Part shown: positions 1 to 33,826 of the stretch, piece after piece | How the letters are laid out: each line of letters starts with the position of its first letter | Position numbering within the stretch: position 1 is the first letter of the stretch | Assembly (NCBI GenBank): GCA_028288385.1 | Contig: JAQBNX010000047.1 | Span: forward strand, 1 to 33,826 | Origin: Spirosoma sp. | GTDB taxonomy: Bacteria > Bacteroidota > Bacteroidia > Cytophagales > Spirosomataceae | DNA length: 33,826 nt | Reading direction: 5' to 3' | Notes under the pieces: generated by a model | What the model saw: the letters and a program-made list of their open reading frames with translations, nothing else | Database searches by the model: none | Told to the model about the DNA's origin: nothing | Translations under genes and position numbers: made by a program

Positions 1-999
1 TACGGAACGGTCATTAAGCCGCTTTCCAATCGGGATGAATACGATATTGATCTGGTTTGTAGACTTCTAATTAACCAACATGCGGTATCCCAGCAGAGCC
101 TAAAAAAGATGGTAGGCGATCGGTTGAAAGCCCATAAGGATTATTTGCGCATGCTGGATGAAGAAGGTAGGCGATGTTGGCGATTGGATTATAACGAAGC
201 CGAACGATTTCATATGGACATTTTGCCCGCTATTCCAGATACATATGACTGGTTGTTACTGGCTGGAGTACCCGTAGAACTGGCTCAACATGCACTTTGC
301 ATTACCGATCGCGAAACATGGGGAACAGACATTGATTGGCCCAGAGCTAATCCGGAAGGATACGCCCGCTGGTTTTATTCACGGATGAGCGTTGCATTTG
401 CCCTGGCACAGCAAACGCTGGCCAATGAGATGCGGATGAAGGTAGAAGATGTACCTGCACACCGGGTAAAAACAGTCCTTCAGCAGGTTGTACAATTACT
501 GAAACGTCACCGGGATATCATGCTTGGCGATGATGAAGATAAACCAATATCAATAATTATCACGACGCTGGCTGCCTGGGCATATCAAAATGAAACGGAT
601 TTGCTTTCTGCAATGAAGAACATTTTAGCCGCGATTCCCAGCTTAATCCGTTTTGAGCGAGGTGTGTTTATTGTTGAAAATCCAGTCAATCCATTAGAGA
701 ATTTCGCTGATAAATGGGAAGGTAACCCAAAGAAAGCTGAGAAATTTTTCACCTGGGTTAATCAGGCTCAGCTTGATTTTAACAAGTTAGACAAGTTACG
801 AGGCTTACCAAATGTAGCCGTCAATCTAAAAGCGCATTTTGGTGAAGATATTGTCACCCGGGCCCTAAATTCCTTAGGTGATGAGACACGCCAAGTACGG
901 GAATCAGGAAACTTGTCAATGGATCGGGGTACGGGCTTGTTGTCAGGTGCCGCAGGCGGCATCAAAGTTTCCAATCACCATTTTTATGGCTCACGATAA
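1..999 (+). CDS. CBASS cyclic oligonucleotide synthase (CD-NTase/SMODS), CdnG-like; 5' end lies outside the window
   Basis: Frame 1 is open from base 1 (YGTVIKPLSNRDEYDIDLVC, carrying the DxD catalytic motif). Later motifs: RCWRLDY..FHMDILPAIP (third Asp), NPEGYARWF, LLKRHRD..DDKPISIIITTLAA and NPVNPLENFADKW. The C-terminus is HHFYG-SR. The ORF track start at 109 is internal. The clade call is from memory of the family. Confidence 0.9.
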   Translation, partial: YGTVIKPLSNRDEYDIDLVCRLLINQHAVSQQSLKKMVGDRLKAHKDYLRMLDEEGRRCWRLDYNEAERFHMDILPAIPDTYDWLLLAGVPVELAQHALCITDRETWGTDIDWPRANPEGYARWFYSRMSVAFALAQQTLANEMRMKVEDVPAHRVKTVLQQVVQLLKRHRDIMLGDDEDKPISIIITTLAAWAYQNETDLLSAMKNILAAIPSLIRFERGVFIVENPVNPLENFADKWEGNPKKAEKFFTWVNQAQLDFNKLDKLRGLPNVAVNLKAHFGEDIVTRALNSLGDETRQVRESGNLSMDRGTGLLSGAAGGIKVSNHHFYGSR

Positions 1000-1387
1000 A
1001 GGGCAGCGGGTGCCATTACCTACTCAGGGTGAATTGCTATGCCGGGTTATGCCAGGCAGCAAATTCACTCTGCAGCGGGACGAATTACGCTGGTGGGGGT
1101 GGGTCACTCCGAGCCTTATCAGTCTGACCTATAAAGTTAGGTTGACATACCGTATTGGCCGTCGGCCTGCTGTACAGGTCATGGATCCTTTGCTAACCAC
1201 CTTGCCCAATGTTACTCTTCCCCATACGTATGATGGGGAAGAACTATGCCTTTATTTTCCTGATGGGAAAGAATGGCATGACGGGATGCTTCTGGCTCAC
1301 CGTGTTCTTCCCTGGATTTCAGAATGGTTATACCACTATGAAATCTGGCTGGTTACCAAACAGTGGAATGGCGGAGGAATTCATTGA
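986..1387 (+). CDS. Stand-alone prokaryotic E2 (ubiquitin-conjugating-like) protein of type II-short CBASS, 133 aa
   Basis: LPHTYDGEELCLYFP (His...catalytic Cys) and C-terminal WISEWLYHYEIWLVTKQWNGGGIH. The ATG at 986 overlaps the cyclase 3' end and is preferred over the track start at 878. Confidence 0.8.
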   Translation: MAHDKGQRVPLPTQGELLCRVMPGSKFTLQRDELRWWGWVTPSLISLTYKVRLTYRIGRRPAVQVMDPLLTTLPNVTLPHTYDGEELCLYFPDGKEWHDGMLLAHRVLPWISEWLYHYEIWLVTKQWNGGGIH

Positions 1388-1461
1388 CTTCCAACGCTGA
1401 AAAATGTATGATTTAGCCGAAAGGCTAGTGTTAAAAGCTATACCATCTACTAACTAATTCA

Positions 1462-2508
1462 ATGGCAGACTTACAAACCCAGTTCGAGCAGTTTAATAAG
1501 ACCATTTGTTTGGGCCGTTTTGAGGAAGAGCAGACTCTACGGGATAAACGCGACATTGTACGTAAAAAAATCGAGGATTATCTTCCAGCCGTTTTTGAAA
1601 AATATGGAGAAACATGTCCAGAGTTTTACTTCCGTAACCAGGGTTCTTATGAGCTGGGAACAGGGATAAAGCCTTTGAACGGTGATTACGACATTGATCA
1701 GGGACTTTATTTTTTATGCAGCAAAGAGGATTATCCTGACCCGGTTACGTTAAAGAAACGAGTCCATGAAGCCTTAGAGGGTCACACGAAAGATGTTCGG
1801 ATTCGCCGTCCATGCGTGACTGTATTTTATCAGAAAAATGGTGAATATGTCTATCACGTTGATATCGCTATTTACTCAGCCGGGAATGTAGATGGAAAGA
1901 CCTATCTGGCTACAGGTCGACTGAATTCATTAGCTATTAATCGAGAGTGGCTTGCGGATGACCCAGCCACATTGGCTAAATTACTTAGCGAACGTTTTAG
2001 TGGCAATGACCGTAAGCAATTTCGACGTATTCTACGCTATCTAAAACGTTGGAAAGACTTTAATTTTAGCAAGGCTGGCTTTGCCTCTCCACGTGGTGTT
2101 GCTCTTTCCGTGGCTGCTTACTACTGGTTTTCCCCAGCTTATACGGACTGGTTCAGTGGCAAAATGAATGACTTAGGGGCTCTAAAATCCTTGGTCAAGG
2201 CTATGATTGATAATTTCCAGACTATTTCCTGGGTTGATTCTATTCGACGTCTGACGGTTAAATTACCTGTCGAACCAAATAATGATCTATTCGCCAAGAT
2301 GACCGATAACCAGATGAAAACGTTTGAACAGAATTTAACAGATCTTTATGTTATGTTGGTTAACGCTGAGCAGGATGCGGATCCAGTGACTGGCAGCCAA
2401 TCGCTACAAAACAAATCATTTGGTGCTGATTTTCCAGTACCTGCGAAAACCCAGACGGCTCAACGTTCTGCGACCACGGGTATAGTTGGGGTACACGAAT
2501 CAGCGTAA
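1462..2508 (+). CDS. Second CBASS CD-NTase (SMODS), CdnB-like, 348 aa
   Basis: QGSYELGTGIKPLNGDYDIDQGL (GS...DxD), HVDIAIY and RYLKRWKD. Extended C-terminal tail ending in HESA (terminal Ala, compatible with Cap2 conjugation). Confidence 0.92.
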   Translation: MADLQTQFEQFNKTICLGRFEEEQTLRDKRDIVRKKIEDYLPAVFEKYGETCPEFYFRNQGSYELGTGIKPLNGDYDIDQGLYFLCSKEDYPDPVTLKKRVHEALEGHTKDVRIRRPCVTVFYQKNGEYVYHVDIAIYSAGNVDGKTYLATGRLNSLAINREWLADDPATLAKLLSERFSGNDRKQFRRILRYLKRWKDFNFSKAGFASPRGVALSVAAYYWFSPAYTDWFSGKMNDLGALKSLVKAMIDNFQTISWVDSIRRLTVKLPVEPNNDLFAKMTDNQMKTFEQNLTDLYVMLVNAEQDADPVTGSQSLQNKSFGADFPVPAKTQTAQRSATTGIVGVHESA

Positions 2509-2511
2509 AAA

Positions 2512-4254
2512 ATGACTAGCAGCCCCAATCCGGAGTTAGAAACAATAGTACATAAATTACTTGAAGCAGGAAGTTTATCAGGAACATGGGTGCGTCTTAT
2601 ACCCTTACCTCGGTTGTACAAAGAGCGGGGAGCAGAAGCAGCTATACGGGGAGAGATAGATATTGATGGACAACCTATTATGGTAGATGTTGGATTCAAG
2701 TCGTCTTTTCCACTCAGTGTACCACTTGTTTATATCCAACCTGCCAATGCGCTTGGCTTTATTCCCCATCTTGAAGCAGATGGTTATGCGTGTTACGTTA
2801 GAGGGGATGGTCAGTTCGTAAATTATCATCAGCCAGCAGCTGTGGTCCGGGATGCTTTACAAAGAACCAGAGAAACCTTGTCACGCGGGTACCGGGGAGA
2901 AAATACGGTCGACTTCACAGACGGATTCGCAGAATACTGGAGCCGTTTACCTAACACAGGGTGGATACAATCTCTGGTAAAACCGTCAGAATCGTTTAAG
3001 AAAATCATTCTGGCTACAGGTTCGCCTAACAAGAAAAAACAATCAATTTACTTAGCCGACGACGAGCAAACGATTCGCTCGTTTTCCCCCCAATTGCGGG
3101 ATGAGGTATTTAATGTAAAAAAAGCATTCTATGTTCCTCTGGAAAAGGGAATACCTTTAATTCCGCCCTCTTTTGGCGCAATGTGGTCTCTTCAGGATAT
3201 TCATCAGATTATCAAATTACATACATCCGAAAAAACAAAACACAATCTCCAGCGCGCTACGCGCAAGTGGAAATCAGTTGAGACAGTTATTCTTGGATTG
3301 CCCCGGCCAGGCGGTGACTGGGCTTTATTCGGCATTACGTTTTCTGGGGTACAATATGCTTATCCACTTTGTGAAGCTTCATTGGTTCATAAAATACAGC
3401 CAATTATTCTGGACCGTCTGGATCGGGGCTATTTAATGGCGCGCGGAGGTAGTTCATTGAACTTACAAACCAAACATGTCGCTATAATTGGTTGTGGATC
3501 AGTTGGTGCATCTGTGGCAGTAGAATTAGCACGATCGGGAGTAGGACGTCTGACGTTAGTTGATAAAGACGTGTTAAGTGCAGAAAATGTCTTTCGCCAC
3601 CCTGTTGGTCAATATGCAGTTGGGTTGTCAAAAGTAGACGCAGTTAAGAGCGATTTGGAACTTCGGATACCCTACATTCGGGTAACTGCTATTGCTGAGC
3701 GAATCGAAACGTTGATCCGTACAAAGAAATTTGCCTGGTCAGACTTTGATTTAATTGTTATTGCAACCGGCGAACCAACAATAAACCTATATTTAAACGA
3801 GTCTCTCCGGAGAAGAAAATCCAGCCCACCAGCGCTTTATACGTGGTTAGACCCCTATGGTATCGGTGGACATACATTACTTGAGCAATATCATGACCAG
3901 CCCGGCTGCTTACAATGTATTTATGAGTTTACGGAGGATGGTTATTTAGCCAATCGGGCTTCTTTCGCCTTACCAGGCCAATCATTTCTGAAGGATTTAG
4001 CTGGTTGTGGCAGCTTGTTTACGCCTTTTGGATCATTAGATGTGCTGCGTACAGCCGAACAGACAGTGCGCATGGCCTTAAATTCTTTAGCCGGCAAAGG
4101 ATCTAACCAAATTTGTTCCTGGAAAGGTGATAGTACCATTTTCCAAGAAGGGGGTTTTCAACTCACTTCCCGATATGAATCTACGGAACAGGAGTTAATT
4201 AATCAGCGGACGTCTTTTCATCGTACTGATTGTCCCATTTGTCATCTTAACTAA
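2512..4254 (+). CDS. cap2: CBASS Cap2 E2-E1 (ThiF) fusion ubiquitin-like transferase
   Basis: N-terminal E2 motif IPHLEADGYAC. ThiF/E1 motifs IIGCGSVG and DKDVLSAENVFRH, Zn ligands CLQC and CPIC, and GCGSLFTPF. Starts 3 bp after the cyclase. Confidence 0.9.
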   Translation: MTSSPNPELETIVHKLLEAGSLSGTWVRLIPLPRLYKERGAEAAIRGEIDIDGQPIMVDVGFKSSFPLSVPLVYIQPANALGFIPHLEADGYACYVRGDGQFVNYHQPAAVVRDALQRTRETLSRGYRGENTVDFTDGFAEYWSRLPNTGWIQSLVKPSESFKKIILATGSPNKKKQSIYLADDEQTIRSFSPQLRDEVFNVKKAFYVPLEKGIPLIPPSFGAMWSLQDIHQIIKLHTSEKTKHNLQRATRKWKSVETVILGLPRPGGDWALFGITFSGVQYAYPLCEASLVHKIQPIILDRLDRGYLMARGGSSLNLQTKHVAIIGCGSVGASVAVELARSGVGRLTLVDKDVLSAENVFRHPVGQYAVGLSKVDAVKSDLELRIPYIRVTAIAERIETLIRTKKFAWSDFDLIVIATGEPTINLYLNESLRRRKSSPPALYTWLDPYGIGGHTLLEQYHDQPGCLQCIYEFTEDGYLANRASFALPGQSFLKDLAGCGSLFTPFGSLDVLRTAEQTVRMALNSLAGKGSNQICSWKGDSTIFQEGGFQLTSRYESTEQELINQRTSFHRTDCPICHLN

Positions 4255-4746
4255 ATGGAAACGAAGTGCTCTGATTTACTATTTGCTGACAATATAGGGA
4301 ATTTCAAATTACCCGGGCTAGTGGTCAATCAGATGCATCGATACAGGCAGGTAAAATCTAATATGCCCGAATCCGGTGGTTTGTTACTGGGTCGTTTTAT
4401 CATAAATAGCCCGGATGTTGTGGTTGATGAAATTACGACGCCATTACCTACCGATCGGAGTAGCCGGTTTCATTTTCGGCGTGGATCTTATGGCCACCAG
4501 CAAGTAATAAATGACCGTTGGTTTCAAAGCGATGGGACTTGTAACTACCTGGGCGAATGGCATACACATCCTGAACCTAATCCCGTACAATCGACGCTTG
4601 ACATTGCGAGTTGGCAGATGCAACTAGATCGCTTACCTGCAAACCAGAATGAATTGTTTTTTGCCATCCTCGGCACAAGTTCCATTGCTGTTTGGAAAGC
4701 ACTTCGTCAGCCTTTTTCCTATTATCAACTTATTCTGCTACCCTAA
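4255..4746 (+). CDS. cap3: CBASS Cap3 JAB/MPN deconjugating isopeptidase
   Basis: ESGGLLLG and YLGEWHTHPEPNPVQSTLD (E...HxH...S..D JAMM motif). Abuts cap2. Confidence 0.92.
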   Translation: METKCSDLLFADNIGNFKLPGLVVNQMHRYRQVKSNMPESGGLLLGRFIINSPDVVVDEITTPLPTDRSSRFHFRRGSYGHQQVINDRWFQSDGTCNYLGEWHTHPEPNPVQSTLDIASWQMQLDRLPANQNELFFAILGTSSIAVWKALRQPFSYYQLILLP

Positions 4747-4757
4747 CAAATACAGGT

Positions 4758-6560
4758 ATGACAACTGCCACAAACGTAATGATTATACGCCAGTCAGGTT
4801 TGCGGGCTATAAGTGAGAACGAAGTACTGGAAGTTTTTAGCAAAGATGAAACACGTTTGGCGCAGCACCCTGTCCTGGTGGATATGCAAGCATATCCAAT
4901 TGAAGGGGGGGATTGGACTGAATCAGAAGGCTATATACTTAATGAAGCGCGTAAAATCCGTGAGTATGCGGACCAGAAAAAAAATGTTAAGATTGCCTAT
5001 TTTGGTATAGCTGAAGTGCCACATATTATTGCGCTGGGTGCATTTTTAAGTGATCAGTACCACGTGGATGTTTTTGGATGGGATCGCGATAAAAACTCCT
5101 GGGAATGGCGGGCAACTGAGAACACGCTTAATGTGGTTACGAATGATTGGCCTAAAATTGTACTTCCATTGACGGGTTCAGCAATTATTCGTGTCGAGCT
5201 ATCTGCTTTTGTTGCTGATGCAGATGTAGAGGAAGCTGTTGGCAAAGATCATTTAGCTGATATCCGGATTCATCTTGGAGATGGACGTACACCAATGATT
5301 GGAGCTGGTATCGTTCAGTCACCAGCTGATGTACAACATGTACGGGAAACTTTCCGGCAAGCATTAGCGGAACTTAAGCAGTATCGTCCGAATGTAAATT
5401 TAATTCATTTGTTTGTTGCCGCTCCTGTGCCAGTTTGTTTTGTAATTGGACAGGAACTACAGCTACGGAACAATATTCCCATTCAAACGTATCGATTCCG
5501 TATAGTCCCTGATCAGCCATCACAAAAAAAAGCAATCTATCTCACTGGCGAAGAAGCAGAATCCGCCACCAGAACACTAACGCCGAAGCAGAAAGCGAGA
5601 GCGCGAAAAATTCGTACAAACATCTGGCCTGAAGTTCTGAAACAAGTTCAGCATTATGCCGAGACCAGGAAACGGGAAGCTCGCGACCAAAAGCGTATTT
5701 GGTTCGAGTATCTAACTAATCATGAAGACCTAATAATTGCCAATCCATTTCCCCGGCTTCCACCTATCTGGGAAGTTGTTGATCTTAAAGACACCGTGAG
5801 TAATCACCCAAGACCTACTGAATATGGGCATCCTACTGATTCAAATGAATGGGAATTAAGCGATTCACTGCTTATTGATTTATCGAATGCCTGTCGCGAT
5901 GATGATGAATTGAAACAACTCATCCGATTATTCTTATTCCACGAATATCTGCATATCCACCATTCGCTTAATAAATACAATGTAGAGCTGATTGGCAGAT
6001 TTGCCAACTGCCTGGAAAAGCTTGATTATGAGGCAGATTTATACGCATTGCTGCATCAACTTGACTATACATTATTCTATGAACCGGAGAAAGCGAAAAA
6101 ACGGGAAAAAGAATTTCTGGAAGAACAATTAGATCTGATTCTTCGATCTACCTGGGCATTCGTACAGGGAGCAACGGTCAACCGACCGCAGGTAAGGGCA
6201 GTCAGGCGTTTGCTAAACTGGTATTGGCGTCATGTTCAGGTTCAGCGGGCCGACAGACTCGTCGTTGCACTGGCTGTCCTATCAAAAGCCCCTACTATCG
6301 AATTAATAGGCCCCATGCTATCTGTTGGGAGTAGCCGGGTCTATATGTCCATGGTTGACCTTGATAAAACTGTGGAATTGTCATTGGGTATAGTCTTAGA
6401 AAACGAGAAATTTCTCCGGCGTGAAGATGCAGTTAATTTTAGTTTGAAGAAGTTGTTAGATGCCTTTCGAACTCGTGATCATAATTCGATTAAGAAGTTC
6501 TTTTTAGGCATTTTTGAAGAAGCGAAAGAGAAGAGCGGATCGCTTCCTGCTATAGATTAG
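4758..6560 (+). CDS. CBASS effector: N-terminal SAVED domain plus C-terminal HEXXH zinc-metallopeptidase-like domain, 600 aa
   Basis: SAVED half-motifs IAYFGIAEVPHIIALGAFL and IHLFVAAPVPVCFVIGQEL. C-terminal LFLFHEYLHIHH...LEKLDYEADLYAL. ATG at 4758 is preferred over the TTG at 4692, which overlaps cap3. Confidence 0.8.
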   Translation: MTTATNVMIIRQSGLRAISENEVLEVFSKDETRLAQHPVLVDMQAYPIEGGDWTESEGYILNEARKIREYADQKKNVKIAYFGIAEVPHIIALGAFLSDQYHVDVFGWDRDKNSWEWRATENTLNVVTNDWPKIVLPLTGSAIIRVELSAFVADADVEEAVGKDHLADIRIHLGDGRTPMIGAGIVQSPADVQHVRETFRQALAELKQYRPNVNLIHLFVAAPVPVCFVIGQELQLRNNIPIQTYRFRIVPDQPSQKKAIYLTGEEAESATRTLTPKQKARARKIRTNIWPEVLKQVQHYAETRKREARDQKRIWFEYLTNHEDLIIANPFPRLPPIWEVVDLKDTVSNHPRPTEYGHPTDSNEWELSDSLLIDLSNACRDDDELKQLIRLFLFHEYLHIHHSLNKYNVELIGRFANCLEKLDYEADLYALLHQLDYTLFYEPEKAKKREKEFLEEQLDLILRSTWAFVQGATVNRPQVRAVRRLLNWYWRHVQVQRADRLVVALAVLSKAPTIELIGPMLSVGSSRVYMSMVDLDKTVELSLGIVLENEKFLRREDAVNFSLKKLLDAFRTRDHNSIKKFFLGIFEEAKEKSGSLPAID

Positions 6561-6615
6561 TTGAAATTGAACTAAAATAGTGACTATTTTGTGTTTTTAC
6601 CACAACGAAACCGCT

Positions 6616-7992
6616 ATGTTAGTTCATTTCCGAATTAGAAACTTCATGTCTATCCGCGACGAGCAGATCTTTAGTCTCGTTGCCGTTTCCGGTTTAAAAG
6701 AGCAACAAGAGCATTTATCTAATAATTTGATAGTAGCCACTGGAGAGCTTGATGTATTACGGTCGGCAGTCGTATACGGAGCTAACGCTAGTGGCAAGAG
6801 TAACTTGCTACGGGCCATAGAATTTTTCATTGATAGCATCACACTTGCCCCTCCAACCGGCTCAGCAGTTAGTTCGTACAGTCCCTTTGTGCTTGATCAG
6901 AAATCGCCCGGCGAGCCCACTTTATTAGAAGCCATATTTGTTATGAATAATGTGGTTTATCGATATGGGTTTGAAGTGCAACAGCAAGCTGTTATAGCAG
7001 AATGGCTCTTTATCCGGCGCAAACAGGAAACGTATGTTTTCGACAGGTCCAGTGTTGAGCTACGCATAAACAGACCTTACAAAAAACTGATCGAACTTCA
7101 GAATAACAAAATGGTAGCGCAGACAGCACTGCTACTAAATTTAGGGGCGCTATTTAATGACGAAACCTGTCAAACTGTTCAGAACTGGGCATCCGATGTA
7201 CGTTGTATACAAGGAACGGAAGACTATCAATTCCGAGATTACACTATTCAATATTTAGAAAAACCCGAGAACAAACAACGTATATTAAATCTGTTACGGG
7301 ACGCCGATCTAGGGATTGAAGATATTGAACTAATACGACCTGAAAAAAAGACATTAACCGAGGTTGTGGTAAAACCAACTAAATTTTATGGAGGAGACTG
7401 GATTCCATCAAATCCAACTGCATTGACTGAATACCTTCAAGGCTCTTATAGGATGAAGACGAGCATCCAAAATATTGGATTAAAATCAACCAGGGTATTC
7501 TGGGATGCGAGAACAAGTCAATTTAAATCCATATCGATGCCATTCAATTCGTTTGAATCCCAAGGCACCCAAAAATTTTTTAATCTTATAGGGCTTATCC
7601 TATGGCATTTAGACAATGGCGGTGTTTTGATTGCAGATGAATTAGATACGAAACTGCATCCACTATTGACGCAACGAATAGTGCAGCTATTCAACAGTTC
7701 TTTGACCAATCCCCGAAACGCTCAGTTTGTATTTGCCACGCACGATACCAATTTATTAAGTGCTGGCCTTTTTAGGCGGGACCAGATTTGGTTTACAGAA
7801 AAGGATAGTCTTGGGGCTACTCAACTTTATGCGCTTACCGACTACAAACCTGGTGGTAAAACTGTTCGGAACGATGAACAATTAGAAAAAAATTACATTG
7901 CCGGAAAGTATGGGGGCATTCCCTATCTAGGCAACTTTGATGCTCTTTTTGAACGAGATCCAATGGCAGAAGAAATCCCTGCACATGAGTAA
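6616..7992 (+). CDS. AAA_21/ABC-type ATPase, RloA/AbiLi-like
   Basis: FRIRNFMSI, Walker A GANASGKS, signature ESQGTQK, Walker B IADELDTKLHP, ATHD and RRDQIWFTEK. The ATG at 6616 is the likely start. Confidence 0.88.
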   Translation: MLVHFRIRNFMSIRDEQIFSLVAVSGLKEQQEHLSNNLIVATGELDVLRSAVVYGANASGKSNLLRAIEFFIDSITLAPPTGSAVSSYSPFVLDQKSPGEPTLLEAIFVMNNVVYRYGFEVQQQAVIAEWLFIRRKQETYVFDRSSVELRINRPYKKLIELQNNKMVAQTALLLNLGALFNDETCQTVQNWASDVRCIQGTEDYQFRDYTIQYLEKPENKQRILNLLRDADLGIEDIELIRPEKKTLTEVVVKPTKFYGGDWIPSNPTALTEYLQGSYRMKTSIQNIGLKSTRVFWDARTSQFKSISMPFNSFESQGTQKFFNLIGLILWHLDNGGVLIADELDTKLHPLLTQRIVQLFNSSLTNPRNAQFVFATHDTNLLSAGLFRRDQIWFTEKDSLGATQLYALTDYKPGGKTVRNDEQLEKNYIAGKYGGIPYLGNFDALFERDPMAEEIPAHE

Positions 7993-8617
7993 ACCATCGC
8001 ATAGGGAATACTCAATCCATCGGAGGCCTGCATTTCGTCCTGAACGAGAGTCCTTTCTTATTTTGTGTGAAGGTGAAAATACAGAGCCTCTATACTTCAA
8101 TGCCTTTAGATTGACAACGGCTACCGTTCGAGCATTACCTGTTACAACAGGTGATGCCATGGCAGTAGTGCAGGCTGCGATCAAACGTCGTAAGATTGAG
8201 AATAATAATGGCAAAGAATATGACCATTATTGGGTGGTTTTTGATCGGGATGAGACACCTTCAGAAACTTTTAATAACGCCATTAGAGTGGCACAATCAA
8301 TTGGTTTTCAGGTAGCTTATAGCAACCAGGCATTTGAACTGTGGTTTTTACTACACTATGACTATGTATCGGGTCCACTGCATCGAAACCAATATGCAAA
8401 TCGATTAGGCGATTTGATTGGCTTCCTCTATAGCAAACATAAAGATACTGCACGCATAATGTTTCAGGTACTACTGGAGCGACAACAACTAGCGATTGAG
8501 AATGCCCAGCGTTTATATGCCCAGTATGACAATGGATCAGGTTACCGAAACCCGGCTGAAGAGGAATCAAGTACGACTGTTTATCAATTAGTAGAAAAAC
8601 TTAGATCATTCATGTAA
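7985..8617 (+). CDS. rloB: RloB/AbiLii-like TOPRIM-fold protein
   Basis: LILCEGENTEPLYF, WVVFDRD, AYSNQAFELWFLLHY and STTVYQLVE. Overlaps the ATPase stop by 8 bp. Confidence 0.88.
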   Translation: MSKPSHREYSIHRRPAFRPERESFLILCEGENTEPLYFNAFRLTTATVRALPVTTGDAMAVVQAAIKRRKIENNNGKEYDHYWVVFDRDETPSETFNNAIRVAQSIGFQVAYSNQAFELWFLLHYDYVSGPLHRNQYANRLGDLIGFLYSKHKDTARIMFQVLLERQQLAIENAQRLYAQYDNGSGYRNPAEEESSTTVYQLVEKLRSFM

Positions 8618-9004
8618 TCGAGCTATAGATGGACTAGACTGTTCAGTTAAACCTCATTATGTCCGAAAACGTTGAACGATTAAACTAAACGGGTTTATTG
8701 GACGCAAAAAGGCCCGTTTTTGGCTTCTTCCCTCCTACTCTATTACAGTTCACAAAAACCTCTGATTAATTGCCCTCAAGTTTTTTGCTCATTAGCTGGG
8801 TATGCGCTGGATGTTAGTCGTTAGGCGATTTATCAATGTATCAAGGGGTAAGGCCCTGTCTAATCAGGATGGGAAAGGTATCGCGTTCGTGGTCGATGCG
8901 CTGGTGATCAGGCGGCAAGAGCCGGTTCACTTTTTCACCAGTACGCTGACTACCTGACAAAAAATCCCCGTTTTTCAGGATATACATTTAATGCAAATCG
9001 CTTT

Positions 9005-10228
9005 TTACGCCTCCTCCTGAGAGGCGTGATCAGGCCATTGTTCGAGTAAGAAATCGGCTAAGTCGGCACCCATGGCTCGTTCCTGCTCCGTGGCATTATC
9101 TTCCAGATAGCTCGAAACCGTGATCGCAAACCCATCCCCTACCAACTCACCCGCTACCCGATTCCAGCGATCAAACGCACGCCTGTCAGTCGACAGATCA
9201 GGAAACAACTCAATGCGGCGACCCCGTAAGGGGGCCAATCGTTCCGCATTCAAATACGACAATGCGCCCACGGCCATCCAGATAAAGCCCGGAAAATAAG
9301 CCGTACTGATAATAGCCGTTTTGGGTGCTTCGACGATGGCAACGGGCTGGTTGGCATCGGCGGTTAAGAGTTGCGGCAAGCCGAAGAGGCAAGGGGATTT
9401 TTGCACCTCATTTCGCTCATCCAGATAGGCCATCAGCCAGGCGGGATAGGGTTGCTGTAGGGCATCGCACCGTCGGGCATAGGCCGAATGGACCCAGGTG
9501 GTGCGGCTGCGTTTTTCGCCTGCTTTAATCACGTATTTGACCGTGTGAAACGTCTCGTCAAAGAGTTTGATCTGTCCGCCCCGGATGCGTTGCTGCTCAT
9601 CAATATACCAGAACACACAGGCCCCGGGCCAACGTCCAGACGTGCCTATGTTGAAGCGTTTTAATAGTTGGTCGGCCACGGTATCCCCAAAATGACGCGC
9701 TAACAGGCGGGCTAACTGATTGCGGTCATAATGGCCCAGGGACTGGGTAAACACCTCCTCGGGAATGGTGTAAAGCGGGCTGATTTGACGGGTTGGGATA
9801 CCCATTACGGGCTTAAGGGGTCGGTTCGCGGTCGATGATTGGTCAAAGACGAAGTTGGCAACCCATTCCGCCTGCTCGAGTCGGGCCCCTTCTAATTGCA
9901 TCAGATGGGCGATGATATCCCCTTTCAGGATGCCCTTATGCTTCTGTCGAGCCGCCATGGTAAACCATGCCTTTGGGATTGGGCCAACATGAGCCTGGTC
10001 GTTAACCTGCTTGGCATACGATTGACCGGAGGGGCCTTTGTGGTAGGGATTGAGGTGATAGCCACAGTTGCTTTCCCGATCGCAGCGGCCGTAGGCGTCG
10101 GGCAGGAGTTGGCCGGTTTGGGTGTCGATGTAGCGACTCAAGGTTTTGCGGTGTGTTTGGCCGCAACTCGGACAATCGGATTTGATGGCTTTTTTGGGTA
10201 GCTGATAGCGGAAGATATGGGCAGGCAT
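9005..10228 (-). CDS. DUF6371-type primase-like protein (Zn-ribbon plus TOPRIM-like)
   Basis: CPSCG...YGRCDRESNCGYHLNPY Zn-binding N-terminus, VFWYIDEQQRIRGGQIKLF, CLFGLPQL, VAIVEAPKTA and IELFPD. ATG at 10228 is preferred. Confidence 0.75.
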   Translation of the reverse strand: MPAHIFRYQLPKKAIKSDCPSCGQTHRKTLSRYIDTQTGQLLPDAYGRCDRESNCGYHLNPYHKGPSGQSYAKQVNDQAHVGPIPKAWFTMAARQKHKGILKGDIIAHLMQLEGARLEQAEWVANFVFDQSSTANRPLKPVMGIPTRQISPLYTIPEEVFTQSLGHYDRNQLARLLARHFGDTVADQLLKRFNIGTSGRWPGACVFWYIDEQQRIRGGQIKLFDETFHTVKYVIKAGEKRSRTTWVHSAYARRCDALQQPYPAWLMAYLDERNEVQKSPCLFGLPQLLTADANQPVAIVEAPKTAIISTAYFPGFIWMAVGALSYLNAERLAPLRGRRIELFPDLSTDRRAFDRWNRVAGELVGDGFAITVSSYLEDNATEQERAMGADLADFLLEQWPDHASQEEA

Positions 10229-10486
10229 GTGGGTAAAATTCAAAGAATGATTCCAACTCTATTTCGGGTCGCTTTTTGGCCCTTTAACCAAGAAGCCGTT
10301 CCCCAGGAACGCATGGCTTACGGATAAAATGCCTGAGTCGACCCCGGGGTAAAACTCAAAAAAAGCCCCCGTCAAACCTAGCCGGACTTTCCGCTGCTCA
10401 GGTGCTCCATTCTACACACACCCCAGGAGAGTTGATCCAGTGCTTTGGGGTTATCAATCCCCTTGACCAGCGCGCTGCTTCGATGA

Positions 10487-10753
10487 TCATTCGGAATCGG
10501 TATCCATGTTTAACCGATCAACCAAGCTAAAACCCGCTAGATAAGGCGTTAAGGCCACCGTGCTCCGAAAGGCGCGACACCCCGTTATTTGATTCAGGCG
10601 GGGATGGTAACGAACCTCGACCCAAAAGGCATCAATGGCATAAAGATTCAGTAGATAGGGACCTTCCCGGCGACTGACCACGAAATTACTTCGTTCCCAG
10701 ACGGCACTGAGTTGAGCAGTTTCCGACAAGCGATTGAATTCATACAAGGTCAT
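10487..10753 (-). CDS. Hypothetical protein of a small family common in Cytophagales, 88 aa
   Basis: ATG start and MTLYEFNRL...LYAIDAFWVEVRY pattern. Sits in the intergenic gap with the same orientation as its neighbour. Confidence 0.65.
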   Translation of the reverse strand: MTLYEFNRLSETAQLSAVWERSNFVVSRREGPYLLNLYAIDAFWVEVRYHPRLNQITGCRAFRSTVALTPYLAGFSLVDRLNMDTDSE

Positions 10754-11061
10754 ACCTGAAGGAGTCTCGATATATCCGACATAGAGGGCTCATACAGGTG
10801 GATGAGAGCCTCAAGAACGAAAATAGTCAACATTCATCAGATTCAATTATCTAAAAGAAGCATATATGTTGAGAAAAGTTGATGTGCCAGAGCACTGGAT
10901 AATACCAGGGTTTGCAAATACCACGAGGTAAAAGAAGAACTGTTTTTGAGTTGGAGTTTAATCCGGAAGGTATAAGGTCTACTGAAATCTTTGTTTTAAA
11001 GAGTAAGCTTGCTACAGTGAGGATCCACGCTTCATTATTTTTCTTCCCTCCTAACTGAGTA

Positions 11062-11123
11062 ATACATTTTTACAATTATATAAAATCATGATATTATGAT
11101 TTTATATAATTGTAAAAATGTAT
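11062..11123. repeat. 62-bp near-perfect palindrome (28-bp arms, 6-nt centre)
   Basis: ATACATTTTTACAATTATATAAAATCAT-gatatt-ATGATTTTATATAATTGTAAAAATGTAT; the arms are exact reverse complements. Confidence 0.95.
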
Positions 11124-12110
11124 ATTTGTGAATATTTACTTTATAGCCAACCCCTAGAAGATTATTAATAAAAACAATGGATAATTAAACATGTAATATG
11201 TAAATAATAAAATAGTACCCGTAAGTAAGAGCAAGAAGTGATATAAATACTTAAAATGTTTTTCAACATAAATGTTATTTTATAAAATAACATAATAATA
11301 AAATAACCTTTTATATAATTACCTGATAAACAGTAGATAATATAGCAAATAGTTAATTTCGAGCCAATTCTGATAAGCAAAAACAGACGAGTACTCGCAG
11401 ATGGGCAACTAATCACACTGGAGGTAGATAGGACTGTGAAAATCTATGGGGAGAGGGAGCTTATTGACGTTTTGATGCGCATAATGTCCGCTTTTATTAC
11501 CGCAAAAGTATACTCTTAAAATACCTGTACTCTAACAGGGTTATGCTACGCATCGCCAGACGGTAGGACTCCCCCACCCTACTGCCAGCACATCCGGAAC
11601 TAGAAAATTACACCTTAGCTGCCATAAATTTTTTCAATCTGGCTATCACTATCAGAAGTTGAAATAATTCATTTGGCTCTGGTTCCTATTGGCACAGCTA
11701 GGCTATTTATTTGCGATTGGCTCTGACCAACGGCTGATCACTTTGTACAGGGTAACGGAAACAATCGACAAACGCCACAGCCTTGATAAAATACGGATTG
11801 CCCGATCAGGCTATGATCCCTCCTGGTATCCTAAACGGTAATAGATGTCAACCCGCTATATGAACCATTTGAAGGAAATCCAGAGGGCAACATAACAAAC
11901 AGCTTTTTAGCGTCGACTTTATTAGCGGCCTGTTAGTAGGAATGAGTAGCGTCGCTAAGACACTACGGGATTATAGAGTTCGTGATCAATTTACAGTCAA
12001 AAACAGATCCTGCATTGGATTGACAAAAGGTTGAAAATTCGTAAGGGAAAAAAAGCCTTCATCTCACTAAATAAATCTTATTGACTTTTTTCTTTCTTTA
12101 AATTTGTGTG

Positions 12111-12162
12111 ATTATATATAATTGTGAAATAATATATTTTAATTTTCACAATTATATATAAT
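12111..12162. repeat. Inverted repeat with 19-bp arms and a 14-nt spacer
   Basis: ATTATATATAATTGTGAAA (12111-12129) and TTTCACAATTATATATAAT (12144-12162). Confidence 0.9.
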
Positions 12163-12230
12163 TATTATTTTGTGATTATATGATTTCACGCACACTGTCA
12201 AATACACTTCGAGATTGGAGTTGAGGTAAG

Positions 12231-12376
12231 TGTGAAAATATAAAAATGTTATTCTATAAATATTAAAAATAATATTAGTGTAAATATGTAATCACTAAGG
12301 ATACAGTAGGGGATGAGTGCTTATTTTCTTCAAAAGAAGTAAAGTGTTATATTGTATAAATATAATTATGTAATTT
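12231..12376. repeat. Arrays of degenerate 8-bp-phased repeats (T(G/A)TDWWWW-like)
   Basis: TGT/TAT starts at 12231, 12239, 12247, 12255, 12279 and 12287, and again at 12345, 12353, 12361 and 12369. Confidence 0.6.
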
Positions 12377-12697
12377 GATATTTTATCAAAATAACAATTT
12401 GCTCCTGTTTGGATGTAATCGTCTCTGTTTCAGTATTATTAAGGATTTGTATCATACTAGAATGTATAGTTCAGCCAGTCCTAGCAAATACAACCAGGTA
12501 ACGTTCAGGGTAGTAACCTACGACCAAAGCTAATTACTTGAAAAGGCCCAAGAGCTAAGCGATCTTACCAATAGAATCAGTTTTTATTTAGTGAAACATA
12601 CACTACTGCTTCTTCACTAAAGGAGACTATGGCCGGTTTTCCGCCGAAAGAGAGTGTTTGTGTTCTGTACACTGGTTTTGCCTCCTTACTTTTATCT

Positions 12698-12825
12698 GAG
12701 CAAGATAGAACAACACAGGACGTTGTTAATCAGCAGCATAGCTGCTTTTTTCGTTGTTATTTGTAGTAAATACTTTCACAATGTATTGTCAATTAGTATG
12801 TTAGGTTAATTATTTTACTACAAAT
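12698..12825. promoter_or_regulatory. Candidate oriT / mob operator region
   Basis: Lies immediately upstream of the mobC-relaxase pair. GAGCAAGAT is followed by an AACAAC/GTTGTT inverted repeat (12709-12727) and a 12-bp perfect inverted repeat ATTTGTAGTAAA (12759-12770) / TTTACTACAAAT (12814-12825). The nic site was not identified. Confidence 0.4.
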
Positions 12826-12848
12826 CTTGTAACTCTCTGATTATTAGT

Positions 12849-13388
12849 ATGAATACTTCACCAATTCGCATTCATGATGAACTCGTCGAAAAGGCTAGAA
12901 AACAGGTCGCTAGGATTAACGAACGAGCCAAAAAACGAGCACCAAGGGGCCAAAAACCAACCAAAATTACCCTGACGGACTATATGGCCAAAGCCTTAAC
13001 GCACTACTTAGAACTGGACTATGATCCGTTGAAAGATGAGGATAAGAACCCGCTACGGGAAACGATTCTACGCACAACGGATCGAATCATTGCCTATTTG
13101 CAAACGCACGAGCGGTGGTACATGGACCCCGTGAAAGAACACCTGGAGCGGGTTGAAAATCGGATGCAACAGCAACAGGCAGTTGATCAAACGGAACTGG
13201 CTCGATTACGCGAAATCAGTACCTACGCCTATCTGACGAGCGATCTGGTGCTTAATCTCATGTATTATCAGTACAAAGATGATCCTGATGAGTTAGCCCG
13301 ACTGCAAGCTTGGGGAGGAAAGCGATACGAACAACGGTACGCCGAGTTGATCACAAAACAAACAGAATCATCTTCTGACCAGGAATAG
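12849..13388 (+). CDS. Relaxosome accessory mobilisation protein (BfmA/BtgA/MobC-like)
   Basis: RHH-like N-terminus (SPIRIHDELVEKAR...LTDYMAKAL) and helical RTTDRIIAYLQTHER. Directly upstream of the relaxase. Confidence 0.6.
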   Translation: MNTSPIRIHDELVEKARKQVARINERAKKRAPRGQKPTKITLTDYMAKALTHYLELDYDPLKDEDKNPLRETILRTTDRIIAYLQTHERWYMDPVKEHLERVENRMQQQQAVDQTELARLREISTYAYLTSDLVLNLMYYQYKDDPDELARLQAWGGKRYEQRYAELITKQTESSSDQE

Positions 13389-13556
13389 CCTTCACCGAAC
13401 AGAATAGCTTGTTGACCGAGTGGTTCTGTAAACTCACCTAAAATAGTTTTTTGCTATCAGTGCTTTAACCAAAATTGTATAAACACCGACTATAAAGCCC
13501 TATTCCATAGCGCAAAAAATGTAAAAATGTTAAATAATAAAATTGTGGAAGTGTAA

Positions 13557-15167
13557 ATGGTCGTGCGTGTACTACCTTCCAGCCGAGGTGACGTGTATTC
13601 AAATACAGGTTCAGCCGGACAATTGGTGAAGTATCTAGAACACGAAGCACGGGAGGAAAAGCGGGAAGACCGGGCGATCTTCTTTAACCTGTCACAGGAT
13701 CGAATAAGAGGCGAAGTTGTGCAGCAACACCTTGATACCAATGTAAAAGGGTTGCGAGCCAAGGAAGCCCGGTTTCATTCCATCGTCATTGCTCCAAGCC
13801 AGGACGAACTAACGCATATCAAGGACGACCCGGAAAAGCTCAAACAGTACACACGAAAGGTTATGGAAAACTACGCTTCCAACTTTCACAGCCGTACTGG
13901 AAAAACGCTGACGGGGGATGATTTGGTCTGGTACGCGACGGTGCACACCAGTCGGCGTCACCGCAATCAGGATGAGGAAGTTCAGTCCGGGCTGGCCAGA
14001 AACCGACAGGAGAAGGGGGGGGCGCAGACCCATATCCATGTTGTTGTGTCAGCCAGGGATAAAAGGATGCATCGGACGCTACACCCAGATTCAGGTCCCA
14101 AGCAATTTAATTATCGGGCCTGGCTGCAGAATAACAACCGGGACTTCACTCAGCAGTTCGGCTATCACAAGCTGCTCACCGAGGAGGAGCAGCGGCAGCG
14201 ACTCGATAAGCAACTGAGCCGGATTGACCGGGCTGGTCTGATGCTTGACCGCGATGTACTCGCCAGTGTGGGTCAGCAGCAAAAATACGGCAGCCGTTTC
14301 TGGCAAACGCTGAATCGATTAGAGCGTGAGGTGCGCACTGGAAACGTTTTTACGCTTAATCAGGCGTACGAGCGCTTGCAAGCAGGTGATAATCCAAACC
14401 GGTTGGAAAAGCAACTGGGTCGACTCGACCAGTTGGGACTACCGCTCGACCAGAAACTAATGAACAGTATTGCCAAGCAACAACGCTATTCGTCCGGGTT
14501 CTGGAAAGCGCTGACCACCCTTGAGGACGAAACGCGTCAGGGAATCGTGCAAACGCCTGGTCTGGCTTACGAACGACTTCGACAGGCTGAGTTGCAGCAG
14601 CGGCTGGATCGGCAACTTAACCGTCTTGACCGGGCCGGGCTGCTCCTGGATCGAAACTCGATCAACAGCATTGCCCAAGAGCAGCGCTATTCAGCTAAAT
14701 TTTGGCGCACACTGAGTGGATTGGAAAGCGAAGCTCGTCAGGGATGGCAGCCAACCTATAACCAGATTTACGCTCGGTTTACTCCCAAGCAGGAGCGAAC
14801 AAGCGGCGGGGCAAAGCGGGATCATGTTAATGACAGTAGGCCGCCGGCAAGCGATAATCGCGTGAGCCTCAACCGGGGAGGGTCACGACCTCGGCCCACA
14901 CCTGAAAATTATGAAATCAGTAACGGAACGACGGCCGGGTCGCCAGTGCCAGAGTCGGGGAACAGAGCACCGGTGGCTAACGGCTTACCACAAAATGAAG
15001 AGGGTAGGGGAGGGGCGTATCGTTTGCCCACGCTCTCTACCCGACCACTCCAACCCGTCAACCTAAAACCGCTGCTGGCTGCTTTATCCTTTGATAGTTT
15101 ACCACAGGAGGGTGGCCAGGCTAAAAACCGTGACGATTTCAAACGTAAGCGTAGACGCAGACGATGA
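13557..15167 (+). CDS. Conjugative relaxase, DUF5712/MobB family, with a triple internal repeat
   Basis: NTGSAGQLVKYLEHE (catalytic Tyr), FHSIVIAPSQDEL, ATVH and QTHIHVVVS (HUH). Basic C-terminus. Confidence 0.85.
   Translation: MVVRVLPSSRGDVYSNTGSAGQLVKYLEHEAREEKREDRAIFFNLSQDRIRGEVVQQHLDTNVKGLRAKEARFHSIVIAPSQDELTHIKDDPEKLKQYTRKVMENYASNFHSRTGKTLTGDDLVWYATVHTSRRHRNQDEEVQSGLARNRQEKGGAQTHIHVVVSARDKRMHRTLHPDSGPKQFNYRAWLQNNNRDFTQQFGYHKLLTEEEQRQRLDKQLSRIDRAGLMLDRDVLASVGQQQKYGSRFWQTLNRLEREVRTGNVFTLNQAYERLQAGDNPNRLEKQLGRLDQLGLPLDQKLMNSIAKQQRYSSGFWKALTTLEDETRQGIVQTPGLAYERLRQAELQQRLDRQLNRLDRAGLLLDRNSINSIAQEQRYSAKFWRTLSGLESEARQGWQPTYNQIYARFTPKQERTSGGAKRDHVNDSRPPASDNRVSLNRGGSRPRPTPENYEISNGTTAGSPVPESGNRAPVANGLPQNEEGRGGAYRLPTLSTRPLQPVNLKPLLAALSFDSLPQEGGQAKNRDDFKRKRRRRR
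14199..14780 (+). repeat. Three tandem 201-nt (67-aa) coding repeats within the relaxase
   Basis: Units start at 14199, 14400 and 14601, with consensus RL(D/E)xQLxR(I/L)DxxGLxLD...S(V/I)xxxQxYxxxFWxxLxxLExExRxG...YxR. Confidence 0.9.
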
Positions 15168-17062
15168 ACCAAAACCGGAACGCCGTGCTCGCCATTGCGG
15201 CCCTTGTTGGGCTGGCCGTAGCCATCGAGTATTATTTTGTGCTTCATGTGGAGCCTCGGGAGTCTTCTTGGTACCAGACAGTACTGTCGTTTTTTGTCAA
15301 AGCCGGTTGGTTGCTGCGTGTGCTCTTTGCGGTACTAACTACGGTACTATTTATGTACGCCGATGAGGGTAAAAGCTATTGGCAAGCCCGACGACGTAAG
15401 AAACTACCCTTACGCCAGCAACTCGCTTTGCTAACCGGCTTTTTACTGAGTGCTGGCTTGTTAGCCGGTGTCCACCGCTTCCCAGGCCTGTTTCCCTGGC
15501 TGTTGCCGGCTGCCGTTACAATGGTCGCCGGGTTTGGAGCCGCCGTTGGTTACTGGATACTTCGCCAGGGACCCCCAAACCCCCTCCCAGAAGATCGTAA
15601 GAAAGGGGTAAGCGCGAAAGGATTTCAATTTCGGACAACAACGGGAGCGTGGGTTAAGATGCCAAAACTATTCCGAGGTGTCCTTATCGTGGCGGGCCCC
15701 GGTGGGGGTAAGACGTATACGTGGGCAAAGCCGTTTATCCGGCAGTCGATGGAGCAGGATTTCTGCGGCATCCTCTACGATATTAAATTTCCTGAGCTGA
15801 CCGAATACGCGTATCATTACCGGAAGCTCAATCCGAAGGCAAGTGCTAAGTTTTGCATACTGAATATGCACGACATGAACCGCACGCACCGGTTGAATCC
15901 GATTGCCGTTGAATACCTTCCCAGCATTAGTCACGCGGAAGAATACGCCATTGCACTGGTCAAGAATTTGCAGCCCGAAAACATCGATAAGCCGGATTTC
16001 TGGTCCCGCTCGTCGACGGCGGTTGTAACAAGCATTATCTGGTATTTGCGCAAGCATCACCCGCTTCAGTGTACCCTGCCCCACGTAGTAACGCTACTAA
16101 CCAAAATTCCCTACTCCCGGATGATGACACTGCTAAGCCGGGATGCGGAATGCCTGAGTTACGTCATGAGCGTAGTAACCGCAATGGACAATAAAGCTGC
16201 TGATCAACTGTCGGGCGTGATGGGAACCTTACAAGTCGTCGTTGCGAAACTAGCTACGCCGGAGATCTTTTGGGTAATGTCGGCGACGGATCCTGGTTTC
16301 AGCATGAATCTGAACAAGAAGAACGACCCCATCTTTCTATGCCTGGGCGGCCAGCGTGGATCGGAAGCCCTGCGGCCAGTGCTGGGTTTGTACTGTACCG
16401 TAGCATTGAAGTTGATGAACCAGGAAGGCAAGCACCATTCGATTGTCCTGCTGGATGAAGCGCCCACTATCTACATTCCTAACTTTGAGCAAATACCGGC
16501 GACCGGGCGTAGTTCGCAGATTGCCACCGTATTCATGTGCCAGGATTTTGCGCAGATTCAGAAGTACTACGGTGAAAAAGAAACCAGAATGTTACTGGGT
16601 ACGCTACAAAATCAGCTGTACGGAAACACTACGAATATCGACACGGCTAAAGTTGCCAGCCAACTGATCGGTCGGCACGAAGTCATTGTAGCTGAGGAAA
16701 CACGAACTAAAGGTCCCCATTTTGATTTAGGCAGCTTGCTGGACCACCGAGCCGCATCTGGACGAAGTCAGGGTAGTATAAACTATCGGCGACAGGAAAA
16801 GCCGATAATCTATCCCGAATACATGAACGAATTTGACGAAGGTGAGTTTGTTGGCGTTACCGTCGGAACAACGTACGGAAAGTTCTGGGGCACCCTGGCA
16901 CCCGAGCCCGACGAAGGGTCCATCGATCCGTTACCCGCCTTTTCAGTGCAGCACGATTTACGAACCAACATGGATAACATCGTTTTGGATTGCGCCGATA
17001 TTCTAGGTTTATCCGACGATGAAATTGGGCATCTGTTAACGCCGTTTGAGCCCGTTTCGTAA
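15164..17062 (+). CDS. Type IV coupling protein (VirD4/TraG-TraD family, Bacteroidota MobC-type)
   Basis: N-terminal TM helices, Walker A AGPGGGKT, ILYDIKFPEL, RLNPI, Walker B LLDEAPT and QDFAQI. ATGA overlap with the relaxase. Confidence 0.92.
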   Translation: MNQNRNAVLAIAALVGLAVAIEYYFVLHVEPRESSWYQTVLSFFVKAGWLLRVLFAVLTTVLFMYADEGKSYWQARRRKKLPLRQQLALLTGFLLSAGLLAGVHRFPGLFPWLLPAAVTMVAGFGAAVGYWILRQGPPNPLPEDRKKGVSAKGFQFRTTTGAWVKMPKLFRGVLIVAGPGGGKTYTWAKPFIRQSMEQDFCGILYDIKFPELTEYAYHYRKLNPKASAKFCILNMHDMNRTHRLNPIAVEYLPSISHAEEYAIALVKNLQPENIDKPDFWSRSSTAVVTSIIWYLRKHHPLQCTLPHVVTLLTKIPYSRMMTLLSRDAECLSYVMSVVTAMDNKAADQLSGVMGTLQVVVAKLATPEIFWVMSATDPGFSMNLNKKNDPIFLCLGGQRGSEALRPVLGLYCTVALKLMNQEGKHHSIVLLDEAPTIYIPNFEQIPATGRSSQIATVFMCQDFAQIQKYYGEKETRMLLGTLQNQLYGNTTNIDTAKVASQLIGRHEVIVAEETRTKGPHFDLGSLLDHRAASGRSQGSINYRRQEKPIIYPEYMNEFDEGEFVGVTVGTTYGKFWGTLAPEPDEGSIDPLPAFSVQHDLRTNMDNIVLDCADILGLSDDEIGHLLTPFEPVS

Positions 17063-17116
17063 TCCGATAACTAGGCAGTCTCTGCTTATTAACGTGTTTC
17101 TTTTTGAGCTAACCGC

Positions 17117-17317
17117 ATGAACAAACTAGTAAAGGGGCCTTTGGGAGCCCACGTACAGGATATGGGGGACCGGTTAATTGTCGACTTTAGCGTGATCCGG
17201 GCGGAAACTACCCAGCGGGTAGGCTACGTCGACAAACCGGCCGACGTACCTTGGCTTATCGAAACCGTAAGTCAGGAAGAATTTAGTCAACGACAAGCCG
17301 ATGAGCAGCGCCTATGA
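17117..17317 (+). CDS. Hypothetical protein, 66 aa
   Basis: ATG start. Fills the gap and has an ATGA overlap with the next gene. Confidence 0.55.
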   Translation: MNKLVKGPLGAHVQDMGDRLIVDFSVIRAETTQRVGYVDKPADVPWLIETVSQEEFSQRQADEQRL

Positions 17318-19218
17318 GCCAGGACCAGGAAGAATTTTTGACGATACTCAATAAGCATCAGGTCGAATACATGGTGATTGGGGGGCGGGCGATGCAAAGT
17401 TTAGGTAGCCGTCGACAATCAGATAATCTGGATGTGTGGGTTAATCCCTCCGTGGACAACGCCCAAAAGCTAATTAACGTAACCAGGGAAATGACCGGCG
17501 CAAAGATGCAGCCCCGTAATTTCACCGATGAGAACGTAATAATAATTGGCCAGCCGCCTTACCAAATTAATCTTCACAAAGACGTCAAAGGCTTAGGTCA
17601 GTTTGCCGATCACTATCCAAATCGGATTCCCGTAATGACGAAAACGGATACGCCCTACAGCATCGCTTCACCCGCCGACCTGCTGCGTAGCAAACAGTTG
17701 ACTGATGGCATCAAAGAACGACAGGACGTCGCTTTTCTAAGCGAGCGCGTCTTAAACCGGTCACAGACTCACCCGCCCGCATCACGAACGGACGGCCAAT
17801 CATTTGACCCCCGCCGAATCGACTTTGACGATATAAAGCAACGCATCAACCTGATTGATTACGCTGCGACGCAGGGTTACGAACGTGACCGGCAACGGAG
17901 CGGGGGAAGCAGCGTGGCCATGTACAAAGGCCCGCAGGGTGCCCGCGAACACATCGTAGTTTATCCGAACCAGCAAGGCGGCATCGACATGTATTATAAT
18001 CCGAATGACAGCGCAGATAAAGGTACGGTCGTGCAGTTTCAATACCGTCGATCAAATGGGGACTGGAAGGAAACGTACGAGAAACTGGCTGGCTACCTGG
18101 GAGAGGTGCCGCAGCAAGCGGTTCGGCCGACACCAGCGGCTGACCAGCCCGCCCCCAGCCGCGAAGCCGCCGTTGTTCGGACCTTTGCCCTCCAGCCAAT
18201 AACCGACACAGGGTATCTGGAACGCAGAGGCCTGAAACCGGAGACGATTCATGCCAAGGAATTCGAGGGAGCCGTTTTTAACCAGACGTTTCTGCACCGG
18301 GCAAGCGGTCGGGAGTTCATCAACACCGCGTTCCCCATCAAGAATGGTGAAGGGACGGTTGCGTTGATAGTGCGAAATGACAACGTTAAGATCGTTGAGC
18401 AACCACGCGGAGACGGCATCTGGGTTTCCAATGTGAAGGTAATGAATGGTCAGAAAGCCGACCGGTTAATTATTGCGGAGAACCCCATTGATAACATGAG
18501 CTTTCACCAGATGAAACCACCCTTGGAAGGGGAAAAAAGACTATACGTAGCCACAGCGGGTAATATGTCAACCGGAGCTCCCGATACGATACAGCAGCTG
18601 ATAGACCGTTACCAGCCGCGACAAATCGTACTGGCCAATGACAATGATAACGGTGGCATTCGGAATAACGTCAACCTCATAGGACGCATGCGCATTCCGG
18701 GCAACGAAGCCAGCAACAACATCACGGCTCGGCTGGACTCACCGACGCCGACCCAGGCCCGGTTGACAGTGTCGGTTAGCTTTGGTGATGCTGAGAAGGG
18801 CAAGCAGCAGGTGCAGGCATTGTCCGAGCGGTTTACGCAGGCGCTTAACAAAAACGCGCCGGCCGATCAGCCTGAGGCTCGCATTGCCGTTCGATCTACC
18901 GGTGAGAATCGAGCTGAGCTGGAAGTTTCGTTTCCCAAGACCCGGCAGCATCTGGTCCGGGTGCAGTCTGAACTGCTGGAAGCCAAAGGATTAAAAGAGG
19001 CCGTTGATGTCAGGCTTCCGGTGCAGAAAGATTTTAACGAAGACTTGAAAAAAGGCGAAAAGCTGATGTTATCCCCACTGCCGGCCGGCCAGCGCCAGGA
19101 GCTGACAACTGGGCTTACGTTCACAAATTTAGATCCCAAAATGAAACCCGGCCTTGACCTACCGGGCTCTGCCCCTATATCGAATACGTCAAACGCTAAC
19201 GGAACACTGAAACGATGA
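17314..19218 (+). CDS. Fusion of a degenerate nucleotidyltransferase-like domain and a DUF3991/TOPRIM conjugative primase-like region
   Basis: N-terminus ILNKHQVEYMVIGGRAM..RQSDNLDVWV (minimal NTase fold). Then DIKQRINLIDYAATQGY, DKGTVVQF, GYLERRGLKPETI, NTAFP and TOPRIM IAENPIDNMSF...LANDNDNGG...KDFNEDL. Confidence 0.72.
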   Translation: MSQDQEEFLTILNKHQVEYMVIGGRAMQSLGSRRQSDNLDVWVNPSVDNAQKLINVTREMTGAKMQPRNFTDENVIIIGQPPYQINLHKDVKGLGQFADHYPNRIPVMTKTDTPYSIASPADLLRSKQLTDGIKERQDVAFLSERVLNRSQTHPPASRTDGQSFDPRRIDFDDIKQRINLIDYAATQGYERDRQRSGGSSVAMYKGPQGAREHIVVYPNQQGGIDMYYNPNDSADKGTVVQFQYRRSNGDWKETYEKLAGYLGEVPQQAVRPTPAADQPAPSREAAVVRTFALQPITDTGYLERRGLKPETIHAKEFEGAVFNQTFLHRASGREFINTAFPIKNGEGTVALIVRNDNVKIVEQPRGDGIWVSNVKVMNGQKADRLIIAENPIDNMSFHQMKPPLEGEKRLYVATAGNMSTGAPDTIQQLIDRYQPRQIVLANDNDNGGIRNNVNLIGRMRIPGNEASNNITARLDSPTPTQARLTVSVSFGDAEKGKQQVQALSERFTQALNKNAPADQPEARIAVRSTGENRAELEVSFPKTRQHLVRVQSELLEAKGLKEAVDVRLPVQKDFNEDLKKGEKLMLSPLPAGQRQELTTGLTFTNLDPKMKPGLDLPGSAPISNTSNANGTLKR

Positions 19219-19556
19219 ACTTTGTAGGATGCTTACTAATCAGCGTTACTGTTTTAGCCTGCCAAACGGTATCATCAGATGACGGGAGCCAAGCTGCACA
19301 ATGGAAAGAAAAGTATGAGCAACTTCGCAGACAAGACGCTCAATTTAAAGCCAGTTACCGGTTGTCGGGTAAATACAGTATTTACAACAGCGCTCAATTG
19401 CTGAACGAAGTACACGGACCCAAGGTCGTCGTCTCGAAAGGGGTTGATCAGTTTGAGAAGCTGCACAAGGTAGTCATCAAGGATACTACCGGGCATTATT
19501 ACAATTGCTACTGCCAGGATTTACTCAGTTACCGGCCAGGAGAGCCACTACCATAA
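19215..19556 (+). CDS. Putative lipoprotein, 113 aa
   Basis: Hydrophobic N-terminus ending in lipobox-like VLAC. ATGA overlap with the upstream gene. Confidence 0.6.
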   Translation: MNFVGCLLISVTVLACQTVSSDDGSQAAQWKEKYEQLRRQDAQFKASYRLSGKYSIYNSAQLLNEVHGPKVVVSKGVDQFEKLHKVVIKDTTGHYYNCYCQDLLSYRPGEPLP

Positions 19557-19665
19557 ATAGGATGGCGTTACCCGGACTTAGGCATGGAGCAGGCTAGTGA
19601 ATATACAACCCCAACGGTTCATCATCGGATTATTGCCTACCAACCACGTATAGACAAGTACTTAC

Positions 19666-20163
19666 ATGAAAAGACTCCTTTCCATGTGTTTTAGTGCGTC
19701 AGCGCTTTTAACTGGATGCAAACCTAAAGAAACACAACCTGATTTTCCGCTTACTACAGCATACTATGAATTTCGGGTCACCCGTATAGTCGACGCGAAT
19801 CAGGGCACTTCAGTTGAAGTCGGTTTGGACACGCTCAGCTATCGGGACGAGGACGGCGTGCTTAAGGTGTTGACTAATTTGTATAACGAGAACGGACCGA
19901 AAGGCCAGTCAACTTATATCAAGTACATACCAGTTACTTCGCGTAACAACCATGTATTGGAAGCTTACGCTTCGACTTCGACGACAAAAGGTCATAACCT
20001 AGTGATTGAAGCCGGGCTGATAAGAAGAGCAACCCAGACACGACTTCAAATAAGCGAACAGCGAGCCAACACCAACTGGCAATTTCCGTTGTCACAATTA
20101 GTTGTTCAGAGCCGGTTAAAGGAGCCCGTCAGCCGGGAAGATGCTCTCGAAGCAAACAGATAA
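19666..20163 (+). CDS. Putative lipoprotein, 165 aa
   Basis: MKRLL...ALLTGC signal peptidase II pattern followed by a beta-rich mature region. Confidence 0.7.
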   Translation: MKRLLSMCFSASALLTGCKPKETQPDFPLTTAYYEFRVTRIVDANQGTSVEVGLDTLSYRDEDGVLKVLTNLYNENGPKGQSTYIKYIPVTSRNNHVLEAYASTSTTKGHNLVIEAGLIRRATQTRLQISEQRANTNWQFPLSQLVVQSRLKEPVSREDALEANR

Positions 20164-20315
20164 AAAGACACCCTGCCCATAGCCGTTTTTATAAGAAGGT
20201 CATCTACTTCAGTGAAATGGGCAGTCGGGCAACGTATAGTTCAAAGGGTTTCACTAAGGGTAAGTAGTTGTCTGTAGCGATCAGTAATGTTCATGGTAGA
20301 TACAGTTTAAGTAGG

Positions 20316-21236
20316 CTATCCAATTAATTGACGGGTTTCAAAATCAGCTTTAACGCCGTACACAGCCTGCTTTTCAGATTGTCGAATCATTACTTCTTTA
20401 TAGCCTGCCTCGGACCGCAGATTTCGGTTTAAGCTCATGAGCAGGTTTACATCATCGGCATTCATGCGGTAAATGCGTCGTACCCTATCTACCATTTTAT
20501 CTGAATGATACCACTGGTCTTGAAACAGCATTTTTGTTCCAACAAAGTCTTGCAAGGCATCCCAACGCTGTCGACTCGCTGGATCGTGCGTTAATAAATC
20601 CTCGATCCAAGTCAAACCATCTGTTTGTAGCCAGACTTCTCCCGGATGTGTTTGTAGCGTCCCCATCAAATCGCGAAAGAGATGCCATAGTGAACCGCCC
20701 CGTTTGGAAAGGATAATTGGCCAGTAACGATCCAGTACGAGTACGTGAGACCTGCCAGGATGCGCCACGCACTGCCCAATGAAATAAATAAAGTAATCAT
20801 TGAGACATTGAAGCAATCGTTCGATGTTACCTTCGATATGCCACCAGTGATCAATTTTTACCAACGTAATACCAGCAGGAAGCGCTTCGGGTAAATGACC
20901 ACTGGGCAGGTAGGGCTCGTTGCCCATTCGGTGTAGATGAAAGGCAGCGTCACGTTTGTTGGCAAATACCTGGCTGTAATCCTGTGGCAGGTGAAAATTA
21001 TTAGATTCGTCTAAAAAAAGTACATAAGGTATAATCGGCCCTTTAAGCCCTTCGAGCAGCATATACTTTGTCAGGAAGCCTACTCCTGATCCGCAAGGGC
21101 CTATTAAAAGTTTGTTGCGAAAACTCCAGGTGTCTTTGCCTTTTTGGGGAATAAGTGGAACCGACTGGGGGGTCGATGTAACGCGGGACAATAAAGGCAA
21201 CGTGGCTAAAAAGGGTTGAACTTGAACAGTTAACAT
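20316..21236 (-). CDS. Truncated, degenerate TraG/VirB4-like P-loop protein
   Basis: RNKLLIGPCGSGVGF (Walker A lacks Lys), LVLDRYWP (Walker B lacks Glu), TKMLF and LMSLN...YKEVMIRQ...VY, collinear with the TraG C-terminal domain. Confidence 0.65.
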   Translation of the reverse strand: MLTVQVQPFLATLPLLSRVTSTPQSVPLIPQKGKDTWSFRNKLLIGPCGSGVGFLTKYMLLEGLKGPIIPYVLFLDESNNFHLPQDYSQVFANKRDAAFHLHRMGNEPYLPSGHLPEALPAGITLVKIDHWWHIEGNIERLLQCLNDYFIYFIGQCVAHPGRSHVLVLDRYWPIILSKRGGSLWHLFRDLMGTLQTHPGEVWLQTDGLTWIEDLLTHDPASRQRWDALQDFVGTKMLFQDQWYHSDKMVDRVRRIYRMNADDVNLLMSLNRNLRSEAGYKEVMIRQSEKQAVYGVKADFETRQLIG

Positions 21237-21261
21237 AGTCTGACTATTCGGATGAAGTTAA

Positions 21262-21492
21262 TTAACGACGAGTCGCCCTCTCTAAAATCTTTAGCAGAAA
21301 AAGGGTAGCAATCAAGATCAGTGCTATTGCACCGTGTTTAACGCTCACCGTTATACGTCGCTCAGCGAGTACGAATGAAATTAACAAAGGCAGCGCTGTC
21401 AGCAAAAGAAGACAACCAATCGTTGATGCTGTTTTACGAGCTAATGAACTCGATAGGCTTGCCGAAAGACCCTTAAAAAAAGGAGTGTTCAT
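21262..21492 (-). CDS. Small membrane protein (2 TM)
   Basis: Two hydrophobic segments, in the tra operon orientation. ATG at 21492. Confidence 0.55.
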   Translation of the reverse strand: MNTPFFKGLSASLSSSLARKTASTIGCLLLLTALPLLISFVLAERRITVSVKHGAIALILIATLFLLKILERATRR

Positions 21493-21553
21493 GGTATGAT
21501 TAACCAATATAGATTCAAGGAAATCGACTAATATAGGTCGTACAATGAGGGAT

Positions 21554-22102
21554 TTACTGAGTATAAGTCAAGCCTAAGCGCCATTGGCTCTTTTCGAATA
21601 CCATTGGCTGGTAGCGCTTCTCTCGCCTGCCATTTTCAAAGCCGATGCTCAACTCTACGACGACCGAATCGGCCGAGATTTCGCGGACCGAAACAGATTC
21701 GGCTTCGGAGATGCTACCCCCCCGTGTGGCCGCCTGCATTGATAAGGGAAGTAATCCTGGCAGTTGACGGACTTCCCGTCGAAACGCACCTGACAGGTAC
21801 GGCTGTAGCTGAACAGTGTTGTTACGGGCGTACTGGTTTGCGACGAAGTAAGCCTCCTCAGCCATGCGCTTGGCTTTCCACGACTTATCCTGGTAAAGTA
21901 GCTTAAAGGCCAGCACGATGATGAGTAACCCCGTCAGACTCCCGATTGTCAGCCAGGGATTACGGTAAATAAACCCGTTCAGGGCGTTATTTACCTCAGT
22001 TGCTGGGGAGGGAGCCGCCTGAGAAGGCGTTTTGGTTTTTCTTCGGCCGGACGGTGTTTCACCATTACTGCTCAATGGCATATCGTTGAGAATTTGAGTC
22101 AT
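21554..22102 (-). CDS. Membrane-anchored protein with a possible NTF2-like/DUF4878-like C-terminal domain
   Basis: Single TM (WLTIGSLTGLLIIVLAF) and C-terminal VVVELSIGFENG...MVFEKSQWRL. 2 bp from the upstream gene. Confidence 0.6.
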   Translation of the reverse strand: MTQILNDMPLSSNGETPSGRRKTKTPSQAAPSPATEVNNALNGFIYRNPWLTIGSLTGLLIIVLAFKLLYQDKSWKAKRMAEEAYFVANQYARNNTVQLQPYLSGAFRREVRQLPGLLPLSMQAATRGGSISEAESVSVREISADSVVVELSIGFENGRREKRYQPMVFEKSQWRLGLTYTQ

Positions 22103-22104
22103 GC

Positions 22105-23325
22105 CTACAAGGAAAAGTCTAAATGCTGGTAGGAATCTAACATATACCCCCGTGCCCGCTTCAACTCCATCACTTGCTGGAGAGGCGTCTTCTGAAGCGC
22201 ATTTTCCATCATTGCGTCACCCTTCTGACGATACTCAACCGATTGCGTAGACATGTCCATTGCCATCTTTTGCAGGCTTGCCCGTTCCCCGGTTGAAAAG
22301 CGAAGTCCCTGAGCTGAATTGGCATCGGAGAAATAGCCCATATCAGGCGGTAACGCCCCCATTTCGGTCGGGTTGCCAATCCCTTCCAAACCCGCCAATG
22401 AGCCTTGGGCCTGACTATTGATGTCATTGAGAATTTTTTCAAATTCACCCTGCATATCGCCTACATTACCTAGCATCCCCTGAATATCACCCATTGACAA
22501 CAGATCAAATGCCCCGCCTAATCCACCGGGATCACTGATTAGCTCCTGAATGTTAGATTGAGACATGCGTTGCATAACCGAGCCCCGCATCCGACGGGCC
22601 AAGTTAAGGGCCGTGCCAATGCGCTCATCTTTTAGCGAATTGCTCAAGGTAATCGATTGAGCGTACAGCTCATCGGCTAGTTTATAGTACAAAAGCGCCT
22701 GAACAATTTTCTTTTTCTGAGCAGCCGTCTGAAACTGTAATAAGTGTTGAGTCTCGTCACCTCGCGCTGAACCAAGATCCGTCAGGGTCGCAGGCTGCAT
22801 CCCATCTAACCCGGCCTTACCAAAAAACATCTTATAGATTTCCGCTGCGTTATCTTCCGCCAGTGGATAGTTACGAAGCGCTCCGTCTGAAAAAACTTTT
22901 TCCAACTTTTTCAAGAATTGAGCGGGTACATAGTTACTCAGATACCCATTTACCTCTTGCTGAATTTGCTTAAAGACCACTAAATCGTTGAATTTAATCT
23001 GGCCATCTCTGGACTGAATTGCGCCAAATTCTTCGGTCGACCGAAGAATCTCTTCAACACTGCGGGCAATCTCCAACTGAGCCTGCGTATATGTTTCCGT
23101 AGCCTGCGAGCTTTCGTCGATCCGGGCCAGCTTCATGAGTGACTTTTTATTCTTATCCAGAATCTTCTTTAGTTCAAGCAGCCGGGCTTTGCCATATTTA
23201 TCCCCACCCTTTATACCCAATAATGATAGACCTAGGTTGACTATCGTTTCGACCTGGCTGTTACCGGCAACCGGCATAAGAAGCAAGGCGCCGGTCAGCA
23301 TGAAGAGCAATAAAAAACGTTTCAT
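22105..23325 (-). CDS. Secreted helical conjugation protein, possibly VirB5/TraI-like
   Basis: Signal peptide (..PVAGNS-Q), coiled-coil character and LRFSTGER resembling the (L)xMxDxER motif of TraI-like proteins. Directly after traM. Confidence 0.5.
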   Translation of the reverse strand: MKRFLLLFMLTGALLLMPVAGNSQVETIVNLGLSLLGIKGGDKYGKARLLELKKILDKNKKSLMKLARIDESSQATETYTQAQLEIARSVEEILRSTEEFGAIQSRDGQIKFNDLVVFKQIQQEVNGYLSNYVPAQFLKKLEKVFSDGALRNYPLAEDNAAEIYKMFFGKAGLDGMQPATLTDLGSARGDETQHLLQFQTAAQKKKIVQALLYYKLADELYAQSITLSNSLKDERIGTALNLARRMRGSVMQRMSQSNIQELISDPGGLGGAFDLLSMGDIQGMLGNVGDMQGEFEKILNDINSQAQGSLAGLEGIGNPTEMGALPPDMGYFSDANSAQGLRFSTGERASLQKMAMDMSTQSVEYRQKGDAMMENALQKTPLQQVMELKRARGYMLDSYQHLDFSL

Positions 23326-23333
23326 GGTCGAGT

Positions 23334-24569
23334 TTATTTTACGGGAGTGAAGAACACCTTAAAACCATCCTGCAACTCGATCTTCTGACGGGCTTCCCGG
23401 CGACGACCGTTGGTAGCGGCCTGCGCCAAACCGGTACCCAATGTCGCCAAAGCCCCGGCTGCCCCGGGTAACCGGAGAGCTTGGTTCGCCGAGTAACCGG
23501 CCGACCAAGCGGCCCGTGATAGAGCCTGGCTTGACGCGTTATCAACCGCCCGGTCCGTCTGCTGTTTCAACGGCCGGTCGGATTGCAGAGCCAGTCCTTC
23601 GTTCATGTCTATGTCGAGCGCCCGCAGCTGAACGGGTACCGCTTCCCCGGTTGCCTGTAGTCTGAGCGTGGTGATGCTGAACACAATTCGGTCACCGCCG
23701 ATCCGGGCAAAACCAAGCAAAATAGATCCTTTCGGAGCGAAGCGGTCCCGGATATGGGCATCTGCCAGCGTCCGAAACATGACGCGCGTACCGTTGCGGG
23801 CTACCTGGTCTCCGTTAACTACCCCTGGAATAGGTTCTTCATCAGCGACGTCCGGCAACGCTTGCTGGAAGGATGTAAAACTTCCATTTGCCGTACCCCC
23901 TCCTCCTTTCTCTGCTTTTACCGTATTGAATCCGGCGCGTAGCATCAGTTCATCCTTCGTTGGGTTAGCACGGTAAGAATTACCGTAAGCGGACTGGTTA
24001 CGGGCTTCCCGAGCAGCCGGGTAATCATCGCTATCGCTGCTTTGCCGACGGACCGAGCTTGTCCCTTCTCCTGACCGGCGCGACGAGGTGCGACTAAGTT
24101 TTTGGGATCGCTGTTCTTCTCGTTTAACAGAAGGGTTTATTCGCCCGGCTGCGTCAGTGCCCGCCTGTCTCCGGTCTGCCTGTTGCTGCTGTTTGGCTAA
24201 AGGAAGCCCGTACACATCATTAACCTTGTCATAATTCATGGTTCGTACGCCTTCCGCGTCGGCATAGTCTATTGGCTGTTCGGTGGGGTCCCGATCCTTA
24301 TCACCGACGTCCACCGGTTCTCTCGGTATGGGTGCCCGGAAACCAGAAGCCGATTGTTGAAGGATAAACTTATAAAACAAGCCGCCCACCAAAACCAGCG
24401 CCAGCAGGGCCGCTATTGCTATAAAAATCCGATGACGGCGAGCGTTTGCTTCTCCGGTTTGCTCAGCGTGCTCCTTGTTGGAAACTTCCTCGAGGGTTTC
24501 ATCCTCGTAAAAGTGATTGTCTTCGGGGTTAATCGGCTCATGGGGGTCCTGATTGTCTTTGTTGTCCAT
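23334..24569 (-). CDS. traM: Conjugative transposon TraM (VirB10-like)
   Basis: N-terminal TM, GFNTV, IPGVVNGDQVARNGTRVMFR, PKGSILLG, ALDIDMNEGL and KIELQDGFKVF. Confidence 0.85.
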   Translation of the reverse strand: MDNKDNQDPHEPINPEDNHFYEDETLEEVSNKEHAEQTGEANARRHRIFIAIAALLALVLVGGLFYKFILQQSASGFRAPIPREPVDVGDKDRDPTEQPIDYADAEGVRTMNYDKVNDVYGLPLAKQQQQADRRQAGTDAAGRINPSVKREEQRSQKLSRTSSRRSGEGTSSVRRQSSDSDDYPAAREARNQSAYGNSYRANPTKDELMLRAGFNTVKAEKGGGGTANGSFTSFQQALPDVADEEPIPGVVNGDQVARNGTRVMFRTLADAHIRDRFAPKGSILLGFARIGGDRIVFSITTLRLQATGEAVPVQLRALDIDMNEGLALQSDRPLKQQTDRAVDNASSQALSRAAWSAGYSANQALRLPGAAGALATLGTGLAQAATNGRRREARQKIELQDGFKVFFTPVK

Positions 24570-25521
24570 TGTATGAAACGGTTAGAGGTGGAGCGGGAAC
24601 CGTAAACGTGGTGACGGTTTGTGCCGATTTGTCTGAATGCTTTAACGGCTTGCTCGTTGCGTACAAAACAGCTTTCATGGGGACTTTCAGCGATACGTTA
24701 CGGGTGCCGGCCTTTTCGCGGATGTTCAGCACAAACCGGCTCCGGTCATGGGGTGCATACTGATGCAGAACCAACCGGAGACGAACGGACTGACCTGCTT
24801 CGACCCGCGCCGGCACCTCCGCATAAATCGATTCCATCGGGTAGGTTTCTCCGTCCAAGTAAGCCCCTTTGCGTTTGCGGGCGCGGTGCTCGTACCAGCA
24901 GGCAACCTGATCGAAGAGGAACGGCATCTGAGTCCGATTGGATACAGTTAGCTGCAAAAAGGTGTGGTTTGCGTCGTGCACCAGATGCGTTAATTCTACG
25001 CTGATGCCTGAGTTGGAATCGGTAACGTGCAGGTTGGGGGACTGCCGCAGCATTGTGTCTAACTGAGCCTGAAAAGCAGTTGGCTGGTCGGAGCCGGCCA
25101 CGCTACCGACCAGCGATGGACGAAGGGAGGCCAGCAGTGGCCCATTTAGCTTTAGCAATGCCGTTGCCTCTGTGGGCACCGGTTTGACCACTTTGGCCGG
25201 TAGATACTTCTTCACCTCAACAAAGGCGGAGGGTGTGGGTCCGCCTACGCTGAGGTAGCCTAAGTAGGTTTCCCGGTCCGTCCGCACAAAAAAGGGCGTC
25301 TTGCGGGCCGTCGTAAGCCGTGGGCGAACAAACACAATGTTGCCTGACTCGATCTTTACTAAGTATTCAGGGCTAATGTCAACGACGGCAACCGCTTCGG
25401 GGAATATCAGGTAGGTTGTCGTGAGCCGATTTACCTGAATGGTGTCCTTCAGGTACGATTGGGCAGAGGTTAGTCTCGCCATCAACAGTGCCAGTGTCAG
25501 AGGTATCAGGGTTTTTTTCAT
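24538..25521 (-). CDS. traN: Conjugative transposon TraN (DUF4138, VirB9-like)
   Basis: Signal peptide, TTTYLIFPEAVAVVDI, LTVSNRTQMPFLFD and IREKAGTRNVSL. Confidence 0.8.
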   Translation of the reverse strand: MKKTLIPLTLALLMARLTSAQSYLKDTIQVNRLTTTYLIFPEAVAVVDISPEYLVKIESGNIVFVRPRLTTARKTPFFVRTDRETYLGYLSVGGPTPSAFVEVKKYLPAKVVKPVPTEATALLKLNGPLLASLRPSLVGSVAGSDQPTAFQAQLDTMLRQSPNLHVTDSNSGISVELTHLVHDANHTFLQLTVSNRTQMPFLFDQVACWYEHRARKRKGAYLDGETYPMESIYAEVPARVEAGQSVRLRLVLHQYAPHDRSRFVLNIREKAGTRNVSLKVPMKAVLYATSKPLKHSDKSAQTVTTFTVPAPPLTVSYNGQQRQSGPP

Positions 25522-25542
25522 TTTTTAACCGTTGTCTTCGGG

Positions 25543-26148
25543 TTAATCCATTTTGCGGTTATACTCCATAAAACTGAATCCGTCGATCAGCAAACCATAC
25601 GGATTAATGTCAGATCGGTTCTGTCTGGAGAGCGTAAAGCGAGCTGCAATGGGCTGCACGATTATTTGATTGTCATAGACAACCTCCTGAGCTCCCCATA
25701 CGGTGCCTTTATAGGGTTCCGTGTTTATATCCACCTGCACCGAATCGCAGGTCCAGTTCGTGTGCGAATTGTACCGGTGATAGTTCTCTAAAACCTCACC
25801 TCGTTTAAAGGTCTCGTAAATGGCCCGGCCATCGTTGTGGTCGATTAGCTTCATGCCCAAGTTTACTCGCTCGCGAAACGTACTTGCGTCGTGCTGAAAC
25901 ATGACGTCCATGAAGTGGCGGATCAAATTGCGGGCCTCATAGACCGTTGGCGTGGCATGGCCGGCCGTTACGGCCGACACCGTTCCGTTATCGGTCGCCA
26001 CATACACGCGTTCGGCGTGCTGTTCGTTCTCAGTGACGTAAGCGTAAAGCCACGCCAGGTTGCTAAGCGCTAAGGAAACAATCAGGGTTACGCAGATTAC
26101 CCGCAGTGATTTAATCAGGGTGGTTACGTTGTTGGCTTGAGACATCAT
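25543..26148 (-). CDS. traK: Conjugative transposon TraK (VirB8-like)
   Basis: TM followed by RVYV, HFMDVMF, CDSVQVD and RSDINPYGLLI. Confidence 0.85.
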   Translation of the reverse strand: MMSQANNVTTLIKSLRVICVTLIVSLALSNLAWLYAYVTENEQHAERVYVATDNGTVSAVTAGHATPTVYEARNLIRHFMDVMFQHDASTFRERVNLGMKLIDHNDGRAIYETFKRGEVLENYHRYNSHTNWTCDSVQVDINTEPYKGTVWGAQEVVYDNQIIVQPIAARFTLSRQNRSDINPYGLLIDGFSFMEYNRKMD

Positions 26149-27326
26149 TGTTTCGCTGGAACATTTGGGTTATCGTTGACAACGGTGTAATCATCGTAGC
26201 GGTCTGCTTGCTTCGGTGCCCGGTCGTAGCCTATCTGGTTGGCGTTATACGGCTGGGATGAATAGGTAGGGGAAGCGGTGATCGGCTCTGCTTGGGTGCG
26301 GGAAGTACTGTTAGCGTTACCCGAAGATGCTGTTGCTGCAGGCGCAGCAGACCGGCTCGTTGTGGAGGTGCTGACGTTATTTCGGTTGTCTTGACTGCGA
26401 TTTCTGCCTGACATAGCCTGAGCCCCGCGCATGGCACTCTGGGGCAGTGAAGCCCCTTTACCGGCTGCCCAGCCCGCTAAGCTACCCGATGAGGTGATCC
26501 CACCTATGAAAGCACTCGTCAGCATGGGCGTCGCCAGGTAAGCCCCCATCACACAGTAATGGACAACCACTAAGTTGAACACCGCACCAAACCGTTCTTC
26601 GAGCGTAGCGTTGTTCATCATGTTGGTGACATGTCCGTCGATGAGGTTATCGACGTAGAAGTTGACGATGTTATCCAGGACGCCAATGGTCAGTGCCCAG
26701 AACTTGGCATGGAGTAGGTTTCTGAACCAATAGGCCATTGCTCCCTGCATGCCGGGTATCATCGAGATCAAAATAGCAATAGGTCCTGTAATGCTTAAAA
26801 ACACAACAACCAGTACCTGCATTTTGCCTACGAATGCCCGCACCAGCAGGGTCAACCCTTCAGCAACCAGCCTCACCAGTTTTAAAATAACCATCTCGAC
26901 CGTGTTGCCGACAACACCCAGCACGATCTCGATATCTTTCTTCATCTGGTCGGTGTCAAAACTGAGGTCGAAGTCTTTCCAAAGATTGGAGTTGGCAGTC
27001 GTGTAGCCAGCATCCACTTTAGCCGTCATTGCTTTCAGGGACGCCAGGACTTCTTTGGGTTCTTTGGGCGAGAAGATGCTCGTTACCACGTCCATCATTC
27101 CCGTAGTAATGCCCATCAGGTCCGAGTACAGTGTTAAAACGATTGTCAGGATGATGGCCCGAATAACCGGTGTATAATCCGTAGTCAGGTCCGATGACAC
27201 CAGAAAGGTGCGGCCTAAAGCCCAGATGAAATTAATCACCATCATGGCCGCGGCCAGCGTGAGAACCTTCGTCCGGATCAGATCCGAATTGTTGGCGTAT
27301 AGATAACCGAAATACGTTTCGTTCAT
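26145..27326 (-). CDS. traJ: TraJ / VirB6-like inner-membrane conjugation protein
   Basis: Multi-TM protein with FLSITGPIAILISMIPG..AYW and a low-complexity Ser/Thr/Ala tail. Sits between traG and traK. Confidence 0.75.
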   Translation of the reverse strand: MNETYFGYLYANNSDLIRTKVLTLAAAMMVINFIWALGRTFLVSSDLTTDYTPVIRAIILTIVLTLYSDLMGITTGMMDVVTSIFSPKEPKEVLASLKAMTAKVDAGYTTANSNLWKDFDLSFDTDQMKKDIEIVLGVVGNTVEMVILKLVRLVAEGLTLLVRAFVGKMQVLVVVFLSITGPIAILISMIPGMQGAMAYWFRNLLHAKFWALTIGVLDNIVNFYVDNLIDGHVTNMMNNATLEERFGAVFNLVVVHYCVMGAYLATPMLTSAFIGGITSSGSLAGWAAGKGASLPQSAMRGAQAMSGRNRSQDNRNNVSTSTTSRSAAPAATASSGNANSTSRTQAEPITASPTYSSQPYNANQIGYDRAPKQADRYDDYTVVNDNPNVPAKQ

Positions 27327-27338
27327 GGACGTGTTGCG

Positions 27339-29753
27339 TTAAATGGCTCCGGCCGCACGATCTTCGTTCCACTGCCGCACCGCGTAAACGATGTTGCCTT
27401 GGTAGGATTTTGTCAGCTTGCGTAAGTGTTCCCGTTCGGCTGGTTTGGACGTCAGTAAGGGATAGATGCCTGGTGCGGCTTCCAGTCGGTATACCTTTCC
27501 ATATTCACCCTGCCGGATAAAAACTTCCCGCCAGGATGCTGTTACCCGAATGGACTGCATTTTGTCAAGTTCATGGCGGGTAAAACCCAGGACGATTGCC
27601 ACCCGTTCGAGCTGCTTGGTATCCTGGTGATTCAGAATGATTTTGGTATCGGCATTGGCCACGACGATAGCACCGATAGCACTGTCTTCAATCTCCTTCA
27701 CCCCCTGAGTGATGATACACATCGAACCGTTGCTTTTGCGGACGGTACGGTACATGGTCTCAATAAACTTACCCATTCCGTCGGTAAGCATCGACCAAGC
27801 TTCATCCATGTAGAGGTACTTAATGTCGTCAGGATACCGGCGCAACACGTCCATCGCCAACTCAGTAACCAACAGCGTCACTACCGACTTAAGCAGGGGG
27901 TTGTCCTTAATACGGGCCATATCAAAGCAGACCAATTGATTAGCACTGATGTCCTCACTCTCGGTTGCGTCAAGCACATCCCGGTAATGGCCATGTACGA
28001 AGGGGTCTAAGCAGGTAAAGAATTCGGAAAAATCGAACGCCTTTTGCCACCGAATCAGCTCTTCCTGTTCTTGGTGATCCTTAAGATAATTGTACAACCA
28101 GTCGTAGAAACCTACCAGACTCGGTACGGGCGTGAGCCGGGTTTCCTCGGCGTTGTAAAACTGGTAATACAGGGGAATCAGGCGGACTAAAACCGATGTT
28201 TCGGCCTGCGAAACCACCCGGTTGTAGCCCTTCCAGATCAATGACAGCAACGTGGTTAGGAAAACAATCTTGTCGCCGTCCAGATCATACCTACCCGCTT
28301 GATTGACGGGGATGCCAAAGGGATTAAATTTGATAGGTCTCTCCGGATCATACTCATAATACCGGCCGCCTAAGGCCGTCATGAGGGATAGGTAAGTGCC
28401 ACCCACGTCGATAATAATCTGACGTCGCCCGGCTTCGTAGCGTTGCAGCATAAAATAGCCCACCGTGTACGACTTGCCACTACCGGTTGGCCCAACGACG
28501 ATGCAATTCTGGTTGTTGAGGTCCGTGTTGAATAGATTTACCAGCAACGGATTTCCGTAGCGATCACTCATCAGTTCACCCCGGTTGGCCGTGCGGTAAT
28601 TTGTCGCGCAGTTGAGGTAGCAGGCTGCATTGTCACCGGACATGATTAGCCATCGGTAATTCTGATACCCATTACCGGGGGCCAGCGCAAAAAACAGGTT
28701 GGTGGTGTCCATGGTCTCTACGAACACGTCGGCCCCACCCATTGCTCTGAAACTCGCGATGCCCCGCTGGACAAGCGTTTCCCGCATTTTATTATCGGTA
28801 CTCCAAACGACCAGAAACAAACCCACTGACAAAAGATTTTTATTGTCAGTCCGAATGTCACTGATGTATTCATCCAGCTCCAGCATCTTAATCTTGTTCT
28901 CGTGGGTCATCAGAAAGTCTAAGTTGCGGTTGACTTTCTGCTCGAATTCAAGGGTAGCGATTACTTTTTCGGTGTCTTCGACTAAGAAATTAGTAATGAG
29001 CAGGTGAGGAACGTGGAGATCCAGGGTAAGATTGGTGACAAACGGTGACTCTACACCCGTGCGGCCCGATGGTTGGGTGTTATGAATCGTTGAGGGTTGA
29101 CCCGCCATCGAGAGAATATTCACTTTTTTCTCTCCGATAGCGACGTGGGTTGGGTCGGGTTGCACCGAACGATGAAAAGCGTCCGGTTGACGGGCAAATT
29201 CGAGGTTAAAATACTGATAATATAAGTTTTGCAATTCCTCGTCATTGAGCCTGGCTAGTTCAAGTCGACCCCGAACAATACTTTGCGTGAATTCCTGAGC
29301 AGCCCGTTCGGCTCGCTCAGCCAGCGCGTCGATACCGTCGAACGGATTTTTGAGCATTGACCGCCCCCGCCGGGCCCAAACGCTATTGGCGGCATTCGTT
29401 CGCGGCTGTTTTTCATTGCCAAAGGAAAGAAACAGGTAGGCCCGATGACGCAAAACGGGCCGGTCCTGCATGTGTAGATGTTGCTTTTGCGTAAAAGTCG
29501 GTGCCTCCCGGGGCACTTTGTGCCGATCATGGTAGTAGGCATCGATGCGTTGAATGACGGTTCCAACCGGTAAGGTCCGGGTTGCCCGCTGAAAGGCTGC
29601 CGCCAGGGCGTCGAACTCACCACTGGTGATGCTTTCGACTTCGACCCCCTCGAAGCGGAAACCAATCGCAACGCGGCCGTCTTTAAGCACAGCCGCGTTG
29701 TTTTCGATGTTAAAGACGGGAAACACCGCGTCGTAGTTGACCGTTTTTTTCAC
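27339..29753 (-). CDS. traG: Conjugative ATPase TraG (VirB4 family)
   Basis: LPVGTVIQRID, Walker A GPTGSGKS, IIDVGGTY, FNPF, Walker B YMDEAWS, YRTVRKSNG..ITQ and ANADTKI. Confidence 0.93.
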   Translation of the reverse strand: MKKTVNYDAVFPVFNIENNAAVLKDGRVAIGFRFEGVEVESITSGEFDALAAAFQRATRTLPVGTVIQRIDAYYHDRHKVPREAPTFTQKQHLHMQDRPVLRHRAYLFLSFGNEKQPRTNAANSVWARRGRSMLKNPFDGIDALAERAERAAQEFTQSIVRGRLELARLNDEELQNLYYQYFNLEFARQPDAFHRSVQPDPTHVAIGEKKVNILSMAGQPSTIHNTQPSGRTGVESPFVTNLTLDLHVPHLLITNFLVEDTEKVIATLEFEQKVNRNLDFLMTHENKIKMLELDEYISDIRTDNKNLLSVGLFLVVWSTDNKMRETLVQRGIASFRAMGGADVFVETMDTTNLFFALAPGNGYQNYRWLIMSGDNAACYLNCATNYRTANRGELMSDRYGNPLLVNLFNTDLNNQNCIVVGPTGSGKSYTVGYFMLQRYEAGRRQIIIDVGGTYLSLMTALGGRYYEYDPERPIKFNPFGIPVNQAGRYDLDGDKIVFLTTLLSLIWKGYNRVVSQAETSVLVRLIPLYYQFYNAEETRLTPVPSLVGFYDWLYNYLKDHQEQEELIRWQKAFDFSEFFTCLDPFVHGHYRDVLDATESEDISANQLVCFDMARIKDNPLLKSVVTLLVTELAMDVLRRYPDDIKYLYMDEAWSMLTDGMGKFIETMYRTVRKSNGSMCIITQGVKEIEDSAIGAIVVANADTKIILNHQDTKQLERVAIVLGFTRHELDKMQSIRVTASWREVFIRQGEYGKVYRLEAAPGIYPLLTSKPAEREHLRKLTKSYQGNIVYAVRQWNEDRAAGAI

Positions 29754-30042
29754 GATGTCTGACCTTTACGTGGAGAATGGCCTTTGGTTGGAGGAAAACC
29801 CAAGAGATGATGGATAGTAAAAAGGAGGGATGTTTTTTGCTTTCCCCCCAGCGCAGAACTAACCAGCTGGCCAGAAGCACAAGTAGAATCAAGATGTAAA
29901 CGAAGCGGGGAACGGGGACAATGGAGCGCGCAATTGAGGTCAGTGAAATCAGGCTGATCAGCAAGCTAACGTATAGGCCTAGTTCCTGCATACGCATCCC
30001 CATAATCCGCGTCGGCTTTTCTAAGGACTTCGACACTTTCAT
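29710..30042 (-). CDS. traF: TraF / VirB3-like small membrane protein
   Basis: KSLEKPTRIMGM N-terminus and 2 TM. Immediately upstream of traG. Confidence 0.65.
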   Translation of the reverse strand: MKVSKSLEKPTRIMGMRMQELGLYVSLLISLISLTSIARSIVPVPRFVYILILLVLLASWLVLRWGESKKHPSFLLSIISWVFLQPKAILHVKVRHREKNGQLRRGVSRL

Positions 30043-30055
30043 GAGTGGGCATCGA

Positions 30056-30376
30056 CTATTTTTTTAGTACGTATCCCCCTTTGGAGCCATTCGAGCTGGA
30101 TTGAACGTCGTTGACGATCAGATTGAACCCGAACCAGATAACAGCACCTATTACCAAATAGATGAGATTTCGCGGTCCATTAGGCGAATTGCTGATGAAC
30201 GAGGAAACGACTTTGACCACGCCAAATACCATCAGGATACCAAAGATGATGTTTCCGATCGTGTAGATGGTCTCGTAGTAGCTAGTCACTGCGGACTCTA
30301 CTTCACCTTGTGCCATGACGGAGTTAAACACACCGCAGGACAGCATAAAGGCCATTAGAAAAACTGACTTTTTCAT
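30056..30376 (-). CDS. traE: TraE / VirB2-like pilin
   Basis: Signal peptide (VMA-Q) plus two hydrophobic helices. First gene of the tra cluster. Confidence 0.65.
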   Translation of the reverse strand: MKKSVFLMAFMLSCGVFNSVMAQGEVESAVTSYYETIYTIGNIIFGILMVFGVVKVVSSFISNSPNGPRNLIYLVIGAVIWFGFNLIVNDVQSSSNGSKGGYVLKK

Positions 30377-31225
30377 GAATCGTAAACTGAATTAGGGTTA
30401 TTGTAAAATTTAAATTGGTTGGCATAAATGATTCACTACCCGTTAAAATCTGCAGGACTTAATACCCGTTGAGTCTGCCGTAGGGCTGGCCAGTACCGCG
30501 AACGTTTGTACAAGTATGACCGCGTTTTGAAGGGTAAAAAAGTTTATTAGGCGAGTGGAGAGAACTACTCGGTGATTCGGTTAACCGCTAACAATCTTCG
30601 GTGAGATGCTTACGAAGGCTTATCAAACGGACCGCCACGAACAATAAGCCCCGTGTAGTCGATAGCACCGTGTAAACATTTATATGTCGGCCGACAACAT
30701 GTAGGGGGTGGGTCCTTTTATAAGAATGGGTAGTTCTGCGGAAAGGGACCGGGCCTCCGGGCGGATAATTCACGGTCGGCCGCTGCCGTCTATTGGCTTA
30801 TCGGTGGCTGAAACGGTAAGTTTAACCGGAATCAGCATGTCAAGTGTGAAGCGGTACCGAAATCGGATCGCCGAAGCGACTGCTTGAAAAAACGTCATTG
30901 TAATTATCGTATGTTCCGAGCAGTTAAACAGCCATCTCTCAATTAGAGCCTTTTATGAGATTCGCATCTTACCTGTTGTTGATGTAAACCAACTTTTTAG
31001 GAGAATCCTCTGAGAGAAGAGGTATGATTCTGTAAACCAATTATTTTCACCTTATTAGGTTCGTTGATCAATAATCTAGGCTTTTTGAAATGGATAACCG
31101 GAAATGTATACAAATAGGGGTATGGGTCTCAAACCGTTCAAGCACAGTGTTCTTTGGCGCGCAAAAAATGTTCAGGCCGAGCCCTAGTGACCGGCCATGA
31201 AATGCGAACGAAATGGATCATGTTT

Positions 31226-33655
31226 TCACAACCGTTTGCTCTCCTCTTCAGAACTTGTTTTGCGCTGACGTGCCCCTTTAACCTGGTTGCTCCCGAAACT
31301 ATAGGTCAAATTGACGCGTACCTGTCGACTTTCATAACCCCCACTCGCCTCAATGTACAGACCGCCAAACTGACTGACACCCCGCCACTGCTGACTGTTG
31401 AAGGGATCGGATACCGTGAGTATTAAGCTACCTCGCTCGGCGAGTACTTTGCGCTGCAGACCAATCGTGCTACCCCAGTAGCGTCTGTTTAAATAGGTGC
31501 CCCCCCAAACCGATGGAGACGTATAAAAAGCCGAGACTTCCAGCCGCCATCCGTGGGGGAAGGTTAAAGTATGCTGCATATACAAACTAACTACGTTAGC
31601 TGTTAAGCCAATCTGTTTACCATCGCCGAAATTTGCCCGGTTCGCCGAACGGTAGCCGCTGGCATTGGCAAATCCACTCCACCCTTTGGTAACGGTAAAC
31701 GGGTAACTGAAGTTGAGGGAAATGACCTGCTGACTGGCCAGGTTGCGCGTAGTCATAAAACTGCGGTTGCCTTCGGTGGTGTCGGTAATCTGGGCAAAAA
31801 AATCCTGCGTATTACTGAAGCTGAGTGAGGTGGTTAGTTTTTGCGCATAGGTATGCGAAAGCTGAACCGTATTGGTGTACTGTGGACGAAGAAACGCGTT
31901 ACCTTTCTGGTAGGTCAGCTCGTCCAGTTTTGACTCAAACGGGTTAAGACTTTGGTAGGTCGGTCGGTCAATTCGGCGGCTGTAGGTCAGCGACATTGAG
32001 TTTTTGGCGCTGTATTTATACGTCAGCCCGGCGCTGGGAAAAGCGTTGAGATATTGCCGAACAACATGAGCGTCGGCTTGCTGCTGAGAGCTGACTAACT
32101 GCCCATCGGATTGGGTGCGTTCCAGCCGCAGGCCAACTTGTCCTTGCCACTTCTTCCCCCAGTTTTTCTCCAGAGATGCGTAAGCAGCCTGGATGGTCTC
32201 GGTGTATGTAAACTGGTTGGTGCGGTTCACGTTAATCCGGTTGATGCCCTGCAACACGTCGAAAAAGGTGAAGTGATTGTCCGTCTGAACGCTCGATAAT
32301 TTGAAGCCGGCGTTCAGTTTCCCACCCCAAAGCCGTTGGCTATAATCTGCCTTGAAGGTTCTGAGCGTAATATCGGTTCGCGTTTCCATTCGGTATGTTC
32401 GCTCGGATAATACCTCACCCGTAGCTGGCTGGACGTAACGATTCGGTTGTGTTGTATTGCCACCTGTCTGGAACCGGCCTAAATCGGCATCGAGGCTCAG
32501 TTCGTGCCCAGATGTGTCGACAAACCGATAATTGACATTCGCGTTTCCATTTGCCCGACTGTATATACTTTGATTATCAGCCAATAGCAAACTGTCCGGG
32601 CCCTTGGTCAATGTACCAATGGGCGTGCGTCCCTGAGTTAAATAATACCCCCAATTCATCGTTCCATCCAACAGCAAGCCCACGGTACTGCGTGAATTCA
32701 TCAGCCAGTCAGCGCCTAATCGGGCCGTGTGAGTCACCGTACGCGCCGTGGTTTCGCTTTTCTGATCGAAATATTGGCCATTCTGTTGGCGGTATAGGCT
32801 CAAAAACGAACGATCGCGCCCATTGCGCTGGCTATAATTAGCAAACAAAGCCAGCTTAGTCGTTCGATGATTGAGCGAAAGTGATCCATTGTATTTCGGA
32901 TAGTAGGCACCCAACGCAAAGCCAAATGTACCGTTTCCGTTCGTGCCATGCGTATTGGGACTCGAAGACTGTCTTTTTTTGAGTCGGATGTTCAGAATAC
33001 CGGCGTTACCCTGTGCATCGAAACGGGCGGAAGGCTGGGTAATGATCTCAATAGCGTCAATATCCGTGGCCTGCAACGAACGTAAGTACACTATCAGATC
33101 GGCCGGACCTAAGGGAGAGGGCTTACCATCAATAAAAATACGAACGCCATTCTTACCCTGCAGAACAATATTGTCGGATGGATCAACCTGTACGCCGGGC
33201 GCTTTTTGAATGAGTTCTAAAGCCGAACTGCCTGCCGCAGTCAAACTCCCCTCGACGTTGAGGACGATTTTATCCGGTTGTACCTCAATCAGCGGGCGAG
33301 TCGCCTTTATCTTTATTTCGTTTAGCGAATGAGACGCTTCAGTTAGTACGGCTGGGGGCAATGAACTTGTTTGATCAAGCGTTATTACAGTCGCGTCAGA
33401 GATCCAGTTGTTGTACCCAACGCCGGTCAGATGAACTTTATAGGTGGCCGCTGGCAGGTTCGCAAATTGGAACGTACCCGCCTGGTCGGCTACGGTGGCT
33501 TTGATGAGTGAAGAATCCGCTGCCGAATGAAGTGTTGCGGTGACAAACGGGATCGGCTGTCCGGCAGCGTTAACAGCTGTACCGCGAAGTAGGGCTTTTT
33601 GGGCGATGGCTGAACCGATGCTCAGCAGCCAGCAAATGCTTATAATTCTGATCAT
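31226..33655 (-). CDS. TonB-dependent receptor / outer-membrane beta-barrel family protein
   Basis: Signal peptide, carboxypeptidase-regulatory-like N-domain, plug region (ELIQKAPGV...IEIITQPSARFDAQGNAGILNI) and barrel (YSRRIDRPTY..LNPF...GNAFLRP, LTYSFG). ATG at 33655. Confidence 0.9.
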   Translation of the reverse strand: MIRIISICWLLSIGSAIAQKALLRGTAVNAAGQPIPFVTATLHSAADSSLIKATVADQAGTFQFANLPAATYKVHLTGVGYNNWISDATVITLDQTSSLPPAVLTEASHSLNEIKIKATRPLIEVQPDKIVLNVEGSLTAAGSSALELIQKAPGVQVDPSDNIVLQGKNGVRIFIDGKPSPLGPADLIVYLRSLQATDIDAIEIITQPSARFDAQGNAGILNIRLKKRQSSSPNTHGTNGNGTFGFALGAYYPKYNGSLSLNHRTTKLALFANYSQRNGRDRSFLSLYRQQNGQYFDQKSETTARTVTHTARLGADWLMNSRSTVGLLLDGTMNWGYYLTQGRTPIGTLTKGPDSLLLADNQSIYSRANGNANVNYRFVDTSGHELSLDADLGRFQTGGNTTQPNRYVQPATGEVLSERTYRMETRTDITLRTFKADYSQRLWGGKLNAGFKLSSVQTDNHFTFFDVLQGINRINVNRTNQFTYTETIQAAYASLEKNWGKKWQGQVGLRLERTQSDGQLVSSQQQADAHVVRQYLNAFPSAGLTYKYSAKNSMSLTYSRRIDRPTYQSLNPFESKLDELTYQKGNAFLRPQYTNTVQLSHTYAQKLTTSLSFSNTQDFFAQITDTTEGNRSFMTTRNLASQQVISLNFSYPFTVTKGWSGFANASGYRSANRANFGDGKQIGLTANVVSLYMQHTLTFPHGWRLEVSAFYTSPSVWGGTYLNRRYWGSTIGLQRKVLAERGSLILTVSDPFNSQQWRGVSQFGGLYIEASGGYESRQVRVNLTYSFGSNQVKGARQRKTSSEEESKRL

Positions 33656-33826
33656 GGACCTGATTGGTTGATGGTTAAAAGTAGCGGGACGCCACACCGA
33701 GTCTGAGCCCTAATCGATGAAGCGTCGAATCCATCGCCCAACGGCTGGGATATAGCATTCATCGACGCATTTAACCTTTCGTCGGAAAAGGGCGGGCGGT
33801 AATCGGGTACGTTCGTACATTTAGTG

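What the first reader, a model, noticed from the sequence alone, without database searches (positions are those of the whole stretch)
1..6560. Two different CBASS cyclases in tandem, each with its own ubiquitin-like conjugation machinery
Seen: cyclase 1 (FYG-type tail) with a stand-alone E2, a 74-bp gap, then cyclase 2 (tail HESA) with Cap2 (E2-E1), Cap3 (JAB) and the SAVED effector, all co-oriented. Established: CBASS operons normally have one CD-NTase. E2-only (type II short) and Cap2/Cap3 (type II) are alternative architectures. Inference: these are either two stacked systems or a composite system in which two second messengers feed shared or complementary effectors. That could give redundancy against phage Acb nucleases or sponges, AND/OR gating, or cross-conjugation by E2, Cap2 and Cap3. 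Only one effector is in the window; the first module's effector may lie upstream.
Basis: partly seen in the sequence, partly recalled or inferred. Interest (0 to 1): 0.78.

Follow-up and report, generated by a model that had tools for sequence, protein, structure and literature searches.

The report
Two complete CBASS systems, stacked
Genes for two known types of bacterial anti-phage alarm system (CBASS) sit back to back here, and a 91-96% identical copy in a cultured Spirosoma appears to carry a separate DNA-cutting killer gene just upstream for the first one, so they likely work as two independent, swappable cassettes rather than as one new two-signal system.

Summary
The genes are real and intact: CdnG-type cyclase + E2, a 74-bp gap, then CdnB-type cyclase, Cap2, Cap3 and a SAVED-HExxH peptidase. 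The window starts at a contig end. In Spirosoma fluminis the same six proteins (91-96% identical) have consecutive accessions, and the next one upstream is an HNH-SAVED (Cap5) nuclease, so the first module very likely has its own effector.

Each module also occurs alone (G176, G202). S. knui keeps module 1 at 84-86% identity but its peptidase is 55% identical, so module 2 was likely swapped. This genome holds a second stack (C488) with a type III system in front. The stack is not a one-off: 6 of 7 non-source runs bridge the gap. Two-cyclase neighbourhoods were 1 of 31 in a phylum sample.

Verdict: two known CBASS types, repeatedly stacked at a mobile-element cargo site, likely acting in parallel. 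The scan noted other stacked CBASS loci on other DNA. Open and testable: shared messengers, the uncharacterised peptidase, and deletions that turn stacks into new cyclase-effector pairs (G322).

The parts
1..999 (+). CD-NTase 1, clade G, E2-CBASS type; 5' ~62 codons off the contig; D15/D17/D73 and tail Gly330 (HHFYG-SR)
   Evidence: PADLOC PDLC00780 E 3e-114; profile hits 9woo 5.7e-93 and SmCdnG 8hsb 6.9e-65; residues invariant in 9 of 9 aligned; 93% to full-length P0143
986..1387 (+). Stand-alone E2, 133 aa; H80, C88, H133; ends at the His, with no lysine tail
   Evidence: PADLOC PDLC00863; SmE2 8hsb_B E 2e-17, aligned to its H87/C101/H152; H80 and C88 invariant in 16 of 16
1388..1461 (.). 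74-bp gap; likely left junction of the second cassette
   Evidence: bridged by contigs in 6 of 7 non-source runs; junction inferred from spacer comparison
1462..2508 (+). CD-NTase 2, clade B, 348 aa; QGSY, D77/D79/D134; flexible tail ending in Ala
   Evidence: PADLOC PDLC00795 E 1e-114; 8ysc/8ysd E 5e-73, 7ljo 6e-13; residues invariant in 8 of 8
2512..4254 (+). Cap2, E2-linker-E1 fusion, 580 aa
   Evidence: Prok-E2_B 1e-16 and ThiF 9e-20; PADLOC E1-E2 2e-164; motifs located (roles recalled)
4255..4746 (+). Cap3, JAB isopeptidase, 163 aa; E39, H103, H105, S113, D116
   Evidence: Prok-JAB 2e-07; PADLOC JAB 3e-46; NF050170 97 bits, under its cut-off of 200
4758..6560 (+). Effector: N-terminal SAVED sensor + C-terminal HExxH...E metallopeptidase-like domain (H395, E396, H399, E420), 600 aa
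   Evidence: SAVED 4e-34; PADLOC Peptidase 1.4e-80; motif invariant in 36 of 36; model pLDDT 89.8; SAVED part closest to Cap5 SAVEDs, Z 24.9-28.4
6567..6578 (+). 12-bp spacer element that in C488 starts 2 bp after the E2 stop; likely right junction of the second cassette
   Evidence: junction is an inference
6616..7992 (+). AAA_21 ATPase (AbiLi-like), third defence module
   Evidence: Pfam 8e-32; PADLOC AbiLi 2e-94
7985..8617 (+). RloB-like protein (AbiLii-like)
   Evidence: Pfam RloB 5e-44; PADLOC AbiLii 6e-29

Best explanation
This is a stack of two CBASS cassettes, an E2-type module (CdnG + E2, whose Cap5 nuclease gene likely lies just beyond the contig start) followed by a Cap2/Cap3-type module (CdnB + SAVED-peptidase), which likely act in parallel, each cyclase tuned by its own conjugation enzymes and signalling to its own effector. 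Shown: genes, domains, conserved catalytic motifs, stand-alone occurrence of each module, unequal divergence of the modules. Inferred from characterised relatives: E2 (C88/H80) would clip CdnG after Gly (HHFYG-SR) and hold it as a thioester, and lacking a lysine tail would favour CdnG polymers; CdnG would make 3'2'-cGAMP, and Cap5 would degrade DNA. Cap2 would conjugate the C-terminal Ala of CdnB to a target and Cap3 would reverse this; the CdnB signal would switch on the zinc peptidase, which would cut an essential host protein. Either arm alone would stop the infection, so the benefit would be wider phage coverage. The second cassette likely entered between E2 and the AAA gene of an older Cap5-CdnG-E2-AAA-RloB locus on a conjugative element.
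For: (1) Upstream effector: S. fluminis WP_460983236 (HNH-SAVED, PADLOC Endonuclease 2e-150, AsCap5 7rwk 1e-98), -235 CdnG, -234 E2, -233 CdnB, -232 Cap2, -231 Cap3, -230 SAVED-peptidase, -228 RloB, all on a 111,465-bp contig. S. knui WP_460979348 HNH-SAVED precedes -349 CdnG. 24 of 32 other CdnG+E2 loci have an effector directly beside the pair, 14 of them HNH-SAVED upstream. (2) Module 1 alone with AAA-RloB in G176 (CdnG 68%); module 2 alone in G202 (CdnB 65%, tail GTHESA). (3) S. knui against the window or S. fluminis: HNH-SAVED 86%, CdnG 84-85%, E2 86%, peptidase 55%; its peptidase is 90% identical to that of the stand-alone G202 cassette and groups with it at 100/100. (4) On C488, G069 and L048 the partner is a type III system placed in front. 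(5) The spacer element that follows the E2 stop in C488 follows the peptidase stop here. (6) Tails differ as the two chemistries require and do not differ between paired and lone copies. Cap3 is described as highly specific for its cyclase tail (10.1101/2022.03.31.486616).
Against: The pairing recurs more than background: 7 of 11 CdnG loci from 300 family genomes had a second cyclase (3 of the 7 from one genus) against 1 of 31 in the phylum sample. Near-identical peptidases sit with three different cyclase clades: type III in C488, CdnG only in G322 (96% identical) and CdnB only in L004 (88%), which fits shared messengers. The peptidase's SAVED domain is closest to Cap5 SAVEDs. Gene adjacency in the two Spirosoma isolates rests on accession order, not on DNA that I read, and the three genes between E2 and the peptidase in S. 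knui were not identified. No product, ligand or transcript was measured.
Confidence: 0.67

Rival explanations
1. Cross-wired signalling: conjugation stays module-specific, but both cyclases make 3'2'-type cyclic dinucleotides that both SAVED effectors read, so either phage trigger fires a nuclease and a protease together.
For: A SAVED-peptidase + HNH-SAVED block (80% nucleotide identity over 2,973 bp) is shared by C488 (type III cyclase + CdnG) and L004 (CdnB only). G322 keeps the peptidase intact with CdnG alone after two deletions. HNH-SAVED is paired with CdnB-type cyclases in L002 and L147. The top five fold matches of the peptidase's SAVED are all Cap5. The closest solved relative of CdnB is likely the Deinococcus CdnB, which I recall as a promiscuous maker of 3'2'-c-di-AMP (recalled, not read).
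Against: L004 and G322 may carry orphaned effectors left by deletion. The two SAVED domains are only about 22% identical. Each module survives alone.
Confidence: 0.23
2. Chance neighbours in a defence hotspot, with no selective value to the pairing and one module decaying.
For: Modules are exchanged and lost: G322, L004, and run X2, whose contig departs from the window 5' of position 554 (one contig, depth 3). GC is 43-47% against 51% for the transfer genes.
Against: 7 of 7 non-source runs carry pieces of both modules and 6 of 7 bridge the gap. Listed variants fall on third codon positions in CdnG (31 of 40), CdnB (12 of 17) and Cap2 (20 of 23) (only the listed rows of cut tables). At least three separate builds of the pairing exist.
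Confidence: 0.05
3. Integrated machine: the tail-less E2 transfers CdnG onto CdnB or another module-2 protein, or Cap2/Cap3 act on CdnG, giving AND-type gating.
For: This E2 lineage lacks the lysine tail that accepts the cyclase in SmE2 (K151/K159): 6 of 30 E2s end within 3 residues of the His, and all 6 are of this lineage, so its thioester cargo may go elsewhere.
Against: The lone G176 module has the same tail-less E2. In SmE2, K159A shifts the product to cyclase polymers and keeps immunity (10.1101/2022.05.25.493364). The partner module is interchangeable, and in C488 has no Cap2/Cap3. CdnB ends in an Ala tail, not a Gly motif.
Confidence: 0.05

Closest known systems
E2-CBASS (type II short): Serratia marcescens CdnG-E2 (PDB 8hsb; PMC12948482; 10.1101/2022.05.25.493364)
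   Same: Clade G cyclase of about 394 aa with a sub-terminal Gly; E2 with His/Cys/His
   Different: Effector here is likely Cap5, not 2TM-SAVED; E2 lacks K151/K159 and the tail; followed directly by a second CBASS
CdnG-Cap5 systems of Asticcacaulis, Lactococcus and Vibrio (10.1101/2021.08.31.458341; PMC12804361; PDB 7rwk, 9woo)
   Same: HNH-SAVED + CdnG + third small gene, classed type II (short); 3'2'-cGAMP signalling
   Different: Product not measured here; the Cap5 gene is outside the contig and seen only in relatives
Type II CBASS with Cap2/Cap3 (E. cloacae, V. cholerae; 10.1101/2022.03.31.486616) and the CdnB of the PDB 8ys* series
   Same: Cyclase with flexible small-residue tail, E2-E1 Cap2, JAB Cap3
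   Different: Effector is a SAVED-HExxH peptidase, catalogued in PADLOC (PDLC00754); my searches found no study of it
Myxococcus xanthus DdvS island (PMC11506125)
   Same: Two CBASS systems in one defence island, shown to defend against a phage
   Different: There type I + type II, separated by regulator genes and with CRISPR-Cas; here type II short + type II head to tail with a 74-bp gap

Membership tests
E2-CBASS (type II short) | CD-NTase with catalytic Asp triad, mostly clade G | tested here: met
   D15/D17/D73 invariant; CdnG structures are the best hits; GS motif is off-contig but present in P0143
E2-CBASS (type II short) | Conserved Gly at or near the cyclase C-terminus | tested here: met
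   G330 invariant in 9 of 9
E2-CBASS (type II short) | Stand-alone E2 with catalytic Cys and His | tested here: met
   H80, C88, H133 align to SmE2 H87, C101, H152
E2-CBASS (type II short) | Own effector gene | tested here: inconclusive
   Not in the window or found elsewhere in this 71%-complete assembly; next accession upstream in two close relatives is HNH-SAVED
E2-CBASS (type II short) | Covalent cyclase-E2 link and messenger synthesis | not testable with these tools
   needs biochemistry
Type II CBASS (Cap2/Cap3) | CD-NTase with extended tail ending in a small residue | tested here: met
   D77/D79/D134 invariant; ends in Ala or Gly in 8 of 8
Type II CBASS (Cap2/Cap3) | E2-E1 fusion Cap2 | tested here: met
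   Prok-E2_B + ThiF; PADLOC 2e-164; no PDB sequence hit at E 1e-10
Type II CBASS (Cap2/Cap3) | JAB peptidase Cap3 | tested here: met
   Pfam and PADLOC hits with E, HxH, S, D motif; under the NCBIfam equivalog cut-off
Type II CBASS (Cap2/Cap3) | Cyclic-oligonucleotide sensor-effector | tested here: met
   SAVED over cut-off; fold Z 28.4, rmsd 2.4, 246 aligned to 8ysq
Lit / Peptidase_U49 or gluzincin-type metallopeptidase (effector C-terminal domain) | HExxH plus downstream Glu zinc ligand | tested here: met
   H395, E396, H399, E420 invariant in 36 of 36
Lit / Peptidase_U49 or gluzincin-type metallopeptidase (effector C-terminal domain) | Family profile or fold match | tested here: inconclusive
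   No Pfam peptidase hit in 36 members; Atlas feature score 0.92 to clusters with 21% U49 members; selecase Z 6.2, rmsd 3.7, 108 aligned. Works like one; membership not shown
   G176 and G202 hold single modules; identities and peptidase tree are incongruent
   needs biochemistry

The most novel reading that the evidence does not exclude
The stack is a cross-wired CBASS mesh and an evolutionary workshop: a Cap5 nuclease and an unstudied SAVED-zinc protease form a two-effector core that reads signals from interchangeable cyclases (clade G with a tail-less E2, clade B with Cap2/Cap3, or a HORMA-controlled type III). One cell would have two independent phage sensors feeding both killing routes, and simple deletions, as caught in G322, would yield new working cyclase-effector pairs.
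Probability: 0.23. Interest if true: 0.7.

Novelty: new variant of a known kind. Interest (0 to 1): 0.4.

Why it matters
As read here it is a modest result: two known CBASS types stacked, for which there is precedent. Its value is as a natural test set. Close relatives supply each module alone, three paired builds and two half-deleted hybrids, so one can ask directly whether co-resident CBASS systems are insulated or share messengers, and how new cyclase-effector pairs arise. It also supplies a SAVED-metalloprotease effector whose ligand and substrate I found no study of, and an E2 that naturally lacks the lysine tail.

Tried and rejected
Upstream DNA in this assembly: no contig overlaps the window start and no second HNH-SAVED besides C488's was found (71% complete); run X1's pieces start at position 22. 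No RNA holder listed. Promoter scan: a 10/12 sigma-70-like site at 1384-1412, but 17 found against 16.7 expected, and this phylum uses other promoters (recalled); no terminator in the gap. Gap hairpin z -0.59. Neither shows separate transcripts. Complex prediction E2 + CdnB: no answer, score 0.00, not evidence either way. Single-sequence fold of the peptidase domain: pLDDT 44.5, not used. Peptidase relatives: none in viral contigs, 0 of 400 order genomes, only weak SAVED hits in plasmids. Three genus hits to CdnG at 31-34% were not examined. S. knui's three middle genes were not in the 90% clusters of the G202 proteins, so they stay unidentified. L124 was dropped from two-cyclase counts as one split gene. 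The CdnG tree is a quick tree without bootstrap. Rfam: nothing. Literature searches for dual-cyclase CBASS and for SAVED-metallopeptidase found no description; subscription papers and supplements (such as the CBASS classification tables) were not seen and may list such loci.
Full report
Observation. The window is the start of contig C845 of an 874-contig, 71%-complete assembly, so cyclase 1 lacks about 62 codons. PADLOC assigns cyclase, E2, cyclase, E1-E2, JAB and a 'Peptidase' effector, followed by an AbiL-like AAA and RloB pair. Cyclase 1 matches solved CdnG enzymes. Cyclase 2 matches the 8ys* series and 7ljo; PMC12804361 (passages) names 7LJO as CdnB and lists a Deinococcus wulumuqiensis CdnB, which I infer is the 8ys* series because 8ysq is titled as that organism's Cap5. 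Catalytic motifs are intact in all six proteins. Downstream lie relaxase, coupling-protein and Tra genes of a conjugative element; the CBASS genes are 43-47% GC against 51% for the transfer region.

The missing effector. No other contig extends the window. Cluster look-ups found the same six proteins in Spirosoma fluminis at 91-96% identity, with accessions WP_460983235 down to -230 on one 111,465-bp contig, RloB at -228, and an HNH-SAVED at -236. That protein scores 2e-150 on PADLOC's endonuclease model and 1e-98 on Asticcacaulis Cap5. S. knui shows HNH-SAVED, CdnG, E2, three unidentified locus tags, then a SAVED-peptidase. Adjacency here is inferred from accession order; I did not read that DNA. 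Of 32 other CdnG+E2 loci, 20 have an effector directly upstream (14 HNH-SAVED) and 4 directly downstream.

Is the pair conserved? I laid 8 of the 17 listed runs. Leaving out X1, a possible source, all 7 carry pieces of both modules at roughly 90-93% identity and 6 bridge 1388-1461. Listed variants are mostly at third codon positions: CdnG 31 of 40, CdnB 12 of 17, Cap2 20 of 23 (tables were cut). These copies are one lineage, not independent origins. Background: 30 of 400 phylum genomes had a PF21654 hit; of their 31 neighbourhoods (up to 10 kb each side, some cut by contig ends) 1 held a second cyclase. CdnG loci were richer: 7 of 11 in the family sample, 3 of them from one genus, and 6 of the 28 metagenome loci of 10 kb or more (7 of all 80; counted by hand).

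Are the modules one unit? No. G176 has HNH-SAVED-CdnG-E2-AAA-RloB alone; G202 has CdnB-Cap2-Cap3-peptidase alone. In S. knui module 1 is 84-86% identical to the window or S. fluminis while the peptidase is 55% identical, and 90% identical to the G202 one, grouping with it at 100/100. This genome's contig C488, G069 and L048 carry a third build: type III cyclase, HORMA-sized gene, TRIP13, peptidase, HNH-SAVED, CdnG, E2, AAA, RloB (the HORMA label is from size and position, with no PADLOC hit at 1e-15). A 12-bp element that begins 2 bp after the E2 stop in C488 begins 6 bp after the peptidase stop here, which fits insertion of module 2 between E2 and the AAA gene.

Mechanism. For module 1 I rely on the Serratia system (PMC12948482, first two of four parts read; 10.1101/2022.05.25.493364, passages): E2 clips the cyclase after a conserved Gly and links it by thioester or isopeptide. 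The E2 here keeps H80, C88 and H133 but stops at the His, without K151/K159; in Serratia K159A favours cyclase polymers and keeps immunity. 3'2'-cGAMP and Cap5 activation are taken from 10.1101/2021.08.31.458341 (abstract start and passages). For module 2 I rely on 10.1101/2022.03.31.486616 (passages): Cap2 conjugates the cyclase C-terminus, and Cap3 cleaves it with high tail specificity. The effector folds well (pLDDT 89.8); its sensor is closest to Cap5 SAVEDs and its C-terminal half has an invariant HExxH...E motif with only weak leads to Lit/U49-like and minigluzincin peptidases. That Lit cuts EF-Tu is recalled. I commit to parallel, cognate signalling (0.67); every biochemical step is inferred.

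What argues for cross-wiring. G322 is a C488-type stack with two deletions, of about 2.4 kb (type III cyclase to most of TRIP13) and 1.0 kb (HNH-SAVED), leaving an intact peptidase next to CdnG-E2. L004 (Fibrella forsythiae, named) has both effectors with CdnB alone. So peptidases 88-96% identical sit with three cyclase clades. These could be orphans or working hybrids; I give shared messengers 0.23. Cross-conjugation gets 0.05, since the partner module is interchangeable and the lone G176 module has the same tail-less E2.

Novelty. Both modules are known types. Two CBASS in one island is published for Myxococcus xanthus (PMC11506125, passages), and this scan has noted other stacked or two-cyclase loci on other DNA (unchecked notes), though none like this sequence. 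I found no paper on this pairing or on the peptidase effector; 10.1101/2023.05.21.541620 and PMC10419184 (passages) added nothing. Papers and supplements outside the library may list such loci. New variant of a known kind; interest 0.4.

Noticed in passing
L001 (G000:C488) 3668-12751, - strand: A second stacked CBASS locus in the same genome: type III cyclase, HORMA-sized gene, TRIP13, SAVED-peptidase, HNH-SAVED, CdnG, E2, AAA, RloB, with a divergent HTH/metallopeptidase regulator (PADLOC RmrA-like). Same order in G069 and L048.
   Followed up: yes
L047 (G322) 1-6287: Collapsed stack: two deletions leave SAVED-peptidase + CdnG + E2 + AAA + RloB, a possible newborn cyclase-effector pair.
   Followed up: partly
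L031, L033, L034, L036, L049, L038, L039, L138: A short 284-295 aa cyclase (best PADLOC model PDLC00774 in the 5 tested) with no conjugation tail recurs downstream of CdnG-E2; in 5 loci no effector of its own was recognised, in 3 one patatin lies between the two cyclases. Several lie among genes that look like a type I restriction operon (not tested). A better candidate for a true two-cyclase system than this window.
   Followed up: partly
window 8666-8770: A 75-110 bp intergenic element with copies on 9 other contigs of this genome (78-90% identity), just after RloB here and on C488; relatives' similarity breaks at about 8657. No Rfam hit. Possibly a mobile-element end or recombination site.
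   Followed up: partly
window 986-1387: E2 lineage without the lysine tail (6 of 30 E2s end within 3 residues of the last His; 21 of 30 have a lysine in the tail).
   Followed up: partly
window 6616-8617: AbiL-like AAA ATPase + RloB pair follows CBASS genes in the window, C488, G069, G176, G322 and L048.
   Followed up: partly
window 9005-30376: Conjugative element: DUF6371 primase-like, MobB-like relaxase, coupling protein, Toprim, TraG/TraM-like genes.
   Followed up: no
L064 8789-11341: One 850-aa ORF joining an HNH-SAVED region to a CdnG-type cyclase: effector-cyclase fusion or an assembly error.
   Followed up: no
L086 4491-9725; L123 4991-11347; L081 9806-13543; L100 2338-7240: Other multi-cyclase loci, including three cyclases in L086 and a Cap2/Cap3 system stacked on a CdnG system in L123.
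   Followed up: no
window 1-553 (run X2); P0121, P0122: Partial loss in relatives: one contig departs from CdnG 5' of 554; two proteins are N-terminally shortened peptidases.
   Followed up: no

Follow-up and report, generated by a model that had tools for sequence, protein, structure and literature searches.

The gene at 4758..6560 (+ strand) of this Spirosoma contig is real and intact. It belongs to a family of CBASS effectors that is listed in databases but experimentally uncharacterised, and it shows some traits that the database label does not reveal. Its product joins an N-terminal SAVED sensor to a HExxH zinc-peptidase-like domain. This combination had been claimed by an earlier sequence-only reading and is now backed by the operon context, the invariance of the motif, structural neighbours dominated by zincins, and language-model neighbours. 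We consider it probable that the effector is a zinc protease that is activated by a cyclic oligonucleotide and arrests the phage-infected cell by cutting a conserved host protein.

The effector gene and its operon

The window (33,826 nt) is the whole of contig C845 from a 71%-complete genome. The effector (P0001, 600 aa) is the last of four genes on the + strand that form a type II CBASS operon. It is preceded by a CdnB-like CD-NTase, likely the cognate cyclase (1462..2508; Pfam DncV-like; PADLOC PDLC00795, E 1.2e-114), by Cap2, an E2-E1 fusion (2512..4254; Prok-E2_B and ThiF; PADLOC E1-E2, E 2e-164), and by Cap3, a JAB isopeptidase (4255..4746; Pfam, PADLOC and NCBIfam). The gaps between the four genes are 3, 0 and 11 nt if the effector starts at the ATG at 4758. 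This start fits those of the homologues, 19 of 29 of which begin within one column of it in the alignment, and a longer version starting at a TTG at 4692 finds no support from homologue starts. The ORF from 4758 to 6560 is free of stops, and contigs from one DNA run, possibly of the source sample, show zero differing letters across the effector region. In the PDB, the cyclase is closest to 8ysc/8ysd (E 4.7e-73) and also matches 7ljo (E 6e-13). The latter is named CdnB in PMC12804361; the former is presumably CdnB of Deinococcus wulumuqiensis, judging from that source and the neighbouring entry 8ysq.

A second cyclase, a CdnG-like CD-NTase (1..999, + strand; 9woo, E 1.2e-51; SmCdnG 8hsb, E 2.4e-34), is cut by the contig start, and its upstream part was not found on other contigs of the genome. 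It is followed by a stand-alone E2 of a short type II CBASS (878..1387, + strand; PADLOC E2, E 8.7e-41; the true start may be an ATG near 986). Directly after the CBASS cluster lies an AbiL-like pair (6580-8617, + strand) of an AAA_21 ATPase (AbiLi-like, 6580..7992) and a RloB-like protein (AbiLii-like, 7937..8617), both identified by Pfam and PADLOC; the pair recurs on contig C488 of the same genome and at the related loci L002 and L004. Elsewhere on the contig are T4SS coupling, TraG, TraM, Toprim, DUF5712 and DUF4138 genes, so the CBASS cluster is probably cargo of a conjugative element. An AT-rich stretch between a DUF6371 gene and mobilisation genes contains a palindrome of 31+31 nt (11062-11123, 97% complementary) and related inverted repeats (12111-12162), possibly the origin of the conjugative element. 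Promoter and terminator scans gave results at chance level. No RNA dataset was listed as containing the region, which speaks neither for nor against its expression.

The family is already catalogued in PADLOC 2.0 as a full-length CBASS effector model. Residues 4-581 match positions 4-588 of the 598 in PDLC00754 ('Peptidase' CBASS effector, E 1.4e-80), and PDLC02018 ('SAVED_peptidaseM48') matches at E 3.6e-22, or at E 5e-101 in the case of the distant member L060. Family and architecture are the same, and the CD-NTase context also fits. These entries are computational labels, and the M48 label fails the M48 membership tests described below. Such SAVED-peptidase fusions were reportedly listed by Burroughs in 2015, Millman in 2020 and Makarova in 2020. 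A full-text literature search, which left most subscription papers outside its scope, found no paper characterising the ligand, substrate or activity of the family. The novelty that the sequence-only reading had seen was overstated in view of PDLC00754 and 'SAVED_peptidaseM48'.

The same genome carries a paralogue of the effector on C488 that is 61% identical and intact at 598 aa; a suspected internal TAA break in this copy was rejected for that reason. It belongs to a second CBASS cluster (C488:3668-14058, part of which is our locus L064), a type III system with a divergent HTH-peptidase regulator. Its gene order, with labels taken from the close orthologues L002 and L004, is CdnC-like cyclase, HORMA, TRIP13, effector, HNH-SAVED, CdnG-like cyclase, E2, AAA and RloB.

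The SAVED sensor and its candidate messengers

The N-terminal part of the effector (4767..5501, + strand; aa 4-248) is a SAVED domain, as had been proposed. It is recognised by PF18145 (aa 65-247, E 4.4e-34) and NF033611 (aa 4-248, E 1.3e-36), and a Foldseek search with the full effector model matched only SAVED, with Cap5 structures on top (best E 9.6e-14). Cap5 (HNH-SAVED), which provides the closest solved SAVED domains, is a nuclease effector with SAVED at the C-terminus, unlike the N-terminal SAVED found here. The earlier statement that SAVED is usually C-terminal has to be set against SAVED-CHAT, in which an N-terminal SAVED on a protease is known.

Residues equivalent to those of Cap5 were counted by hand on the alignments, using the residues named in PMC8568899. 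The back-face residues D220, R310 and K347 of Cap5 correspond to D99, R200 and R237 of the effector, and these stacking residues are kept in 29, 32 and 34 of 36 family members, respectively. The 2'-5' phosphate binders R234 and S274 correspond to R110 (29 of 36) and S149 (33 of 36). The position of the guanine-reading R281 holds an Arg in 0 of 36 members and mostly an Asp. The domain is therefore matched by profile and by fold and has conserved residues on both its ligand face and its back face.

The SAVED domains of the effectors at L001 and at L004/C488 are 86% identical and cluster with that of the effector P0001 in each of two quick trees, with support values of 98 and 99. At L001, a CdnB-like enzyme is the only cyclase in 19.8 kb, while the L004/C488 effectors adjoin a CdnC-like cyclase. 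The presence of such similar sensors beside both cyclase types suggests a messenger common to the two, and on this basis cyclic tri-AMP (cA3) is our best guess, one that may equally well prove right or wrong. E. coli CdnC makes cAAA. Published work names cAAA as the activator of NucC and cA3 as the product of a type II cyclase of B. cereus. The main alternative, to which we give clearly less weight, is whatever the neighbouring CdnG makes; the CdnGs characterised so far make 3'2'-cGAMP. A CdnG is also encoded in the window and on C488, and many family loci have CdnG alone; the messenger may therefore differ from member to member of the family.

The HExxH domain and its predicted metal site

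The effector domain (5571..6557, + strand; aa 272-600) has a zincin-like core at about aa 281-471, which is followed by an extra helix/beta-sheet subdomain. In the C-terminal part of this protein and of 50 members, a Pfam scan picked up neither a nuclease nor a TIR domain nor any other family, and the five most hydrophobic 19-aa windows all lie inside the SAVED domain. The reported lack of nuclease, TIR and TM motifs could thus be confirmed, and an HEPN, HD, nuclease, TIR or TM effector was rejected (no Pfam match, no hydrophobic helix in the domain and no structural match).

The HEYLH motif (5940..5954, + strand; H395-H399) and the acidic motif downstream of it, LEKLDYEADLYA, which begins at L419, are present as described before. 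H395 and H399 are predicted metal ligands and E396 is the predicted catalytic Glu; the second motif lies at the helix E420-x-x-D423-Y-x-A-D427 (6015..6038, + strand). Among 20,000 shuffles of aa 266-600, HExxH alone arose in 2.9% and HExxH..[ED]xxAD in 0.02%. Each of the residues H395, E396, H399, E420, D423 and D427 was found in 120 of 120 among the matches listed, which are 39–73% identical to the effector, and in 145-148 of the 147-148 covering rows among the best 150 of 517 clusters. We also compiled a deeper set of 183 proteins from both profile searches, covering both subfamilies and requiring more than 180 aa of domain match. Here, H395, E396 and H399 are kept in 182, E420 in 180 (it is replaced in three), and D423, which is replaced in none, and D427 in all 183. 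Conservation extends to the Arg/Trp-rich extra subdomain with the nearly invariant helix R480-x-x-x-R484-x-L-x-W488 (6195..6227, + strand): R480 is kept in 181, R484 in 180 and W488 in 179 of the 183 proteins, R527 in 174 of 182 and R554 in 174 of 181.

In gluzincins, the third ligand is a Glu on the next helix, with an Asp four residues later. Lit shows this layout (H160-E161-x-x-H164 ... E181-x-x-A184-D185-x-x-A188), and D423-x-x-A426-D427-x-x-A430 of the effector matches the register of E181-x-x-A184-D185-x-x-A188. Judged by this motif register, the third metal-ligand position would thus be held by an Asp, D423, and not by a Glu. The Asp-to-Arg spacing is 53 in both proteins. Because hhalign, in a weak match (48 columns, probability 2.9%), uses another register and pairs D423 with D185 of Lit, E420, one turn before D423, is kept as an alternative candidate for the third ligand.

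The structural comparison suggested along with the sequence-only reading yielded a confident model of the full effector (mean pLDDT 93.4, pTM 0.88); a second model, which underlies the boundaries of the effector domain, has a mean pLDDT of 93.9. HExxH lies on helix 382-401, and confidence is lowest at aa 401-420, between the two predicted metal helices. The earlier description of the C-terminal part as helical needs one correction, since a beta-sheet is modelled at about aa 513-556. Foldseek found nothing significant for this domain in the PDB (best PprI, E 0.66) and nothing at E 0.001 or better among viral structures, and a PDB sequence search with the domain profile returned nothing real. 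VIA-align against 48,161 chains placed selecase first (Z 6.2, rmsd 3.7, 108 aligned, spanning about aa 284-471), and 17 of the 20 best-ranked rows can be assigned by title or name to zinc metallopeptidases, including PepO, neprilysin, BepA and Ste24. Z values of 6.2 or less are in the range that the tool calls common, so that each row is weak alone and the evidence is the agreement among them. A non-peptidase fold of the HEPN or HD kind was not seen. VIA-align gave no credible structural match for the extra C-terminal subdomain. ESM feature neighbours were Peptidase U49/M48/IrrE-like clusters with scores of 0.87-0.91, a lead only, as 4–10% of shuffled proteins reach 0.91.

The resemblance to Lit/U49, IrrE and M48 that the earlier reading had pointed out holds for the two metal-binding helices and, by hhalign, for nothing beyond them. 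No Pfam peptidase family matched in 50 members. The Peptidase U49 profiles (PF10463 / NCBIfam Lit) did not match the effector, and by Pfam they matched 0 of 50 members; as a control, Lit itself matches its own NCBIfam model at E 1.2e-104. M48 peptidases have an HP..R motif and usually membrane anchors. PF01435 matched neither the effector nor any of 50 members, and the HP..R motif is absent. In U49, the His and Arg of the H-x5-R (HP..R) motif are invariant in 4 of 4 sequences, whereas none of 275 family members has an HP in the 12 aa that precede the Arg helix, the Arg itself being present at the Lit spacing. An alignment of 10 CapP/IrrE-like (ImmA-like) sequences matched over 12 columns with a probability of 1% (hhalign), and a profile comparison with Lit and CapP, made from a shallow alignment, gave no match. 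Since the U49, M48 and IrrE tests failed, the effector domain is zincin-like but outside those families by the tests run.

Lit (peptidase U49, from E. coli prophage e14) is a HExxH zinc protease in phage exclusion and has the [E/D]xxADxxA helix in common with the effector. However, it stands alone and responds to EF-Tu that has the T4 Gol peptide bound, and the effector differs from it in the missing PF10463 match, the missing HP..R, the Asp in place of Glu, the extra C-terminal subdomain and the His-to-ligand spacing (24 versus 17). CapP/IrrE (PprI) proteins likewise have HExxH and a downstream helix with an acidic ligand (H97, E98, H101 and E128 in CapP) and occur at CBASS loci, including many of the effector family, where their genes often lie upstream. 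They are, however, regulators that respond to ssDNA, carry HTH and GAF domains and cleave a repressor, and only the 12-column HExxH helix aligns with the effector (VIA Z 2.3-2.5). A cysteine switch as in CapP was rejected as a family feature, with C418 being a Cys in only 22 of 183 proteins.

Some of these features would also fit an enzyme with a zincin fold and a metal site that acts on a non-peptide anionic substrate (a nucleotide, a cofactor or nucleic acid) and, once activated, depletes or damages it. The four near-invariant arginines R480, R484, R527 and R554, the Asp at the ligand position, the lack of an HP motif and the rank-3 structural neighbour PolE, a non-peptidase Fe enzyme (Z 5.4), are in line with this explanation. 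We nevertheless regard it as quite unlikely: 182 of 183 proteins retain the Glu of HExxH that would serve as general base, the structural and language-model neighbours are mostly peptidases, and Lit, too, has a conserved Arg at equal spacing.

Distribution of the family and the proposed mode of action

A word-indexed protein search with the effector returned 222 proteins, 120 of them listed, and a search with the C-terminal domain profile, at a cut-off of E 0.001, retrieved 517 clusters formed at 50% identity. Among the best 150 of the 517, SAVED precedes the domain in 102 of the 103 representatives that have at least 200 aa before it; the remaining 47 are too short there to judge the N-terminus. 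Named hosts include Fibrisoma, Fibrella, Dyadobacter, Hymenobacter, Tepidisphaeraceae, Phycisphaerae, Polyangiaceae, Gemmatimonadota and Nitrospira, i.e. the family spans several phyla. It is also rare, being present in 0 of 400 sampled genomes of the phylum and 0 of 300 of the order. No copies were found in IMG/VR (viral), INPHARED (phage) or PLSDB (plasmid), and one named plasmid record carries a member (L002).

The HExxH domain was also observed behind other N-termini, although some of these proteins may be assembly chimeras: receiver-like segments (P0061 by a Pfam match, P0231 weakly, P0127 by eye), unknown domains (P0152, P0157), an E2-like segment seen by eye (P0123) and a double SAVED (P0240). 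Among 41 relatives of the distant member L060, ten are three-domain CHAT-SAVED-HExxH proteins (P0289-P0291, P0293, P0294, P0296-P0298, P0300, P0305), with a caspase-like and a metallopeptidase-like domain on one sensor.

According to the literature, certain SAVED domains act as ring nucleases. One could therefore imagine that the main role of the effector is to bind or break down the messenger, or to poison the cell through filament formation, with the HExxH site being structural or regulatory. This is very improbable in our view, as no residues of the protein are more conserved than the catalytic-type ones of the C-terminal part, and the occurrence of the domain behind non-SAVED N-termini is expected of a mobile enzymatic effector.

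We compared 65 loci (63 fetched and the two in this genome), which are mostly short contigs. Twenty-one of them, including some near-duplicates, are long, with at least 1.5 kb on both sides of the effector. Twenty of these 21 have a CD-NTase at a distance of no more than about 4 kb, and the last one (L050) has one by PADLOC. Four kinds of cyclase occur at the loci: CdnB-like with Cap2/Cap3, CdnC-like with HORMA/TRIP13, CdnG-like with E2, and a small PDLC00803-type enzyme with no PDB relative. At L003, L006, L007, L008, L011 and L038, a CdnG-like cyclase and a small PDLC00803-type cyclase (about 255 aa) flank one SAVED-peptidase effector. No conserved non-CBASS neighbour was present among 555 ORFs from the 65 loci, a count that a partner encoded elsewhere would escape. 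A co-encoded dedicated substrate was not found, with no candidate gene being shared at the 21 long loci.

This result bears on the question of what the protease would cut. SAVED-CHAT (Haliangium) and CalpL (Lon-SAVED) are likewise SAVED proteases gated by cyclic oligonucleotides, and SAVED-CHAT also has its SAVED at the N-terminus and forms filaments glued by cA3. The two are cysteine or serine proteases of type III CRISPR systems with a co-encoded substrate (PCaspase and CalpT), whereas the effector is of the HExxH type, occurs in CBASS and has no conserved substrate gene. Related literature is PMC9704534, PMC10419184, PMC11506125, PMC11153139, PMC3014915 and PMC12948482, together with the bioRxiv preprints 2023.06.23.546230, 2022.05.04.490601, 2024.10.26.620412 and 2026.05.16.725639.

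By analogy with CalpL/CalpT and SAVED-CHAT/PCaspase, the effector could be a relay that, rather than killing the cell itself, cuts one dedicated defence or regulatory protein, such as an anti-sigma factor, a zymogen toxin or a CBASS protein (the cyclase, the E2 or a second effector). Both characterised SAVED proteases act in this way through a dedicated co-encoded substrate. An HNH-SAVED nuclease adjoins the effector in 5 of the 21 long loci, the CHAT-SAVED-HExxH proteins exist, and a weak sigma70-region-2 gene (E 0.0004) lies near the L001 effector. We consider a relay unlikely, however. There is no conserved non-CBASS neighbour, 16 of the 21 long loci, in which other effector types were only partly scanned, have no second SAVED protein, and the ancillary proteins vary by locus (Cap2/Cap3, E2 alone or HORMA/TRIP13), so that none of them is a shared target.

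We therefore return to a protease that cuts a host protein. As in characterised CBASS, infection would activate the CdnB-like cyclase under the control of Cap2/Cap3, leading to a cyclic oligonucleotide. The messenger would then hold the SAVED domains together in a head-to-tail stack of the kind known from Cap5, TIR-SAVED and SAVED-CHAT, and this stacking may open or order the active site. A candidate for the gate is loop 400-416, which is conserved and modelled with lower confidence. The zinc would be bound by H395, H399 and D423, with E396 activating a water molecule. The target would be a housekeeping protein rather than a co-encoded partner, in parallel to Lit cutting EF-Tu, and its proteolysis would arrest the infected cell in the course of defence. 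The weak fold matches, the lack of a Pfam peptidase match, the weak profile match to Lit/U49, the lack of an HP motif and the unusual Asp at the ligand position weigh against this proposal.

More tentatively, and at somewhat less than an even chance, the domain may constitute a metallopeptidase family of its own, marked by the Arg-rich subdomain and by an Asp where gluzincins have their Glu ligand, and would then be the first zinc protease shown to be under the control of a cyclic oligonucleotide. It would serve at least four cyclase types in several phyla without a partner gene because its target is a universally conserved host protein, as with Lit, whose trigger is different.

The CBASS effectors characterised so far act by cutting DNA, breaking membranes or destroying NAD, and the two SAVED proteases studied experimentally are of the cysteine or serine type and have their substrates encoded alongside. 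For CBASS, an output through a metalloprotease was so far listed only in databases, with no experiment found. To these listings we add the failed Pfam M48, Lit/U49 and IrrE tests, the Asp at the third-ligand register, the Arg/Trp-rich subdomain, the cyclases of four types at all 21 long loci with no common substrate gene, and a paralogue in a type III CBASS. With a complete four-gene system, a paralogue beside a different cyclase class and a set of residues for mutation (E396, D423, E420 and R237), ligand, activation and target become testable. A ligand-gated zinc protease of this kind could serve as a switch.
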